IMG/VR virus record: IMGVR_UViG_3300045988_165705
Reading direction: 5' to 3' (one strand)
DNA length: 64,000 nt
DNA from: a virus
A program made the position numbers and the translations under genes. A model generated the notes under the pieces. It was given only the letters and a program-made list of their open reading frames with translations. It made no database searches and was not told where the DNA came from. This document shows, one piece after another, positions 1 to 64,000 of this stretch; the stretch's first letter is position 1, and the number at the start of each line of letters is the position of its first letter.

Positions 1-719
1 AGAGACTCTGCCTCAAACGCATGAACAGTCTGGTTATCGCCCATCTCGAAGCTGAACTCGCCGTTGAAGTCAGCCTTGGGGATATAAAACTGGATACGGA
101 ACACATTGGCACACTTATCCTCAGCGAAAGCGTCAATGTACAGAGCACACTTGCCAGAGTAGTGGTCGCTCAGGTTCTCCAGAACATCGGCCTGAATCTG
201 ACGCATATAGAACACGACAATTTCAGTGCCATCGGCAATCTCACCCTCGTTAAAGGCAAGCGCCTTGCTGGTAGGATTGTAAGTGAACACACCCTCAGCG
301 ACTTCGGTGCCCTGAGTCAGCGTCTTGCCAAGAGTGCCGTCAGCATTCTTAACATAAACAGACTCAATCTCGTTGCCGGTCGTACCAACAGCCTTGTACT
401 GTGTGGCAGCTGCGTTGCTGGCGACAGTGAGATAATCCGTCCACTTCACAGTGGTCTTCTTATTTTCAAACTCGCTACCGACCTGCAGCTCAAGCAGGCC
501 ACCGGACACAAGACCGTTGGTGCCGCTGACGGTAACAGCCTTGTTCTTTTTCAGAGAGTTCAACTTGCGCCCCTGCTTACCGGTAATGTCGGTCTTCTCC
601 TGAGTCTGTGCAATGGTCGCATTCTGCAGCTCATCCAGAGTGAACTTGTAGGCGCCTGTCACGATATCAAAAGCATTGATGGTCTCAAGGCTGGTGATAG
701 TGATATCATTGATATTCAT
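1..719 (-). CDS. putative major tail/tail-tube protein (N-terminal part; 3' end lies beyond the left edge)
   Basis: ATG at 719-717 with AGGAGGAA 8 nt upstream. The frame stays open to nt 1, so it is absent from the ORF track; the + ORF 21..785 is its antisense shadow. Translation starts MNINDITITSLETINAFDIVTG. It is the next gene after the head-tail joining genes. Confidence 0.5.
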   Translation of the reverse strand, partial: MNINDITITSLETINAFDIVTGAYKFTLDELQNATIAQTQEKTDITGKQGRKLNSLKKNKAVTVSGTNGLVSGGLLELQVGSEFENKKTTVKWTDYLTVASNAAATQYKAVGTTGNEIESVYVKNADGTLGKTLTQGTEVAEGVFTYNPTSKALAFNEGEIADGTEIVVFYMRQIQADVLENLSDHYSGKCALYIDAFAEDKCANVFRIQFYIPKADFNGEFSFEMGDNQTVHAFEAES

Positions 720-732
720 ATAGACATTCCTC

Positions 733-1449
733 CTATTTATGGGTTAGCCAATTCCAATCGTCTTGGCTTAGGTCTTTTGCGCTGACTGTGCCAGCATAGA
801 TGCCGTGCATCTTGTTGTCATAGTCGATTTTCTTGATAATCTGTCGCACGCTTTCATTGAACTGATAGATTGAGAGTTCTCGTGTCCCCTCAAATCCATA
901 GTGATACTGTTCCGTATTGACGAGCGCAACAATCAGCTCTTCAAGTTGAGAAGCGTTTTCTCGGTTGCGCTGTCTGCGCATTTTTTTGCGTGCGCGTTCA
1001 ATCATGTATTCTTTGGCTTCACCGTTAGCTGGTTTACGATTGTCCTTCTCAAGATGGTGAATTTTCCTGAGCGCACCAGCAATCTGTGCGTGAATAGCCC
1101 GGTCGATAACTACCCCTGAGCCTTCATCGACCAACACAATGTTTCCGTTCTGCTCGTTTACGGCAGTCTGGAATCGCTTCAAATCAAGGTCTGCAAAAAC
1201 AAGAGAGGTATCTTGTTCTTTCAGGGTGCCGACCAAAAGAAGGAAAAGGTCATATTCATCAATGGTGGTAAAGTCGATTCCGATATCATCAAGCTGAACC
1301 ATCATATCAATCGGCATAGCCGTCAGCATCGCTACAATGCTGTAGTATCCGTCTTCACATTCCAGGATTTCTCCAACCGTTGGAATCTTGATGTGAATAG
1401 CATCATTGATGTCGTACTCACGCCGATAAAGCATATTTCTTGTACGCAT
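733..1449 (-). CDS. hypothetical phage structural-module protein
   Basis: 238-aa ORF. Its start abuts the upstream stop (TAAATG at 1447-1452), and its own stop overlaps the RBS of the next gene. No motif recognised. Confidence 0.65.
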   Translation of the reverse strand: MRTRNMLYRREYDINDAIHIKIPTVGEILECEDGYYSIVAMLTAMPIDMMVQLDDIGIDFTTIDEYDLFLLLVGTLKEQDTSLVFADLDLKRFQTAVNEQNGNIVLVDEGSGVVIDRAIHAQIAGALRKIHHLEKDNRKPANGEAKEYMIERARKKMRRQRNRENASQLEELIVALVNTEQYHYGFEGTRELSIYQFNESVRQIIKKIDYDNKMHGIYAGTVSAKDLSQDDWNWLTHK

Positions 1450-1959
1450 TTATCCGGTCTTCCTGTTGGATGGAACGGGCTTGCCTGTGGGCGATACCCG
1501 ATTGAAATCCTTTGCCTGGAATGTCATAACCTTTCCCTGATAATCCGTCACCGGAGCGAACCTTTTTACTGCGTATAAATCCATCTCGCCAAGCCCGTAG
1601 TATCTGCTTCCGTTTACCGCTTTGGCGATTTCAGAACACAGCCTGTCCACTCTGACGCCGCCCTTTGGCAGCTTCATCTTGCTTTTATGGGTAAAGACCC
1701 AAACATACAGGACAGGAATTAAAAAGGTTTTGTTCAGCGACTTTTGTACATCCACATCACAGCAGATAAAGGTCTGACCATGCTCAATGGTGTCCGGTAC
1801 ATATTCAAAGGGGAATACCTGTGAACATACAAACCTCTCCGGTTGGTCGCTGTCTTTGTAGTTGTCGTCCAGAAGACGAATGATTTCTGCGTTTGTCAGC
1901 AGGTCATCCATCAGCTGGTTCTTATAGTCGTAAAACTCTTCAAGTTGCATCAGAACCAC
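1450..1959 (-). CDS. hypothetical head-tail joining/tail-completion region protein
   Basis: 169-aa ORF with a 10-nt overlap with the upstream gene. Located between the capsid and tail-tube genes. Confidence 0.6.
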   Translation of the reverse strand: MVLMQLEEFYDYKNQLMDDLLTNAEIIRLLDDNYKDSDQPERFVCSQVFPFEYVPDTIEHGQTFICCDVDVQKSLNKTFLIPVLYVWVFTHKSKMKLPKGGVRVDRLCSEIAKAVNGSRYYGLGEMDLYAVKRFAPVTDYQGKVMTFQAKDFNRVSPTGKPVPSNRKTG

Positions 1960-2729
1960 ACCTTCTTTCCGCCGGTGGTGTCACCGCCCGGTGTTTCTCC
2001 GCCGTCTTTGCCGGGTTCATCAGGCGTACTGTCCTGCCCGTCTCTCGGGAAGTACTTGTAATAGTTGGCAATGTGCAGTTCAAAGTTATCGGTGTCCTCG
2101 GTATTGCATTCGGTCAGAACATAATTTAAGACACCGCTCCCATTGAAGCTCCCGCCGAGCTTAAACGGCTTTGTCAGACGATAGGCAAGAATGTCATGAG
2201 TGTCGTAGTCATCAATCAAGAACCGACTTTCGCGGTTCAACTGAATGGAGTACTCATCCTTCGCAATCGTCAAGGATACTCTGGAATCACCGCGAACGAC
2301 AATGTATTCGTTGTCTCCGTATTCACCGGTCAGATATTTTGTTCCATCGGTGATGATACACCATCGTTCAACAATCGTTCCATCCGCCGCTACCCAACGC
2401 AACAGATAATTGCACTGCTGCATAGTGCCTTTGGCGTACAGTCCGTTGTTAGCATCCTTTTCTGTGATAAGCCAATAGTTGTCCATCCAATGCACAAGGC
2501 CGCCGTGCGGCAAATCCTCTCCCGGCATTGTACACAGCGTTTTCATATTCAGATTGTCCGAATTGATAACTGCTAACTCTCGTGGCTGCCCATTGATAGT
2601 CAGCTTGTGGTAGGACAGACTCGAAGGAAGCTTTGCGTTCAAAAAGGCACACTCTCTACGCTTTACGGCATCCCTTTTGTTTGTGCCGTTCGCTGCCATT
2701 CTGGCCTGATAAGTACTCCAGGGATTCAT
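1950..2729 (-). CDS. hypothetical head-tail region protein
   Basis: Start moved to ATG 2729 (MNPWSTYQ...), which has GGAGGTG upstream and a TAATG overlap with the upstream stop. The ORF-track start at 2825 lies inside the previous gene. Confidence 0.6.
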   Translation of the reverse strand: MNPWSTYQARMAANGTNKRDAVKRRECAFLNAKLPSSLSYHKLTINGQPRELAVINSDNLNMKTLCTMPGEDLPHGGLVHWMDNYWLITEKDANNGLYAKGTMQQCNYLLRWVAADGTIVERWCIITDGTKYLTGEYGDNEYIVVRGDSRVSLTIAKDEYSIQLNRESRFLIDDYDTHDILAYRLTKPFKLGGSFNGSGVLNYVLTECNTEDTDNFELHIANYYKYFPRDGQDSTPDEPGKDGGETPGGDTTGGKKVWF

Positions 2730-3073
2730 TACGACACCTCCTGCTGTATGGCGTACCTCGCTTTCAGCTTGTTGCAAATCGAAATGGCGCGAAACACCTC
2801 TCGCTTTACAACGCTTACTTCGCATTCGGGCGTATCAATCAGGTATTGCAAAATTGCAATCAATGACAGAAGAAGCGGGTCGTCGTGAATTGCTTCGATA
2901 AGCTCCTTACACCCAAGCAGTTCCGCCTGGAGACTTCTCATATAAACTTCCAATGAACTTTCTCCGCTTTCCTTAATAGGAAGAATCTTAAAGAAAAGAT
3001 TTACGAGGGTGCGGAAATAGTTGTTCAGCATCGTGGCGTCCATCGGCACGCCTACCGTGGTCTGAATCATCAT
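2729..3073 (-). CDS. hypothetical head-tail region protein
   Basis: 114-aa ORF with a 4-nt ATGA overlap with the upstream gene (3070..3519). Confidence 0.6.
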   Translation of the reverse strand: MMIQTTVGVPMDATMLNNYFRTLVNLFFKILPIKESGESSLEVYMRSLQAELLGCKELIEAIHDDPLLLSLIAILQYLIDTPECEVSVVKREVFRAISICNKLKARYAIQQEVS

Positions 3074-3519
3074 ATATGCAAGTCCGTCAAATCCCCGTGG
3101 TTGTACGAATACTCCCTCATCATATTCGTAAAATCCTTTTGAGCTGCTTTGTATGCGTTTCCAATCCGCATCAGCAGTTCGGCGGGGGAATAGGTGGTAA
3201 AGTCTCTTGTGTTCAAAACGCTTTCAAGACTTTCCTGCCTGTATGTAAAAGGTTTCATCCACTGTACCAGCATACCTTCGGAAATAATATCCGCCAGCTC
3301 ATCCAAATCCCCATCGGCAATGTCGATATCAAACTCACGGATGACATCATCGCCGGTAGTCGAAAGGTCGTACTTGCAGATTTTTCTGAAAGCTGCGATG
3401 GCTCGCTTCATGTAACCGTCAATCAATGAGTTGCGCTCAAATACACGCATATTGACGAAATCGAATTCTGATACTTTAGAGAGGAACGCACCCGTGAACA
3501 CATCATAAGAAACACTCAT
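3070..3519 (-). CDS. putative head-tail connector/adaptor protein
   Basis: 149-aa ORF, second gene after the capsid gene. Size and position are typical of head-completion proteins. No diagnostic motif seen. Confidence 0.45.
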   Translation of the reverse strand: MSVSYDVFTGAFLSKVSEFDFVNMRVFERNSLIDGYMKRAIAAFRKICKYDLSTTGDDVIREFDIDIADGDLDELADIISEGMLVQWMKPFTYRQESLESVLNTRDFTTYSPAELLMRIGNAYKAAQKDFTNMMREYSYNHGDLTDLHI

Positions 3520-3535
3520 CCGCCGTCACGCTCCT

Positions 3536-4099
3536 TTATCGTTCCACCAGCTCAACACCAAGACATTTCTCCAATGTGTTAATCACCCGGTTTGAATCGA
3601 TTTCCTCCTCTGCGATAAGCTGCTTGGCACGATACGCCACAGACTTCCGCTGCCCCTCCGAGAGCTTGGAAATAATATCCTCAATCTCGCCAACGGGCTT
3701 CTTGAACAACTGGTCGAAATCCTGAATGTTCAAGGAGTTTTTGTAATACTGTCTCATGCCGAGATAGTCGATAACCCAGTCTTCATCAAACATGAACCAG
3801 TTGTTGATGAAATATTTCTTGTTGGAGTTCCTTGCGTTTTTCAGTTCGCTCAACTCCATATCCTGCTCTGCTCCAAAAGACTCCCAGCTCCAGCGCTCGC
3901 CGGTGCGCTTGCTCTTATAGACAAGTCGCCCCTGGAAGCCATTGCGAACAGTGATAATCTGATTGGGGTCAATCTCCTTCGGCACCACAGGCTTTTTTGT
4001 GGTTTCAGAGACTTCCGCAGCAGGCCGCTCTGCGGCGGTGCTTGTGCCCTCTGCCGGACTGCGGCGTGTTCTGGGCTTGCTTACTGTTTCGTTAGACAT
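3536..4099 (-). CDS. hypothetical protein with a basic, Ala/Pro/Thr-rich N-terminus
   Basis: 187-aa ORF directly downstream of the capsid gene and its hairpin. Function unknown. Confidence 0.6.
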   Translation of the reverse strand: MSNETVSKPRTRRSPAEGTSTAAERPAAEVSETTKKPVVPKEIDPNQIITVRNGFQGRLVYKSKRTGERWSWESFGAEQDMELSELKNARNSNKKYFINNWFMFDEDWVIDYLGMRQYYKNSLNIQDFDQLFKKPVGEIEDIISKLSEGQRKSVAYRAKQLIAEEEIDSNRVINTLEKCLGVELVER

Positions 4100-4122
4100 A
4101 ATATCTCCCTTTCATACATAAT

Positions 4123-4145
4123 GCGGGGCTCACAAGGAGCCCCGC
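4123..4145 (-). terminator. GC-rich hairpin just downstream of the capsid gene
   Basis: gcggggctc-acaa-g-gagccccgc, about 20 nt past the capsid stop. The T-run is only on the + side, so this may be an attenuator or RNA-stability hairpin rather than a full terminator. Confidence 0.4.
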
Positions 4146-4165
4146 TTTTGTCTGCTGTTTGTCCG

Positions 4166-5179
4166 TTAGGCGATTTCGTAACGACCAATACCGGCGTTGC
4201 CGCCAGCAAGGACGATACCCATGCCGTACTTCTCGCCATACAGGTACTCCTGAGTCAGGTCACCGTTGGCGGTAGGCTCACCCATGATAACAATGGGGTC
4301 GCCTTCGTACACGCACTTGATGGGCTTGTCGTCACCGGCGATAATGGTCAGCATATCGTCTGCCAGCACGAAGTCGGTAGAGCCGACCTTATGACGCTGG
4401 GGTGCCACCACGACAGGAGTGCCGTAGAACTTACCGGCATAGCCCATGTTGTACAGGTCTTCCTTAGCCTTGTCACCCATAGGAGTGACATCCAGGTTGC
4501 GGATGGCCTTCTTGGTGCCGATAATGGTAGCAGCCTTGCCGCCGGCAGCAGCCTCGACATGAGCAATCAGGTCGAGCAGCTCGTCCTCATCGTAAGCACC
4601 GGCAGCGGGGAAATAGGTCACGCCGCCAAAGTCCTGCGCAGATGCATTGCTCCACAGAGCATACACATCGTTGAGCAGCTTCTGACGGAAGGACTCAGCC
4701 ACCTTGTTGATAAAGTGGTTAAAGTCAACACGACCGGAAAGCACACGGTTGAGTTCTTCGTAAATCTTCACAACCTTCAGTGAAGTGGGAATAGACACTT
4801 CGCTGAAGCCGCCAAGACGCTGACGACGGATGCCCTGAGTGCCGTCCGCTGCCTCGGATACGATGAACAGGGTGCTGTCCTCCACCTCAAAGAGGTTCTT
4901 ATCGCCCTCGGCAACATTGCGGAAGTCAACCAGTGCGTTAAAATACTCATCGCCCTGCAGACCTTCCACGACGGTGCGACTGAGGACTTCCTCAATCAGG
5001 GTGAACAGACCGCTGCACTTGCCGTCACGGATGTTCTTGTAATTCAAAGTTGTGCTGCCGCCATTGGCCTCAATCAGAGCCTTCTGCAAAAGCTCCATAG
5101 ACTGACCAACGGAATACTGCTCAACATTGCCGTGATAAGCATCGACGGCAATCTTGATGATATCTTTCATTTCAGCCAT
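4166..5179 (-). CDS. major capsid protein (HK97-fold type inferred)
   Basis: 337-aa ORF with GGAGGAG 7 nt before the ATG. Position is after the protease/scaffold gene and a small head gene. Size and Gly/Ala-rich composition fit. A strong hairpin follows. Confidence 0.75.
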   Translation of the reverse strand: MAEMKDIIKIAVDAYHGNVEQYSVGQSMELLQKALIEANGGSTTLNYKNIRDGKCSGLFTLIEEVLSRTVVEGLQGDEYFNALVDFRNVAEGDKNLFEVEDSTLFIVSEAADGTQGIRRQRLGGFSEVSIPTSLKVVKIYEELNRVLSGRVDFNHFINKVAESFRQKLLNDVYALWSNASAQDFGGVTYFPAAGAYDEDELLDLIAHVEAAAGGKAATIIGTKKAIRNLDVTPMGDKAKEDLYNMGYAGKFYGTPVVVAPQRHKVGSTDFVLADDMLTIIAGDDKPIKCVYEGDPIVIMGEPTANGDLTQEYLYGEKYGMGIVLAGGNAGIGRYEIA

Positions 5180-5200
5180 AGTTATTCTCCTCCCTTCAAA

Positions 5201-5707
5201 TTAACCACCAACGGTCTCGGTCTTACCAAGCTTGATGACATAGTAGGTGTAACGACCGGCGACCTCGATATCTGCGCAGACACCAAGCCCGGTAGCAGCA
5301 GCATCAATCTTGCCACCAGTACCAATGCCGACCTTGGCGCCCTTGGTGGGAACAGTACCGCCCACAAAACCCTCTTTGGTCACGGAGAAAATGTTGCGGC
5401 TGCGGGGGATATAACCACGCACTGCTTTACCGGCCTCGTTGATATACTCATCGAGGTTCTTCTTGCGCTCATCGTACATAACCTCAACGCCAGCAACGAT
5501 AGCGCACTCATTCAGGTCATCGCTTGCGGTAGCAGCGATAGCCTTCATCACCTCGCGCTCACCGTCTTCATAGCCCCGAAGCTTGACGATGACGCCGTTT
5601 TCAACCTCGGCGGGCTGACCGTCCGCACCATAAAAGCGCAGAGAAACAAGGTCAGCAGGCTGTTTGGTACCGCTCATCAAATCGGTACGGATAACTGTAT
5701 AAGCCAT
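5201..5707 (-). CDS. hypothetical head protein (decoration/scaffold-associated?)
   Basis: 168-aa ORF between the protease/scaffold and capsid genes. Confidence 0.55.
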   Translation of the reverse strand: MAYTVIRTDLMSGTKQPADLVSLRFYGADGQPAEVENGVIVKLRGYEDGEREVMKAIAATASDDLNECAIVAGVEVMYDERKKNLDEYINEAGKAVRGYIPRSRNIFSVTKEGFVGGTVPTKGAKVGIGTGGKIDAAATGLGVCADIEVAGRYTYYVIKLGKTETVGG

Positions 5708-5731
5708 AATCGACTCCTCCTTGTTATTTAT

Positions 5732-7288
5732 TTAATTGTGCTGATTGGGCTTGGAAAAGCCATACTCAGCAAACGCACCGCCATAAGGCTCCTGCGTCGG
5801 TTCTGTTCGCTGGATGGGCAGTTTGGGGGCTTTGGGTTCATAAGAGAACTTTGCGGTCACGCCGCTTCTGCCACGGATTGCGTAGCATTTTTCCTCCAAA
5901 ACATCTGCCGTGTAGTCCATGCAGTGCTCACGCAGATTTTCAAATGCCTCGACGCCGACCAAGTCTTCAAACTGAGCGAAGACTTCATCCCGCTCGCCCT
6001 TGGCAATGGCGTTCTCGGTGTCTGTCTTAAACTGGCGCAAAGTGCCAAGCTCGTTCTCCATAGACGAAATCGTGTCGGAGGCGGTCTGGTACTTCTCCGC
6101 CCACTGAGCATCATTTGCGGTGTACTTCTCAGTAACCTTTGCAAACATACCGCTGATGGGGTCAGCCTGCCCGCCCTCGTCAAACGGGACAAGTGCAAGC
6201 TTCATGCGTTTCTTACCGGCAAAATCAATGACCACATGGTCGCCATCCATTGAGTAAGGAAAACCGTAAAGATTCCAGTCCGTGACATCGGTTGCGTACA
6301 CTTCAGACGCATCCCGGTCATAGTCCCAGAACCAATAATGAGAATCCATGCCCCAGCAGGTCTCAACCTTTTCTGCCTCCAGAGCGCCAAACAGCTCCTG
6401 ACGGAACTGGCTCTCCAGGGCGAAGTTTTCAGCACCTTTCTCGGGTTCTGCTGCGGGAGCAGCGGTGGCGGGTTTCAACTCTTCAAACTTAGCCCGAAGC
6501 TCTTCCACAGAAAACTCCTCAATGTTGAAGTCAAGCATATCGGCAGTCAGGCCGAATTCTGCCATCAGTGCAACTTTCTGTTCCAATACCTCTTCTCCTC
6601 CTTCCGAATAATTTTGTGGGTGTATGCCAACCTCTTGCGAGGGTTGTGCTGTAGTAAACGAATCCTTGAATTCTCGCATCATCATTGCAAGCTGCTGTTT
6701 GAAATCATCACATGAGAACATCTCCAGCGATGCTGATTCATAGCACGGCTTTGCCGTACCCAAGAGGCAGAAGGCAGTAAACTCAAATCGGTCGATAACA
6801 TATACGCCATCGACCATTCCGCCCTCTTTCACGGTAATCTCCATGGACTCATCCGTGATGCCGTCGTCTTTGATTTTGCGGTATGCTTCCTGCCGTTTCC
6901 AGATAAGCGCATCCACGCAGAGGTATTCGTGCAGGCCGGAGTCATCTTCAATTTCCTCCCACCAATACTTTGCGCTTTCAGGAATCACACCTACCGGCTG
7001 CGTGATATTCACAATCCGCATTCCATTATCGTCAGAGACAAGCTCCATATCATGTGACCCGATGGTATCTGATTCCCTGTCGTAGTTGCACACAATAGGA
7101 CAGTTATAGATACTCGGCATACATCGTTCAAAGGTTTCCTTGCTGATGAAGCTGTTATTGCGGTTTTTCCCGGTGTACGCTACACGGAGAACGCCGCTGT
7201 CAAAAGACGAATTGCGTTCAACAAGATTGCGTATCCCGGAAGAGAACACGATACTCATGTTTCTCTCGCCCATATCACAGTTCACCAC
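5732..7288 (-). CDS. putative prohead protease-scaffold fusion protein
   Basis: 518-aa ORF after the portal gene. The N-terminal 'CNYDRESDTIGSHDM' resembles the NHD...G region of HK97-type prohead proteases. The C-terminal half is acidic and helical, like a scaffold. The start is uncertain (GTG 7288, ATG 7273 or ATG 7258). Confidence 0.5.
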   Translation of the reverse strand: MVNCDMGERNMSIVFSSGIRNLVERNSSFDSGVLRVAYTGKNRNNSFISKETFERCMPSIYNCPIVCNYDRESDTIGSHDMELVSDDNGMRIVNITQPVGVIPESAKYWWEEIEDDSGLHEYLCVDALIWKRQEAYRKIKDDGITDESMEITVKEGGMVDGVYVIDRFEFTAFCLLGTAKPCYESASLEMFSCDDFKQQLAMMMREFKDSFTTAQPSQEVGIHPQNYSEGGEEVLEQKVALMAEFGLTADMLDFNIEEFSVEELRAKFEELKPATAAPAAEPEKGAENFALESQFRQELFGALEAEKVETCWGMDSHYWFWDYDRDASEVYATDVTDWNLYGFPYSMDGDHVVIDFAGKKRMKLALVPFDEGGQADPISGMFAKVTEKYTANDAQWAEKYQTASDTISSMENELGTLRQFKTDTENAIAKGERDEVFAQFEDLVGVEAFENLREHCMDYTADVLEEKCYAIRGRSGVTAKFSYEPKAPKLPIQRTEPTQEPYGGAFAEYGFSKPNQHN

Positions 7289-7327
7289 CTTTGGCTAAAA
7301 TAAATCCACGCTTTATGCAAGCGTGGG

Positions 7328-7510
7328 TCAGAATGTCAGTGTGTCTGACAGTACATATCGAATATCCTCGTCTTCAAAATTCAGATTGCCTGTATTCAAA
7401 AACACAAAGATATGTTTCTCGTTATTTTGCCCCATCATTTCACATCCTCTGGACAGCAACTGGTCACGAGTTTTTTCGTCAAACACATAAATGAAATTCT
7501 CCATATACAT
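7328..7510 (-). CDS. small hypothetical protein
   Basis: 60-aa ORF packed between the portal and protease genes. Confidence 0.45.
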   Translation of the reverse strand: MYMENFIYVFDEKTRDQLLSRGCEMMGQNNEKHIFVFLNTGNLNFEDEDIRYVLSDTLTF

Positions 7511-7518
7511 ACCTCCGA

Positions 7519-9006
7519 TTATCCCCAGTCGTCAGAGTCTTCTCTGGACTGTTCCCCGGAGTCGGTCAGGCCTCCTGCATCCTTCTGCGGAGCGCCTCCC
7601 TCATCGGTTGCCGCAGTGCTTGCAGAAGAACTCTGCGTAGAAGAACTCTGCAGCGGCTTAAACCGTTCGGCAAGACCGAGCACATCATTTTCAAGAAAAC
7701 TCATGCAATCAACTTCGCTCTGAGACAACCCCTGCGATGCTGCATACATAGAAATAAAGGGAAGTCCATACTGGCACGCTTTGAGATACATATCTCCCAG
7801 TTCTTTCCTGTTAAAAGGACTGCAATCAAGGAATGTGATTTTGAAATTCTTTCCGTACCCCTGATACTGAATGAAGCGGTTGACCATATCCTCAATGCTT
7901 TTTACAATGCCAAAGGTAACCGCTTGGTCTGCCTTGATAGAAAGCAGCAACGCATTTGCGGATGCTTTATCATTGTTGAACAGGAGCGAAGATACACCCG
8001 CCGCTGTAAAGAGATTCTGTTCAGCGTCAGAGATGGTATTCGTGTCACCGGTATTGGACTTCTCAAAGCTTATCTTGTTGATAGGCATAGGGGAGAGAAC
8101 ACTGCCGATTTCCTCCGGCAGTACGGAATCCAGATTGCGCCAAAACTCTTTGGCCTTGTCCAAATCCATCTGCCATTCGCCATCCTCGTTGATACCAAGT
8201 GTCATAACAAGCATTGCATAGTTCTCAAGAGTAGTCTTGGTGAGCTTTAGCTGCTTATAATCTTCGAGGTCGTACACCTCCCGCAGAATGCCTGCGAACG
8301 GAGGAATAGCGTAGTCCAGAATATCATTGTTGCACTTGATAGCGAATGAGGTCGGGGAGTCCAGCTCCTGCCACTTCCGCTGTCTGTTCTTCTGATAGAC
8401 CTTGTACTTGGTCTGGAACTCTGTCGGATAAAACTCCAGATACTGCGAGTGACCATCAAAATAGGAAAAATCGAATGTCACATTCAGTACATTCCCCTCA
8501 ATAGTCGAGATGGCGCAGTAATCAGCCGGAAGCTGCTGGATGGTAATGCTGTCGCTTGTGACCCACAGCGTTCCGTAGAAAGTGTCCTCGCGCAGACACA
8601 CCGTCAATATCTTAGGAAACTGTGACCGCACATTCATTGCAGACATGGTATTCAAAACCTTTCTGTAGTTGCGGTTGACTGATTTCATATTGACGGTCTT
8701 AGGGTCAATGTGGTAAGGAGAGACAACATATGCAAAGTCGGAAAGGCCAGTGAAATACTGGATGAGCCTGCGGAAATGGGAACTCGCCCCATAGATATAA
8801 GTAACTGCCTTGCGAAGCTGCTTCTCATACCGGTACGGGTCGGTCAGATATGTAGAAATGTCGTCTTTCTTATATAGAGAAAATGTAGGCGCATTGGTAT
8901 TATTGTTCAAATCCCTTGTAATCAGATGATTAAGCAGGGCGAACTTTCTGGAGATACCAATCATGCCCTCCATATTGGTAGACTTGCCGTTTTCAGAATT
9001 GCTCAC
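7519..9006 (-). CDS. portal protein
   Basis: 495-aa ORF immediately downstream of TerL with an acidic C-terminal tail. The call rests on canonical position and size. Confidence 0.7.
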   Translation of the reverse strand: MSNSENGKSTNMEGMIGISRKFALLNHLITRDLNNNTNAPTFSLYKKDDISTYLTDPYRYEKQLRKAVTYIYGASSHFRRLIQYFTGLSDFAYVVSPYHIDPKTVNMKSVNRNYRKVLNTMSAMNVRSQFPKILTVCLREDTFYGTLWVTSDSITIQQLPADYCAISTIEGNVLNVTFDFSYFDGHSQYLEFYPTEFQTKYKVYQKNRQRKWQELDSPTSFAIKCNNDILDYAIPPFAGILREVYDLEDYKQLKLTKTTLENYAMLVMTLGINEDGEWQMDLDKAKEFWRNLDSVLPEEIGSVLSPMPINKISFEKSNTGDTNTISDAEQNLFTAAGVSSLLFNNDKASANALLLSIKADQAVTFGIVKSIEDMVNRFIQYQGYGKNFKITFLDCSPFNRKELGDMYLKACQYGLPFISMYAASQGLSQSEVDCMSFLENDVLGLAERFKPLQSSSTQSSSASTAATDEGGAPQKDAGGLTDSGEQSREDSDDWG

Positions 9007-9024
9007 TCAGGTATCACCACCTTT

Positions 9025-10746
9025 CTATTTTATTTTTGGCGGCTTAAACATGAAGAAATCACTGGAGTTAAATTCTGCCGCCTTTGTGCGGATAAGCTTA
9101 CTCTCAAGCTGTGCCGCCACATAGTAGTTATAGCTAAGGCTGGAATAGCGGTCTTTCCGCATACCTGCCCGTTCAAAAATCTTTACCCGTCCACCGGACT
9201 CGTCATGCTGTAGTTTGACCAGTTCGTCAACCAACAAGGTCGTGTGGATATACGGCATCTGCAGCCTGACCTTTTCAGCGGGTGAAAGGCTGGCGTATCC
9301 TCTGATTTCAGACAGGATGTTTTCCGCCTCATACTCCGTAACGAGAAGGCGTATCTTGCCGCTTCGGAAACCCTCACGCAGCAGGACGGCACATTCGGAG
9401 TTCAGCGCAGGATTGCCCTTGATTGCCCAGATGACTTTATCTGCGCCCTTTACCGTGCATCTGTCTGCCATCTCCTGATTGTTACAACAGGACAGAGCAG
9501 GATAGATTTCACCGCTTTCCGGGTCAACCATATCTCGAACCAAAGCATCATACACGCCGAGTCCAAGCCCGGTGCAGTCCAGCACGATATAGTCACAATC
9601 GAACTCGTCGTAAAGCTTGCGGATAACCAACGCCTGGTCTTCTGTATGAAGCCCCTCTGAGGAGTCACCATAAATGATGTTGCTTGTGTATCTCCCTGAT
9701 TTGGTCGGAAGCATCTGGTTGATGAACACAGCCGTTGCGTCGTTGTTATGCTTCTTGCTGGACATCAACGCAATATCAGCAGACAAGATTCGTTTTTCAC
9801 CAAGTTGCTTTGGCTGGATTTTGATTTTGTTGTTGCCAAGGAGGACAGAAATGCGCTCCGGCAGCATGGGATATTTAATGCGCCTGTTCTTCGAGATGGA
9901 GTTGAACTCAAAGAACGAACCGTCCGTATCGCCAAACCAAAGGGCGTCCATTTCCATACTCCATTTCACTTCACTGAAGTCAGACTCTGACATCTGGTCT
10001 GCCACATCCTCTTTGAACAGAAGACCCTCTTGAATTGCCAGTTGATACGGGAATCCACACACGAAGTCTTTCCGCTTATCGTCCAGCATGAACCGGCAGT
10101 TGTCCTCAGCTTTGGTATAAGACCAATGGTCTTTGAAGTAGGCAGATGAAAGATACAGCGTCTTGTTGCGCTCCGCCAAGTGCTTATAGGCTGGATTGTT
10201 CAGATATCCGGGAAGTCTCGGGTTCGTCAGGAACTTACGGAGAATCGTGTCGATAATATCCTTGGATACCATGCGATACTCATCAATCAGCAGAATGTTG
10301 GCACGATTGCCTCGTGCATTATCACTGGCGGTAACGACCTTAATAAATGAACCGTTCTTAAATACAATCTGCGCATTGGTCGCATTTATCTTGGTCTGCT
10401 TATCGTCAATCTCATTACACAGCTCCGGCGAGCATGGCCGCAATTCTGTTTGTATCTTTTCAAGCACATTGATACTCTGACCCCGTGTGCCGGAGGCGAT
10501 GCATATCTTTGTACCGGGGTACAAGATACAACGGATACAGCAGAAGATTGCCGATAAGAATGTTTTACCCAGACCTCGACTTGCAATAAAAACAAATGTC
10601 GTGGAGACATTCATCATCACCAGCAATATCTTCTGAAAAAGATGCAAGTCCAGATGCAGGTAGTCCTTTGCAAACCGATGGGGGTTCGCTCGATAATAGG
10701 CGCACCATACGGCGGCGCCGCTCATAATGCGCTCTTGTCGTGTCAC
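9025..10746 (-). CDS. terL: terminase large subunit
   Basis: 573 aa with Walker A 'ASRGLGKT' and Walker B 'ILLIDEY'. The GTG start overlaps the upstream stop (GTGA). Confidence 0.9.
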   Translation of the reverse strand: MTRQERIMSGAAVWCAYYRANPHRFAKDYLHLDLHLFQKILLVMMNVSTTFVFIASRGLGKTFLSAIFCCIRCILYPGTKICIASGTRGQSINVLEKIQTELRPCSPELCNEIDDKQTKINATNAQIVFKNGSFIKVVTASDNARGNRANILLIDEYRMVSKDIIDTILRKFLTNPRLPGYLNNPAYKHLAERNKTLYLSSAYFKDHWSYTKAEDNCRFMLDDKRKDFVCGFPYQLAIQEGLLFKEDVADQMSESDFSEVKWSMEMDALWFGDTDGSFFEFNSISKNRRIKYPMLPERISVLLGNNKIKIQPKQLGEKRILSADIALMSSKKHNNDATAVFINQMLPTKSGRYTSNIIYGDSSEGLHTEDQALVIRKLYDEFDCDYIVLDCTGLGLGVYDALVRDMVDPESGEIYPALSCCNNQEMADRCTVKGADKVIWAIKGNPALNSECAVLLREGFRSGKIRLLVTEYEAENILSEIRGYASLSPAEKVRLQMPYIHTTLLVDELVKLQHDESGGRVKIFERAGMRKDRYSSLSYNYYVAAQLESKLIRTKAAEFNSSDFFMFKPPKIK

Positions 10747-11783
10747 TCAGCGATACTCGCTTTGTCCGAGCTGAAGATGTCGTTGAACATTGCCTCATCA
10801 TCTTCATCCTCGTATTCAGGGCGTTCAATACGCATCTTGGCAATTTCATCTTCGTACAACTTGCAGTATGTATTCTTAATGCCAAGCATTTTGCAAAGAT
10901 GTCCCAGGAACCAAATCGTGATGTAGCGAACGATTCCGTCCACATCCTTCAGCTCCGGGTCTGGTTCGGGAATAGGCTTCGTGTTTTCCCACTTCCGAAT
11001 CCACACACCGAACGGCGTCCCATCGACCGCCGCATCTGCGCCCTCTTTTTTCTGCGCAGGTTTCAAGTTCATACTGCCAAGCAGCGTATTGAGAGCGTTG
11101 ACATTCTTATCAATCGCCTTTCCCTGCGCACTATCACGACTGATTGTCGCTTCCAAAATACAAATCTGTTTATACAGAGACCGTTCACTCGGTTCCACAA
11201 CAGGAACGCCGTTTGTCCAGTCCTGATAGCGTCGCTCAAGCTCTACATAAAAATCGGATGTAAAGCCCGCCCCCCAGAAGTCAACAAGCCTCTGCTCAAC
11301 CGGTGTTTCTTCGATTTCATCCGAAGTCTGCAAATGTTCAAGACAGACGCTATTATCCGGCTGCTGACAGTTCATCGCAGTACCCTCTGCGATAGTGTCG
11401 TCAAAGGTCTTGTCAATATATCGAATCAGGTTGGTCTTTCCGATATAATTGCGAATACGGGAATTGACGCCTGCGGTGCGCTCCACCATGTTATAGATAT
11501 CTTCATTCCAATACAGGTCAAGCTTCATACACATCCGACGCATGGCCTCTTTGTCATCGCCGAGAGATGCTCTGTACTGTTCATACATATCCTCTACACA
11601 GTCGTTGCAGATAGGGAGATAGCCGGAACCGCGGTACATCAGACTGTGGCTGACAGGGAAATAACCCTTTTTGCGGCTATACGATGTGCCGCATCTGCAG
11701 CAGTAAAACTTCTGAGAGGTTTGGAGAGTCATTGAGTCATCTGTGGTCTTTTCAAGTTTTCTGCGTCTCGGGGTGTCTGCCAT
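10743..11783 (-). CDS. small terminase subunit candidate / DNA-recognition protein with N-terminal Cys4 motif
   Basis: 346-aa ORF directly upstream of and overlapping terL. Contains 'CCRCG...PICNDC'. Identity rests on position only. Confidence 0.45.
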   Translation of the reverse strand: MADTPRRRKLEKTTDDSMTLQTSQKFYCCRCGTSYSRKKGYFPVSHSLMYRGSGYLPICNDCVEDMYEQYRASLGDDKEAMRRMCMKLDLYWNEDIYNMVERTAGVNSRIRNYIGKTNLIRYIDKTFDDTIAEGTAMNCQQPDNSVCLEHLQTSDEIEETPVEQRLVDFWGAGFTSDFYVELERRYQDWTNGVPVVEPSERSLYKQICILEATISRDSAQGKAIDKNVNALNTLLGSMNLKPAQKKEGADAAVDGTPFGVWIRKWENTKPIPEPDPELKDVDGIVRYITIWFLGHLCKMLGIKNTYCKLYEDEIAKMRIERPEYEDEDDEAMFNDIFSSDKASIAE

Positions 11784-12095
11784 TTACATCCGCCCCCTTT
11801 TATGATTTCCCTCCCACAGCTTAACGGCCATACGCATTTTGTTGCCAGGGTAAAAGCGGGGAATCCAGTGCGCAGGGACATCGACCTTCTCCCCGGTCTG
11901 TGGGTTCGGACAGCTTCGCGCCTTGCGTTCCAAAATATCGAAACAACCGAAGTTGTGAATTGAAATTGTATTGCCCTCTTCGAGATTTTCCAAAATAAGA
12001 TTGGTAAAATCATCAACAATGCTTGTGGCGGCCTTCTTCGTGTAGCCATGCCTGTCCACAAGCTGCTGGATTAAATCGACCCTTTTAATATCCAT
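11784..12095 (-). CDS. HU/IHF-family DNA-binding protein
   Basis: 103 aa. 'GYTKKAATSIVDDF...FGCFDILERKARSCPNPQTGEKVDVPAHWIPRF' matches the HU/IHF arm signature. RBS AAGGAAGG. Confidence 0.85.
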   Translation of the reverse strand: MDIKRVDLIQQLVDRHGYTKKAATSIVDDFTNLILENLEEGNTISIHNFGCFDILERKARSCPNPQTGEKVDVPAHWIPRFYPGNKMRMAVKLWEGNHKRGRM

Positions 12096-12112
12096 CCTTG
12101 CCTTCCTTTCCG

Positions 12113-13144
12113 TTACAGGTCTGACAGTGACTTCTGTGCGTCAGACCGAATATCACCATTCTCGTCAAAGTACTGCGAAATCTGTTCCTCTGCGCTCAGG
12201 TCTTTATAAACGCGAACCATGTCAGCAGATTCCCACCCGATGATGTCTTGAATGATATTGTCTGGCAAACCGAGCTTGGAAAGGTGCGTTGTAAAGTAAT
12301 GCCGCAGACTGTGCCAGTAAAAATCTTCACCTGTCATCCTGCTAAAGGTGTTCGCCCAGCTGTTGAGCGTTGTCTCACTCATTTGTTCACTTGTCGTTCC
12401 AGCAGGAAACAGCCACTCACTTTCAATACCAAGTTCCGTCCGTTCACGCATCCATGCATCAAAATATGGTTTGAACTTTTTTGCCAGCGTGTAGCAGTAA
12501 ATGTATTTGCCCAGGCCGAACCCTTTTGTCTGAATCGGTTCACTGGTCTTGTACAACGCCCCGCCGCATACAAGGTTGTCATTTTTGAAATCGTCAACCC
12601 GGAATCGGCAAAGCTCTGCCTTGCGTCGCCCACTGCACATAGCGAGAGCCACGGCACAGGCCTTTTTGTTTTGCCCGGAAGCAAGCAGGTCATCAAGCAG
12701 CTTGTCCAGCGCTTCGTCGCTCCACACCGTTTTCTTTCGCACCTGCTGCATAGCTGGGTTCTCTATCTTCCTTACGGTAGAACGGAACCCCTTAAACTCG
12801 TCTTCATCATCCAAGATGTTCTCCACATAGTTGGAGAGCGAAGAAATTGCAGACTTCAAACGCCGCACACGAGCGGGAGAATTACCGTTCTCATTGATGA
12901 GCCAATGCTGATATGCGGCATAGTCGCGCTTGGAGATTTTCGGGAAAAACTTGTTCCCGTTGTTCTGCAAGTTCCAAACCCAGAAAATATCAAGGTCATT
13001 TGCGTAGCCCGCAATCGTCTTCGGACTGCGCTGCACAGACTGCAGATAAGCAATAAAATCCTGCTTTAGCCGGATGTTTTCCGGGTTGACCTGACTTAAA
13101 AGCTCAGGGCTTGTGATTTCGTTTTGCTTTGTTTTTCGGGGCAT
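12113..13144 (-). CDS. tyrosine recombinase / phage integrase
   Basis: 'WHSLRHYFTTHL' (HxxR) and 'GWESADMVRVYKD' (catalytic Tyr). Start moved to ATG 13144 (GAGGTGG RBS) because the ORF-track start at 13189 overlaps the tRNA. Confidence 0.85.
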   Translation of the reverse strand: MPRKTKQNEITSPELLSQVNPENIRLKQDFIAYLQSVQRSPKTIAGYANDLDIFWVWNLQNNGNKFFPKISKRDYAAYQHWLINENGNSPARVRRLKSAISSLSNYVENILDDEDEFKGFRSTVRKIENPAMQQVRKKTVWSDEALDKLLDDLLASGQNKKACAVALAMCSGRRKAELCRFRVDDFKNDNLVCGGALYKTSEPIQTKGFGLGKYIYCYTLAKKFKPYFDAWMRERTELGIESEWLFPAGTTSEQMSETTLNSWANTFSRMTGEDFYWHSLRHYFTTHLSKLGLPDNIIQDIIGWESADMVRVYKDLSAEEQISQYFDENGDIRSDAQKSLSDL

Positions 13145-13176
13145 ACAAGCCACCTCGCTTTCTGTAGAATTAAAAC

Positions 13177-13251
13177 TGGTTGCGGGCACCGGAGTTGAAC
13201 CGATTCCTCAAGGTTTATGAGACCTGCGACTTAACCGCTTGTCCTGCCCGC
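13177..13251 (-). tRNA. tRNA-Met or Ile2 (CAT)
   Basis: The reverse complement folds as a cloverleaf with acceptor GCGGGCA/TGCCCGC, anticodon loop CTCATAA, T-loop TTCAACT and an encoded CCA. One mismatch in the anticodon stem. Confidence 0.75.
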
Positions 13252-13255
13252 AATA

Positions 13256-13341
13256 TGGTGGGAGAGGTTGGATTTGAACCAACGCAGCCCGAAGGCGGCA
13301 GATTTACAGTCTGCTGTAATTGACCGCTCTACCACTCTCCC
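13256..13341 (-). tRNA. tRNA-Tyr (GTA), long variable arm
   Basis: Acceptor GGGAGAG/CTCTCCC, anticodon arm GCAGA-CTGTAAA-TCTGC, T arm GTTGG-TTCAAAT-CCAAC, CCA encoded. Confidence 0.85.
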
Positions 13342-13347
13342 AAAGTA

Positions 13348-13423
13348 TGGTGAGGTCGGAGGGAATCGAACCCATCGTTACCGCCGTGAAAGGGCGGTGT
13401 CTTAGCCGCTTGACCACGACCCC
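13348..13423 (-). tRNA. tRNA-Glu (TTC)
   Basis: Acceptor GGGGTCG/CGACCTC, anticodon arm CCGCC-CTTTCAC-GGCGG, CCA encoded. The T stem has only 3 clean pairs. Confidence 0.7.
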
Positions 13424-13474
13424 GTGTAAAAAACTTATATTCTGCGTCAAAGCGAATGCGGCGGGGTGGAGGGG

Positions 13475-13786
13475 TTAGACGCAGAAGCCGAAAGCGACGC
13501 CACAACTGAAGCTGGCGAAGCAACGGCTGGCGGAGCCGGAGCTGTAGACACAACAGAAAAAACCGCTGTCGCCAGAATAAGGAGAACGCTCCCACCAGTC
13601 GTTAGCGGAGCCACCTTTGTTCTTTACCTTCGAGTTGCCCGCCTTGTAATAGGCGTACTGCGTTCCTTCGCCGGAGACGGAGTAGGTGTGCCGAAGCCCA
13701 ACAAAATCAGAAGAGGGCTGCCCATCACGGACAGCCCTCGCGGGTTGTTTATTGAAGAGGAACGCTGTAAGAGCAACGGACTCCAT
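13475..13786 (-). pseudogene. truncated C-terminal copy of the DUF6273-like gene at 32160..32819
   Basis: The last ~85 codons (...WWERSPYSGDSGFFCCVYSSG...CGVAFGFCV) parallel the C-terminus of 32160..32819. No SD precedes the candidate ATGs (13786/13792). Overlaps the 3' end of the upstream gene in another frame. Confidence 0.4.
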
Positions 13787-14915
13787 CTGCATCGCAGACG
13801 CATACCATCTGTTCCGCTTTCCCATAGATTCGCTTCTGCACGCAGTAGTCGTCCATACCGAGAAAGCTTCCTGCCATAATGGTTTTAACGCCCTGCACTT
13901 CATCCATTTTGTTATGATGCAAGTGCCCGGACAACACAGCGTACAGCGGGGTTCTTGCCATTGTCTGCAATGCCTGCACTTTGCTGGCGGAACCATCAAA
14001 ATCTCCGTGGACGCCACAGTATGTCTTGCCACGGATATTGATAAGATACATGGTGCTGTCGATTTTGACGGAGCTTCCTTCCGCTGCACCGATAGTTACA
14101 TTCTCAAAGTTTTGTAATCGTGCGCCGAGATACCACTCGACCAAGTCATCTAAACGCTCGCTGAGCAAAGCGTCATCCTTGTTTGGCGTAATGCGGCTGT
14201 GATTACCCGCCACACTAACAAACACCACAGACTTGAAATGCTTGCTCAGTTCGGCAATAAACTCTGCAATCAATTCTGAAACGCCCTTGATTTGCTCAAT
14301 CACATTTTCTTTGTTGGTGATGGCAATAGACTGATGAATGTTCCCGCTGATAGCGTCGCCATTTGACCAGACGATACAGTTCTCACTGCCATGAGTCTCA
14401 CCAATAGCGATGACCTTATCCAGATACCGGCACATCATCTCTCGGCACACATTTGAGTTGTATGTATTCCAATGGTTGTCCACATCCGCGCCATAGTGAA
14501 TATCATTGAGGCTGACCAACAGGTCGTTGTCAGACGGCTCGATGTGGCACGGCTCATAGGCAAGGCGAGGTAAATTTCCGTTCCTGACTGCCTCCACAAG
14601 AATCTCGTTAAGTTCCTCCTGTCGGGAACGCTCACGAATCAGTTTGTTGAATGCATTTCTCTGGTCAAAGAACTTCTGCCGCTCCTTAAGCAGTTCAATG
14701 CGTCTGGCCTCCAATGCAGATAACTGCTCTTCGTCGCATACGGCAGCCTCGCCATCACGCTCGATAGCTTCGATGATAGTACGCATCCCGTACATCCGCT
14801 TCCGGACTTCACTGGAGTTGAAGCAGTTGCCCTCACCAAACAGACGCTCACTCAAGTCCTCGTACTCATCGTCTATGGTGTGGTCAACCAACTTTCCCAT
14901 AACGATGTCGCGCAT
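13749..14915 (-). CDS. calcineurin-like metallophosphoesterase with N-terminal coiled-coil region
   Basis: Motifs 'LNDIHYG', 'NGDAISGNIH', 'VAGNHSR', 'GVHGD' and 'SGHLHH'. Confidence 0.8.
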   Translation of the reverse strand: MRDIVMGKLVDHTIDDEYEDLSERLFGEGNCFNSSEVRKRMYGMRTIIEAIERDGEAAVCDEEQLSALEARRIELLKERQKFFDQRNAFNKLIRERSRQEELNEILVEAVRNGNLPRLAYEPCHIEPSDNDLLVSLNDIHYGADVDNHWNTYNSNVCREMMCRYLDKVIAIGETHGSENCIVWSNGDAISGNIHQSIAITNKENVIEQIKGVSELIAEFIAELSKHFKSVVFVSVAGNHSRITPNKDDALLSERLDDLVEWYLGARLQNFENVTIGAAEGSSVKIDSTMYLINIRGKTYCGVHGDFDGSASKVQALQTMARTPLYAVLSGHLHHNKMDEVQGVKTIMAGSFLGMDDYCVQKRIYGKAEQMVCVCDADGVRCSYSVPLQ

Positions 14916-14948
14916 TTCTTTATAGCTTGCTGTATTGGTGCCTATGGC

Positions 14949-15137
14949 TTACACTCCCTTTCGCTTGTCACGAGGACGCTCCTGCCCGCGCAGACTGCGC
15001 AGCAGCCGCATGGGTGCGCCTTCTTCGACCATATAATAATGATGCCGTTTCGAGTCGCTCTTCATCGTGCGCACAATGTGAACACGGGGGAACTTCTCAC
15101 AAATGGCCTCTTTTTCAGATAAAGTAATTGCAATCAC
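14949..15137 (-). CDS. small hypothetical protein
   Basis: 62-aa ORF on the same strand and in the same operon-like run. Confidence 0.5.
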   Translation of the reverse strand: MIAITLSEKEAICEKFPRVHIVRTMKSDSKRHHYYMVEEGAPMRLLRSLRGQERPRDKRKGV

Positions 15138-15268
15138 TGAACTATCATCCTTTGCTTCAAATTTCTATTTTATAGGTTTGCTATTATCATTCATTACTAC
15201 ACCCCATCAAACACGCCCTTTTGCCTTGTGGCACAACGGTTTGACGGGGGTACTTTTTGTAAACAGAT

Positions 15269-16036
15269 TCAGTTTTTCAAAGCCTGTCTTCGGCGCATTA
15301 CTGAATTAACAATCTGCCTTGTGTGCAGCTCTACGGCACAGTTGGGGCAATACTTCTGCGGGCGGCCTTTAGCGGGTTCCTGCATCTTCACAGTCAGGCC
15401 GCAGTTCTCGCACTCAAAGTACTGCCCGCCATAATGCTTCATGTACTGAAAGCCGAGATTGCGAAAGTCCTGAATATGTATCGCTGTCTTACCGTTTTCC
15501 ATAAAACATACCTGTACATTTAGGTTGTCAATCTTTTTGGAAAACCGAATAAAGCCAGCACTGCGCAGCTCTGCGAACATCAAACTCTGCCGCTTGATAG
15601 AGGTATTGATATTCGCCATCTGCATAACCTCCTTGTCAGAACTGTTGACCCAATGGTTATTCTTGTCGGATGCAGCATCCCAGTACTTTGCAACGCACAA
15701 CAGAGTAAACGCCAATCGCCGGAGCTGCTTACCCTCAAGCGTCTCAATCTTTCGCAGCTCGTTCTCAGTGATGTCAACTCCGTCCAGCCGAATCAATGGA
15801 AACTTGGCCGCATTCTTTGTCAGCTTGTCCAGAATGTCCGACCACTGGACAAGTGAGACGGACGGGTCGCACTGCAGCATAAAGGAGTCGAGCAACCGTC
15901 GAATCTCCTTTTTGCTGTACTGGTTCTCATAGTAATATCTCGAAATGCGGCTAAGGGTCTCCACGGGCTTTGGGCCGAGGTCATGGTTGTTCAGCATTCT
16001 CTCCGCCCAGTCATATTCGTTAAGAACAATGCTCAT
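15269..16036 (-). CDS. hypothetical protein with C-terminal zinc ribbon
   Basis: 255 aa. 'CENCG...CPNC' near the C-terminus. Its start overlaps the end of the upstream RNAP-like gene. Confidence 0.65.
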   Translation of the reverse strand: MSIVLNEYDWAERMLNNHDLGPKPVETLSRISRYYYENQYSKKEIRRLLDSFMLQCDPSVSLVQWSDILDKLTKNAAKFPLIRLDGVDITENELRKIETLEGKQLRRLAFTLLCVAKYWDAASDKNNHWVNSSDKEVMQMANINTSIKRQSLMFAELRSAGFIRFSKKIDNLNVQVCFMENGKTAIHIQDFRNLGFQYMKHYGGQYFECENCGLTVKMQEPAKGRPQKYCPNCAVELHTRQIVNSVMRRRQALKN

Positions 16037-18560
16037 TGAATTCCTCCAGTCTCTTTTGTTTCAGGGTAAAGCGGTTCCCGCAAAACACGATTTCTCCGGC
16101 GGGGTCAATGGTCGGATAGGAAATCAATCCGTCATGTTTGTTCAGCAGATTGCGGATGATTTCATTTCCGCACATCTCCCATGCAAACCGCTTGGTCGAG
16201 CTCTTCCGGTAGCAAATGTCCAATACGATGTCGCACAAGGCGAACCGATTGGAGCATACCTTGCTGCACTCCTGCTCGAACTCCGTGCGCATCTCCATCA
16301 TTTTGGAGAAGGTGTCGTACTCGTCTACTCGTTCGTAGTTCGCAAACACAGCATAGCTGCGCAGCCGGTGGTTATAATTCTCATACAGCTTCAGAATTGC
16401 GTTATACTGTGAGCGGGTATAAGCGGCGCCACTTTTCATGACGGTGTAGTCAAACTCTGTCTCTGCACTGTGCCGTCCGAGATACCCGTCAAACTCCTGC
16501 TCAAAACGACGGCATATTCTGTTCATCACGCAATTGTGATTGCCAACCGGCATCCGGGACTCGTAATAGCGGAGGAAATCCTTCTGCCGGTCACTCAGTT
16601 CCGCAGGCGGCAGCTCCAGCAATTCGTCCACCGTCATTTGGAATTCCCGCATGGCGGTCTTGTTGGTGTTCTTTATGTATGTATTGTACTGCTTCATCAG
16701 TGTAGGGTAGATAATGCGCATGAAGTACGGCTTCTTGTCTGCTACGATTTTCTGATAAAAGCGTCGCTTGGCTGGGTCTTCAATGGTGTTGACGCTGTGG
16801 CGGTCATGCCACTCTCTCGGCATGGGCTTGGCAATAATTCCTTTGGCCTTGTCAATGGCGTTCTGCTGGAATAGCTGTCCGCACTTGATGCGATAATCAA
16901 GCGCCTCGTATTCCTTGCTGCCCTTTTTGAACTGCGCCCGCACATCAAACATGGAGGTAATCCAGTTCGTTGTCTTCCCGATATCGTCACCAAAGCTGTC
17001 GATGTTCGCCTGAATGAAGTCCGCTTCGGTGACGATTTTCTTTTTGGCATTACGCTGCACGCACATCAGCGCAGGAAGTTCCTTCAGGTTGCGGACGAGA
17101 ACATCGTTGTCGGTCAACATCACAAGGTCGCCATCTTTATCCATACCATTCAGAGCATGGGCAGCAGTATCCCACGAATTGAAGATAGTGCAGGTCGTCA
17201 TATACTGATACCAGTAGGCTGCCGCTTCGCTATGATTCGGATATACCAGCCGAATGTTATTGTGGCAGGTCATTGGTGCTCGATAGCAAGCCAACTTCTG
17301 TGTGCCCTGTCGGCACCAGTGCTGGTTATAGATTTCACCGGCTTTCAGCAGCCCCGTCACCGGCATGGCAAAAATGTGCTGGCAGAGAGAATAGGGGTCG
17401 CCGGACACAATGGAATAATTCCCGTGTACCTTCAACACGCCAACCTTAGCCTCGTTGATGCGGTTCTTTATCATCTGGTAGACGCTGCTCTGCACATAGG
17501 GGTCGTTGAGAATATGGGGCTCAATCATCAGCGCCTTTATGAAGTCGTTTTCCATGCAGCCGACATTCTCTTCGTTCAGTCCCGCACCTTTGAGAAACAG
17601 AACAGTCTTTACCCAATCGGCGTACAGCACATCCTTTATCTCATCCATTGTCGGCTTGATAAGCTGCTCCATATCTGCGTCATCCAACTCATAGCTCTGA
17701 ATGAATTGGTAATTCAGAGTTCTTTCACTTTCCAGTTCTCTTGGGCAGGTCTTTGCAACGCCGAAGGTATAGCCGTTCCTGAGACAGTTCTGCACATAGT
17801 CATCGCAGCTATCATAGGCATCCCACAGCTTCAACATGGATGTTGTCAGTATCAGTTCCACATTCCGCACATCCACATCGTTACCCCATGCGTCTTTGAC
17901 AATGTAAGTTCCGGCGACATTCTTGGCAAAGTCCAAAAAGTCAAAGGTGAATACCATGCCCTTCTCCCATGAGAATCTGGTGTTCACTCCGCTGACAAGA
18001 TAGTCAAGCTCAAGCTCCTCTGACCACCGCCTTGCCAAAGACGGCAGCATCAAACCGTACCCGTCCGACTCTTTAAGTTGTACGGTCGCTTGCTTACGCT
18101 CCTCCATCACAGGTTCTCCGTCGCCCTCATCGTTCAGGTAAATGATATCGGATAGGAACTCCGTCTCACAGTCGCTCACTACCAGAATGCCGTGCGGCAT
18201 GGACACCGGGATAGATGCGCTACAGGTCAATGCGTTGTAGGCTTCCAACTTGGCGGGAACCATCGCCTTTTCCATATTGCGGCCATTGTTGATGCGCCTG
18301 CGGATTTCATCTGCGTGCCGTTCGCTGACAAAGACAATCGTCTCATTCTTGACGCCGCCGTTTGTCCCCAAGAGCCGTTGATACTTGATGCCGTTAATGC
18401 TGAAACCACGGCAGGCACGGTGATAGTCTTTCTCTTTGTCGATGATAACGCACAGATAATCCGGCTTGAATTGGATGGTGTCCAGTTGTGCATAAAGCTG
18501 CTTGATACGGCGGCGGTTCTGCACGCTGTTCTGCTCTTTGCGTAGCCGTCGAATCTCCAT
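16020..18560 (-). CDS. YonO-like / RdRP-like single-subunit two-barrel RNA polymerase (candidate)
   Basis: 846 aa. 'ALNGMDKDGDLVMLTD' fits the DxDGD catalytic loop, preceded by 'YRAPMTCHNNIRLV'. Size is close to SPbeta YonO. The frame is open for a further 70 codons upstream. Confidence 0.55.
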   Translation of the reverse strand: MEIRRLRKEQNSVQNRRRIKQLYAQLDTIQFKPDYLCVIIDKEKDYHRACRGFSINGIKYQRLLGTNGGVKNETIVFVSERHADEIRRRINNGRNMEKAMVPAKLEAYNALTCSASIPVSMPHGILVVSDCETEFLSDIIYLNDEGDGEPVMEERKQATVQLKESDGYGLMLPSLARRWSEELELDYLVSGVNTRFSWEKGMVFTFDFLDFAKNVAGTYIVKDAWGNDVDVRNVELILTTSMLKLWDAYDSCDDYVQNCLRNGYTFGVAKTCPRELESERTLNYQFIQSYELDDADMEQLIKPTMDEIKDVLYADWVKTVLFLKGAGLNEENVGCMENDFIKALMIEPHILNDPYVQSSVYQMIKNRINEAKVGVLKVHGNYSIVSGDPYSLCQHIFAMPVTGLLKAGEIYNQHWCRQGTQKLACYRAPMTCHNNIRLVYPNHSEAAAYWYQYMTTCTIFNSWDTAAHALNGMDKDGDLVMLTDNDVLVRNLKELPALMCVQRNAKKKIVTEADFIQANIDSFGDDIGKTTNWITSMFDVRAQFKKGSKEYEALDYRIKCGQLFQQNAIDKAKGIIAKPMPREWHDRHSVNTIEDPAKRRFYQKIVADKKPYFMRIIYPTLMKQYNTYIKNTNKTAMREFQMTVDELLELPPAELSDRQKDFLRYYESRMPVGNHNCVMNRICRRFEQEFDGYLGRHSAETEFDYTVMKSGAAYTRSQYNAILKLYENYNHRLRSYAVFANYERVDEYDTFSKMMEMRTEFEQECSKVCSNRFALCDIVLDICYRKSSTKRFAWEMCGNEIIRNLLNKHDGLISYPTIDPAGEIVFCGNRFTLKQKRLEEFNEHCS

Positions 18561-18826
18561 CTTGATTTCCTTTGCTCTGGCCTCGGCATCGGTAATCCCG
18601 TTCAGCTCATCCAGCCAGCGCAGTACCTGGCTGTCTGCAAGCGAAATAACCTCATCGTTCCGCCTCGCTTCCGCTATGGGCAGCGTTAGCTTCCACTTGG
18701 CCTTTCGCAGTCTGCTGCTATGCAGTTTGAAGATATACTTCTGACATACTAACTGTTTTGCCAGACTCGCTCACCTCACAGTTGTATTTTATTTAATTGC
18801 TATGATATAAGAAAAATAATACAGCC

Positions 18827-19000
18827 TTACTCATAATCTTCGGCTGTGTATTGGAACCACTCTCGGTAAAAGCGCATCCTCTCACGCTCTATGTGTCGTT
18901 CCAGTTCCGCATCGTTTTCAAGCGGATTTTCAAAAATCTCCTCACACTTGAGCCGCAGCTCATCGGAGTCTTCATATGTATAGGGGTAATTATTCTGCAA
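18827..19000 (-). CDS. small acidic hypothetical protein (57 aa, TTG start)
   Basis: Not in the ORF track. GGAGG lies 8 nt before TTG 19000. Translated by hand: LQNNYPYTYEDSDELRLKCEEIFENPLENDAELERHIERERMRFYREWFQYTAEDYE. Confidence 0.4.
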   Translation of the reverse strand: MQNNYPYTYEDSDELRLKCEEIFENPLENDAELERHIERERMRFYREWFQYTAEDYE

Positions 19001-20207
19001 TCGTCTTTCCTCCGTTCGTCGTGTCTATCCAATTCATGAGCAGCTCTCTCATGCGCTTGCTCGGTATGTATAGGTTGATAGGGCGGTCATCACGAATGGC
19101 ACTTCTCCATATCCACTGCAACATCTCGGATAGTGCGAATTCATCCGCATCGATAGTGATGTTCTGGGCATGGAAGAACTTCATGATGTTGGGGTCGGCA
19201 AACCGATTGACCATGTAGGCCACATCAGTGCGGTCTTTATACTCGTTGGTTGCTCTGGCGCTGGTCTGCAGAAAGTTCTTACGGAACCTTCCGGTCTTGC
19301 TGTCTACCAGCTTGTTCACATCGCTCTTGTAGCAAGTCCATAGCCGGGTCTCCTGCCCTCCGCCCGGAATGCTTTGAAAGAACTTCTTCATGCCGTTTCG
19401 CAGCGTGCGAATCTCAGCGTTGTTATACCCCCGTTTGTCGTACCATGACTTGGACAGGGTATAAGTCTTGTCCCCAACAGCATTGAGTTTCGGGCTGTCC
19501 ACAATATGTATCAGGTCGTGGTAATCCAGGGGCGGCGGTTCATCCGGCCTGTCAGAGAATCGATAGCCATTGGCGTCGCTCTCCACACCAACTACTCTGT
19601 AGTCAAACCCGAAATAATCCAGATAGGCTTTCTGGTACTGCCCATTGAAAAGGTAGGTCAGCATGAATACCTCGTCAAATGAGCGAAGTAGTTCTGGGTT
19701 GAGAATGTTCAGCAGCGCATTGTCCAGCCGGAATAGTGAGCGGGTGTTTGCCATCTCCTTGTAATCGCTGAACCGCCCGGTGTACTCCTCATCTTTCCAC
19801 TGGATGCATCCGTCTTCTAAAACTTCAGCGAGTTGGGTTACAATCAGGTCGAAGTCCTTATCGGTGATGTTCAGCCTCTCTATTACCTGAATGCTTTCAT
19901 CTACGATAAGAGAATAGTGCTTCTCTCGAATTAGCTTCAGCGCCTCGTCATCCATCAGATAAAACAGTGAATGCGTTGCGGAGACATTGTGCCCAAGACG
20001 AAGGTGGAGCTTCAACTCAGATGACTTGCTCATGTGGTCACTGTCCGGCTGGTCAAAGTCGCAGCGTTCGCAGATACGCCCGACCTCGTCCAGATATGGG
20101 GTGATGTACAAAAACCGCTTGTTGTCCTTGTGCCGGTTCATGTAACGAATAGCTGCCGACGATTTACCTCTGCCCATACGGGCGTCAACAATAGTTATCT
20201 GGTTCAT
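18990..20207 (-). CDS. SF2 helicase-like P-loop NTPase
   Basis: Walker A 'ARMGRGKSS', DExx 'LIVDES', 'TSARATN', 'QWIWRSAIRD'. Confidence 0.65.
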   Translation of the reverse strand: MNQITIVDARMGRGKSSAAIRYMNRHKDNKRFLYITPYLDEVGRICERCDFDQPDSDHMSKSSELKLHLRLGHNVSATHSLFYLMDDEALKLIREKHYSLIVDESIQVIERLNITDKDFDLIVTQLAEVLEDGCIQWKDEEYTGRFSDYKEMANTRSLFRLDNALLNILNPELLRSFDEVFMLTYLFNGQYQKAYLDYFGFDYRVVGVESDANGYRFSDRPDEPPPLDYHDLIHIVDSPKLNAVGDKTYTLSKSWYDKRGYNNAEIRTLRNGMKKFFQSIPGGGQETRLWTCYKSDVNKLVDSKTGRFRKNFLQTSARATNEYKDRTDVAYMVNRFADPNIMKFFHAQNITIDADEFALSEMLQWIWRSAIRDDRPINLYIPSKRMRELLMNWIDTTNGGKTIAE

Positions 20208-20429
20208 TTGGTGGTGTCATCACATCCTTTCTGCGTATTTTTGATTAACCAAACCATCCAAAAAATTTTAGGACACAAAAAAGCCGCTCGACTGGTTATA
20301 CTGTCGCTATCAACGCAGCTCCTGTAACCTGCTTTGAGTAGCTTTTTTTATGCTCTTTTTTCAAACTCCTCCTTCTTTATAACCTTTGAATCGAAAAGCC
20401 CTGTGTCACAAGGACTTTCCAAAACGGCC

Positions 20430-20448
20430 AGGACACTCGGTGTGTCCT
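20430..20448 (-). terminator. hairpin downstream of the recombinase gene
   Basis: aggacac-tcggt-gtgtcct. On the minus strand it is followed by ggccgTTTTgg. Weak U-tract. Confidence 0.35.
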
Positions 20449-20494
20449 AACTTGTTTATCCGATATGCGATTATCAAGGTGCAGCAGATGGTCA

Positions 20495-21322
20495 TCAGGC
20501 CATCAAAATCTCAGTCTCTCCAATGTCACTATCGACCAGATAGTTGTGATTGACGCTGCCGAGGTTGAGGTTCCGATAGGCTTCATCAATCTCTTCGCTG
20601 GTGATGCCGATGTAGTCCAGAGTCTGAGCAGCGGTGGAGTGACCAAATATCTTCTGGAGAAGCAGCAGCTTGCGGGGGTCGTTGCCGCTCATCACCATCT
20701 GATGATAGGCGAAGGTTTTACGCAGTGTATGGGTCGCCATACGATTACCAAGGCCAAGGTCTTTAGCGATACCCTTAAGCATAAGGTCAACGGCCTGCTT
20801 GCTGATAGGCTTGTTTTCGTTCACTCCATTATTGGACTGGCTGCGGAACATATAGTCGCTGAGGTGAACGCCGGGCGTGTTCTCAAGGTACAGGGTCACA
20901 GCTTCTACAACTGCTGTATTGATGGTGATATAGCGGTTGCGCTGACGCTTGCGAGTGTTTCGTGTCTTCTTCTCCAGAACCGGAAAGCGGTCACGGAAGG
21001 TGCAATCGTCATTGATAATGTGGGTGAAGCGCAGAGAGCGAAGGTCACTGATACGAAGTCCAAAGTTGATACCAACAATGAACAGCATATTATCTCTGAA
21101 TCGCTTCTGTCCAATCAGGAACTGAGAGATGCGGATGATGTCGTCCATGCTCTTGATTGGCTCGGCGGAGTGCTCGACAGCAAGGTCGGTATGTACCTCT
21201 TCAGCAGCGGGGGCGATGAGGCCAGCCTTGAGCTTACGGCAGCTCTGCTGGACGGTGGCAATGTCGATGACGGTTGAGGGCTTGGCCTCCTGTGTGAAGT
21301 CGATGTGGATTATCTTAGCCAT
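20495..21322 (-). CDS. tyrosine site-specific recombinase (small XerC/D- or integrase-like)
   Basis: 'GLRISD' (Arg), 'ATHTLRKTFA' (HxxR), 'FGHSTAAQTLDYIG' (His, Tyr). Confidence 0.8.
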   Translation of the reverse strand: MAKIIHIDFTQEAKPSTVIDIATVQQSCRKLKAGLIAPAAEEVHTDLAVEHSAEPIKSMDDIIRISQFLIGQKRFRDNMLFIVGINFGLRISDLRSLRFTHIINDDCTFRDRFPVLEKKTRNTRKRQRNRYITINTAVVEAVTLYLENTPGVHLSDYMFRSQSNNGVNENKPISKQAVDLMLKGIAKDLGLGNRMATHTLRKTFAYHQMVMSGNDPRKLLLLQKIFGHSTAAQTLDYIGITSEEIDEAYRNLNLGSVNHNYLVDSDIGETEILMA

Positions 21323-21777
21323 CGTAGCTCTCCTTTCTCAATCAAAATGTAGTCTATTTAATTATCTTGATTATACCGATATTATACCACATTTCTTTAT
21401 GGAATGTAAGTATAATTAGTAGACAACATAGGGAAAACAGTGAAAAACAAAAGCATAAATAACAGGCGGCGTAGTTAAGCCCTTTTCTCTTTTGGACAAG
21501 TTGAATCCTCCTCACAAGCATCCACGCAAAGGGCTTAACCAACAATGTTCCTCTGGACATTCTTTGCCGAGAAAGCAAGTAAAATCAAGGCGTGTGGGGA
21601 TTGCAGTAAAAAGTGATGGTTTGGGTCAGATGAACCGACTACATCTGTTTGCGCTGTCGGCGGGGGCTGAAAAGACCATAACCACCCCCCTACTTGCCAT
21701 AGCACCGAAAAGGCAAGTAGACACCACGGCGGCAACGGCGGCACGACAGGCGGCAGGCAGGGCGGGGACGGTTGCGG

Positions 21778-21805
21778 CAGGGTACACCCCTTGCGGCTAT
21801 GGGTG
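21778..21805 (+). repeat. solitary partial copy of the 58-bp repeat core
   Basis: cagggtacaccccttgcggCTATgggtg versus cagggtacaccccttgcggTTAAgggtg in the tandem array. It ends 17 nt before the -35 box. Confidence 0.7.
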
Positions 21806-21822
21806 TATGTCAAAAAATTGTG

Positions 21823-21851
21823 TTGACATTGTATGCAAGTGGTGCTATACT
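21823..21851 (+). promoter_or_regulatory. sigma-70-type promoter
   Basis: TTGACA, a 17-nt spacer containing a TG, then TATACT. About 80 nt upstream of the ATG at 21932, at the switch from minus- to plus-strand genes. Confidence 0.7.
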
Positions 21852-21931
21852 TGTTCATGCCGAACAAGGCAAGCGGGACACCACAACACCACCGCAAGCC
21901 AAAAACACCAACGGCAGAAAGGAAACACAAG

Positions 21932-22921
21932 ATGAACACGAACACGAAAGCAACCGCACAGGCGAAAGCCAACACCACCACCGCAAGCGCATTTGAAACC
22001 GTCAAACGCAACTATGAAACCGCCCTTGCACAAGGCAAGGACACCGCACAGGAATTGACCGCCCTTGCAACCGCCGTTGCATACTCTGTCATCAATAAGT
22101 GCATTGACCCACGGCGCAAGACCGCCGCACAGCGGGACACCGCAAGCAACACCGGATTTAATCCCGCTATGGTAACACTGAAAAGAGGGATTGCCGCTGA
22201 CCTTGCCACGCTGGACAACACCCGCCGCAACGCCAACGCCGCAACCGCCACAACCTACAACGCCGACGGCGATTTAGTGACCGTCACGGCGGACAAGGAC
22301 GCCGCCGCCGCCCTTGTTGACCTTATGGCAACCACCCTTTCGGACGGAATAGACCTTGTTCAAACCGCCGCCCTTGCCATTTTGGAACAAGCCGCCGAAC
22401 ACGCCAACGGCGAAAGTTGGCTTGACAGCAAGTACACCGTTCGCCGCCTGTCCCGCCGTGTCTATATCCGTTCGGATGAAAGTGCCGCATATAGGGACGA
22501 TGAAACAACCCCCATTCAAGAGGTTTATAGAGCCGTTCGGCAAGCCGTCCAAAATTCCCGCGCCGTCCAGACTGACCCCCGCAACGGGTACAGCTACATA
22601 GAGGACATGACAGCGGACGGACTGGACACTATCTATTATCGCATGGGCAAGTACACCGATTTAGGCGGGTACGATTGCAACGGCAACTATACCACCGACA
22701 GACAAGCCGCCGCCGACTATGAAACGCTTGTTGCAAGTCTGAACTTGACCGACAGACAAGCGCAGATACTCCGCTTGCGTATGCAAGGCAAGGGGTACAA
22801 GGCAATAGCAACCTATTTAGGCGTAACGCAAAGGGCGATTGCAAAGACCGTGGGACAGATACAGACGAAAGCCACGGCGGCGGGACTGACCCCGCACGGA
22901 CTGACCACCGCACAGGACTAA
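21932..22921 (+). CDS. sigma-70-family (ECF-like) sigma factor / HTH regulator candidate
   Basis: The C-terminal 'LTDRQAQILRLRMQGKGYKAIATYLGVTQRAIAKTVGQIQ' is a region-4/LuxR-type HTH. 'DGIDLVQTAALAILEQA' resembles region 2. Start set at MNTNTK. Visibly GC-richer codons (GCC/ACC/CGC). Confidence 0.5.
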   Translation: MNTNTKATAQAKANTTTASAFETVKRNYETALAQGKDTAQELTALATAVAYSVINKCIDPRRKTAAQRDTASNTGFNPAMVTLKRGIAADLATLDNTRRNANAATATTYNADGDLVTVTADKDAAAALVDLMATTLSDGIDLVQTAALAILEQAAEHANGESWLDSKYTVRRLSRRVYIRSDESAAYRDDETTPIQEVYRAVRQAVQNSRAVQTDPRNGYSYIEDMTADGLDTIYYRMGKYTDLGGYDCNGNYTTDRQAAADYETLVASLNLTDRQAQILRLRMQGKGYKAIATYLGVTQRAIAKTVGQIQTKATAAGLTPHGLTTAQD

Positions 22922-22944
22922 ACCGAACACTACACCGCACGCAA

Positions 22945-22977
22945 GGCGGGGGCACAACGCCCCCGCCCTTTTCTTTT
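22945..22977 (+). terminator. rho-independent terminator
   Basis: ggcgggggc-acaac-gcccccgcc followed by cttttctttt. Confidence 0.8.
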
Positions 22978-23006
22978 GGACAGACCACCCGCAACCGCAA
23001 GGAACA

Positions 23007-23189
23007 CCCGCCGCCCCGCCGCACACAGGGTACACCCCTTGCGGTTAAGGGTGCAGGGCAAGACCCCGCCGCCCCGCCGCACACAGGGTACACCCCTTGC
23101 GGTTAAGGGTGCAGGGCAAGACCCCGCCGCCCCGCCGCACACAGGGTACACCCCTTGCGGTTAAGGGTGCAGGGCAAGACCCCGCCGCC
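23007..23189 (+). repeat. tandem direct repeat, 58-bp unit, 3 full copies plus 9 nt
   Basis: Period 58 (cacacaggg at 23022, 23080 and 23138). The copies are identical by eye. Each unit contains the hairpin CACCCCTT-gcggt-TAAGGGTG. Confidence 0.9.
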
Positions 23190-23199
23190 GAAAGGCGGT

Positions 23200-23996
23200 C
23201 ACGCTAAGACAGCCCTATGGCTAATCCTGAGTATTCAGGCAACCTTGCCACTGTCCGAGTGGGTGGAAACCCACTAAAACCTCTAATCGGTTTAGCACCG
23301 GTTTTGAGGGGAACACCGGTGCAATCTGAGTTTGAGGCGGATTGCGATATTGATTATACAAGTTCCCCTGCCTAATGCAGCCTTTGGCGGTCACAAGCCC
23401 GCATGAGAAATGCAGAGTGGGTATTGTCAGAGGAATATAAGCGGAGATGTCCGCCACTTCCATGACAGGCAATACAAGTTGCGGTACTGTTCCCAGACAA
23501 CTATAAAAATCAGGGCACTTGTAATCCGCAAGGATAAATAATGGATGGTAGTCCGACTGAGGGACTATAAAGCGCAGTTTACCCGATAAATTCGGGCGTC
23601 GCCGGTGCATGAGAGTTAGGCTCATGGTACGAGATAGTGAAAATCCCCGGAGGTTTGCGCCTATGAACCTAAGTGCGGCTTGCATAACTGATGGCTATAC
23701 AAGAACGACTTTTGAAAGTAAGTAGTATCGTCCGAGTTTTCTACCCAAGGGTATTGTGCTCCGAGGAGCCGAAAGCAAGGGCATATAGATATGAAAGCCG
23801 AATTTGGTCAAGTATTGCGAATTGAACAGAACAGTCCCCGATAGAAATGAGTATCGGAAATGGTGCGTGTTCCGTTCGATACTGCAACGGCTGTGGGGCA
23901 AAATATACCCCATGCGCCGAAATGCAGAGCCGGAACCATTTCAAATATCGGGTTTATCATTGATAGAGCCGCCGAGGGTTTTTCTTCGGCGGTTTC
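23200..23996 (+). ncRNA. large ORF-free, hairpin-dense RNA candidate (GOLLD/ROOL-class?)
   Basis: About 0.8 kb with no credible ORF on either strand. At least 10 local hairpins, e.g. gtgggt/acccac, gcaccggt/accggtgc, gcgga/tccgc, tagtcc/ggacta, cccga/tcggg, catgag/ctcatg, ccgata/tatcgg. Ends in a terminator-like hairpin at 23969-23996. Phage context with tRNA islands. Confidence 0.35.
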
Positions 23997-24051
23997 ATTG
24001 AGTGATAAGCCTGTTATCACCCAAGAAAAACTGTGAAAGGGGCATTTCAAA

Positions 24052-24801
24052 ATGACCAGAGAAGAAAACATCGCCAAATTGGCACAGTTGCGCTCTGACG
24101 CCGAAGCCCTTGTCAAGGATTACAATGATGCAATCCAGAACGGCAAGTATGAGGACGCAACCAAAGCGGAAAAGGCTATGACCGAAAAGGTCAATGAGTA
24201 CACCGCTACTGTCCGGGATATGTGCTTTGAGGACTGCAAAAACACTGATAATCCCATGCTCACCGCAGTCACGACCTTGTCCTATGTTACCATCGGGGTC
24301 AAGGACGAGCAGAAGGGCGATGACAAGGTTCCTGTCCGCACTATCGTGGATAAAGAGCGTCAGATTGACCTGCTCAAGCTCCACAAGTATTGCGGCAAAA
24401 TCGGTGCCAACGAGAATTGGGCGCATATCGCCCAGAAGATGAACTTTCTGCTGACCGCACAGAAAGCCGTGGATTTGGGTATCGACCCCAAAGCGGTCAA
24501 CGACAGTTACGCTATGAGCGAGATTGCCCGCGAGTTTGACATGGGCAAGAACCCCGTGAGCAAGACCAATCTGCTCAAGACTTTGCAGACGGTTATCACC
24601 GCCATGCTGGGCGAACAGTATAAGGCGACATCTCACGATGTCAACTTCCTTATGTCCGTGTATTCCAAGAAGAACCGCAAGGCTCTGACCGTCACCTGTT
24701 CCAATCACCGGTATTTCCGCAATTATCTGGCTGAGGTTTGCCATCGCATCGTCACCGGCAAGTCCTACGAGTTGGACTATCGTACCAAGAAAGACAACTA
24801 A
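24052..24801 (+). CDS. hypothetical protein
   Basis: 249-aa ORF, the first gene after the ncRNA candidate. No motif recognised. Confidence 0.7.
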   Translation: MTREENIAKLAQLRSDAEALVKDYNDAIQNGKYEDATKAEKAMTEKVNEYTATVRDMCFEDCKNTDNPMLTAVTTLSYVTIGVKDEQKGDDKVPVRTIVDKERQIDLLKLHKYCGKIGANENWAHIAQKMNFLLTAQKAVDLGIDPKAVNDSYAMSEIAREFDMGKNPVSKTNLLKTLQTVITAMLGEQYKATSHDVNFLMSVYSKKNRKALTVTCSNHRYFRNYLAEVCHRIVTGKSYELDYRTKKDN

Positions 24802-24921
24802 CTGCGGGTTTTGAAGAACCGCCGCCGAACCCATGCCAATGCTGGCAGTTTTGTAGAATGGGTAATCGTCCGGCGGTTTTTCTTATGCCTAAAGCCGCCA
24901 ATCCACAAAAGGAGTTTTCAT

Positions 24922-25113
24922 ATGTCCTATGATGTTTTCAAAGAACGGGTAAAAGGGCTTGTGAACCGTTCCGGTTCTGCGGTGAGGTTTTCTCACGAGG
25001 ATGGGCGGCATATCGCCCGCTGTTCCGATGGCGTGACCATCATCGGAAATGTAGCTTGCCCGCGAGTTTTGGTCAAATGGGGAAGCGGTCATTCCGCTTA
25101 CGCTGATATATAA
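24922..25113 (+). CDS. small hypothetical protein
   Basis: Start set at MSYDVF with AAAGGAG 7 nt upstream. The upstream part of ORF 24811 crosses a hairpin. Confidence 0.55.
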   Translation: MSYDVFKERVKGLVNRSGSAVRFSHEDGRHIARCSDGVTIIGNVACPRVLVKWGSGHSAYADI

Positions 25114-25277
25114 GTTTTTTCGCATTGGTACGCCGTAGGCAAAAGGGAAATTGGCGGCGTTAAATGAGGTGGGGAGCCAGTGCGGTTGCCGTAATGCGGC
25201 TTATCGAGTTTTCGATAAACGGTCACAAGCCCGTGTAAACGCAGAGTGTGGTAATTACATAGTGGGAGGGTTCCGAT

Positions 25278-25496
25278 ATGGCAGGTTATGCAAGAAAATC
25301 GCTCACAAGAAACCAACGCCGCCGGAAAGTCGTCGAGCAGAAGCTGATGGGTATTGCACTCATCGCAATTTGCGCCCTGATGTTCTGGCTTGCGTCCACC
25401 GGAGTTACACCGGAGGAAAAAGACTGCACGGCGGTTCTTCTCATCGCCCCTATCGGGTTCTATATGCTTTTCTCAAAGCAAATTGTAATCCTCTGA
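25278..25496 (+). CDS. small membrane protein (2 predicted TM segments)
   Basis: 72 aa. GGGAGGG RBS. Hydrophobic stretches 'GIALIAICALMFWLA' and 'AVLLIAPIGFYMLF'. Confidence 0.65.
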   Translation: MAGYARKSLTRNQRRRKVVEQKLMGIALIAICALMFWLASTGVTPEEKDCTAVLLIAPIGFYMLFSKQIVIL

Positions 25497-25626
25497 TTTC
25501 CCAGTTTGCTGCCTTTCACCGTAACACCGTCGAACTCAGCGCAATAATTGCAGGGTTTCCAAATTGAAAACGACAGGGGTTTCAGAACGGTAATGGTGAA
25601 AGGTTTGCAGGCGCATAGGAGGCGAC

Positions 25627-25743
25627 ATGGTCTGGCGATTCGGCATTCCCGGAGTCTTTGAAATCCGCCGGTATGGCTTTGGCGGAATGTATCTGATTAT
25701 CTGGGAAACATGGTTCACCTTAAAGCGAGGTTCGATGCCGTAA
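25627..25743 (+). CDS. possible 38-aa micro-protein
   Basis: AGGAGG 5 nt before the ATG. MVWRFGIPGVFEIRRYGFGGMYLIIWETWFTLKRGSMP. Too short for the ORF track. Confidence 0.3.
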   Translation: MVWRFGIPGVFEIRRYGFGGMYLIIWETWFTLKRGSMP

Positions 25744-26002
25744 GGCTGGCACGGTACGATTCCGTGGAGTGGTTTCCCACTTAACGCTTAGTCCTTGTAT
25801 TAGTGAAGGTAAGTGAGGGGGCACCCAAAATTCTGAAAGCTTTACAAGGCGTTGGGGACTACGAAAGTGTCCAAGTGTTATGGAAATGCTGCCATGACCA
25901 CGGGATATGATTAAGAAAGTGCATCCTTGGAAGTTGGAGTATTACGGCTATAGCCGTCGGGTGAAACTTCCTCCCGTTATCAACAATGGAAGGGAGCTTA
26001 TC

Positions 26003-26608
26003 ATGAAAAAGTTCTTGTCTTTCCTTTTGATTTTGCTCATGGTTTCCTGCTGTGGTTGCTCCGAATCTCCGCAAACACTGACGGTAAGCGTCTACGGCGG
26101 CGAAACGGAAATCAACCATTACGAGGAAATCGAGAAGGGTTTTCTGTCTGCGCTGGAAGCAAATGGTCTGCGCGACTATCAGCTTGTCGATTCCTCTGAG
26201 TTGACCACAGAATTGCTGGAAAACCGCGAGGGTATCACAATCATTGAACGCTGCATCGGTATGGCAATAAACGCCGAAACTGGTGATGGTGTGATTTTGA
26301 ACTCCTCGGCAAATAGCGGATGGTATATTGCCTGCCCGACAGATGGCTGCTATATCCCGTACAAGATTGGGGATTACCAGATGCGGGATGGAACAGTTTT
26401 TCTGTCCTATATGGTATATAACCCTGACAACAATTACATAGACGACATTATGGAACGATATGATTTCATTCTTGATAGAGGATTGGAGGTCGGCGGTATG
26501 TATGAGTTCCGTCATATCAATGGGCATATCGAGGTTTTTCTCGATGGCGAGTTTCAGTTTTCTGCCGATACCATGCAGGAAGCATATAGCGAACTGAAAG
26601 CGGGTTGA
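26003..26608 (+). CDS. lipoprotein
   Basis: Start set at MKKFLSFLLILLMVSCCGC (signal peptide plus lipobox-like Cys). RBS GGAAGGGAG. Confidence 0.7.
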   Translation: MKKFLSFLLILLMVSCCGCSESPQTLTVSVYGGETEINHYEEIEKGFLSALEANGLRDYQLVDSSELTTELLENREGITIIERCIGMAINAETGDGVILNSSANSGWYIACPTDGCYIPYKIGDYQMRDGTVFLSYMVYNPDNNYIDDIMERYDFILDRGLEVGGMYEFRHINGHIEVFLDGEFQFSADTMQEAYSELKAG

Positions 26609-26649
26609 CTGGCTTACGGTTCATCCAATAAAGGAAAGGGGCTGATTTA

Positions 26650-26931
26650 TTGAACAAGGAAGAGATGATTTCTGCTCTCGCACAGCGCACAGGGATGACA
26701 AAGGTAAACGCCCGTGTCGCTTTGGATGCTGTTTTTCAAATCATCACAGATACTTTGTCTGCCGGTGAGAAAATCAAGCTGACGGAGCTGGGCGTTTTTG
26801 AGGCAAGAGAACGAGCGCCGAGGGTCGGAAGAAATCCCAAAGCCAATGTGCCTGTCCCGATTCCTGCCAAACGGGTTCCATTCTTCAAACCCAGTGAGGG
26901 TTTGAAAGTAGCCGTTGAACGCGGCAAGTAA
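26650..26931 (+). CDS. HU/IHF-family DNA-binding protein (second copy)
   Basis: 'MISALAQRTGMTKVNARVALDAV...GVFEARERAPRVGRNPKANVPVPIPAKRVPFFKPS'. TTG start. Confidence 0.85.
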   Translation: MNKEEMISALAQRTGMTKVNARVALDAVFQIITDTLSAGEKIKLTELGVFEARERAPRVGRNPKANVPVPIPAKRVPFFKPSEGLKVAVERGK

Positions 26932-26965
26932 TTCATCAAAAATCAAAGATTAGGAGAACAAGTTT

Positions 26966-27607
26966 ATGACTACTGAAAAGATGACTGTCCATAAGGCGCT
27001 GTGTGAACTCAAGACGCTGGATTCCCGTATCCAGAAGTGTATGCAGCAGAACCCCTTTGTTTTCGCCAACAAGCACGCCAACAGCAAGGTTGCCGGTGTG
27101 AGTGTCGGCGATTACTGCAAGGAGATTCAGGCCGCTTACCAGTCCGCAAACGACCTCATCGCCCGCCGTGATGCTATCAAGCGTGCGGTCACACTGTCCA
27201 ACGCCATTGTCAAGGTGACTATCGGCGGCAAAGAGTACACGGTTGCTGAGGCAATCGAACTGAAGAACCACGGCGTTCCTCTGAAGCAGATGCTGCTCAA
27301 GAAGCTGGATAACGACAATCGCCGCGCCCGCATGGAGGCTGACAAGAACAACGGCGATGTTCTGGAGCTGCGTGCCGATGAGTATGTCAAGTCCCTTTAT
27401 GGCAATGTCGATATGAAGGGCGCCAGTGACGAAATCAAGAAAGTCCGTGCCGACTTCATCGCCGCACAGACGATGGAAATCGTTGACCCCATTCACATCG
27501 CCGATGAGATGGGTCGTCTGGAGAAAGAAATCAACGACTTCATGGTCGAGATTGACTCCGCCCTGTCGGTTTCCAATGCGCTGACCGAGCTGGAAATCTC
27601 CTACTGA
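26966..27607 (+). CDS. hypothetical coiled-coil protein (pattern reminiscent of the DIP1984/septicolysin-like family)
   Basis: 213-aa ORF. The family resemblance comes from recalled sequence pattern only. Confidence 0.6.
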   Translation: MTTEKMTVHKALCELKTLDSRIQKCMQQNPFVFANKHANSKVAGVSVGDYCKEIQAAYQSANDLIARRDAIKRAVTLSNAIVKVTIGGKEYTVAEAIELKNHGVPLKQMLLKKLDNDNRRARMEADKNNGDVLELRADEYVKSLYGNVDMKGASDEIKKVRADFIAAQTMEIVDPIHIADEMGRLEKEINDFMVEIDSALSVSNALTELEISY

Positions 27608-27608
27608 T

Positions 27609-27881
27609 ATGAGTGAGGAGCACAAGCCGCAAAGCGGCACTATCTACACCCGTGATGAAGCGATGCTCATTGTCGAGCTGTTTGAGGATGTTCTTGATAC
27701 CTACAACATCAAGGTTCCCTCTCCCGAAGACGATGAACGGGAGCCGGATAATGAAGCAAAGCTTTACGGAAGCGTCTACTCCGATTTGCTGGATGATGTC
27801 GAGGCATCTCTCATTGCGCTACTCGATAGGCATAAGAAACACACGGCAATCGTGACAGACGAGTTTTCCGGAACCGTTTAA
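27609..27881 (+). CDS. small acidic hypothetical protein
   Basis: 90-aa ORF starting 1 nt after the upstream stop. Confidence 0.6.
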   Translation: MSEEHKPQSGTIYTRDEAMLIVELFEDVLDTYNIKVPSPEDDEREPDNEAKLYGSVYSDLLDDVEASLIALLDRHKKHTAIVTDEFSGTV

Positions 27882-28352
27882 GCAATCAACTTCGTTGCCG
27901 TCCGAAAACCCCGAATCATATGCCTTCTCTGTTTTGCCAAGTACAGATAAGTAAAGTGAAAAAGAATTGGCTCCAGCCTGCTAAGCTGATATTTAATTTT
28001 GTTAAAAGAGGTTCTAACAAAATCAAATCTATTTTTGAAGAGCATAGCCGCCGTGCTTTTGACTGGTTAGACATAGAGAGCTAACCGGGAGCGACGGCAT
28101 TTGAACTGTAAAGTTCAAAGCTCAAAATTAAATATTCAATGCTCAACCCTTAAAGCTTTTTATTGAAGAAAGCTCAAACACCAAAGCATAAACACCAACT
28201 TTTTGCAAAATCCAAGAGCAATGGTTTGTCGGGTGTATATGTGACCGTGGGGAGTACCACTTGGCTGGGCGGTAACGAGTTGTTTAATATATATGACCTC
28301 CGAGTATGACAAAGCGGAAAGACGCTTGACGGTTCGGACAGACGAGCAATCC

Positions 28353-28442
28353 GGGAAAGTGGCGAAACGGTTAGACGCGGGGCGAGTAGAGCCCTGGGAG
28401 GTTGCGCACCCCTTGTTGGTTCAAATCCAACCTTTCCCACCA
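28353..28442 (+). tRNA. tRNA-Tyr-like type II tRNA with an atypical anticodon loop (GAGTAGA)
   Basis: Acceptor GGGAAAG/CTTTCCC plus ACCA. The T arm GTTGG-TTCAAAT-CCAAC is identical to that of tRNA-Tyr at 13256..13341. Anticodon stem GGGGC/GCCCT, but the loop has G32 A33 GTA G37. Confidence 0.5.
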
Positions 28443-28569
28443 ATAGGGAACGATGTTCGTGCTTTGTTTCTGGAGCAAAGAATGTCCTGTATTTCCAGAA
28501 TGCAGGAAGCAGCAAAGTGGGGAACATCATGCGGCTGAGTAGCAAGGGGTTCTAAGCCGCTTCTGAGAT

Positions 28570-28645
28570 GGGGATATAGCTCAGTTGGGAGAGCATCTGC
28601 TTTGCACGAAGAGGGTCGCCGGTTCAAGTCCGACTATCTCCACCA
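28570..28645 (+). tRNA. tRNA-Ala (TGC)
   Basis: Acceptor GGGGATA/TATCTCC with the G3:U70 pair, loop TTTGCAC, CCA encoded. One mismatch each in the anticodon and T stems. Confidence 0.75.
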
Positions 28646-29070
28646 AAAGCCCACTTGAAATGATATATAGTGGCTGGGTCAGCGACTACGCTGGGCGGAA
28701 GATAACGGGATATGAGCGCTGGATGCTCTGGCACCGCCTTAACAAAAGCAAATCAAGCCGGTGAGAGATAGTTAATCGCCTAAAAGCTCAAGGGCATGAG
28801 CACCAAACCATGTCGTAAACCAGAACCGGCGGGACTAAGCAGGGGTTTGGGTGGTATGTGCCTACCACGCTCCATCTGTAGCTTGCCTTTTATATCGCAA
28901 GTGAGGTGTAGCTAAGACTGGTAATAAGAAATGTCGGCACATCGTCTTTGCCAGAGGCGAGGATGACATACACACAGAGCATGGGTGAGGTTCCGGCAAA
29001 CTTAGGTTTAGGCCGGAGTGTATGGCAAGGGCGAGGACACCAAACATGACTTTGGTAAGGAGGCAAAAGC

Positions 29071-29271
29071 GTGGAGCGTAATGATTTTATATCTGGTGAT
29101 GCGTACTACCGATACAAATTTGAGCGTGAAAGCAAGAACGAAGAAATCCAGCGCCTCCGTACAAAGATGGAGCGAATGAGAACCGACAACTATGTTCGAG
29201 TAGCTTATGACAGCGTCGTAATAACGGTTCTTGTCGCATTTATAGCCTTTCTCTTGGTGGGTAGAGGCTAA
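29071..29271 (+). CDS. small tail-anchored membrane protein
   Basis: GTG start with AAGGAGG upstream. C-terminal 'VVITVLVAFIAFLLVG'. Confidence 0.6.
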   Translation: MERNDFISGDAYYRYKFERESKNEEIQRLRTKMERMRTDNYVRVAYDSVVITVLVAFIAFLLVGRG

Positions 29272-29296
29272 GAACAATTCATGAGGAGGGACGCCG

Positions 29297-30109
29297 ATGA
29301 GCAGCAAGATGAACTACATACCATACATATCTTCCTACGAGGATATTCGAGCCGAAATGAGCAACGACTTGCAGTATAGGCTGGCGAACAGGACTGTCAG
29401 AACTTCTCTCGGACGCCCTCTCTATTATCGCATCAATGTCCAGATGATTACGACACAGGAGTGTCCGTTCCACTGCCCCTTCTGCTTGGAACGACAGAAT
29501 CCCATGTCGGGAGACAATGATTTTGATGCACAAATCGAGGCGTTGAGGCGGGTTTTGCTGGAGCATCCCAACGCACGGTTGTCTATCACGGGCGGCGAAC
29601 CCGGCCTTTATCCCAAGCACATCGCCAATATCGTTGAGACTTATCGTAAGAACGGTAATGGTGTGTTTTGTTCCATCAACACTACGGGATTCAGCACGGA
29701 ACTGAATGGGCTGGCGCACATCAACCTTTCCCGCAACGACTATGTCTGGACAGACCCGGCTGGTTTTCCGGGGTGTACTGTCCAAACGATAGTTGAGAAT
29801 CCTACGCTTACTTTTATCAAGGACTACATGAAGATGGATGCCAGCAGCTTTTCTTTTCGGTTCCTGAGCGGCCTTGAAAAGAAAGATTACCCTGTAGATA
29901 TTTGGAATGATTTGCAGCAGGACGCAGATGTCGATGTGCATACATTCAGAATCGGCGATTTCTTTGTGTATGCAACCTTTGACTATGCAGGAAAACACGC
30001 TCGTGTAACACTCGGTGATATGTGGCAGCAGCGTCACAATGATTACGGTGACGGCTATTCCAATATCATCATCCATCCGGATGGCCGTGTGTCCACCAAC
30101 TGGAGATAA
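29297..30109 (+). CDS. radical SAM enzyme (unknown subfamily)
   Basis: 'TTQECPFHCPFCLERQ' (CxxxCxxC) and 'ITGGEP'. 270 aa. GAGGAGGG RBS. Confidence 0.8.
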   Translation: MSSKMNYIPYISSYEDIRAEMSNDLQYRLANRTVRTSLGRPLYYRINVQMITTQECPFHCPFCLERQNPMSGDNDFDAQIEALRRVLLEHPNARLSITGGEPGLYPKHIANIVETYRKNGNGVFCSINTTGFSTELNGLAHINLSRNDYVWTDPAGFPGCTVQTIVENPTLTFIKDYMKMDASSFSFRFLSGLEKKDYPVDIWNDLQQDADVDVHTFRIGDFFVYATFDYAGKHARVTLGDMWQQRHNDYGDGYSNIIIHPDGRVSTNWR

Positions 30110-30122
30110 ATGGAGGGTTAAA

Positions 30123-30284
30123 ATGCGTCGGATAAGAGTACATATCGACATTCCCAACAAGACAGTTGTCGTTAAACGGGGTTTCTTCGGTTCTGCCGTC
30201 CAGTATTCTGGTGGATGGTGGGATGATTACTCCATTGCCGAAATCATCAAGCATTTTGAGGAGGAAGAAGATGGACGAAGATAA
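30123..30284 (+). CDS. small hypothetical protein
   Basis: Start set at MRRIRVHIDIP with GGAGGG 6 nt upstream. Confidence 0.5.
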   Translation: MRRIRVHIDIPNKTVVVKRGFFGSAVQYSGGWWDDYSIAEIIKHFEEEEDGRR

Positions 30285-30594
30285 GATTGCTGATACCCTC
30301 AATGTCGGCGATAAGGTCGAATGCGTTCGGGACTCGCCGGACAATAATGATAGCATCGCTATTGGAATGCAGGGAGTTATCTGTGTTATCGTTGAGTCCT
30401 CCCCGCACATCGGAGTCAGATGGAACGAAGAGGTTGTTGGAGGCCATGACTGTCAAGGGGCGTGCTCTCGTGGATACGGGTGGTTCGTTACGGCAAGCGA
30501 TATTAAGCGTATTGACGACAATGACGAGTTTGAAGTTGATGCAACAGAACTGGACAAGCTCTTTGAAACTTTCACAAAGGAGGCCATCTCATGA
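30271..30594 (+). CDS. hypothetical protein
   Basis: Start set at MDEDKIADTL with GAGGAGGAAG upstream. Overlaps the previous gene. Confidence 0.6.
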   Translation: MDEDKIADTLNVGDKVECVRDSPDNNDSIAIGMQGVICVIVESSPHIGVRWNEEVVGGHDCQGACSRGYGWFVTASDIKRIDDNDEFEVDATELDKLFETFTKEAIS

Positions 30595-30803
30595 CGGTTT
30601 TGGATTTTATAAGAGCGCACTTTTCGCTGGACTCTCAGGTCGATAACCTGCTGGTTCGGCGCAACACAGACGGTTTCTGCGAGACGCTTTATAGCGGTGC
30701 TATCGATGACGAGCGTTACATGAAGCCCGAAGTAAAGTGTGCCACAATCAGAAAGTGGTGCCTTCCTCGGCGTGGGAGTTCCGTTATCCTTATTGTCGAG
30801 TAA
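30591..30803 (+). CDS. small hypothetical protein
   Basis: 70-aa ORF with an ATGA overlap with the upstream gene. Confidence 0.55.
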   Translation: MTVLDFIRAHFSLDSQVDNLLVRRNTDGFCETLYSGAIDDERYMKPEVKCATIRKWCLPRRGSSVILIVE

Positions 30804-30818
30804 AGGTTCTGGCCTTAT

Positions 30819-30905
30819 GCGGGTATGCTGGAATCGGCAGACAGGCAAGCTTGAGGTGCTTGTGCCCATCAGGGCGTGTGAGTTCAAATCTCACTACCCG
30901 CACCA
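30819..30905 (+). tRNA. tRNA-Leu (GAG)
   Basis: Acceptor GCGGGTA/TACCCGC, anticodon arm CAAGC-TTGAGGT-GCTTG, long variable arm, T arm GTGAG-TTCAAAT-CTCAC, CCA. Confidence 0.85.
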
Positions 30906-31033
30906 CGGAGCCCTTCTAACAAATATGACTGGGGCAAGATTACCGGCTAACGGCTTTCCAATAGAGAGTACGCCTGTAATGACAAAATAGTTAGTCAGAT
31001 GGTGGTTGGCTGACCTAAAGGCCACTTTCAGAC

Positions 31034-31117
31034 GCAGGATTGGTGGAATTGGCAGACACGGCGGATTCAAGTCCCGCTGCCTTCGGCGTAAGAGTTCAAG
31101 TCTCTTATCCTGCACCA
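31034..31117 (+). tRNA. tRNA-Leu (CAA)
   Basis: Acceptor GCAGGAT/ATCCTGC, loop TTCAAGT, long variable arm, T arm AGAGT..TCTCT, CCA. One A-C mismatch in the anticodon stem. Confidence 0.75.
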
Positions 31118-31257
31118 TTAGCTTTGCCACGGTGTTGTGTCCTTTCAGTAGCTCCCTCCTTTTCGTCCGTCGTTCATCGTTTTCCTTTCAAACGGCAAAG
31201 CTGCTGTGGAATCCAAGCGTGTCCACCATTCAGGGCGCACCGTAACAGCCGGTTTAT

Positions 31258-31333
31258 GCTTCCGTAGCTCAGTTGGTAGAGCACCGCCCTTTTAAGGCGG
31301 GTGTCATGGGTTCAAGCCCCATCGGGGGCACCA
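31258..31333 (+). tRNA. tRNA-Lys (TTT)
   Basis: Anticodon arm CCGCC-CTTTTAA-GGCGG, D arm GCTCAGTTGGTAGAGC, T loop TTCAAGC, CCA. Confidence 0.85.
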
Positions 31334-31361
31334 ATTCTATTTCGTGAGGAGGTCATCTATC

Positions 31362-32027
31362 ATGGGGGTTCATATTTATGTGGCCGCAAATACAGTGTGG
31401 GCTTTTTTTCAAAGCCATAAAGACCGCCTGTCAAAGGAGATGGTCGTCATTGCAGAGAACAAGGACACAGAGTATGCGGTATATCTTACCGAGGATAATG
31501 CGCTTCCTTTGTTTTCCGTGTGTAAGGGCGATGCAAAACCGGAGTATGAGGAGTGTGTTCTGACCGAGACAGGTTGTAATGAAGCGGCGAAACGCCTGTA
31601 TGCACAATATCTTTTCCCTGTCATGGTTGTTGATGGGAAGAAATGCCCGCCGGAATTGCCGGAGGAAGAACCAGAAGATTTGACTCGGCAGGATATGGAG
31701 GATGCTCAGTATGAGCGCGAGGACGAGCTTTCTCTCGCTCTGTGTGATTTCCTGTCCGTTGTCTTGCAGGAGTCGATAGACAACAGTCCTGAAATCATGG
31801 ATACATACGGAGAAATGTTTGTAAACGAGGTCTTAGACCACTTCTTGGAGTACCTCGCTCAGGAGCAGTGCCTGCCAATTTACCGCCCCATGATTATCAC
31901 GGATGAAGAAACTGGCTGCGAGGTCTATACGGAGTTTCCGTATGAGGATGATGCTGGTTATCCAGTGGATGATGAAGAGTTTAGTGGAGGCTTTTGGGAT
32001 GATATTAAGGGCGGCGGTCTGAGATGA
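31362..32027 (+). CDS. strongly acidic hypothetical protein
   Basis: Start set at MGVHIYV with GAGGAGG upstream. The C-terminal half is rich in D/E ('PEEEPEDLTRQDMEDAQYEREDE', 'YEDDAGYPVDDEE'). Confidence 0.65.
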   Translation: MGVHIYVAANTVWAFFQSHKDRLSKEMVVIAENKDTEYAVYLTEDNALPLFSVCKGDAKPEYEECVLTETGCNEAAKRLYAQYLFPVMVVDGKKCPPELPEEEPEDLTRQDMEDAQYEREDELSLALCDFLSVVLQESIDNSPEIMDTYGEMFVNEVLDHFLEYLAQEQCLPIYRPMIITDEETGCEVYTEFPYEDDAGYPVDDEEFSGGFWDDIKGGGLR

Positions 32028-32043
32028 CCCGCCCTTCTTTTAT

Positions 32044-32134
32044 GGGGAGTTGGCCGAGTGGCTTATGGCGGCGGTCTTGAAAACCGTTGACGGTGATGAG
32101 CCGTCCGTGGGTTCAAATCCTACACTCCCCGCCA
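32044..32134 (+). tRNA. tRNA-Ser (TGA)
   Basis: Acceptor GGGGAGT/ACTCCCC, anticodon arm GCGGT-CTTGAAA-ACCGT, long variable arm, discriminator G, CCA. Confidence 0.85.
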
Positions 32135-32159
32135 CATTTTTTGATTGGAGGTCTGTGAA

Positions 32160-32819
32160 ATGCCAAACTGTTTGGATAGTATGCCATGGCGTTCCTTAAA
32201 GGGGCTTGGAAAATATGCGGCTGATTTCTTGCAGCTCGGAGATTACCGCAATGTTGTGCTGAAGAACGGTGCGCAGGTTCAGTTTCGCATCATCGGCTTC
32301 AATCACGACAAGACGAGCGACGGTTCTTTGGCTCCTATCTCTTGGGAGATGGTGGATTGTCTGCCTAACACTTACCCCTGGAACAGGCGCGACACCAATG
32401 AAGGGTCGTGGGAAGCAACGCAGATTCGCCATCGGCTCAACGATGCGGATGGCGACATTCATCGTCTGATTCCCGACGAGATTTTGGATGTTGTCACACC
32501 AGTCATTAAGCAGACAGCTGATGTGTACACTGGCGAGAATCGTATTATCGAGACGCTGGACTCTTTCTGGATAAAGTCTGAGAAGGAATTGTATGGACGC
32601 AATATTTACTCCGCTCCCGGTGAGGGACATTGGTACGAGTGGTATCGTCAGGAAGATGTCGCATGGTTTAAGCTCCGCAACGGCAATCCTGAGTACACCA
32701 TGTTGCGTTCTCCTATTTCTGGCGACAGCCGTTTTTTCTGTTGTGTCTACGGCTCCGGCGGCGCCAGCCGTTACTACGCCAGCTACAGTTGTGGCGTCGC
32801 TTTCGGCTTCTGCACTTAA
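32160..32819 (+). CDS. DUF6273-like protein
   Basis: Start set at MPNCLDS (GGAGG 8 nt upstream). Layout 'PISWEMVD...IRHRLND...FWIKSEKELYG...TMLRSP...CGVAFGFCT' matches the family pattern I recall (I.W.VL / WLN / FLLS / WWLRSP / GVRP). Confidence 0.55.
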   Translation: MPNCLDSMPWRSLKGLGKYAADFLQLGDYRNVVLKNGAQVQFRIIGFNHDKTSDGSLAPISWEMVDCLPNTYPWNRRDTNEGSWEATQIRHRLNDADGDIHRLIPDEILDVVTPVIKQTADVYTGENRIIETLDSFWIKSEKELYGRNIYSAPGEGHWYEWYRQEDVAWFKLRNGNPEYTMLRSPISGDSRFFCCVYGSGGASRYYASYSCGVAFGFCT

Positions 32820-32820
32820 A

Positions 32821-32846
32821 GCTGCATGGCGTAGCCATCAGCTTTT
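32821..32846 (+). terminator. rho-independent terminator
   Basis: gctgcatggc-gta-gccatcagc (one bulge) followed by TTTT. A second hairpin, gcgcccgg...ccgggcgc, lies at about 32881-32917. Confidence 0.6.
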
Positions 32847-33011
32847 GCCCGAACCAGCAAAATCAAATGGCTTTTTACAAGCGCCCGGCGCTCCGCAAAG
32901 GAGACCGGGCGCGTTTCATACCCACAACGGCTCCAACCTCCTCGTGGTGTGGGCGGATAACCGAAAGGCGAACAAATAGGAGTACATCAGTATTGAAGGA
33001 GTACATACATC

Positions 33012-33410
33012 ATGGCAAAAATCACTATCGCAGGCGACGCAGCTGTCGTAACTTCCGCAATGAAGCTGGAGGACATCAAGACCATTGAGAAGTATCGTCC
33101 CAAGGAGCTGGTTCTCAAGGGTGGCGAGGACGGCAAGGAGCCTATCTTCGCTGTGGGTACCACCAATGGTGCCGGTAACATCAACGCTTTCGGTGCTTCT
33201 TTCGGCGCTGAGACCCGCGACGATGAGAAGCTGGCGTGCATCACCCTGTTCCTCGACGGCGTGACCGGCGATGTTAAGGACTGGGTCGCTGACCGTCTGG
33301 GCGCCGCCATCATCAGCCTCAACAAGCTTGAGGAGAAGCTGCCTGCCGTCCTCGATGAGATTGCGGCTGAGAAGGCAAATGTGCTGAGCAACATCACGGT
33401 CGCTCAGTAA
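33012..33410 (+). CDS. hypothetical protein, first gene of the Ubl/JAB/E1 cassette
   Basis: 132-aa ORF with GAAGGAG RBS. No motif recognised. Confidence 0.7.
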   Translation: MAKITIAGDAAVVTSAMKLEDIKTIEKYRPKELVLKGGEDGKEPIFAVGTTNGAGNINAFGASFGAETRDDEKLACITLFLDGVTGDVKDWVADRLGAAIISLNKLEEKLPAVLDEIAAEKANVLSNITVAQ

Positions 33411-33490
33411 TCACTGGTCGCAAAGGGGCGGCTCATGCCGCCCCCCTTCCGTTCACAACAAAACAAATTTTGAATTAAAGGAGAAACATT

Positions 33491-33718
33491 ATGATTAAGG
33501 TTACTGTTGGCAACAATGTCAAGCGCGAGTCCGTTATCATCGACGAGTCCACCACCCTGCGTGCCTGTCTGGAGGCGAACGGTGTTGACTATACCCGTGG
33601 CGTCATGCACCTCGACGGGTCTTCCCTGAACCCCGGCGACCTCGACAAGACCTTCGCTCAGTTCGGTATCACCGAGAAGTGCTTCCTGCTGAATGTGGTC
33701 AAGGCCGATAACGCCTGA
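33491..33718 (+). CDS. small ubiquitin-like (beta-grasp) protein candidate
   Basis: 75 aa. 'MIKVTVGNNVKRESVIIDESTTLRACLEANGV...' has ThiS/MoaD-like length and pattern but ends ...KADNA with no terminal GG. AAAGGAG RBS. Confidence 0.45.
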   Translation: MIKVTVGNNVKRESVIIDESTTLRACLEANGVDYTRGVMHLDGSSLNPGDLDKTFAQFGITEKCFLLNVVKADNA

Positions 33719-33739
33719 TTCACAAGCAATAGACCAATT

Positions 33740-33765
33740 GAGCCGCCCATTCGGGCGGCTCTTTC
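33740..33765 (+). terminator. rho-independent terminator / attenuator
   Basis: gagccgccc-attc-gggcggctc followed by tttc. Confidence 0.55.
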
Positions 33766-33768
33766 TAT

Positions 33769-33853
33769 GGGGAATTGGCGGAACAGGCAGACGCTGCGGA
33801 CTTAAAATCCGCTGGTGCATACCATATCGGTTCGACTCCGATATTCCCCACCA
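33769..33853 (+). tRNA. tRNA-Leu (TAA)
   Basis: Acceptor GGGGAAT/ATTCCCC, anticodon arm GCGGA-CTTAAAA-TCCGC, variable arm, T arm ATCGG-TTCGACT-CCGAT, CCA. Confidence 0.85.
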
Positions 33854-33880
33854 TATAACAAAATGAATAGAGGTGTTCCT

Positions 33881-35341
33881 ATGTTCAAAACAAGCATTTC
33901 GTCAACGCCGTTTACCACGGAAGCTGCCAATAGCTACTTTACCAACATCACCGGCGGTGCTTTCGGCAACGACTGCTCTTTCCTTGCGACGCTTCGTGCC
34001 TTAGTTGCACCTCGAATCAAAGAGGGAGAGTCCGTCAATCTGCTGTTCGGCTCTTCTGATTATACGGCAGACACGATTCGTAGTGTTCCGGCGGACAGAG
34101 CCGTTTCGGCTATCTGCAACAACTATGATATGAGCGCAACCGGTCAGGTTATTATTCATAGTTTGCGGGCAGACTCGGACAGCAATCTTGCCAACATGAA
34201 AATCATCGCCGACAAGTTTGCCTCTGTGTATGCGGGGTATCATCGCCTCGAAAAGTTCGCAGAGTTCTACCGCAAGTCTTTTGCTGTGGATTGCTACATC
34301 AACCCTGAGCTTAAGAGCGTTATTATCTTTGCGGACAATCTCGACATCCGTAAAATGCATTACTTGCAGGTTTCCATCCTTGCATTCCTGCCGTGGTATC
34401 TGAACCAGCAGGAGGGCATCACCGAGGATGAGCTTGCGTTGGTCAAGTCCCTTCGTGAAAAGAACTCGGAAGAGTATGAACACTGTCTTGCCAAGCTTGC
34501 GGAACGGTATGATTTCCGAACTGCAAGAATCCGTCAATTGCTGAAGGGGTTTGAGACCCGCTACGAGCAGATTGAGTGTGACCGGGTCAGACAGATGATT
34601 CAGAACATCGACCGAGAAATTACCCGTCTGAATGACAACATCGGTGAGCAGTTCACAAAGCGTAACGAACAGTGCATTCGCTTGCTGGGTCTTGAGCAGA
34701 AAGTTGCCGATGGCGGTGAGGACTCCGAAATCATGGAGTACTTCCTGTGCAATACCAAGCTGGTTCTGGAGCGAGTGACCAACACCGATATGTATTTCAC
34801 AGTCAAGGATTGCCTGGAGTATTTCGACCGGGATATGGCGGAGCAAATCATCAATCGTGCTACCAGTTTTGTGTACCGTCCTGATGGTGGTTCCGGCCAC
34901 ACAGGCGCAGCCGCTGAAAAGATGAAGAAGCTGATGACCGAAATCTTTGTCAGCGAGGAGCCGCGTCTGAAAATCCGTGTCTGTGCATCGTATCGCTTTG
35001 ACCTCAATGGTAGTGTTTCTCCGCAGGGACATCGAAGCTTTGGCGCGGAGTACGCTGATTACCTTCCCAATCCCCATATCAACGACTACAACTGCATGGG
35101 CAACTATACCACCACTATCAACAGGCTCCTCAAAAATCACGATTACATCGGTGCTTTGGAGCAGTGTATTGCTTCTTGTAAGAGCCTTAACTGGGGCGAC
35201 TCTGCGGTCATGACTTCGTTTATGCGGTCTATGTGGGGCAACGGCAGCAACAATCGCTGCATTGAACTGCCTGATGGTCGTGTTGTAAAACCCAACGAAG
35301 CCATCACTTGGTTGGAGCAGCAAGCACAGACAAATGAGTAA
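33881..35341 (+). CDS. large cassette protein, possible E2-like C-terminal domain
   Basis: Start set at MFKTSISS (AGAGGTG RBS) because the ORF-track start overlaps the tRNA. 486 aa. The C-terminal 'LPNPHINDYNCMGNY' is reminiscent of the UBC HPN...C loop, which is weak evidence. Confidence 0.6.
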   Translation: MFKTSISSTPFTTEAANSYFTNITGGAFGNDCSFLATLRALVAPRIKEGESVNLLFGSSDYTADTIRSVPADRAVSAICNNYDMSATGQVIIHSLRADSDSNLANMKIIADKFASVYAGYHRLEKFAEFYRKSFAVDCYINPELKSVIIFADNLDIRKMHYLQVSILAFLPWYLNQQEGITEDELALVKSLREKNSEEYEHCLAKLAERYDFRTARIRQLLKGFETRYEQIECDRVRQMIQNIDREITRLNDNIGEQFTKRNEQCIRLLGLEQKVADGGEDSEIMEYFLCNTKLVLERVTNTDMYFTVKDCLEYFDRDMAEQIINRATSFVYRPDGGSGHTGAAAEKMKKLMTEIFVSEEPRLKIRVCASYRFDLNGSVSPQGHRSFGAEYADYLPNPHINDYNCMGNYTTTINRLLKNHDYIGALEQCIASCKSLNWGDSAVMTSFMRSMWGNGSNNRCIELPDGRVVKPNEAITWLEQQAQTNE

Positions 35342-35357
35342 GCGGAGGAGGCGCAAA

Positions 35358-36317
35358 ATGAGTAAACCCATTAAGATGACCGAGCAATACATGGCTGAGT
35401 GCCGTGCAGATTTTGAAAAGGCTTTGCAGCTCACAAAGCTGGCAGATGGGAAACTGTCTTTCACAAAGGTGTTCACCTGTGGTGACAGAAAAGCAACCGT
35501 TTTCTTCACCGCTGGGGCATGGGCAAAGATGGCGCTCCTTATCAAGGAATTCGATAAGGAGGTCGCTTGGCATGGTGTTGCGCATCGTGCAGCCGACGAA
35601 GCCGTAGATGAGTACATCATCGAAGACATCGTGGTTTATCCGCAGGAGGTCTCCGGAACCACGGTTGAGATGGACACTGAGAAGTACGCTGAGTGGTTGA
35701 TGCAGAACGCAGACGATGAGCGCTTCAACAACATTCATATGCAGGGACATTCCCATGTCAATATGCCGACCAGCCCGTCCTCTGTAGACCTTAATCATCA
35801 GGAGGAAATCCTCAATATGCTGGGGGACGATGATTTCTACATCTTCATGATTTGGAACAAGTCGTTTGTCAGTACAAATAAAATCTATGACCTCAAGAAG
35901 AATGTCCTGTTTGAAGATAAGGACATCACCGTCAAGCTTGAGGGTGAACATGAGGGGCTGGCTGAGTTCCTCAAGACCGCCAAAGATATGGTCAAGCAGA
36001 AAAGCTATACCTATGGGAGCTATGGCGGATATAGCGGGTACAGTGGCAACCGCCCACCTTATTCTGTCACCCCCTATAATCCTCTTCCGGACAGCAAAAA
36101 GGATGAGAAAGAAGATAAGGGCGACAAGAAGTCCGATAAGAAGTCTGACGACAAGAAATCGGACAAGAAGTCCGAAAAGGCCGAGAAGCCGCGCACAAGA
36201 ATCGGCGCAGGCTGGCAGGGAAAGAATGCCTGTCAGCAGTCCATGTGGGACGAAGATGACGATGATTCTGTGTACCCCTACGGCGGCTACAGCGACCAGT
36301 ATCTTGGAGGTGAATGA
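35358..36317 (+). CDS. JAB/MPN (JAMM) metalloprotease-domain protein
   Basis: 'VYPQEVSG' (Glu) and 'HMQGHSHVNMPTSPSSVD' (HxHx7SxxD). Start set at MSKPIK, after GGAGGAGG. Lys/Asp/Ser-rich tail ending YLGGE. Confidence 0.8.
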   Translation: MSKPIKMTEQYMAECRADFEKALQLTKLADGKLSFTKVFTCGDRKATVFFTAGAWAKMALLIKEFDKEVAWHGVAHRAADEAVDEYIIEDIVVYPQEVSGTTVEMDTEKYAEWLMQNADDERFNNIHMQGHSHVNMPTSPSSVDLNHQEEILNMLGDDDFYIFMIWNKSFVSTNKIYDLKKNVLFEDKDITVKLEGEHEGLAEFLKTAKDMVKQKSYTYGSYGGYSGYSGNRPPYSVTPYNPLPDSKKDEKEDKGDKKSDKKSDDKKSDKKSEKAEKPRTRIGAGWQGKNACQQSMWDEDDDDSVYPYGGYSDQYLGGE

Positions 36318-36319
36318 TA

Positions 36320-36997
36320 ATGGCAATGGATTTGTCCAAAAGCTACGAGTATTTCCAGCCTGAAAAGGTAGAGGCTCGCATCAATATCGTCGGATGCGGT
36401 TCTGTCGGCGCAACGCTGGCAGAGAACCTTGTCCGTCTTGGCATTACCAATCTCGCTCTGTGGGATATGGATGTCGTGAATCCGCATAATCTGGCAAATC
36501 AGATTTTCCGTCAGCAGGATATTGGCCGCCCCAAGGTGGAAGCATTGGCAGATATCCTGTTTGAAATCAATCCTGAAATCAAGGATGACCTCAAGCTTTA
36601 TGCCAAGGGGTGGAGCGGGCAGCAGCTCTCCGGATATGTCTTCCTTTGCGTAGACAATATCGAACTGCGCCGCCAGATTGTTGAAAAGCACTTCGACAAT
36701 CCCTATGTCAAAGCGATGCTGGATTTCCGCACTCTGCTGGAATCTGCGCAGCATTATGCTGCTGACTGGTCTGACTACAAGATGAAGAAAGACCTGCTGA
36801 ACTCCATGAGCTTCAGTCATGAAGAAGCAGCCGAGGAAACGCCAGTCTCCGCTTGCGGCATTACGCTGGGTGTCGCCCCCACCGTCAGAGCTATCTGCGC
36901 ACTTGGCGTTGCCAACTTTGTCAACTTCATTCGTGGAAAAGGATTGAAAAAGCTTATCATTCTGGATGCGTTCAACTTTATGTTGGACGCTTTTTAA
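36320..36997 (+). CDS. ThiF/MoeB/E1-like adenylyltransferase (minimal)
   Basis: 'INIVGCGSVGATLAENLVRLG' (GxGxxG Rossmann) and 'WDMDVVNPHNLANQIF'. Overlaps the JAB gene stop. Confidence 0.8.
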   Translation: MAMDLSKSYEYFQPEKVEARINIVGCGSVGATLAENLVRLGITNLALWDMDVVNPHNLANQIFRQQDIGRPKVEALADILFEINPEIKDDLKLYAKGWSGQQLSGYVFLCVDNIELRRQIVEKHFDNPYVKAMLDFRTLLESAQHYAADWSDYKMKKDLLNSMSFSHEEAAEETPVSACGITLGVAPTVRAICALGVANFVNFIRGKGLKKLIILDAFNFMLDAF

Positions 36998-37031
36998 TCA
37001 GCAATGAAAAACGAAAGGAGGGCGGTGCATT

Positions 37032-37841
37032 ATGGATACTACCGTCGAACGCCTTAAGGTCGGGACACCGGTCATCATTGGTTCTTACGGTGTCAACAAC
37101 GATGAGCCGCACCCTGTTGTTTGGCTGAAAGGTAGTCCAAACTGCGATTTTATCACCGAGTGCGCCGTGGATTATCTTTGCTTTGATGCACCGGAAAGAA
37201 CTGGAGACGGCAGGTGCAATCTTGGCAATCCCGACTATCGTCTGTCCAATATTCATACATACCTAAACAGCGACAGAGACGATTGGTTTCGCAAAACTCA
37301 TGAAGCAGATGCCCCTCCGAATAATGTTTTCAGCAACCGAGCACAAAGCTATCGCAACCATTATGGGTTTCTATATTTCTTTGAAGATTATGAACTCGAT
37401 AGCTTGCAGATGCAGCAGTATGTGGTTGATGGTGAGACGCTCAGTTCCATCATTCGACTTCCTACTATCACCGATATCCTTGATGACCAGTTGAAGCTGA
37501 AGCTGTTTTCCAAGAAGGGTATTCGTCCCAAAGCAACAGAAGACTGTGCTGATAAAAAAGGCCGGTTTGGTAATTTCAGTTGGGAGTCTTACATGAACTT
37601 CTGGTTGGCAGGCAAGCAGGATGAATTCAGAGGCTATGCTTTGACTCTTAGTAGGTCTGGGTATTGTGAGAGGAAATATCCCCGTGACTGTGCGGGGCTT
37701 AGGCCGATGTGCCGGTTGAAACCGGAAACAGTGGTAGAGGTTGATGAAAACGGCGTAGCCCACATCAAACCATACGCATTGAAAAACGAAACCTGCACAG
37801 ATGCAGAACTGTTCGAGCTATTAGGTGTGGCGCAGCCTTAA
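37032..37841 (+). CDS. DUF6273-like protein (divergent paralog)
   Basis: 'PVVWLKGS', 'SNIHTYLNS', 'NFWLAG' and 'CAGLRPMCRL' follow the same layout as 32160..32819. AAAGGAGGG RBS. Confidence 0.5.
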   Translation: MDTTVERLKVGTPVIIGSYGVNNDEPHPVVWLKGSPNCDFITECAVDYLCFDAPERTGDGRCNLGNPDYRLSNIHTYLNSDRDDWFRKTHEADAPPNNVFSNRAQSYRNHYGFLYFFEDYELDSLQMQQYVVDGETLSSIIRLPTITDILDDQLKLKLFSKKGIRPKATEDCADKKGRFGNFSWESYMNFWLAGKQDEFRGYALTLSRSGYCERKYPRDCAGLRPMCRLKPETVVEVDENGVAHIKPYALKNETCTDAELFELLGVAQP

Positions 37842-37853
37842 AATGCGCCATTG

Positions 37854-38177
37854 AACTGTAACGAATTACCCTTTTCGGGGGCTTCACGCCAAAGGCTGAA
37901 GTAACAAATTGTCGGGGAGGAAAACACCGCCTGCCCAGAAGGGTAACCAGCGACTCCTCCGGAGTCATCAGGTGCTTTGGACATCCACCAGGAAACCAAC
38001 AGCCGGAATAGCACAGCAGACCTGGCTTGTCAAGTCCTATCCTTCACAAAACCCACCCAAATCACGACAATTATCCTCAACTCAACTAAAAAGATACAGG
38101 CAAATGCAGCTCACTCAGCTCGCTGCAGATGAGCTTCTTTTGATTCAAACGCAGCAACACTCATGTAGGTTACAGTT
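37854..38177 (+). ncRNA. structured RNA module A (retron msr-msd-like layout)
   Basis: Closing helix aactgtaac/gttacagtt. G follows the 5' strand. Hairpin ccc-ttttc-ggg. Hairpin cttca-CGCCAAAGGC-tgaag, then TAACAAATTGTCGGGGA. TGTAGGTT precedes the 3' strand. No ORF. Confidence 0.55.
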
Positions 38178-38204
38178 ACGACTATGAAAAGGAGGCATAG
38201 GGCG

Positions 38205-39341
38205 ATGGTATATATCACGGTCATGCAATCCCCGATTTATCACCAAATGACACTGGAAGAGTTCCTCTTTCAAAACTTCCAAGCGCCAACCATATTAAAC
38301 ACAAATGTTTCTAATACACGAACCTATGCATATGAAACGGTAAGTGAGCATTTCACAAGCCGCATTGATACGAACGCTCTTATCTGCAAACTGGTGCGCT
38401 TTAATGAGCAAACGGAGGCGCTTCGCGCACAGGAACGCAGTACTTTGTATGAAACATTCCACATCCCCAAAAAGTCTGGTGGTTTGCGTCGTATTGATGC
38501 TCCTAAACCGGAGCTGATGAACGCATTGCGGAATCTCAAGACTATTTTTGAAGAAGATTTCCATGCATTGTATCACACTTCTGCATTCGCCTATGTAAAA
38601 AACAGATGTACGGTTGATGCGGTCAAGCGCCATCAGAAAAACAACAGCAAATGGTTCGGCAAGCTGGATTTGCACGATTTCTTTGGTAGCACCACGCTGG
38701 ATTATGTTATCAAAATGTTTTCTATGGTGTTCCCATTCAGCGAAATCGTAAAGTTTCCCAACGGCGAGGCAGAGTTGCGGAAGGCCTTGGATTTGGCTTT
38801 TCTCAATGGAGGTCTGCCGCAGGGAACTCCACTTTCTCCGCTGATTACCAATGTGATGATGATTCCTGTTGACTATAAGCTTGCCAATGCATTCCGTGAT
38901 TTTGACAAGCAGCGGTTCATTTACACCAGATATGCCGATGACTTCATCATTTCGTCTAAGGTTGATTTCGATGTGCATCGTGTAGAAAAACTCGTGGTGG
39001 ATACGCTGCATGAATTTGGAGCGCCGTTCACCATCAACGAAAGCAAAACGAGATACGGCTCTTCCGCAGGTCGTAACTGGAATCTTGGTGTTATGCTCAA
39101 CAAGGACAATGAAATTACTGTCGGCCATAAGAAGAAGCGCCAGTTCCAGTCCATGCTTTACAACTACATTACCGATAAACGCAAGGGCATCTCGTGGCCG
39201 AGAGAAGATGTGCAAACTATGCAGGGCTTACATAGCTACTATCGCATGGTAGAGCCGGAGACTATCGATGCCATCGTGAAGCACACCAACGAAAAAATGG
39301 AGACAGATGTCCTGCGGCTTATCAAAGACGATTTAAGATAA
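38205..39341 (+). CDS. reverse transcriptase (stand-alone; retron/DRT/Abi-like, not assigned)
   Basis: 'FHIPKKSGGLRRIDAP', 'LPQGTPLSPLITN', 'YTRYADDFIIS', 'NLGVMLN'. No maturase or endonuclease extension. Alternative start at ATG 38184. Confidence 0.85.
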   Translation: MVYITVMQSPIYHQMTLEEFLFQNFQAPTILNTNVSNTRTYAYETVSEHFTSRIDTNALICKLVRFNEQTEALRAQERSTLYETFHIPKKSGGLRRIDAPKPELMNALRNLKTIFEEDFHALYHTSAFAYVKNRCTVDAVKRHQKNNSKWFGKLDLHDFFGSTTLDYVIKMFSMVFPFSEIVKFPNGEAELRKALDLAFLNGGLPQGTPLSPLITNVMMIPVDYKLANAFRDFDKQRFIYTRYADDFIISSKVDFDVHRVEKLVVDTLHEFGAPFTINESKTRYGSSAGRNWNLGVMLNKDNEITVGHKKKRQFQSMLYNYITDKRKGISWPREDVQTMQGLHSYYRMVEPETIDAIVKHTNEKMETDVLRLIKDDLR

Positions 39342-39348
39342 TCCCTTT

Positions 39349-39370
39349 GGCGGTTTGGGGTTAAACCGCC
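39349..39370 (+). terminator. hairpin after the RT stop
   Basis: ggcggttt-ggggtt-aaaccgcc. Weak T-tract (attt). Confidence 0.35.
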
Positions 39371-39372
39371 AT

Positions 39373-39646
39373 TTCCTGTAATGGATAATTGCGAAAGCAA
39401 TGCTTATCGCCAAAGGCATAAGTAACAACTTGCTGGGAAGGAACACCCCGCCTCTTCCTGAAGACCGGCTGCCGACGCGGCTGCGACCCAATCGGGCTCG
39501 GCATCAAGCATGGAAAATAGAGTCAACGGTCATTGCGGCACAATGAATCCCACACCAGCAGAGAATTAAAATAGGAACTAACCGCACCTGCAATGCGCTC
39601 CAGGCGCCTCGCATCCGGCACGCTTATCCTATGTAGATTACAGGAA
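39373..39646 (+). ncRNA. structured RNA module B
   Basis: Closing helix ttcctgtaat/attacaggaa. GG follows the 5' strand. Hairpin ttgc-gaaa-gcaa. Hairpin cttat-CGCCAAAGGC-ataag, then TAACAACTTGCTGGGAA. TGTAGATT precedes the 3' strand. Confidence 0.55.
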
Positions 39647-39654
39647 CACCAAAA

Positions 39655-39959
39655 TCATTTGCAATGAATAACATCCCGAAAGGAATGTGCTTTGCGCCAA
39701 AGGCCAAAGTAACAATTTGTTGGGAAAGCAAAGGCCGCCCGCCACGAAGGCGGAACGAAGGTTCAGGACTCATCGCCGAAGAGATACACCTCGGTAGAAA
39801 CCGAGCAGCAAAAGCACGAGATATAGCAAGGTCGATAAACCACTGAGCCACAGGCGCTTCCCCACATTACCAAATTCCCGTGGAAACCACCGACCCGAGC
39901 AGCCGGGCCGTCGTCCGGTACCGGTCTCCAGGTACACGCTCCGTGTAGATTGCAAATGA
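39655..39959 (+). ncRNA. structured RNA module C
   Basis: Closing helix tcatttgcaat/attgcaaatga. G follows the 5' strand. Hairpin tcc-cgaaa-gga. Hairpin ctttg-CGCCAAAGGC-caaag, then TAACAATTTGTTGGGAA. TGTAGATT precedes the 3' strand. Confidence 0.55.
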
Positions 39960-39977
39960 AGAAAGGAATCAGATTCC

Positions 39978-40679
39978 ATGATATATGTAACAGGCGATAC
40001 TCACGCCAATATCGACATTGAAAAGCTCAATACAACAAAGTTCCCGCAGCAGAAAAACCTGACAAAGGATGACTACCTGATAATATGTGGTGACTTTGGA
40101 TTGTGCTGGGACGGCTCACGCAGAGAAATGTGGTGGCAGGACTGGCTCGCAGCCAAAAATTTCACCACCCTTTGGATTGATGGAAACCACGAAAACTTTG
40201 ATATGCTCTACGAGTTCCCGTTAGAGGATAAGTTCGGTGGCAAAGTCAGGCAAATTGCACCTGACATTTATCATCTGGATAGAGGTCAGGTTCTTGCCAT
40301 CAATGGTAAGAAAATCTTCTGTATGGGCGGCGCCCGCTCGGTGGACAAAGCGTATCGCACGGAGCATATTTCATGGTGGCAGCAGGAGATGCCGTCAAAT
40401 GAGGAGATGGAGCGTGCAGTTTGTGCTCTGGAGCAGAACAACTGGACAGTTGATTATGTTGTAACGCACTGCGCTCCCCGCAGCATCCAGACAATGCTGG
40501 CAAGTTGGTATGAAAACGACCCGATGGTCAGTTTTTTGGAACGCATTCGTCAAGACCTTCGTTTCAAGCGGTGGTATTTCGGCCACTACCATGTGGACAA
40601 ACAACTCAATGACCAGTTTGTTGCCCTGTACAATCGGGTAATCCCGATTTCAGATATGCAGATGTGGCGGAATAGGTAG
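39978..40679 (+). CDS. metallophosphoesterase
   Basis: 'VTGDTHAN', 'ICGDFG', 'IDGNHENF', 'THCAP', 'GHYHVD'. Confidence 0.8.
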   Translation: MIYVTGDTHANIDIEKLNTTKFPQQKNLTKDDYLIICGDFGLCWDGSRREMWWQDWLAAKNFTTLWIDGNHENFDMLYEFPLEDKFGGKVRQIAPDIYHLDRGQVLAINGKKIFCMGGARSVDKAYRTEHISWWQQEMPSNEEMERAVCALEQNNWTVDYVVTHCAPRSIQTMLASWYENDPMVSFLERIRQDLRFKRWYFGHYHVDKQLNDQFVALYNRVIPISDMQMWRNR

Positions 40680-41061
40680 ACGCTACAAATTACAGACAGG
40701 ATGCCGACCTCTCAAATGGCGGAGACCGATGCGCTGTAAGGTCATGCGGGGTGCAAATCCCCGCCATCTGCGCTACCGGCATGGCATTGCCGTGGGAAGG
40801 ACATAATGTTTCTCCAGAATTATGCCGGTGTGCCGACACATAGAAAGCGGCTGGGCAATGCGGAGCCTGTAGAGACAAAATCCGTAGAATATTGAAGCGG
40901 CAGGCGTTCCGTCATGCGTTTACCGTGGAGTTCCAAAGGGTTGTGCGTATTCCTCAAGGCGGATAGGTGAGAGCCAAAAGAAAACGCACTGCAGATACAG
41001 ACCTGCGTTACCAAAGGTGTCGCGCTGGCAGACCGCAAGTTCGCAATAGTCTGCCACTTAT

Positions 41062-41139
41062 ACGGGCGAATGTTCCAAGGCTGGCGAGGCGGTCTCCAAA
41101 ACCGCTTGTGGTGGGTTCGATTCCCAACCGTCCATGCCA
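41062..41139 (+). tRNA. tRNA-Trp (CCA) candidate with a degenerate D arm
   Basis: Anticodon arm GCGGT-CTCCAAA-ACCGC, T loop TTCGATT, acceptor ACGGGCG/CGTCCAT (6 of 7 pairs, A1-U72), discriminator G, CCA. The D stem is poorly paired. Confidence 0.45.
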
Positions 41140-41328
41140 GAGGCTGGGTAGCGCCCAGATGATGTGAGAGATTATCGGCTTACCTCACAGAGAATGACAA
41201 TGCCCGCTGAAAACTGCGCGAGGAGATGCGTCTCCCTTGTGATTTAGCCCAAGAGTGGCCGGTTGGTATGCTTGCGGGGCGCCAGCTGCACATGAGCGTG
41301 TGACAATCTAAGCGGGAAGCCGACCAAT

Positions 41329-41404
41329 GCTGGAATAGCTCAATTGGTAGAGCAACGCTCTCGTACAGCGTAGGTTCTCGGTTCGACTCCGAGTTCCAGC
41401 TCCA
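41329..41404 (+). tRNA. tRNA-Thr (CGT)
   Basis: Acceptor GCTGGAA/TTCCAGC, anticodon arm ACGCT-CTCGTAC-AGCGT, T arm CTCGG-TTCGACT-CCGAG, CCA. Confidence 0.85.
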
Positions 41405-41407
41405 TTT

Positions 41408-41483
41408 GCTGGTGTAGCTCAGTTGGTAGAGCATCGGTTTTGTACTCCGAGGGTCGCGGGTTCGAGCCCTGTCACCAGCTCCA
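41408..41483 (+). tRNA. tRNA-Thr (TGT)
   Basis: Acceptor GCTGGTG/CACCAGC, loop TTTGTAC, T arm GCGGG-TTCGAGC-CCTGT, CCA. One T-T mismatch at the loop end of the anticodon stem. Confidence 0.8.
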
Positions 41484-41506
41484 CAAAACATATGGGAGGA
41501 TTGGTA

Positions 41507-41998
41507 ATGTATCTGTATCATGGCACCCCAGTTTCATTTACTGCACCGTCCTTATCTTTTTGCAAGCCGTACCGTGATTTCGGGTGCGGCTTTTACCTTA
41601 CCCCAAACTATTTTGACGCATTACCGATGGCAATTAAGCACTCAACCGCAGGTTTCATCCAGACATATACCGTAAAGGATTTGGATGGTCTATCGGTGTT
41701 AGAGTTTGCGGGCTACTCCGAAGCATGGCTGCGGTTTGCTGTAGCATCTCGGCTGGGCTATACTTCCACTGAGTATGATTTGGTTATTGGTAATATGGCT
41801 GGCGGCGGAGCAAACCTCAAAAGCAAGTTTTCTAAATTTAGACGGGCAAGTATGTCCATAGCAGAGGTCATGTCAATAATGAAGCACGACCTCACCAGCA
41901 CTAATCTTGGATTGCAGTATGCGTTTTTGACAGAAAAGGCACTATCCAAATTAACATTGATTGATACCGAAATGGTAGAAAGGGAGGATGCAGTATGA
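41507..41998 (+). CDS. DUF3990-like protein
   Basis: Start set at MYLYHGT (GGGAGG RBS) because the ORF-track start overlaps the tRNAs. 'LYHGT...YRDFGCGFYLT' matches the family pattern I recall. Confidence 0.6.
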   Translation: MYLYHGTPVSFTAPSLSFCKPYRDFGCGFYLTPNYFDALPMAIKHSTAGFIQTYTVKDLDGLSVLEFAGYSEAWLRFAVASRLGYTSTEYDLVIGNMAGGGANLKSKFSKFRRASMSIAEVMSIMKHDLTSTNLGLQYAFLTEKALSKLTLIDTEMVEREDAV

Positions 41999-42534
41999 CA
42001 AGAAATGATTTCCTTAACGATGTAACCGAATGGTGGGAGTTGCTTGATTTCTGCTCCGACGAGGGCTGCAATATCTGCGAAGACATTATCGACTCTGACC
42101 AGCTTGACGAGTATGTCGAGGAAGATATCCGCGAAACCAATTACTCATGGAGAGACATTCGAGACTCGCTTTCCGAAATCCAAACCGGATATGGTTACTA
42201 CCGTATGAACGGCAGCTTCGACTATGACGGTATGGACGAAAATGACTTTGACAGTTATAAGGAGGATGTCCTGGAGTGGGGCGACAACAACGGTGTTTGG
42301 GAAGATGAGCCTGATGACGAGGACGATTTCGATACCGACACCATGTTTAATGAAGAAGAGTCTGAACCGGATGAGCCTCCTGTGGAGGAAGAAGACTTTT
42401 CCATCGGTGAACTGATGGGTTTCTGCGGCGTTGTCCTTTTGGATATCCGCCGAGAGGAAGCTGCTGAACGGGCAAGAGAAGACGAGGCGTTGAATCAACT
42501 TATTAACGCCAATCGACCGAGGATTCTTCACTAA
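41995..42534 (+). CDS. highly acidic hypothetical protein
   Basis: 179 aa. 'EDEPDDEDDFDTDTMFNEEESEPDEPPVEEEDF'. ATGA overlap with the upstream gene. Confidence 0.7.
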   Translation: MTRNDFLNDVTEWWELLDFCSDEGCNICEDIIDSDQLDEYVEEDIRETNYSWRDIRDSLSEIQTGYGYYRMNGSFDYDGMDENDFDSYKEDVLEWGDNNGVWEDEPDDEDDFDTDTMFNEEESEPDEPPVEEEDFSIGELMGFCGVVLLDIRREEAAERAREDEALNQLINANRPRILH

Positions 42535-42545
42535 CTTTGTTCTTA

Positions 42546-42566
42546 AGCGAAAAAATCTTTCGCTTT
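42546..42566 (+). terminator. hairpin after the acidic-protein gene
   Basis: agcgaaa-aaatc-tttcgct followed by ttc. Confidence 0.4.
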
Positions 42567-42572
42567 CGATAT

Positions 42573-42805
42573 GACCGCTTTGTAGATTTTCCGCACATAC
42601 ATACCCCCTTCTCCGTGCGGTATCTTCTCGCTCAAAGCAGAAGAAACACTTTGCGTTCTTCATTTTTAACTTCGGATTTAGCCAGTATTAAAAAGATTAT
42701 CCAGCGGATAATCATTTTAATACAGCCAAAATCTCTCGTTAAAAATGTCACTTGATGCACAGGGTCGCGCCACAGTACAAACGCGCTCCCCTGCGGAAAG
42801 CGGTC
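42573..42805 (+). ncRNA. structured RNA module P (same family, subfamily 2)
   Basis: Closing helix gaccgcttt/aaagcggtc. 5' strand followed by GTAGATTT. Hairpin ccgcac...gtgcgg. Hairpin cttct-CGCTCAAAGC-agaag. Long hairpin gattatcc-agc-ggataatc. Confidence 0.5.
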
Positions 42806-42811
42806 GGATAC

Positions 42812-42840
42812 AGGTAAAGGGGCGCAAGCCCCTTTTACCT
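42812..42840 (+). terminator. strong hairpin between module P and rtcB
   Basis: ggtaaaggggc-gcaa-gccccttttacc (one bulge), about 35 nt before the rtcB RBS. Confidence 0.55.
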
Positions 42841-42878
42841 GAACAGGACTATATACCAAGCCAAAGGAGGGCGATAAA

Positions 42879-44084
42879 ATGCTTGAGCTTCAGGGAAAAT
42901 ACGCTTCGGCAAAAGTGTTTACCGATGTGGTCGATAACGAATCCATTTCTCAGGTCATCAATCTCTTGAACCAGCCCTATGTCGAAGGTAGCCAGGTTCG
43001 CATGATGCCGGACATTCATGCCGGTGCTGGCTGCACCATTGGAACCACCATGACTATCAAGGATAAGATTTGCCCAAACCTTGTTGGCGTTGACATTGGA
43101 TGCGGCATGGAAACCATCCGCCTGAAGGAGACCTACATCGAGCCGCAAAAGTTGGACAAGGTTATCCGTGAGGGCATTCCGTCTGGTTTTTCAATTCGTT
43201 CCGTCCCGCATCGTTACGCAAAGGAAATCGATTTATCGCAGCTGTGCTGCGCGAAGAAGGTCAATACCGACCGTGCCTATCATAGCATTGGTACTTTGGG
43301 CGGCGGCAATCATTTTATTGAGGCGAACAAGGACGATGATGGGAACATCTATATCGTTGTCCACTCCGGCAGCCGTCATCTGGGTTTAGAAATCGCCAAC
43401 TTCTATCAGGAGGCTGCTTTCAGGGCACTGACCTCTTATAGCCACGAAGAGATTGAGGCGGCTATTGAACAGCTGAAAGCGGATGGCCGCCAGAAAGAGA
43501 TTCAAGCGGTGCTGAAGTCCATGAAATCCAAGCGTTCACCCGTTCCCAAACCGCTTGCATATGTGAATGGTGAGCTCTTTGAGCAGTATCTTCATGATAT
43601 GAAAATTGCACAGCGTTTTGCTGAGCTGAACCGGCAGGCGATGATGGATACCATTGTCAAAGGAATGGGATTCCATGTGATTGAGCAATTTACAACGATT
43701 CACAACTACATTGATGTGGATAACATGATTTTGCGTAAGGGTTCTGTGTCTGCACAAACCGGTGAGCGTCTGTTGATTCCCATCAATATGCGTGATGGCA
43801 GCCTGCTTTGCACCGGCAAGGGCAATCCGGATTGGAACTTCTCCGCTCCTCATGGTGCCGGTCGGCTGATGAGCCGCAGCGCTGCAAAAGAAGCTTTCAC
43901 TGTATCCGAATTCAAAAAGCAGATGGCGGGTATCTACACGACATCTGTTGGGCACAGCACGCTGGATGAATGCCCGATGGCCTATAAGGGCATGGATGAT
44001 ATTGTCGGTAATATCGAGCCAGCTGTAACCGTCGATGCCATTATCAAGCCCATTTATAATTTCAAGGCGGGTGATGAAGATTGA
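42879..44084 (+). CDS. rtcB: RtcB RNA 3'-phosphate/5'-OH ligase
   Basis: 'MPDIHAGAGC', 'GGGNHFIE', 'HSGSRHLG', 'PHGAGR'. 401 aa. Confidence 0.9.
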   Translation: MLELQGKYASAKVFTDVVDNESISQVINLLNQPYVEGSQVRMMPDIHAGAGCTIGTTMTIKDKICPNLVGVDIGCGMETIRLKETYIEPQKLDKVIREGIPSGFSIRSVPHRYAKEIDLSQLCCAKKVNTDRAYHSIGTLGGGNHFIEANKDDDGNIYIVVHSGSRHLGLEIANFYQEAAFRALTSYSHEEIEAAIEQLKADGRQKEIQAVLKSMKSKRSPVPKPLAYVNGELFEQYLHDMKIAQRFAELNRQAMMDTIVKGMGFHVIEQFTTIHNYIDVDNMILRKGSVSAQTGERLLIPINMRDGSLLCTGKGNPDWNFSAPHGAGRLMSRSAAKEAFTVSEFKKQMAGIYTTSVGHSTLDECPMAYKGMDDIVGNIEPAVTVDAIIKPIYNFKAGDED

Positions 44085-45373
44085 TTGCTGCAACGCCGCT
44101 GTCAGATTCTATCGTAAAATTACGCTGTTTGCAGGAAGCGAGCGGCTCCATAAGAAAGACCCAGCTATTACGGGAGTTCCAAGATGATGCGAACTTCCGT
44201 ATTTTTTTATATTACGCGCTCAACCCGATGCTCACCTATAAGATTTCGGAGCAGACGCTTCGCTCCACTGTCCGGTATGATTCAACCATTACACTGACAA
44301 TGACAGACATCTTTTCTGTCTGCGAGCTGCTGTCCAAGAGAAAGGCATTGGATGCCGGTACGGTGTATCAGGTTTGCGCATTCGTGCAGAGCGCCCCGCT
44401 GGATGAAGCTGATGTTTATATCAAGCTTCTTTCAAAGACACTCCGGCTGGGCGTAACGGCAAAGACCGTGAACAAGGTTATCCCCAATCTGATTCCGGAG
44501 TGGGAGGTTCAGCAGGCATATCCCATTGATAAGTATCCGCTGAAAGAGAACACAGAATTTTGGCTGACACAAAAGCTAAACGGCGTTCGGGCGACCTATT
44601 ACAAAGGCAGACTGTACGCAAGAAGCGGAGTCCCCTATGAAGGACTTGACCATATTCTGGATGCTCTCTGTTTTGATGAAGAGGATAGCTATGTATTCGA
44701 CGGCGAGCTGACTCTTCGTGAGAAGGGCAGCCTCTCAGATAATGAGGCGTTCCGCAAAGCCACCGGTATTATCAACTCGGATGATGGTGATAAAACGGTG
44801 ATTTGCTACACGATTTTTGATGTTCTGACGGTCGAAGAGTTCCACCGTGGGCAAAGCGACGGCAATTACGGCTACCGCCGTGCTTTCTTAGACCAGCTTC
44901 ACCGCTTCATTCCGCAAGATGGCCGGGTCAGCATCCTGCCGGTTTTGTATCATGGAAAAGACCAGAGCAAAATCAGTGAACTGCTGGAGCAAATGGTTCG
45001 TGAGGATAAAGAGGGGCTGATGGTCAACCTTGATGTTCCCTATCAGTGCAGACGACACAACGGAATCCTGAAGGTCAAACGCTTTTACACGATGGACTTA
45101 CGCATTCTCCGCTGCGAAGAAGGCGGCGGAAGATTGGCAGGGACTTTGGGTGCGTTTGTACTCGACTATAAGGGGAATGAAGTCAAGGTCGGCTCCGGGT
45201 TCACCGATGAGCAGCGGGCAACATTCTGGCAAGGAAAAGATGACCTGCCGGGTTTGCTCTGCGAAGTAAAGTACAAGGAAATATCCAGTGATAAAAACAC
45301 CGGTGCTGAGAGTCTTCAGTTCCCGGTGTTTATTTCTATCCGAACCGATAAAACCGAAGTCAGCTTCGGATAA
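44081..45373 (+). CDS. ATP-dependent DNA (or nucleic-acid) ligase
   Basis: Nucleotidyltransferase motifs 'TQKLNGVR' (motif I Lys), 'FDGEL', 'KEGLMV', 'ILKVK'. Overlaps the rtcB stop. Confidence 0.75.
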   Translation: MIAATPLSDSIVKLRCLQEASGSIRKTQLLREFQDDANFRIFLYYALNPMLTYKISEQTLRSTVRYDSTITLTMTDIFSVCELLSKRKALDAGTVYQVCAFVQSAPLDEADVYIKLLSKTLRLGVTAKTVNKVIPNLIPEWEVQQAYPIDKYPLKENTEFWLTQKLNGVRATYYKGRLYARSGVPYEGLDHILDALCFDEEDSYVFDGELTLREKGSLSDNEAFRKATGIINSDDGDKTVICYTIFDVLTVEEFHRGQSDGNYGYRRAFLDQLHRFIPQDGRVSILPVLYHGKDQSKISELLEQMVREDKEGLMVNLDVPYQCRRHNGILKVKRFYTMDLRILRCEEGGGRLAGTLGAFVLDYKGNEVKVGSGFTDEQRATFWQGKDDLPGLLCEVKYKEISSDKNTGAESLQFPVFISIRTDKTEVSFG

Positions 45374-45392
45374 ATCAGAGAGGAGGTCTTGC

Positions 45393-45791
45393 ATGAAAAA
45401 ACAATCAAAGCCACCGCAGTTCTCCGAATCCATCGGGGCGTTCTGCCGAATGATGGAGGATGCGCAGAAAGATTATGCGTGGAATTATAGCGAGGTCAAC
45501 CGCATAGACAGGCTTACGCAGGACTACCTCCACAAACTGGAGCTTGACGGCCTCGACTATAAGGAACGGGCAAAGGTTGCCACAGGTCTTGCCAAATGCA
45601 GACAGGCACGCCGTGAATACAAAGACACGGTAGAAATCCTCGAACCGCTCGTTCAGTTTTTGGAAAGCGACAAAGGCAAAAACCTTTTGAACTTGATGCG
45701 CGAGGCACTGGGAAAGACCAGAAAGGTCGAGAAGTGCATGGAAACCCGCACATACATACCACGAGTTTTAGAACAGGAGGTAAGCAAGTGA
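45393..45791 (+). CDS. hypothetical protein
   Basis: Start set at MKKQSKPPQF with GAGGAGG upstream. Confidence 0.6.
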   Translation: MKKQSKPPQFSESIGAFCRMMEDAQKDYAWNYSEVNRIDRLTQDYLHKLELDGLDYKERAKVATGLAKCRQARREYKDTVEILEPLVQFLESDKGKNLLNLMREALGKTRKVEKCMETRTYIPRVLEQEVSK

Positions 45792-45973
45792 ACATCGTGT
45801 TCTGGCTCATCGTCATCGTTGCGCTTGTGCTGTTATGGTTCTGTCTGAGCTTTGCCTTTAAGGGCATTGGTGCATTCAGCCTGCGAATTTACAACGATGC
45901 GAAAAAGGAAATCTCCGAGGAATCGGAAGAGAAATCTGAAAAAACAACAGAGGAGTTAAAGGATGAAGGGTAA
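45788..45973 (+). CDS. small membrane protein
   Basis: GTG start (GTGA overlap, GGAGG 7 nt upstream). 'NIVFWLIVIVALVLLWFCLSFAF'. Confidence 0.5.
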   Translation: MNIVFWLIVIVALVLLWFCLSFAFKGIGAFSLRIYNDAKKEISEESEEKSEKTTEELKDEG

Positions 45974-46850
45974 AATCGGCGCAATTATTTTGGGTATCGT
46001 GATGGTCTTCTGCCTGATTGCCTGCATTGTGTGTCTTGAGAAAATCCCCGCCGGTTATGTCGGCGTCGTGTACAACATGAACGGCGGCGTTGATGGCGAG
46101 GTTCTGACACAGGGCTGGCATCTGGTTGCCCCGACCAAGAAGGTGACACAGTATTCTATCGGTATTGAACAGTCTTATTTGACAGCTGAGGATAAGGGCG
46201 ATTCGCCCAAGGATGAGAGTTTTAATATTCCAACCTCAGATGGCAAGACAGTCCGTGTGAATATCGAGTTCTCATATCGTTTTGATGAGGCGCGAGTCTC
46301 CGAAACCTTTGCTATGTTCAAAGGAAAGTCAGGAGAGGCAATCAAGGATTCGTTCATCAAGCCCAAGGTTATTGCATGGACACAGGAGGTGTCTGCCAAC
46401 TATCCCGTCACTGATATCTTTGGCGACAAGCGCACCGAAATCAATGCCGAGTTGGACACCTATCTGCGTGAGAAGTTCGACCAGTATGGCATTATCATCG
46501 ACACGGTGAACTTCACCGATATTTCCGTTGATGAGGAGACTGCTGCCGCTATCCAGAAAAAGGTTACCGCTCAGCAGGAGCTGGAACTGGCGAACATTGA
46601 GAAGCAGACCGCAAAGATTCAGGCAGAAAAGGACAGAGAGGTTGCCCAGATTAACGCAGAAAAAGCGGTTATCGAAGCGGAGGCAAAGGCAGAAGCTCTG
46701 CGTATTGCAGCCGAAGCCGAGGCTGAGGCAAACCGTATGATTGCCGGTTCTCTGACCGGTGAGTTGATTGAAAAAATCAAGTATGAGCAGTGGAATGGCG
46801 AACTGCCTACTGTGACCGGTTCCAGTTCCATTATCAGCATCGAACCCTAA
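45963..46850 (+). CDS. SPFH/Band-7 (prohibitin/HflC-like) membrane protein
   Basis: N-terminal TM segment, then 'IPAGYVGVVYNMNGGV...GWHLVAPTKKV'. The C-terminal end is a coiled coil rich in AEAEA. Confidence 0.75.
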   Translation: MKGKIGAIILGIVMVFCLIACIVCLEKIPAGYVGVVYNMNGGVDGEVLTQGWHLVAPTKKVTQYSIGIEQSYLTAEDKGDSPKDESFNIPTSDGKTVRVNIEFSYRFDEARVSETFAMFKGKSGEAIKDSFIKPKVIAWTQEVSANYPVTDIFGDKRTEINAELDTYLREKFDQYGIIIDTVNFTDISVDEETAAAIQKKVTAQQELELANIEKQTAKIQAEKDREVAQINAEKAVIEAEAKAEALRIAAEAEAEANRMIAGSLTGELIEKIKYEQWNGELPTVTGSSSIISIEP

Positions 46851-46866
46851 TAAGCACTAAGGAGGA

Positions 46867-47367
46867 ATGAGTTTGACGACCGCTTTTTATATGTTCATTT
46901 TGTTTCTGGCAAAGGTTCTGGACAATACGCTCAATACGGCAAAGACAATTCTTGTTCAGCGCAACCGTTGCCTGCTTGCCGGTGTCGCTCTCGGCCTGTC
47001 AAACTTCATTTACCTGAGTATCACAAAAGACATCGTTACCAGCGACAGCACACTCGCCCTTGTGATAGTTTCCATAGCAAGCGGCGTTGGGTGCTGTCTT
47101 GCCGTTACCCTCAGTAATCGATTCTCAAAAGACAGAACCTATGTGAATGTCATCTTGTCGGATGACAAGGAAGCGATGAAAGAGTTCCGTGATTTCCTGG
47201 CGGAAAATCATATCACCAATGTCGCTACCGATAGCTACACATTGGACTGGAGCCGGAAATCCATTTCCATCACCGCTTATGCTCAAACAAAAGTTCAGAG
47301 CCGTCTGATAGACGAGTACATCGAACGGAGTTTATTGAAATGCAAGAGAGTCATCCGAAAGAATTGA
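46867..47367 (+). CDS. UPF0316/DUF2179-like membrane protein
   Basis: Three hydrophobic segments followed by a soluble C-terminal domain. The start may instead be TTG 46873, which has better SD spacing. Confidence 0.55.
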   Translation: MSLTTAFYMFILFLAKVLDNTLNTAKTILVQRNRCLLAGVALGLSNFIYLSITKDIVTSDSTLALVIVSIASGVGCCLAVTLSNRFSKDRTYVNVILSDDKEAMKEFRDFLAENHITNVATDSYTLDWSRKSISITAYAQTKVQSRLIDEYIERSLLKCKRVIRKN

Positions 47368-47660
47368 GAACGATGGTTTCAACCATTGAGCATTTTCTTG
47401 CCCGTTTTCATCTGGCCGATGATGTCGATACGGTATTTACCAACGGCTGTTGCTACTGGTTTGCAGTTATTCTGCACTGCCGCTTCCCTGACAGCACACT
47501 GATGTATGACCAGGTGAAAAATCATTTTGTTACCCAGATACAAGGTCGGCTTTATGACATCACTGGTGATGTGACTGAAAAGTACCAAGTAAAACCGTGG
47601 GATGCGTTGGATGATGAACTCTTAAAAAAGAGAATTGTCCGAGACTGCATCCTGTTTTAA
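47340..47660 (+). CDS. hypothetical protein
   Basis: 106-aa ORF. Alternative start at ATG 47373. Confidence 0.55.
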   Translation: MQESHPKELRTMVSTIEHFLARFHLADDVDTVFTNGCCYWFAVILHCRFPDSTLMYDQVKNHFVTQIQGRLYDITGDVTEKYQVKPWDALDDELLKKRIVRDCILF

Positions 47661-47676
47661 TTAGGAGGAAAGTTTC

Positions 47677-48762
47677 ATGCGACATTTAGCTACTATTCGT
47701 GAGATTACAACCCTCCGTCCGATTGCAGGAGCAGACCGCATCGAGGTTGCTCAGGTTGACGGATGGGAGTGCGTTGTCCAGAAGGGCGAGTTCCATACTG
47801 GGGAACACATCGTCTATATCGAAGTTGATTCCATTGTTCCAGAGAGACCGGAGTTTGAGTTTTTGCGTGACCGTAAGTTCCGTGTTCGCACCATTAAGCT
47901 TCGTGGTCAGGTCAGTCAGGGCTTGGTTCTCCCGCTGTCCATTCTGCCGAATGGCGCTCCCGCCGATTTGGGTGCCGATGTGACCGATGTTTTGGGCATC
48001 AAGAAATATGACCCTGAAGCACAGCAGGAGGCACAGCTGCTGACCAAGCAGCCCATCAAACCTAAGAGCGCACTGGTGCTATTCCTTATGCGCTTCAAGT
48101 GGTATCGTAAGCTGTTCATGAAGCCCAAGCGCAAGGGCGGTTTCCCTGATTGGATTGTCAAGACCGATGAGACTCGCATCCAGAACCTTACTGCGCTCTT
48201 TGAGGCAGAGCGTAACAAGGGAACAGAGTTTTCCGTTACGGAGAAGATGGACGGCCAGTCAGCAACTTACTACCTGCGCAAGCTTTCCAAGCGCAAGTAT
48301 GAGTTCGGCGTGTGCAGCCGCAACATCTACCTCGGCACACCGGACAACAGTTCCTACTGGACGATTGCCAAGAAGTACAACATTGAGAATGTGCTGCGGC
48401 AGCTCATCGGTGATTATGAAACCATCGTTTTACAGGGTGAGATTTGCGGCAATCAGATTCAGGGCAACAAGTATCACATCAGCAACTACGAACTGTTTGC
48501 GTTCAATCTGATTTTCCCTGACCACAAATGCACTACTGCGGAAATCAAGGAACTGTTGGCACCTTATGGTATTCGCTCTGTTCCCATCGTTGAAGAGGGT
48601 AAAACGCTGCCTGATACCATTGCGGAATTGGTGGAGTATTCTAAGGGGTATTCTGTGGTTCGCAATGGGCAGAAGCGTGAGGGCGTTGTCATGCGGAATG
48701 TCAAAAACAACATCAGCTTCAAGGTCATCAATCCTGACTTCCTGTTGGCAGAAAAGGATTGA
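47677..48762 (+). CDS. ATP-dependent RNA ligase (phage-type, N-terminal OB-like domain)
   Basis: 'VTEKMDGQSATYY' (KxDG). The N-terminal 'IAGADRIEVAQVDGWECVVQKGEF' is typical of the RNA-ligase family that co-occurs with RlaP. Confidence 0.75.
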   Translation: MRHLATIREITTLRPIAGADRIEVAQVDGWECVVQKGEFHTGEHIVYIEVDSIVPERPEFEFLRDRKFRVRTIKLRGQVSQGLVLPLSILPNGAPADLGADVTDVLGIKKYDPEAQQEAQLLTKQPIKPKSALVLFLMRFKWYRKLFMKPKRKGGFPDWIVKTDETRIQNLTALFEAERNKGTEFSVTEKMDGQSATYYLRKLSKRKYEFGVCSRNIYLGTPDNSSYWTIAKKYNIENVLRQLIGDYETIVLQGEICGNQIQGNKYHISNYELFAFNLIFPDHKCTTAEIKELLAPYGIRSVPIVEEGKTLPDTIAELVEYSKGYSVVRNGQKREGVVMRNVKNNISFKVINPDFLLAEKD

Positions 48763-48792
48763 CCCGTACATCTGCGAAAGGAGATGCAAACC

Positions 48793-49275
48793 ATGAGCGG
48801 AGTATCTATCGACTTGACAGGCGAGACTTTTGGAAATCTGAAGGTCATTCGCCGTGTCAAAAACAATCACAATCGTCAGCCACGGTGGCTTTGTGAATGT
48901 AAGTGCGGCAATACATATATCGCCGAGGGGCGCTACCTCAAGTCTGGTAAGACAAAATCCTGTGGTTGCATCCCTCGTGGCGCAAAGAGCGCAACAGCCA
49001 TGACAAGCCGTGAGGAATGGGACTCTTCCGAAAGCAGGATGCGCTTGCAGCACGATGGAGCAGACCCATATCAGAGCTTGGCAAACGCCATTGTTTGTGT
49101 TGCTGCGGATGATTATCGTACCGCGCTAAAGGATAATAACGAATCGCTGCAGAAAGAGTTGGAAAAGTTTTTTCACTCAGCGTGGTATAAACTCTTGACG
49201 AATACAGACCCAGATAGACTGCTGGCGCTTTTGCGCCGTGAGCATCGTGGAACTTTGAGCGTAGCTTATATCTAA
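48793..49275 (+). CDS. hypothetical Zn-binding protein
   Basis: 'LTGETFGNLKVI...WLCECKCGN...SCGC' motif. Start set at ATG 48793, 9 nt after AAGGAG. Confidence 0.6.
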   Translation: MSGVSIDLTGETFGNLKVIRRVKNNHNRQPRWLCECKCGNTYIAEGRYLKSGKTKSCGCIPRGAKSATAMTSREEWDSSESRMRLQHDGADPYQSLANAIVCVAADDYRTALKDNNESLQKELEKFFHSAWYKLLTNTDPDRLLALLRREHRGTLSVAYI

Positions 49276-49281
49276 TTTCCA

Positions 49282-49310
49282 AGAGCCGATTTATTCGGCT
49301 CTTTTTCTTT
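49282..49310 (+). terminator. rho-independent terminator
   Basis: agagccga-tttat-tcggctct followed by ttttcttt. Confidence 0.8.
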
Positions 49311-49321
49311 GGCATAATTCA

Positions 49322-49969
49322 ATGATTTTGCCAGAAGAAAAAATCGATGACATAGGAGGCGGTTCACTATTGAAAGTTAGTATTAGTCGAGGGAATGAAA
49401 AGCTCGGCAGCATCCAGAGCGTATCGCTTCCATCCGGTTTGACCTGCCGGGAGTGTGATTGCAGCAGGAAGTGTTACGCAAGACGCATAGAGCGCCGTCG
49501 GCCAAGTGTTGCGGCGGCTTATCGAAATAATCTACAGGTTTTAGAGACAGAACCGGCAACATACTGGCGGGAGGTCGAGGCGGCGATTATGCTGTCTCGA
49601 TTCTTCCGCTTTCATGTTTCCGGAGATATTCCAAATACCACTTATTTTCACATCATGATGGAGGTCGCCAAGCGCAATTCCCATTGTGAGATTCTATGCT
49701 TCACAAAGAAGTATGAAATCGTCAATGAGGTTCTGGCGTCTGGCATACCATTGCCTTCAAACCTACATATGTTTTTCAGCGCATGGAAAGGTCTAAGGAT
49801 GGATAATCCTTTCCAACTGCCGGAAGCCCATGTCCGATATAAAGATGGGACAACTACCGCAAGGTCAGACGCAAAAGAATGTGGCGGCAACTGCACGGAA
49901 TGTGCCTGCACATCTGGTGGCTGCTGGTCTTTGCACACAGGAGAACAGGTGGTATTTAACGAGCACTGA
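49322..49969 (+). CDS. GP88-like Cys-rich protein
   Basis: 'NEKLGSIQSVSLPSGLTCRECDCSRKCYA...FRFHVSGD' resembles the mycobacteriophage Gp88 domain. From recall only. Confidence 0.5.
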   Translation: MILPEEKIDDIGGGSLLKVSISRGNEKLGSIQSVSLPSGLTCRECDCSRKCYARRIERRRPSVAAAYRNNLQVLETEPATYWREVEAAIMLSRFFRFHVSGDIPNTTYFHIMMEVAKRNSHCEILCFTKKYEIVNEVLASGIPLPSNLHMFFSAWKGLRMDNPFQLPEAHVRYKDGTTTARSDAKECGGNCTECACTSGGCWSLHTGEQVVFNEH

Positions 49970-49982
49970 CAGGAGGGATTGA

Positions 49983-50543
49983 ATGAAGCGGATACTTCCG
50001 CCGATTTTTATGCTGATGGTGGTTGTGGTAATTGCATTTGCCACACCTATTGATGCACAGAAAGAGCAGCAGCAGGTCGAGCCTATAACAACAGCACTGC
50101 ATACAGAAGGAACTTTTGAGACAAACCTTGCAGCCGAGCCGGAGACCGTCGAGGTTGATGACGGTTTGCTGACCTCTCCGTCAGGATTAACGGCAGAAGA
50201 CTTACACCTTCGCCATAACCTGATTGGATTGGAGCAAGTATTCATTGATGCTGAGGTTAAGCATGGGGTTCGTGCAGATTTTCTTGCTGCTGTTGCGGCG
50301 CTGGAAAGTGGTTGGGGACGCTATCAATTCCGCCCAAATAACATTATGGGCTTCGGGCAGATGGAGTTTTCCAGTATGGAAGAGTGCATTGACACGGTCG
50401 CCGCATATCTCGCCAAACATTATCTCAGTCCCGATGGCAAATATTATAACGGCGAAACTGTTGAAGGGGTCTGCGTTCGGTATAACGGAAACCCCGAGTG
50501 GGCAGAAGTAGTCCAGCAAATCATGGAGGAGGTGCGGTCTTGA
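49983..50543 (+). CDS. secreted glucosaminidase/lysozyme-like cell-wall hydrolase
   Basis: Signal peptide 'ILPPIFMLMVVVVIAFA'. 'FLAAVAALESGWGRYQFRPNNIMGFG'. Confidence 0.65.
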   Translation: MKRILPPIFMLMVVVVIAFATPIDAQKEQQQVEPITTALHTEGTFETNLAAEPETVEVDDGLLTSPSGLTAEDLHLRHNLIGLEQVFIDAEVKHGVRADFLAAVAALESGWGRYQFRPNNIMGFGQMEFSSMEECIDTVAAYLAKHYLSPDGKYYNGETVEGVCVRYNGNPEWAEVVQQIMEEVRS

Positions 50544-50995
50544 CAAAATTCGGTTTGAACGGTTTTCTTGAGCGGACAAAGGGCGCTTCTCTGCGCTACA
50601 AGCTGAGAGAGTTTTGGTGGCAGCTGCGGTATGCATGGCAGCGTGCATGGCGCGGCTATGATTTCACCGATGTCTTCGAGCTTGGGTACAACTTCACAGC
50701 TAAGATGCCCGTTCTACTTACAGAGTTTCTGAAAAACAATGTCGGCCTGTTCTACGATGTCGAAGCAGATAAACAGCTTGATGAGGAAGAAACAAATGCG
50801 GTTATTAAGGAGATGATTTTCTACTTTGAGAACTGCGATGAAGACCATGTGTATCAACGACTGCACCAGAATCGCTACTATGAAGATGGTGAGTATGACC
50901 CGGAAAAGTGGGAGTCAGTTCGTGTAGAGCTGGAGCGATGCCGAGCCAAAGCACTGCGCCTGTTTTCCAAGTGGTGTTTCCATCTTTGGTACTAA
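50540..50995 (+). CDS. hypothetical protein
   Basis: TTG start overlapping the upstream stop (TTGA), with GGAGGAGG 7 nt upstream. Confidence 0.55.
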   Translation: MTKFGLNGFLERTKGASLRYKLREFWWQLRYAWQRAWRGYDFTDVFELGYNFTAKMPVLLTEFLKNNVGLFYDVEADKQLDEEETNAVIKEMIFYFENCDEDHVYQRLHQNRYYEDGEYDPEKWESVRVELERCRAKALRLFSKWCFHLWY

Positions 50996-51033
50996 CTTGC
51001 AACATAGAAGAAAGTGAAGTGGAGGTATCCAAA

Positions 51034-51450
51034 ATGAGTATGAGCTACTGGATTTGTGAGGGCGTCGGGATTCGTGCCAATCAGCTGCGCCCTTTTCTGA
51101 ATCCGCAGAAGTGTATCCAGCTTTTGAAGGAGCAACTGCCCAGTGAAGAAATCTCGGAGGATGGGTTTGACATTGATGACTACCTTTATGGCGAACCTTT
51201 TGAGAATCTTGCGGATGTCTTTACCTTTTGTGACGATACGGATTCCCTGACATACGGTGACAACGGCGATGGGGAATCTTACTTCTATTATCCGCCTTCT
51301 TACCCGTGGGAGCGGACAGAAAACGAGCCATCAAGTATTGCAGAAGTCCATGAGCGGGTTATCAAAGCCGTCCTCCGTCTCTGCGATATGACACGAGAGC
51401 AAGTCGAGACACTGATTGATGATGACATCTATGACTACGGTTGCGGTTAA
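51034..51450 (+). CDS. acidic hypothetical protein
   Basis: Start set at MSMSYWICEG with GGAGG upstream. Confidence 0.6.
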   Translation: MSMSYWICEGVGIRANQLRPFLNPQKCIQLLKEQLPSEEISEDGFDIDDYLYGEPFENLADVFTFCDDTDSLTYGDNGDGESYFYYPPSYPWERTENEPSSIAEVHERVIKAVLRLCDMTREQVETLIDDDIYDYGCG

Positions 51451-51466
51451 TCAGGAGGGTGCCTTT

Positions 51467-51649
51467 ATGAATGTAAACATCATCGGGAACAAGGTCTTTG
51501 TAAACGGGTCTCTCCTGCCTCCGATTCCAGGTGCGAAATCAAGCGTGAGCCTGTCGCAGGTAGGCAATAGACTGTATGTCAACGGGTATGAATACCGTAA
51601 TGGCCGCTGGAAGCGAACGCTGCGTGCAATTATTCACGCTTTGTTTTGA
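51467..51649 (+). CDS. small hypothetical protein
   Basis: Start set at MNVNIIGNK with AGGAGGG upstream. Confidence 0.5.
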   Translation: MNVNIIGNKVFVNGSLLPPIPGAKSSVSLSQVGNRLYVNGYEYRNGRWKRTLRAIIHALF

Positions 51650-51660
51650 GGTGCTCCCAA

Positions 51661-51873
51661 ATGCGTAAATGTACTATGTGTCAAAACCATGACTCCTGCT
51701 CTGAGCAAAGAAGAAGAGAGTGTCGTGTCCGTGATTATCTCTTTTTTCGTCCTACTTTTGTTGGTAGGTGTGATAACTGCGGTGCCCCATTGTACGCAGA
51801 TAGTGTTCGCTACAAAGCAACAATTGGCAGGCAGACGCTGGAGTTATGTGAAAGTTGCTGTAAGAAAGTGTAG
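51661..51873 (+). CDS. small Cys-rich (zinc-ribbon-like) protein
   Basis: 'CTMCQ...CDNCG...CESCC'. GAGGTG RBS. Confidence 0.5.
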   Translation: MRKCTMCQNHDSCSEQRRRECRVRDYLFFRPTFVGRCDNCGAPLYADSVRYKATIGRQTLELCESCCKKV

Positions 51874-51879
51874 GTTGCT

Positions 51880-52044
51880 ATGAACACAATGCTTTTCCCT
51901 GAAGATGTCGCCAATGTAGTTCAGTCTTTTTACCTCTGCAACAAGGACGACGAGGCGACAACCGACTTGCTTTTGGCCGTCGGCGCCGAACTTCTCGACA
52001 TCTCCACCGACAAGATGCTGGAGATGATTACGGAGGGCTTCTGA
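51880..52044 (+). CDS. possible 54-aa protein
   Basis: Not in the ORF track. Its stop overlaps the next gene's ATG (ATGA-type coupling at 52042-52046). Weak RBS. Confidence 0.4.
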   Translation: MNTMLFPEDVANVVQSFYLCNKDDEATTDLLLAVGAELLDISTDKMLEMITEGF

Positions 52045-52232
52045 TGGGTAGGCCAAAACGCAGAAAACCACCAGAGATGCCATACTGGTGGTGGCTTGGT
52101 CAAGATGGCTGCTGGTTCTGCAAGACACGCAGTGCCTGTTCCAACTGCAGTGTTATCAAGAAAGACCGAAAAGCGTCATTTGGTAAGAAAGTGAAGGGCA
52201 GGCATTCGGCGAATCACAAGAAGGAGAGCTGA
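52044..52232 (+). CDS. small basic Cys-rich protein
   Basis: 'CWFCKTRSACSNCS'. 62 aa. Confidence 0.5.
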   Translation: MGRPKRRKPPEMPYWWWLGQDGCWFCKTRSACSNCSVIKKDRKASFGKKVKGRHSANHKKES

Positions 52233-52238
52233 TTTAAT

Positions 52239-52514
52239 ATGGCAATGGGGAACTTCTGCTACATCCAAAGTATTGAATGCCCTTATGCAACTGTGCTGGG
52301 AACCTGCCGGGATGATATCTACTCAGATTTCAACAAATGTGAGATGAATGGTGATGATATGCCGCCGATTGAATGGCCGCCTCATGAGCGCCGTTCATGG
52401 TGTGTAAATCAACACGCACACTGGGAAGTCCGTTATACCTGCTCAAAATGTGGGGAAACAGTGCGGAGAATAAAAGCGTTCTGCCCGTCTTGCAAAGCAA
52501 AAATGTCAGAGTGA
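52239..52514 (+). CDS. small Cys-rich protein
   Basis: 'CSKCGETVRRIKAFCPSC'. 91 aa. Confidence 0.55.
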   Translation: MAMGNFCYIQSIECPYATVLGTCRDDIYSDFNKCEMNGDDMPPIEWPPHERRSWCVNQHAHWEVRYTCSKCGETVRRIKAFCPSCKAKMSE

Positions 52515-52530
52515 AGGCAGGGCGGCTGAT

Positions 52531-52902
52531 ATGAAATTAAATAAAAAGATTTTCGTTATCTTAGTTTCGCTGCTATTCACTTTTCTATGCGGATGCACAC
52601 AGAATACTCAATCTGAACCAACGGAACAGCCTCATCTTTATTGGAAAGACATCGATGTGGTGGTTGAAAATGTGGACAGTAGGCACTGGTTCGCATCCAC
52701 ACATCACTACATAGTGTATGTAACGGTAAGAAGCGATGAGTATCAACTGACTTATACGGATGAGTTCGCTGGTTCTGGCGCATTTGGTTACCCCGAACAG
52801 GGAAACTATCGCAAGGGCGATATCGTGAAGGCAGAAATGTACTCATGGGTAATGGATTCTACAGGCGAGTTAGTCAGACAAGAAATCCACAAGGTGTATT
52901 GA
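52531..52902 (+). CDS. lipoprotein
   Basis: 'KIFVILVSLLFTFLCGC' (signal peptide plus lipobox). Confidence 0.65.
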   Translation: MKLNKKIFVILVSLLFTFLCGCTQNTQSEPTEQPHLYWKDIDVVVENVDSRHWFASTHHYIVYVTVRSDEYQLTYTDEFAGSGAFGYPEQGNYRKGDIVKAEMYSWVMDSTGELVRQEIHKVY

Positions 52903-52920
52903 TGAACAGAGGGTTACGAA

Positions 52921-53199
52921 GTGAAACAAAATGATATACAGACTGCACTCGACAGTATTAGTATTATTCGGTCTATGCTGTCAACAAATCAGTGGGAACC
53001 CGTCAGAAGAGAATTGGAGTTTGCAATTAACGAAATGAAGAAGTGCATACCAACAAAACCAATTCGTGAGGCGTGGTCACCGAATACCTGTCCGAATTGC
53101 GGTGCCGACCTCGGCGGCGAATGTAATGATGGATACTACCAAAATCCGTTCTTCGAGACCTGCCCAGAATGTAGACAGGTACTGGACTATGATTTCTGA
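52921..53199 (+). CDS. small zinc-ribbon protein
   Basis: 'CPNCGADL...CPEC'. GTG start. Confidence 0.5.
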   Translation: MKQNDIQTALDSISIIRSMLSTNQWEPVRRELEFAINEMKKCIPTKPIREAWSPNTCPNCGADLGGECNDGYYQNPFFETCPECRQVLDYDF

Positions 53200-53419
53200 G
53201 AAGATGAGCAAAACATATTATGAAACCGGCATTGAAACGCCGGAAATCCTTGGCTCTGGCTCTTCATTCTCCAGCGTTATCACAACTCTTGATGAGAATG
53301 AGGCGTTTCAGGCGTATCGTAGTGGTGGTCGCAATTACCTGTTGAGAGCAACCTACAGTATTGACAGGCCGAGAATGATTGAGTGGTGGGACAAAGAGCA
53401 GGAATGTTGGAGAACATGA
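53189..53419 (+). CDS. small hypothetical protein
   Basis: Start set at MISEKMSK, overlapping the upstream stop. Alternative start at ATG 53204. Confidence 0.45.
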   Translation: MISEKMSKTYYETGIETPEILGSGSSFSSVITTLDENEAFQAYRSGGRNYLLRATYSIDRPRMIEWWDKEQECWRT

Positions 53420-53433
53420 AAGGCTGATTTGAT

Positions 53434-54204
53434 ATGGCATTATACAAGATTGGAATTACAGAAGCGGGAGACGCAGGCGTTGATTTGTCTTGGGTCGAGA
53501 AATTAGACAGAGTTGATGCTGCTGTTCTAATTACGAAGTGTGTGTCGCCGGATTTCTTCGATGCCGCTCTTGAACACAAAGACAGACTCATTGTCCATGC
53601 AACAATCACTGGATACGGGCACTCTGCTTTGGAACCTAATGTACCAACTCCATACGAGGAGTTTGCCGCAATTATGGAGTTGGTTAAAGCTGGGTTCCCG
53701 ATGGAGAAAATCGTCATTCGCATCGACCCCATCATCCCCACAGAGAAAGGACTTTTAGTTGCATACCGTACAATGATTTCCTTTATGGAAATGGGATTTC
53801 AGCGCTACAGAGTGAGCGTTATTGATATGTATCCACACGCAAGAAGCCGGTTCAAAAAGGCTGGATTGCCGCTTCCCTATGGCGATAACGGTTTCGCTCC
53901 GTCCCAAGCACAGCTTTCAAAAGTGGACGATATGCTGCGGCAAGCAAAGCAGTTCTGGGAAGGGCTGGATAACGGCAAAGTTCTCCGAATTGAGTCCTGT
54001 GCAGAACCCGGTCTTACAGAGCCGATTACCAGTGGCTGCATTTCTAACTATGACCTCAATTTGCTCGGACTTTCTGAGGACTCAGAGTCAAACGGTGTTG
54101 GTTATCAACGAAAGAGTTGTATGTGTTATGCAGGAAAAACTGAACTGCTAAAACATAAAACAAGATGCCCTCACGGATGTCTGTACTGCTATTGGAGGGG
54201 TTAA
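53434..54204 (+). CDS. DUF1848-like protein
   Basis: 256 aa with the C-terminal Cys cluster 'CMCYAGK...CPHGCLYCYW'. Family assigned from recall. Confidence 0.55.
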   Translation: MALYKIGITEAGDAGVDLSWVEKLDRVDAAVLITKCVSPDFFDAALEHKDRLIVHATITGYGHSALEPNVPTPYEEFAAIMELVKAGFPMEKIVIRIDPIIPTEKGLLVAYRTMISFMEMGFQRYRVSVIDMYPHARSRFKKAGLPLPYGDNGFAPSQAQLSKVDDMLRQAKQFWEGLDNGKVLRIESCAEPGLTEPITSGCISNYDLNLLGLSEDSESNGVGYQRKSCMCYAGKTELLKHKTRCPHGCLYCYWRG

Positions 54205-54207
54205 TGT

Positions 54208-54588
54208 ATGATATATACCACTTATTTTGCACAGCTTCGTAACCTGCCAGAGAGCATCATCCCTGTAAGCATTTGTGGTAAGGCACCAAGTTGGTATAAG
54301 GGGTTCCAGTATAAGAAACTTGCTCCCAAATATGACTTTTTCATGGAGTGGAAAAAGAACCATGATAACGATTATTATATCAAGTGTTTCAATGAACAAG
54401 TGCTGGGAGCCCTAAACGCAACCGATGTCATTCTGGATTTATCGAGAATGATATACAGCTTCAATGTTGGAGAAAGCGATATCTGTCTGGTTTGTTACGA
54501 GAAACCAGATGATTTTTGCCATAGGCACTTGGTTGCCCAATGGCTCCGTGCCAATGGATTTTCATGTACCGAATGGATGGAAGGTTAA
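54208..54588 (+). CDS. DUF488-like protein
   Basis: 'IYTTYFAQLRNLP...LVCYEKPDDFCHRHLVAQWL'. Confidence 0.6.
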   Translation: MIYTTYFAQLRNLPESIIPVSICGKAPSWYKGFQYKKLAPKYDFFMEWKKNHDNDYYIKCFNEQVLGALNATDVILDLSRMIYSFNVGESDICLVCYEKPDDFCHRHLVAQWLRANGFSCTEWMEG

Positions 54589-54592
54589 TTCT

Positions 54593-54805
54593 ATGAGATG
54601 TCCATACTGTGAGTCTGGGACAAATGATTTTGTTCCAATGAACCAAGCCGTTGAATACAGCGGCATTGAGATGGCTGTAAACAGGCAGGGAATGTTGAGG
54701 GTGAGAGTGCTTGACGACGATGGCAGTTTCACGACTCAAGATATCATTGAGATACGCAACTGTCCACTGTGCGGGAAACGATTTATGAAAGGTCGATGTG
54801 TATGA
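54593..54805 (+). CDS. small zinc-ribbon protein
   Basis: 'MRCPYCESG...CPLCG'. Start set after the DUF488 gene. Confidence 0.5.
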   Translation: MRCPYCESGTNDFVPMNQAVEYSGIEMAVNRQGMLRVRVLDDDGSFTTQDIIEIRNCPLCGKRFMKGRCV

Positions 54806-55080
54806 GCGGCATCGTCCATTGTCCAAGATGTGGGCACCATATAAACATACCTTCCAATGGAGCTGCCGGGTACTGCCCGATATGCGATAAGGAGGTTTTT
54901 GACATGGAGAAAAGAACAATTTGGGTAAAGTCGTCTTGCTTTGCTCCGGAGTTTGAGATGATTATTCCCATCCCGACAGACCGGGATGATGAGGAGTACA
55001 TCGACGAACTGTTGGATGGAATTCTGAGTACTGAGTTCCGATACAATGTCGAATGGGATTTTGTTGATGGCTTAAGCTGA
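54802..55080 (+). CDS. small zinc-ribbon protein with an acidic tail
   Basis: 'CPRCGHH...CPICD'. ATGA overlap. Confidence 0.5.
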   Translation: MSGIVHCPRCGHHINIPSNGAAGYCPICDKEVFDMEKRTIWVKSSCFAPEFEMIIPIPTDRDDEEYIDELLDGILSTEFRYNVEWDFVDGLS

Positions 55081-55101
55081 TGGAAGAAAGGAGTGAGTTT
55101 C

Positions 55102-55542
55102 ATGAAGCACAGAGCAACAATCGATTTGGAATTTACAAACGGAGACCTCTTTGAACAGGAGGTTATCAAGGCTATGCGTGCTTACGCAAAGACAATCGCA
55201 CGAGAAGCATTCCAGAACGAAGTTGAGGAATGCGTTGCTGATACCGCCAAAGTGTGGGCAAGGCGCCTTTACGAGAGCAGATACACTGAGCCGATGACCG
55301 ACAAGCTGGTGAAGGCAGAAGTCCAGTCTTACATCAAAGAGCAGATGTCGCACAAGGAGATGCTGGATTTGATTCAGGGAACCGTACAGGCGGCGGTGGC
55401 TGAGTGTAAAGATAAAACGAAGCAGTTTGCCCAGACCGAAGTTGAGAAGTACTTAAAGGGCGCAGTCGTGATGAATGCAATTCACGAGGAAATAAAGCGG
55501 GTTGTTCCGCAGGCAGTTCTCGACGCGCTAAGAGGAGTGTGA
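55102..55542 (+). CDS. hypothetical protein
   Basis: Start set at MKHRATIDLE with GAAAGGAG upstream. Confidence 0.6.
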   Translation: MKHRATIDLEFTNGDLFEQEVIKAMRAYAKTIAREAFQNEVEECVADTAKVWARRLYESRYTEPMTDKLVKAEVQSYIKEQMSHKEMLDLIQGTVQAAVAECKDKTKQFAQTEVEKYLKGAVVMNAIHEEIKRVVPQAVLDALRGV

Positions 55543-55552
55543 GACTTTCGAT

Positions 55553-56137
55553 ATGACCGATTACCAGAAGTACCAACTTCAATGGATGATTGACCACGGT
55601 TATTCCTTACAGGGCTTGATGCGTGAGTTGACAGAGTTTCAGTATGATGACCCCGAAGATAGCGACCGCATCTCCACCCCCATCTCAGAGCTATTTAACG
55701 AATGGGAATCTGACCGTGGGTTTGGTTCTGAGATTTGGGTGTGCGAAGAAGAATGGAAGAACTGCGAAGAGTCCAACTGGCAAGATGGTGATATCTATTT
55801 GAATCCTTACTTTGGCGACCTATGGGTTGTGGGCGGCGCGTCTTTTATCAAAATCAACGACGGGTACGAAATCGAGTTGGGCGAACCGGAAGGGTTCGTT
55901 AAGGTTGGGCATATCAGCGGCGTGATTAACAAAAAGAAAGTGTCTGATTTGTTGTCCAATCATAGAAAAGCTGTCAACATCCAGTGGGACATTGACCCCG
56001 AGGATATGGATAGCGTCGAGTTGCCCACCGAAATCGACATCCCGGAAGAGATACAAGACGAGGAAGCCATCTCTGACTATATCTCCGAGGTAACTGGATT
56101 TTGCCACAAGGGATTTGAGTTGGAGGAACAGCTGTGA
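55553..56137 (+). CDS. acidic hypothetical protein
   Basis: 194-aa ORF rich in D/E. Confidence 0.6.
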   Translation: MTDYQKYQLQWMIDHGYSLQGLMRELTEFQYDDPEDSDRISTPISELFNEWESDRGFGSEIWVCEEEWKNCEESNWQDGDIYLNPYFGDLWVVGGASFIKINDGYEIELGEPEGFVKVGHISGVINKKKVSDLLSNHRKAVNIQWDIDPEDMDSVELPTEIDIPEEIQDEEAISDYISEVTGFCHKGFELEEQL

Positions 56138-56349
56138 GAACTTGGACAGACGAAACAACTGGCTGTAAGATGTGCGAACCTGACTGCGCCGATGAATGGC
56201 TTTTTGATATCTGGGCTATCGGCTGCGACTACGATGGTGAAAGTACCGTAGACGGATTGAAGAAGCTGGTGGACAGCCTCGTTGAAATGAGCCAGAAAGC
56301 CATGGACTGCCTACATGATGGCAAACTATTCCCCGCAGATAAAGCATAA
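56134..56349 (+). CDS. small hypothetical protein
   Basis: 71-aa ORF with a 4-nt overlap with the upstream gene. Confidence 0.55.
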   Translation: MRTWTDETTGCKMCEPDCADEWLFDIWAIGCDYDGESTVDGLKKLVDSLVEMSQKAMDCLHDGKLFPADKA

Positions 56350-56355
56350 CGACCA

Positions 56356-56582
56356 ACCGCTTTGTAGATTTGCTGTTATACATATTCACTTTCAGCAGCT
56401 TTTCGCCAAAGGCAAAAGTAAGAGTTCGCCACTTATGTTCGCCAATCCGACAAGCCCGCTTCGCGGGCAGTCAACTTTTTCTTGCTCGCATTGCAAGCAA
56501 TGCTCGCAAGTGTCGGATTGGCGAACAATGTTGATGCATATCGGTTTGAGGCTTTAGAAAAACGACCGATACGGAAAGCGGT
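56356..56582 (+). ncRNA. structured RNA module Q (same family, subfamily 2)
   Basis: Closing helix accgcttt/aaagcggt. 5' strand followed by GTAGATTT. Hairpin tgctg...cagca. Hairpin ctttt-CGCCAAAGGC-aaaag. 16-bp long helix gttcgccaatccgaca/tgtcggattggcgaac. Confidence 0.5.
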
Positions 56583-56604
56583 ATAGAAACGGAGGTAATT
56601 TCAA

Positions 56605-56940
56605 ATGCCTGATTACAAAAAATTCTTTGAGTATTGGCACGACCTGTACGGAACGGAACTGAAAATCGCAGGATGGCATCTCAACGGGGAGCTGGAAGAC
56701 TTCGATAACTTCTTTGACTCCGCCGTTGCGAGTATGGACGGCGTTACCACCACGAGAACCTTTCAGGGTAAAACATACACGGAACTGTGGGAAGAGTTCG
56801 GCGATGTGCCGATGAACCCAGAAACCGAATGTATCGAAGTTGCCTGGTGTGGGTTCCCAAAAGGCACACACCGTGAGGATATCTGGCATTGGTTCGAGGA
56901 AACCTTTGGCGTGGCCGTTCATGACCTTATGTATTCATGA
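56605..56940 (+). CDS. hypothetical protein
   Basis: 111-aa ORF with a GGAGG RBS immediately after module Q. Confidence 0.6.
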   Translation: MPDYKKFFEYWHDLYGTELKIAGWHLNGELEDFDNFFDSAVASMDGVTTTRTFQGKTYTELWEEFGDVPMNPETECIEVAWCGFPKGTHREDIWHWFEETFGVAVHDLMYS

Positions 56941-57467
56941 CAGTCGAGCTTCTCAATACATACGGAATTCTGCATATAGGTGTTGCCGAGTTCCTCTTTG
57001 ACCTGGATGACCTCCCAATTATCAAAGGCCGAGACAGTTGGCACTGCGACAAAGACGGTTATCTTGTCAGCAGCTACTTTTACTGCGGTGTACGGCGGTT
57101 TGTCCGCTTTCACCGGCTGGTTATGCACGCAAAGCCAGGCCAGTTTGTTGACCACATCAACAAAAACAAGGCTGATAATCGAAAAGAGAATCTGCGCTGT
57201 TGTCAGCGGTCAGAGAACGACAGAAACCGCAGCCTCTATATCACCAACACATCTGGCGTTTCCGGCGTTTTCTTTGATAGGCAGAGAGAAAAGTGGGTCG
57301 CCAGTATTACCTATAATAGTAAGAGGATTTACCTCGGCAGGTACGATGCTAAAGAAGATGCCATTATGGCACGGCTCACAAAAGAGATTGAGCTTTATCG
57401 GGAGTTCGCCCCTCAAAAAGCACTCTTGGGGACACTTAGTCTTTGCTCCAACGGAACTCTGGCATAA
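56937..57467 (+). CDS. HNH endonuclease with AP2-type DNA-binding domain (homing-endonuclease-like)
   Basis: 'FVDHINKNKADNRKENLR' (HNH) and 'SGVSGVFFDRQREKWVASITYNSKRIYLGRYDAKEDA' (AP2). Confidence 0.75.
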   Translation: MTVELLNTYGILHIGVAEFLFDLDDLPIIKGRDSWHCDKDGYLVSSYFYCGVRRFVRFHRLVMHAKPGQFVDHINKNKADNRKENLRCCQRSENDRNRSLYITNTSGVSGVFFDRQREKWVASITYNSKRIYLGRYDAKEDAIMARLTKEIELYREFAPQKALLGTLSLCSNGTLA

Positions 57468-57744
57468 AGCGATAGGGGTCGAGCTTCAGGACGGCACATA
57501 CAGATAATCCAATTCTCATGCTGGCGCCGCTTATATTGCGCTCTCCATTTTCCAGTCTCTGATATTGGCGAGTTTGAATGTGTGCAGCGTCTGCCACCTG
57601 CTGCTGGGTCATTCCGAGCTCCTCACGCCGATTCTTCAAAATGTCTTTTTCGGTTTCAAGGAAGAACCACTGCTCACCATTGCTTAACAGGTCTTCACTG
57701 GGAGTTTTATAGGTGTCTTGAAAGTTCATATCAAAATCTATCAT
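57436..57744 (-). CDS. XRE-family HTH transcriptional regulator
   Basis: 'LGMTQQQVADAAHIQTRQYQRLENGERN'. The only minus-strand gene in the right 42 kb. Start set at ATG 57744, 8 nt after AGGAG. Confidence 0.8.
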   Translation of the reverse strand: MIDFDMNFQDTYKTPSEDLLSNGEQWFFLETEKDILKNRREELGMTQQQVADAAHIQTRQYQRLENGERNISGASMRIGLSVCAVLKLDPYRFMPEFRWSKD

Positions 57745-57761
57745 AATCATATCTCCTTTCA

Positions 57762-57811
57762 GCACGACCGATTGGTCGTGCTTTTCTTATATCATACGAC
57801 CAAATGGTCGT
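57762..57811. promoter_or_regulatory. two palindromic operator-like sites in the divergent intergenic region
   Basis: gCACGACC-gatt-GGTCGTGc (57762-57781) and ACGACC-aaat-GGTCGT (57796-57811). Located between the XRE gene and the Thg1-like gene. Confidence 0.55.
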
Positions 57812-57855
57812 GATGTCAAGCAATTTTCAAACTACATTTACAGGAGGGTACGCTT

Positions 57856-58650
57856 ATGGGAAATCAACGCGATTCGCTGGGCGACAGGATGAAACGGTAT
57901 GAGTATGTTTCACGCAATTACCTGACCCGTCGTGTTCCTGTCATCATCCGTATTGACGGCAAGGCTTTTCACACCTTTACAAAGGGAATGAAAAAGCCTT
58001 TCGACCGTGTTCTTATGTCCGCCATGCAGGAAACCATGCGCTTCCTGTGTGCCAACATTCAGGGCTGCGTCTTCGGATACACGCAGTCTGATGAAATCAC
58101 ATTGGTTTTGACCGATTACGCCTCTATTCGTACAGATGCATGGTTCGGCTATAATGTCCAGAAAATTTGCAGCATTGCCGCATCGATGGCAACTCTGGCA
58201 TTCAACAAAGCATTTGTCGAGCAGACAGAAAAAGAAGACAGCGGCCTCGACCTTTCCGTTTATCACCGCAAGTTCCAAACTGCCTTGTTCGATGCCAGAG
58301 CTTTCACCGTTCCTCTGGACGAGGTCTGCAACTGTCTGATTTGGCGTCAGCAGGATGCCACACGGAACAGCATAGAAGCTGTTGGACAGGCGAATTTCAG
58401 TCAGCGAGAGTTGCACGGGAAGAGCTGCAACAAAATCCAAGATATGCTTTGGAAAGAACGCAATATCAACTGGAATGATTTTCCCACGGATTGCAAGCGT
58501 GGCTCCTGTTGCATCAAAACAAGGGTAACAGAGGCCGTTTCTGTATTAAACGGGGATGCGACTGTGGAGGTTTCCAGAAGCCGTTGGGTCGTTGACCGTG
58601 AACCGCCTGTCTTTACACAAGACAGAGAGTATGTGGAGCGATGGCTATGA
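57856..58650 (+). CDS. Thg1-like protein (tRNA-His guanylyltransferase family, 3'-5' polymerase)
   Basis: 'VPVIIRIDGKAFHTFTKG' and 'GYTQSDEITLV' (the two catalytic-Asp regions). Confidence 0.75.
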   Translation: MGNQRDSLGDRMKRYEYVSRNYLTRRVPVIIRIDGKAFHTFTKGMKKPFDRVLMSAMQETMRFLCANIQGCVFGYTQSDEITLVLTDYASIRTDAWFGYNVQKICSIAASMATLAFNKAFVEQTEKEDSGLDLSVYHRKFQTALFDARAFTVPLDEVCNCLIWRQQDATRNSIEAVGQANFSQRELHGKSCNKIQDMLWKERNINWNDFPTDCKRGSCCIKTRVTEAVSVLNGDATVEVSRSRWVVDREPPVFTQDREYVERWL

Positions 58651-58949
58651 CAATGGAAGAGAAAGTCCAGCAGCAGGAAATCATGCTTCACGAACTGATG
58701 GAGAAAAACAGGGAATCCAAACGAGAACTTGCAGCATACCACAATATCATGCAGGGAATGGTGGGAAGCGCCAATGAACGCATTGACCGTTTGGAAATCA
58801 TTGTAGAGACCGCCATTACAAAAGCGGTTCACGAACTGATTGAACGCTTGCGTTACGATGATATTCAGGCAATCGACGAGGAAGAGTTTGCCGCCGCCGT
58901 CAGGAAACTGATTTTTGATGCAGACCCCGGTGTTCAGCTACCGTTCTGA
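58641..58949 (+). CDS. hypothetical coiled-coil protein
   Basis: 102-aa ORF overlapping the upstream gene. Confidence 0.55.
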   Translation: MAMTMEEKVQQQEIMLHELMEKNRESKRELAAYHNIMQGMVGSANERIDRLEIIVETAITKAVHELIERLRYDDIQAIDEEEFAAAVRKLIFDADPGVQLPF

Positions 58950-58959
58950 GGAGGACTTT

Positions 58960-59211
58960 ATGAAGTGTTATAAAAGTGGCGGCTGTGGTGTGTATGAAAA
59001 CCGTTCATGCTATGAATGCCCAGCCAGCAAACCGGAGTATCTGAAACGCTGTGAGTTTCCTGACAAGGGTCTCGTAGAAAAGCTTCGGCTGTACGGCAGC
59101 ACCCAACCCAATGGGCGGATGGGTGATGACTGCCGTATTCCTAAAAATGTGCTGCTTCAAGCAGCAGATAGAATCGAGGTGTTAAGCGGTGTCCGAGCAG
59201 CAAGCAGCTAA
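58960..59211 (+). CDS. small Cys-containing hypothetical protein
   Basis: Start set at MKCYKSGGCG with GAGGAGG upstream. Confidence 0.5.
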   Translation: MKCYKSGGCGVYENRSCYECPASKPEYLKRCEFPDKGLVEKLRLYGSTQPNGRMGDDCRIPKNVLLQAADRIEVLSGVRAASS

Positions 59212-59800
59212 CAGAAAACTATATATCTCCGATTGGCATTACGGCCATAATAACATTCTGGCATTCGATAACCGCCCTTTCAAAACGGTTGAGGAAATGA
59301 ACGCTACACTTGTTGAGCGATGGAACGCCGCCGTTCATCCGGGTGACACCGTCTATGTTCTTGGCGATATGTTCTGGTGCAATATGCAGGAAGCGATTTC
59401 TGTCCTTAACCAGTTGAACGGGCAGGTATTTCTGATTAAGGGCAACCATGACCGCTGCAGCGATGGGCGGTTTCTCAAGAAGCTCGTCAAGGTCACGGAG
59501 TATCTGGAGGTTGAGGACTCCGACCGTAAGGTTGTCCTCTGTCATTACCCAATCCCGTGTTTTAAGAACCACTATTACGGCTGGTATCATCTGTACGGTC
59601 ATGTTCATAACTCTTTTGAGTGGAACATGATGGAGCATGACCGCTTCCTGATGCAGGAATTATACGGACACCCATGCCTTATGTATAATGTCGGCTCGAT
59701 GATGCCGTGGATGGATTACACCCCGCGAACACTGGATGAAATTCTGCGGCTTGAAGCTGTTTACAAAAATGAAGCGGCGGAACCGCCTGCCGCACAGTAG
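59189..59800 (+). CDS. metallophosphoesterase
   Basis: 'YISDWHYGH', 'VLGDMF', 'IKGNHD', 'CHYP', 'YGHVHN'. GTG start. Confidence 0.8.
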   Translation: MSEQQAANRKLYISDWHYGHNNILAFDNRPFKTVEEMNATLVERWNAAVHPGDTVYVLGDMFWCNMQEAISVLNQLNGQVFLIKGNHDRCSDGRFLKKLVKVTEYLEVEDSDRKVVLCHYPIPCFKNHYYGWYHLYGHVHNSFEWNMMEHDRFLMQELYGHPCLMYNVGSMMPWMDYTPRTLDEILRLEAVYKNEAAEPPAAQ

Positions 59801-59861
59801 TTTTGCAGCTGCTTGATGGGCTGTATCAATGCAACACAGAAAAGAAAGGAGCGTGGCGCAC

Positions 59862-61031
59862 ATGATTTATCTGGATAATGCGGCCACCACACAGATAGAC
59901 AAGCGTGTATTGGATGCCATGATGCCGTATCTGACTACTCAGTACGGTAATGCTGGTACACTCTATAAGTTTGGACGCAGTGCAGGCGAAGCCGTGAAAC
60001 AGGCACGGGCTCAGGTAGCTGAGTTCCTTAATGCCAAGCCGGAGCAGATTCTCTTCACCTCTGGCGGCAGCGAAGCAAATAGTCTTGTGTTTCAGGGCTT
60101 AAAGGAATATCTTAAAAGTATCGGAAAGACGCATATTCTGGTTTCTGCCATTGAACACGATTCCGTTCTGAAAGCGGCTCATTCGCTTATAAAAGACGAG
60201 TTTTATATTGAATATCTGCCCGCACATAGTGACGGAAAAGTGTTCGCACAGAGCGTAGAGGATGCCATTACCCCAAAGACAGGGCTGGTATCTGTTATGT
60301 ATGTCAACAATGAGACCGGCGCCGTTAATCCGATTGAAGAAATCGGCACGATTTGCATGAAGCGTGGTATCCTGTTCCACACAGATTGTGTTCAGGCCGC
60401 TGGCTGTCATCCAATTGATGTGGAGAAAATCGGGTGCGATTTCCTCTCTATTTCTTCTCATAAAATTCACGGGCCAAAAGGTGTCGGAGCACTGTTCGCC
60501 AAAGAAAAAAGTATGTTGGCACCCATCATCTTTGGCGGTGCGGAGCAGGAATTCGGACTCCGTGGCGGAACAGAAAATGTTGCCGGTATAGTAGGCTTTG
60601 GTGCAGCCTGTGAAATCTCCTCCAAGAGTCTTCATGAAGATTGTATCTGGGTTTCTACGCTTAAGCAGCGTTTTTATATGGCGCTGACAGACGCCTTGAA
60701 AAAGAATGGACACGCTGATATTGTCCATACAAACGGCCCGTCCGTTCTCAATCCAGGTAAGACACTGAACCTGTGCCTTTTCGGCATTGATGGGCAGACC
60801 TTGCTTCTGATGCTCGACGGAAAAAACATCTGCATCTCTGCCGGTTCCGCTTGCCGCAGTCATGAGGCTGAGCCGAGCCATGTGCTGACAGCGATGGGTT
60901 TGACAGCAGATGAAGCAAGAAGCTCTGTCCGAATTTCATTCTCCAGAATGAATACGGCAGACGAAGCAGTAGACGCAGCGAATATCATTGCGTCCTGTAT
61001 TGAGATATTAGCAAACGAGGTGGCAAAGTGA
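59862..61031 (+). CDS. cysteine desulfurase (NifS/IscS-like, PLP-dependent)
   Basis: 'IYLDNAATT', 'SSHKIHGPKGVGAL' (PLP Lys), 'SAGSACRS' (active-site Cys). Start set at MIYLD with AAAGGAG upstream. Confidence 0.85.
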   Translation: MIYLDNAATTQIDKRVLDAMMPYLTTQYGNAGTLYKFGRSAGEAVKQARAQVAEFLNAKPEQILFTSGGSEANSLVFQGLKEYLKSIGKTHILVSAIEHDSVLKAAHSLIKDEFYIEYLPAHSDGKVFAQSVEDAITPKTGLVSVMYVNNETGAVNPIEEIGTICMKRGILFHTDCVQAAGCHPIDVEKIGCDFLSISSHKIHGPKGVGALFAKEKSMLAPIIFGGAEQEFGLRGGTENVAGIVGFGAACEISSKSLHEDCIWVSTLKQRFYMALTDALKKNGHADIVHTNGPSVLNPGKTLNLCLFGIDGQTLLLMLDGKNICISAGSACRSHEAEPSHVLTAMGLTADEARSSVRISFSRMNTADEAVDAANIIASCIEILANEVAK

Positions 61032-61282
61032 AGAAGCTGTTTGTATCAGGCTATGTCGGCTTCGATGAGTCGGCAACAAAAGCTACGCTGTATTCCTTTG
61101 ATTCGGAAGAAGAGTGCAGAGAGTTTCTTGAATTGTCACATGACGAGCGCTGCCAAGTCTTCAATGTTTTTGATGAGAGCGACAACTATGGGGTTCTTCC
61201 CGGAGCGGCTTACCACACATACGAGTTTGCTGTTGTCGGCGGGATTCTTACTATGTATGATACTCTTGCCCTGAATGTTTAA
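61028..61282 (+). CDS. small hypothetical protein
   Basis: 84-aa ORF with a GTGA overlap with the desulfurase gene. Confidence 0.55.
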   Translation: MKKLFVSGYVGFDESATKATLYSFDSEEECREFLELSHDERCQVFNVFDESDNYGVLPGAAYHTYEFAVVGGILTMYDTLALNV

Positions 61283-61297
61283 CGAGGAGGAATAGCC

Positions 61298-62320
61298 ATG
61301 ACCACAGAACAAATCAGAGAAATGCTGCAAAGCCCTGCATATGAGTTTCTCAGGAGCAATGAGCACCTAAAAGACAAAATCATTTTCCTCACGCTGGGCG
61401 GCAGCTATTCTTACGGCACAAGTGTTGAAACCTCTGATGTGGATATCCGTGGTTGTGCCTTGAACAGCCGTTCCGATTTGTTGGGGCTATCCAATTTTGA
61501 ACAGGTCGTTCATACGGAAACGGATACCACAGTCTACTCATTCAATAAGCTTGTAAGTTTGCTTCTTAACTGCAACCCCAATACGATTGAGATGCTGGGC
61601 TGCCGTCCAGAACAATACATGGTTTGCACTGACATTGGGCGAGAAATGATTGAGAACAGAAAACTGTTTCTCTCCAAGCGAGCGGTGAATTCCTTCGGGG
61701 GATACGCCAATCAGCAGCTGCGGCGGCTGGAAAATGCTCTTGCCAGAGATAAATTTCCGCAAGCACGGAAGGAAGAACACATTCTGAACTCCATGAAGAG
61801 TGCTGTCAAGGCGTTTGAAAGCAGATATAGGGTCTTTGAGAATGGCGGCATCACTCTTTACACGGCTGAGAGTTCACGCGAGGATTTGGACAGAGAGATT
61901 TTTGCAGACATCCATCTTACAAAGTATCCGGTGCGAGAGTTCAACAGCATTCTAAACGACTTGACCAATGTTGTCGGCACCTATGAAAAGTTGAACCACA
62001 GAAACCATAAGAAGGATGACAATCATCTCAACAAGCACGCCATGCACCTCGTTCGTTTGTATCTGATGTGTTTGGATATCTTGGAGAAAGGTGACATCAT
62101 CACCTATCGAGGCCGTGATTTACCGCTTCTCATGAGCATTCGCAGAGGCGACTATCAGCTGGAGGATGGTTCCTATCGTCCAGAGTTTTTCGAGATGGTT
62201 TCGGATTTTGAAAAGCGTCTCGATTATGCAAAGCGGAACACAAGTCTGCCGGAACATCCTGATATGAAGCGTGTCGAGGAGTTCGTGGTAAGCGTGAACA
62301 GGAGGGCTCTTGATGCATAA
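61298..62320 (+). CDS. Pol-beta-superfamily nucleotidyltransferase (RlaP-like, RNA-ligase-associated)
   Basis: 'LTLGGSYSYGTSVETSDVDIRG' (GS...DxD NTase motif). 340 aa. Confidence 0.65.
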   Translation: MTTEQIREMLQSPAYEFLRSNEHLKDKIIFLTLGGSYSYGTSVETSDVDIRGCALNSRSDLLGLSNFEQVVHTETDTTVYSFNKLVSLLLNCNPNTIEMLGCRPEQYMVCTDIGREMIENRKLFLSKRAVNSFGGYANQQLRRLENALARDKFPQARKEEHILNSMKSAVKAFESRYRVFENGGITLYTAESSREDLDREIFADIHLTKYPVREFNSILNDLTNVVGTYEKLNHRNHKKDDNHLNKHAMHLVRLYLMCLDILEKGDIITYRGRDLPLLMSIRRGDYQLEDGSYRPEFFEMVSDFEKRLDYAKRNTSLPEHPDMKRVEEFVVSVNRRALDA

Positions 62321-63662
62321 GATTTCTATTCCGAGTGGCGCAAAGGCGATTGTTCTTGGCCTTCGCTATGAAAATCATGAGGCTTATGTTGTTGGCGGCT
62401 GTGTTCGAGACAGCCTGCTCGGCAAAGAGCCGAAGGACTGGGACATCTGCACCTCCGCTACGCCGCAGGAGGTTAAGGAACACCTCAACCGTTGCAGCGT
62501 TCGGACGATTGATACAGGGTTAAAGCATGGTACAGTCACAGCGGATATGGAACGAGCGGGTAAATACGAAATTACGACATTCCGCATTGACGGGGATTAC
62601 TCGGATAATCGCCGTCCTGATTCTGTTACATTCACAGAGAGCATTTATCAGGATTTGTCCCGCAGAGACTTTACCATCAATGCAATGGCGTATAACAGTG
62701 CCGGTCTTATTGACCCCTTTCACGGCGTAGACGATTTGAAGAATGGCATTATCCGATGCGTTGGAAATCCGAATGCCCGATTCAGTGAAGACGCACTTCG
62801 CATTCTGCGTGCATTACGGTTTGCTTCTGTCTATGGATTTTCGATTGAGAAGAACACGGCTCAGGCTATTCACGATAATGCATGGCGGCTTACGAACATT
62901 GCTGCGGAAAGAATTCACAGTGAGCTTTGTAAGCTGCTTCTCGGAAACGGCGTCCTTCCCGTCCTGCTGGATTATCCTGATGTGATTGCGACTATCATTC
63001 CAGAGATGAAACCATGTATCGGTTTTGACCAGAACAACAAATACCACCAGTACACCATTTATGACCACATCGCTCATGCAGTTTCCAACTATACAGGCAA
63101 GGACATCGCTGTTAAGGTATCGCTACTACTGCACGACATCGGAAAGCCTTGCTGCTATACCGAGGATGAGAACGGCGGCCATTTTCACGGACACGGAAAC
63201 TATAGTTATGATATTTCCAAAGTCGTTCTGGAACGGCTGCGCTTTGACACCGCAACAAAACAGGAGGTGCTTGACCTTGTTTTGTACCATGATACCGTCA
63301 TAGAACCAACAACGAAAACAGTTCGCCGGTGGCTCTGCAAAATCGGCGAGCACAGATTTTCTCAGCTGCTGGATGTCAGGATGGCGGATATCAAAGCTCA
63401 CGCAGAGGGTACACAGGAGTCCAGAATCGAGCGGTGTGTGGCACTTGGCGTGCTGATGGCAGAGATACTTGAGCAGGAAAAATGCTTTTCCTTGAAGGAT
63501 TTGGCAATCAACGGCAAGGATATTATTTCTCTCGGTGTGCCACAAGGAAAGCAAATCGGAGTTATTCTCCATGAGCTGCTGGACGAGGTCATTCTCGATA
63601 CGCTTCCCAACGAACACGATGTTTTACTGCGAAAGGCGGTGGAACTTATTGAGCGAACCTAA
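62310..63662 (+). CDS. cca: CCA-adding enzyme (tRNA nucleotidyltransferase with HD domain)
   Basis: 'VVGGCVRDSLLG', 'PKDWDICT', 'LSRRDFTINA', 'LLLHDIGK'. Confidence 0.85.
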   Translation: MMHKISIPSGAKAIVLGLRYENHEAYVVGGCVRDSLLGKEPKDWDICTSATPQEVKEHLNRCSVRTIDTGLKHGTVTADMERAGKYEITTFRIDGDYSDNRRPDSVTFTESIYQDLSRRDFTINAMAYNSAGLIDPFHGVDDLKNGIIRCVGNPNARFSEDALRILRALRFASVYGFSIEKNTAQAIHDNAWRLTNIAAERIHSELCKLLLGNGVLPVLLDYPDVIATIIPEMKPCIGFDQNNKYHQYTIYDHIAHAVSNYTGKDIAVKVSLLLHDIGKPCCYTEDENGGHFHGHGNYSYDISKVVLERLRFDTATKQEVLDLVLYHDTVIEPTTKTVRRWLCKIGEHRFSQLLDVRMADIKAHAEGTQESRIERCVALGVLMAEILEQEKCFSLKDLAINGKDIISLGVPQGKQIGVILHELLDEVILDTLPNEHDVLLRKAVELIERT

Positions 63663-63681
63663 ATGTCCAAAAGGCGAACGA

Positions 63682-63870
63682 GTGTGGGTTGGATACTACA
63701 ATAGCAACCATGAACTGTGCTTTATTCTTACAAGTAAAGAAAGCCGCGACTTCTATTTCTTGTATGAACTGGTAGATGGTAACTTTCGCAAGCTTGGAAA
63801 AGCGCGGTCGCCGACAGAATTGGAGGAGAGGTTCCGCGTATATCAAAGGATGGAGGAACACGGTGGATGA
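63682..63870 (+). CDS. possible small protein (GTG start)
   Basis: The in-frame ORF-track start lies inside cca. GTG 63682 follows AAAGG. VWVGYYNSNHELCFILTSKESRDFYFLYEL... Confidence 0.35.
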   Translation: MWVGYYNSNHELCFILTSKESRDFYFLYELVDGNFRKLGKARSPTELEERFRVYQRMEEHGG

Positions 63871-64000
63871 CTTTACTTATGATTGCTGGCAAAAGAAGCA
63901 GTTGGCTCAACAGGCTCGTCATCGCAAGTGTGGCAGCAAAAGCCGGAAGTGTTCTCTTCCGTCAGATAGCTTGACGAAAAAGCAGTGGAAAGAAAGGAAT
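63863..64000 (+). CDS. possible partial CDS running off the right edge
   Basis: Open frame ...DDFTYDCWQKKQLAQQARHRKCGSKSRKCSLPSDSLTKKQWKERN with no stop before nt 64000. The start is uncertain. Confidence 0.3.
   Translation, partial: MDDFTYDCWQKKQLAQQARHRKCGSKSRKCSLPSDSLTKKQWKERN

Follow-up and report, generated by a model that had tools for sequence, protein, structure and literature searches.

Retrons are bacterial defence systems made up of one reverse transcriptase (RT), one ncRNA and one effector. A phage locus in IMG/VR record IMGVR_UViG_3300045988_165705, analysed here within a stretch of 64,000 nucleotides (the window), raises the question of whether one RT can serve several such RNAs. 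Its stand-alone RT gene is bracketed by three paralogous RNA modules of around 270–325 nt, module A on the 5′ side and modules B and C on the 3′ side, and two related RNAs lie further away, so that the window holds five RNAs for a single RT (three RT-adjacent, class I, and two remote, class II). An earlier note, made by reading the sequence of the window, had described this as a retron-like configuration that is not known to have been reported; the coordinates and sequences it quoted for the modules and the RT were all correct on re-checking, and we likewise found no description of a phage arrangement with several retron-like RNAs per RT, either as a paper or as an Rfam family. Here we show that the association of one RT with several RNAs is real and conserved. 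We propose, with somewhat more confidence than doubt, that it constitutes a phage-lineage-specific retron-like system in which one RT serves a set of cognate ncRNAs, five of them in the window.

The locus and its reverse transcriptase

To survey related phages, we used a covariance model built from the 5′ parts of the window's three RT-adjacent modules. The search gave 158 class I matches in 71 related IMG/VR phage loci, every one on the RT strand, and the layout of the window is repeated in these loci, with one class I module upstream of the RT and one to four downstream, at RT identities of 41–99%. All of the relatives found are phage contigs, and the multi-RNA arrangement is kept throughout a whole phage lineage. 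This is a lineage of very common gut phages, with one exact RT sequence recorded on at least 1,000 contigs; no DNA match was obtained by blastn among GenBank phages. In the window, the RT and modules are positioned inside a tRNA and RNA-repair island (Table 1). The hairpin between the RT and module B is terminator-like, although its T tail is weak, and a promoter scan scored no better than shuffled sequence.

Table 1 Positions and landmarks of the RT, the RNA modules and the intervening hairpin in the window
Feature	Position	Strand	Landmarks
Class I module A	37854–38177	+	a1 AACTGTAAC 37854–37862; invariant G 37863; P1 37869–37880; P2 37881–37902; GTAACAAATTGTCGGGGA 37901–37918; variable interior ~37935–38163; TGTAG 38164–38168; a2 38169–38177
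Stand-alone retron-clade reverse transcriptase, 378 aa	38205–39341	+	GGLRRIDAP, LPQGTPLSP and YTRYADDFIIS
Hairpin, 10 bp	39348–39371	+	TGGCGGTTTGGGGTTAAACCGCCA; directly 3′ of the RT stop codon; abuts a1 of module B
Class I module B	39373–39646	+	a1 39373–39382; G 39383; P1 39388–39401; P2 39402–39423; central hairpin 39530–39546; TGTAG 39632–39636; a2 39637–39646
Class I module C	39655–39959	+	a1 39655–39665; G 39666; P1 39671–39688; P2 39689–39710; central mini-hairpin 39843–39853; TGTAG 39944–39948; a2 39949–39959
Class II ncRNA R42	42572–42806	+	a1 TGACCGCTTT 42572–42581; G 42582; UAGAUUU; P1′ hairpin with ACAUA loop; P2 shaped as in class I; long stem-loops; CGG; a2 42797–42806
Class II ncRNA R56	56356–56582	+	a1 ACCGCTTT 56356–56363; G 56364; P1′; P2 (CTTTTCGCCAAAGGCAAAAG); long branched stem 56437–56452/56511–56526; CGG; a2 56575–56582

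RVT_1 is the only Pfam domain of the RT, in line with the earlier description of an enzyme lacking a maturase or endonuclease extension, and the models that fit it best are those of retrons rather than group II introns or DRT systems. Retron RTs account for all of its top PADLOC models (best, RT_II-A at 1.3e-47), its best NCBIfam model is retron_St85_RT (177.9 bits, compared with 79 for group II and 40 for Drt2, and with Drt3a likewise far below) and its best matches in the PDB are the RTs of retrons Ec83, Ec78 and St85, with Ec83 first. As the PADLOC scores are similar over types I-A, II-A, III-A and XIII, no defined retron type fits, and the best NCBIfam score lies below the curated retron_St85_RT cut-off of 235 bits. 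By sequence, then, the RT is of the retron clade, yet outside the curated families. The catalytic YADD is intact in the window and is conserved, together with all RT motifs, in 21 aligned family members down to 41% identity. Two hallmark motifs of retron RTs are altered. The 'VTG' signature described for RT motif 7 (PMC8632793) is absent, with 'NWNLG', kept in nearly all of the 21 aligned members, aligning to 'HVTG' of the retron Ec83 RT, and 'DAVKRHQ' stands where the Ec83 enzyme reads 'DNAKIHQ'.

Two RNA classes with a common 5′ architecture

Each class I module is closed by a helix between its ends (a1/a2), which spans 8–14 bp in 139 modules and occurs in dozens of different sequences. Its median length is 10 bp, compared with 5.5 bp in shuffles, and helices of at least 9 bp are present in 124 of 138 modules but in only 21 of 690 shuffles, which bears out the proposal that the closing strands differ from copy to copy while staying complementary. 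The a1/a2 sequences also differ between paralogues of one genome, as expected if each RNA folds on itself inside a long transcript. The G noted beside the helix comes directly after a1 in all complete class I modules. The two covarying 5′ hairpins (P1 and P2) hold up equally well: standard pairs are formed in 98.8% of cells, compared with 34–42% in slid controls, and double changes are found at 13 of 14 pairs, although these figures come from an alignment fitted to the modelled structure and are somewhat favoured by it. Across homologous loci, compensatory changes are thus present in the terminal helix and in both 5′ hairpins.

Two details of the earlier note needed revision. The supposedly invariant loop CGCCAAAGGC of P2 is really built from a bulged C, three GCC/GGC base pairs and an AAA loop, and this short stem itself covaries in distant loci; and of the 'TGTAGRTT' said to precede the 3′ strand, TGTAG stands but RTT is part of a2. 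A candidate long-range helix, P3, between AAnUUGyyGGGRA and a distal CCC…CAA tract, seems convincing in modules A, B and C of the window, but in 56 representative modules its best duplex does not surpass those of shuffled sequence (mean z of −0.56) and its position is not conserved.

The remote RNAs lie 4–18 kb from the RT. A scan for exact 14-mers returned mostly chance matches, leaving 20 real copies after filtering. The closing helix of class II measures 6–19 bp in 17 copies, has many different sequences and covaries over at least 14 loci, the invariant G follows a1 in every copy, and the long branched stem has 4 fully compensatory pairs. Class I and class II models match each other's members, and the two classes share a homologous 5′ domain comprising a1, the invariant G, P1 and P2 with its bulged C. 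The remote copies had been described as cognate-looking. They share the hairpin of the RT-proximal modules, but they form a second, well-conserved and structurally distinct class rather than one equivalent family with class I, and they look more like a canonical retron RNA than class I does. Two features putatively link class II to the RT, namely the 5′ domain it has in common with class I and its occurrence in the same phages.

Class I interiors as candidate templates

Between the class I 5′ domain and TGTAG lies an interior of 150–250 nt that is A+C-rich and fast-evolving. Interiors differ by 0–46% among phages with 99% identical RTs, and those of distant loci are unalignable when whole modules are treated with MAFFT/RNAalifold. 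In 56 representatives, they fold no more stably than shuffles (mean z of −0.6), with 2–9 hairpins each, so they lack the single long msd hairpin that msDNA production is described as requiring; none was seen either in the window modules or in the representatives. The would-be cDNA has no G-quadruplex potential. For the RT-adjacent modules, the likeness to retron msr–msd RNA drawn in the earlier note accordingly extends to the terminal helix, the G, the two hairpins and the clade of the RT, and stops short of VTG and the long msd hairpin.

Interiors also contain conserved islands, a conserved central hairpin and, in some helices, compensatory changes. This pattern would suit modules that are never reverse-transcribed and act instead as structured RNAs, bound by the RT or functional in some other way, for instance as scaffolds, as sponges or as leaders that control the downstream gene in cis, with the shared P2 acting as a protein-binding operator and the RT possibly as an RNA-binding regulator. 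The two altered hallmark motifs fit this explanation, as does the placement of many modules 15–30 nt before an RBS and start codon: 27 nt separate module A from the start codon of the RT (about 25 nt in RT-upstream modules generally), 18 nt separate module C from that of a metallophosphoesterase, and 23 nt lie between R56 and the ATG of the open reading frame at 56606. In other loci, several class II copies likewise end just before a gene. However, module B is followed by module C and not by a gene, R42 is parted from RtcB by a terminator-like hairpin and T run (~42813–42846), and in compact phage genomes any intergenic RNA adjoins a start codon. Moreover, YADD and the polymerase motifs are under strong purifying selection, indicating that polymerase activity is being kept, and the terminal helix with its invariant G reproduces exactly the priming geometry of retrons. 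We therefore consider a purely non-template role unlikely, while taking it seriously.

The variability of class I could instead signify that its modules are self-diversifying templates, in which error-prone cDNA of the interior recombines into the phage genome and the reverse-transcribed stretch would thereby hypermutate, amounting to a mutagenic retroelement that, unlike DGRs, has no target. Sequence variation stops abruptly at the 5′ domain on one side and at TGTAG on the other. Interior C differs by 21–46% between phages with 1–6% difference at the four-fold sites of the RT, and by 23% between the window and one related locus (L004), for which both flanking genes differ by no more than 4% at four-fold sites. 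The transition/transversion ratio is about 1–1.6 in interiors compared with 5–9 in flanking genes, and the class II RNAs of the same phages are 97.8–100% identical. These phages are nevertheless mosaic, with allele classes of the flanking genes differing by up to 35% at four-fold sites, and interiors A and B show only about 1–3 times the divergence of neighbouring four-fold sites, for which relaxed constraint together with cassette exchange through the conserved ends would suffice. The substitutions hit all four bases and leave no base-specific signature, and we regard self-diversification as improbable. A fuller scheme appears to us just as doubtful: the RT would copy class I interiors into several different ssDNAs of ~100–250 nt per infected cell, error-prone recombination would diversify the templates, and the products, a natural ssDNA library made by one enzyme from many templates, would act as decoys or sponges against host immunity that senses or degrades DNA. 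DGRs offer a parallel in that a phage-borne RT is associated with an unusually variable stretch; in a DGR, however, the template is conserved and the target gene varies at adenines, whereas here the putative template itself varies at all four bases and neither a target copy nor a recombination donor is present in the 64-kb window, in which interiors have only chance matches of up to 12 nt elsewhere.

In DRT2, a UG2 RT and its ncRNA carry out rolling-circle synthesis of the neo gene (PMC12039810). The phage locus resembles that system in combining one RT with structured ncRNA next to it and in closing the template with a helix that brings its ends together, and the RT might by analogy roll round the closed template to yield concatemeric, protein-coding cDNA. 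We find this very improbable. The RT belongs to another, retron clade and scores 40 bits with the Drt2 model against a cut-off of 390, and the interiors provide no repeat-ORF evidence and no three-base periodicity, with substitutions distributed 25/34/26, 11/12/12 and 41/47/34 over the three positions. Sense-strand stop-free stretches do cover slightly more of the interior length than in shuffles (0.80 versus 0.71), but the sequences counted are mutually related and a T-poor composition would itself yield this small excess. The G next to the helix, in addition, points to 2′-OH priming rather than to the DRT2 mode.

It is equally hard to credit that the RT mobilizes the modules as non-autonomous retroelements or as mobile elements of another kind, or that they are parts of a DGR or group II intron: several copies per genome, each with short terminal inverted repeats, do accompany an adjacent RT gene, but the copies are syntenic over 71 loci rather than scattered, the repeats covary as a base-paired helix does and a protein-binding site does not, there is no group II intron or other Rfam match (at the gathering threshold or E ≤ 10), no interior copy and hence no VR partner occurs within the 64-kb window, substitutions are not adenine-specific and the RT lacks maturase and endonuclease domains.

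A proposed retron-like system with several RNAs

On the basis of these comparisons we favour, albeit with modest confidence, the retron-like system outlined at the outset. By analogy with retrons, the RT would bind the conserved P2/GUAACAA element, making this hairpin the putative recognition element and the interior the putative template. The a1/a2 helix would set the invariant G beside the 3′ end of the template, and the 2′-OH of this G would prime cDNA synthesis starting immediately 5′ of a2, at (U)GUAG in class I or CGG in class II. Several different branched RNA–ssDNA products could in this manner arise in each infected cell from one enzyme.

Canonical retrons (such as Ec86, Ec83, Ec78 and St85/Sen2) resemble the phage system in many respects. 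Their RTs are of the same clade and stand alone, and the ncRNA immediately precedes the RT in the same orientation (msr–msd–ret operon order). The ends of this RNA are complementary, a conserved G adjoins the 5′ strand and short stem-loops lie in the 5′ part; the long stem of class II occupies the msd position. They differ in having one RNA, where the phage RT has 2–5 adjacent and 1–2 remote ones, and in carrying the VTG signature. The phage system, by contrast, resides on 50–150-kb phage contigs with no recognizable effector, and its class I RNAs have a long, rapidly changing A+C-rich interior in place of the long msd hairpin. Among seven neighbouring proteins, none was matched by a PADLOC retron effector model. 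The metallophosphoesterase was considered as a Dbr1-like debranching enzyme and set aside, as it has no sequence match in the PDB and falls only into generic phage phosphoesterase families. Because the locus sits in a tRNA and RNA-repair island and has no recognizable retron effector, its role would most plausibly be counter-defence or modulation of host nucleic-acid surveillance.

Non-canonical RNAs are found among retrons too. Type VI retrons such as Retron-Vpa2 serve bacterial defence and include an HTH protein and a small toxin encoded within the RNA (bioRxiv 10.1101/2025.10.22.683967). Like the phage modules, with their putative templates, they combine template and downstream coding sequence in one structured transcript, such that cDNA synthesis can control translation; the phage interiors, unlike these, lack a coding signal, and the phage system has several RNAs on a phage genome. 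A different parallel comes from 'multitrons', synthetic retron arrays in which several ncRNAs, differing in a1/a2 sequence and folding independently, share one retron RT. The phage RT with its several RNAs would be their natural counterpart.

Neither RNA class has a family in Rfam 15, even at permissive thresholds, and both are candidates for addition. Should class I modules indeed be copied, they would amount to a naturally multiplexed retron whose templates tolerate almost any sequence of ~200 nt between a 5′ handle of ~90 nt and a 3′ handle of ~15 nt, each copy with its own orthogonal a1/a2 pair; such properties are sought for retron-based genome editing. Collectively, a very common lineage of gut phages keeps a retron-type RT that has no recognizable effector and would serve a whole set of RNAs, raising the question of what a phage may gain from making several ssDNAs, or several RT-bound RNAs, during infection.

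RNA modules flanking a retron-clade reverse transcriptase

The locus is best supported as a retron-like system in which one reverse transcriptase (RT) would serve several cognate RNAs of two classes. Class I comprises the RT-adjacent modules A, B and C; their coordinates and sequences, and those of the RT, as reported in an earlier note, match the window, in which the three modules are the sole occurrences of the pattern GTAACAANTTGYYGGGRA. Each folds with a terminal helix (5′ strand a1, 3′ strand a2), a small hairpin P1 and a hairpin P2. The CGCCAAAGGC hairpin had been described as an invariant loop on a covarying stem; the covarying stem stands, and the loop is instead a bulged C, a 3-bp stem and an AAA loop, this inner P2 stem itself covarying in distant loci (GCC/GGC, GCU/AGC, ACU/AGU and GGU/ACC).

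Related phages were searched, as the note had asked, with a covariance model (R1) built from the 5′ parts of the three modules. In IMG/VR phage loci retrieved by RT protein (RT identity 41–99%), R1 gave 158 matches in 71 loci, every one on the RT strand: one lies ~350 nt before the RT start, and between one and four come after the RT. The layout was confirmed in 40 diverse loci, with 2–5 modules each, by a second model derived from these matches. Class I modules are 234–458 nt long (median 296). The sequence immediately 5′ of the conserved G pairs, in 139 modules, with a stretch 220–350 nt downstream, forming a closing helix of median 10 bp (5.5 bp in shuffled controls) that reaches at least 9 bp in 124/138 modules versus 21/690 shuffles. 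Its sequences number in the dozens and are unrelated (for example, GATTCACGAC/GTCGTGAATC, TGTTACCGTAAT/ATTACGGTAACA and TAAAAAATTGTGAT/ATCACGATTTTTTA), bearing out the claim that the helix changes yet stays complementary. P1 and P2 show standard pairs in 98.8% of cells (34–42% in slid controls) and both-side changes at 13/14 pairs, in an alignment fitted to the model and thus somewhat favouring the structure; compensatory changes are present in P1, P2 and the closing helix. The a1/a2 sequences are kept between positional orthologues and differ between paralogues of one genome, as expected if each RNA must self-fold within a longer transcript.

The RT starts at an ATG preceded by a ribosome-binding site, from which family members align, and carries RVT_1 as its sole domain, consistent with the earlier observation that it lacks a maturase or endonuclease extension. 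All of its 25 top-scoring PADLOC models represent retron RTs (RT_II-A, 1.3e-47). Among NCBIfam models, retron_St85_RT ranks first (177.9 bits, below its cut-off of 235), with the group II, Drt2 and Drt3a models scoring far lower; among solved structures, its best sequence matches are the retron Ec83, Ec78 and St85 RTs. The scores speak against a group II RT, and the group II intron reading also finds no Rfam family match. The Ec83 motifs DNAKIHQ and HVTG align to DAVKRHQ and NWNLG; the VTG signature, characteristic of retrons (PMC8632793), is thus absent from the RT in alignment to retron RTs. DAVKRHQ, NWNLG, YADD and all polymerase motifs are conserved across 21 family members. Together, the retron-model matches and the conserved motifs argue, at the sequence level, for a divergent but catalytically intact member of the retron clade. 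Relatives of the RT are all on phage contigs; matches in genome collections lie on 5–360-kb MAG contigs, the mutually inconsistent taxa of which (Prevotella, Clostridia, Bacteroides, even an archaeon) suggest mis-binned phage DNA. The family is very abundant, with one exact RT sequence on at least 1000 contigs.

Positions of features in the window
Feature	Position	Strand	Remarks
Module A	37854-38177	+	a1 AACTGTAAC, then G; 3′ end TGTAG, then a2 GTTACAGTT
RT	38205-39341	+	378 aa
Module B	39373-39646	+	a1/a2 TTCCTGTAAT / ATTACAGGAA
Module C	39655-39959	+	a1/a2 TCATTTGCAAT / ATTGCAAATGA
Central hairpin, module B	39530-39546		
Central hairpin, module C	39843-39853		
R42	42572-42806		class II RNA
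R56	56356-56582		class II RNA
Three-gene block	33815-36997	+	508-aa unknown protein; 327-aa weak JAB match; 227-aa ThiF/E1-like protein
Calcineurin-like metallophosphoesterase	39978-40679	+	starts 18 nt after module C
DUF3990 protein	41423-41998	+	adjoins tRNA genes
RtcB	42879-44084		
Ligase	44081-45373		
RAGATH-16	23582-23652	+	
RAGATH-4	23829-23963	+	
RAGATH-36	25747-25875	+	
Drum RNA	40887-40992	+	
GC-rich ~60-nt unit	about 23000-23200	-	three tandem copies, GGCGGGGTCTTGCCCTGCACCCTTAACCGCAAGGGGTGTACCCTGTGTGCGGCGGGGC
tRNA-Tyr (90 nt)	28353-28442	+	ARAGORN; not listed by Rfam tRNA model
tRNA-Trp	41062-41139	+	ARAGORN; not listed by Rfam tRNA model
tRNA	13180-13252	-	Rfam; not reported by ARAGORN

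Remote RNAs and genomic neighbourhood

An improved model gave weaker matches at 56370-56454 and 42610-42653, in the remote RNAs R56 and R42. Both RNAs start (G)ACCGCUUU-G-UAGAUUU, continue with a hairpin whose loop contains ACAUA and then a P2 hairpin identical in shape to that of class I (CUUUUC-GCC-AAA-GGC-AAAAG), and end in long stable stem-loops, CGG and AAAGCGGU, which pairs back to the 5′ end. The two fold with z-scores of -9.0 and -5.2, and a terminator-like hairpin comes after R42. Searching with a model of their 5′ domain (R3) added 15 strong copies from 12 other loci, 2–5 kb downstream of the RT, all with G after a1, with (A/C)(G/A)G directly before a2 and with varied closing helices (CTCACAT/ATGTGAG, GACCCGCCGT/ACGGCGGGTC, TATTGGACAAT/ATTGTCCAATA, AAAACCACAT/ATGTGGTTTT and others). 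Compared with the group at 79% RT identity, the long R56-type stem has four fully compensatory pairs (AATCCGACA/TGTCGGATT versus AAACCAGAA/TTCTGGTTT). The class I and class II models match each other's RNAs at 20–33 bits, which points to homologous 5′ domains. The remote copies are thus cognate-looking, as had been noted, but form a second class rather than equivalents of the RT-adjacent modules, and look closer to canonical msr–msd RNA than those do.

The cluster lies within a tRNA and RNA-repair region with 12 tRNAs (ARAGORN), RtcB, a ligase and the metallophosphoesterase. This last enzyme, which follows the modules in many related loci, matches only generic phosphoesterase families and no PDB entry by sequence. 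Its superfamily also includes the lariat-debranching enzyme Dbr1, and a role in processing 2′-5′ branches is conceivable. The order 508-aa protein, JAB-like protein, ThiF/E1-like protein and ncRNA–RT–ncRNAs recurs in almost all related loci, including those at 41% RT identity, and may represent no more than the conserved genome order of one phage lineage. The ThiF protein is similar to the E1 portion of CBASS Cap2, and the similarity of the 327-aa protein to JAB is weak; as a whole, the block may serve ubiquitin-like conjugation or deconjugation in the phage. PADLOC's retron effector models match none of seven neighbouring proteins. For the DUF3990 protein, PADLOC gives matches to the candidate defence families PDC-M13B, M13A and M10A (1e-24 to 2e-19).

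Other structured RNAs above Rfam gathering scores are RAGATH-16, RAGATH-4 and RAGATH-36, near which the GC-rich tandem units lie, and a drum RNA just downstream of the metallophosphoesterase, in a region replaced or missing in some near-identical phages. In the related locus L069 (4001-4553), the RT is reduced to its last 82 codons (100% identical), followed by module B and, about 0.3 kb beyond, RtcB and the ligase; it appears to be a deletion variant without module C, the phosphoesterase, the tRNAs and R42.

Variable interiors of the class I modules

When the window was aligned with seven phages sharing 99% RT identity, the GTAACAAnTTGyyGGG-to-TGTAG stretch (the interior) proved strikingly variable, with the 5′ domain, a2 and RT almost invariant. 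Variable columns make up 36%, 19% and 57% of interiors A, B and C, 1–7% of the class I 5′ domains, about 10% of RT third codon positions (37/379) and about 23–26% of those in flanking genes (62/270; 61/234). The transition/transversion ratio is 1.0–1.6 in interiors versus 5–9 in genes. Substitutions affect all four bases, against a DGR reading, and show no three-base periodicity, which together with the far lower Drt2 score speaks against a DRT2-like one. Interior C differs pairwise by 21–46% where RT four-fold sites differ by 1–6%, and by 23% between the window and locus L004, both flanking genes of which differ by at most 4% at four-fold sites. The divergence of interiors A and B, however, is only about 1–3 times that of their neighbours, and in these mosaic phages ThiF and the phosphoesterase split into allele classes that differ at four-fold sites by as much as 35%. 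What can safely be said is that the interiors evolve no more slowly than the local neutral rate; this may come from relaxed constraint combined with cassette exchange, or from an active RT-linked process. Across window 34200-43300, comparison with L003–L007, L052 and L053 shows strong mosaicism among phages whose RTs are 99% identical: ThiF, the JAB-like protein and the phosphoesterase switch between allele classes, at 0% or 20–35% at four-fold sites, indicating frequent recombination. Class II RNAs contrast sharply with the class I interiors, at 97.8–100% identity among close phages.

Interior composition (RNA strand: A 0.30, C 0.29, G 0.21, T 0.19; whole locus: 0.29, 0.22, 0.25, 0.25) is maintained despite the variability. 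Among 56 representatives, interiors fold no more stably than dinucleotide shuffles (mean z -0.6) and into 2–9 small hairpins each, so class I lacks the long msd hairpin seen in canonical retrons. A few interior helices show compensatory changes between alleles; a proposed long-range helix, P3, failed to hold up across the family. B- and C-type modules share a conserved central hairpin, yUG-NNNCA-CAr, about 105–125 nt from the 3′ end (about 5311-5337 in locus L010), which, among the phages at 79% RT identity, has 12 bp and does not vary. Its constancy stands out from the hypervariable surroundings, and it could act as a stop signal for the RT or as a site of protein binding.

Comparison with known retrons

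The elements of retron priming are all present and under selection: terminal helix, G at its end, 5′ hairpins and a catalytically intact retron-clade RT encoded just downstream of one module. The main rival reading is that the modules are functional RNAs bound but not copied. A mobile-element reading of the modules is not supported. By analogy with retrons, we propose that the RT would bind P2 together with the conserved single strand next to it, and that the 2′-OH of the G after a1 would prime on the nucleotide before a2. In class I this nucleotide is the G of the conserved UGUAG; in class II it is the last G of CGG, or of CAG in some copies. The msr–msd layout suggested earlier holds for the end helix, the adjoining G and the 5′ hairpins, but the long hairpin is missing from the variable class I interior; the locus further differs from retrons in its several RNAs, phage host, lack of an effector and altered RT signatures.

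Non-canonical retron RNAs exist, as in the type VI retron (bioRxiv 10.1101/2025.10.22.683967). Class I and class II RNAs match none of 4227 Rfam 15 families, and a full-text literature search found no description of a phage retron-type RT with multiple ncRNAs, in keeping with the earlier view that one RT with several cognate-looking RNAs is undescribed. The locus is abundant, well defined and amenable to simple expression experiments, and could potentially be used as a natural multiplexed retron.
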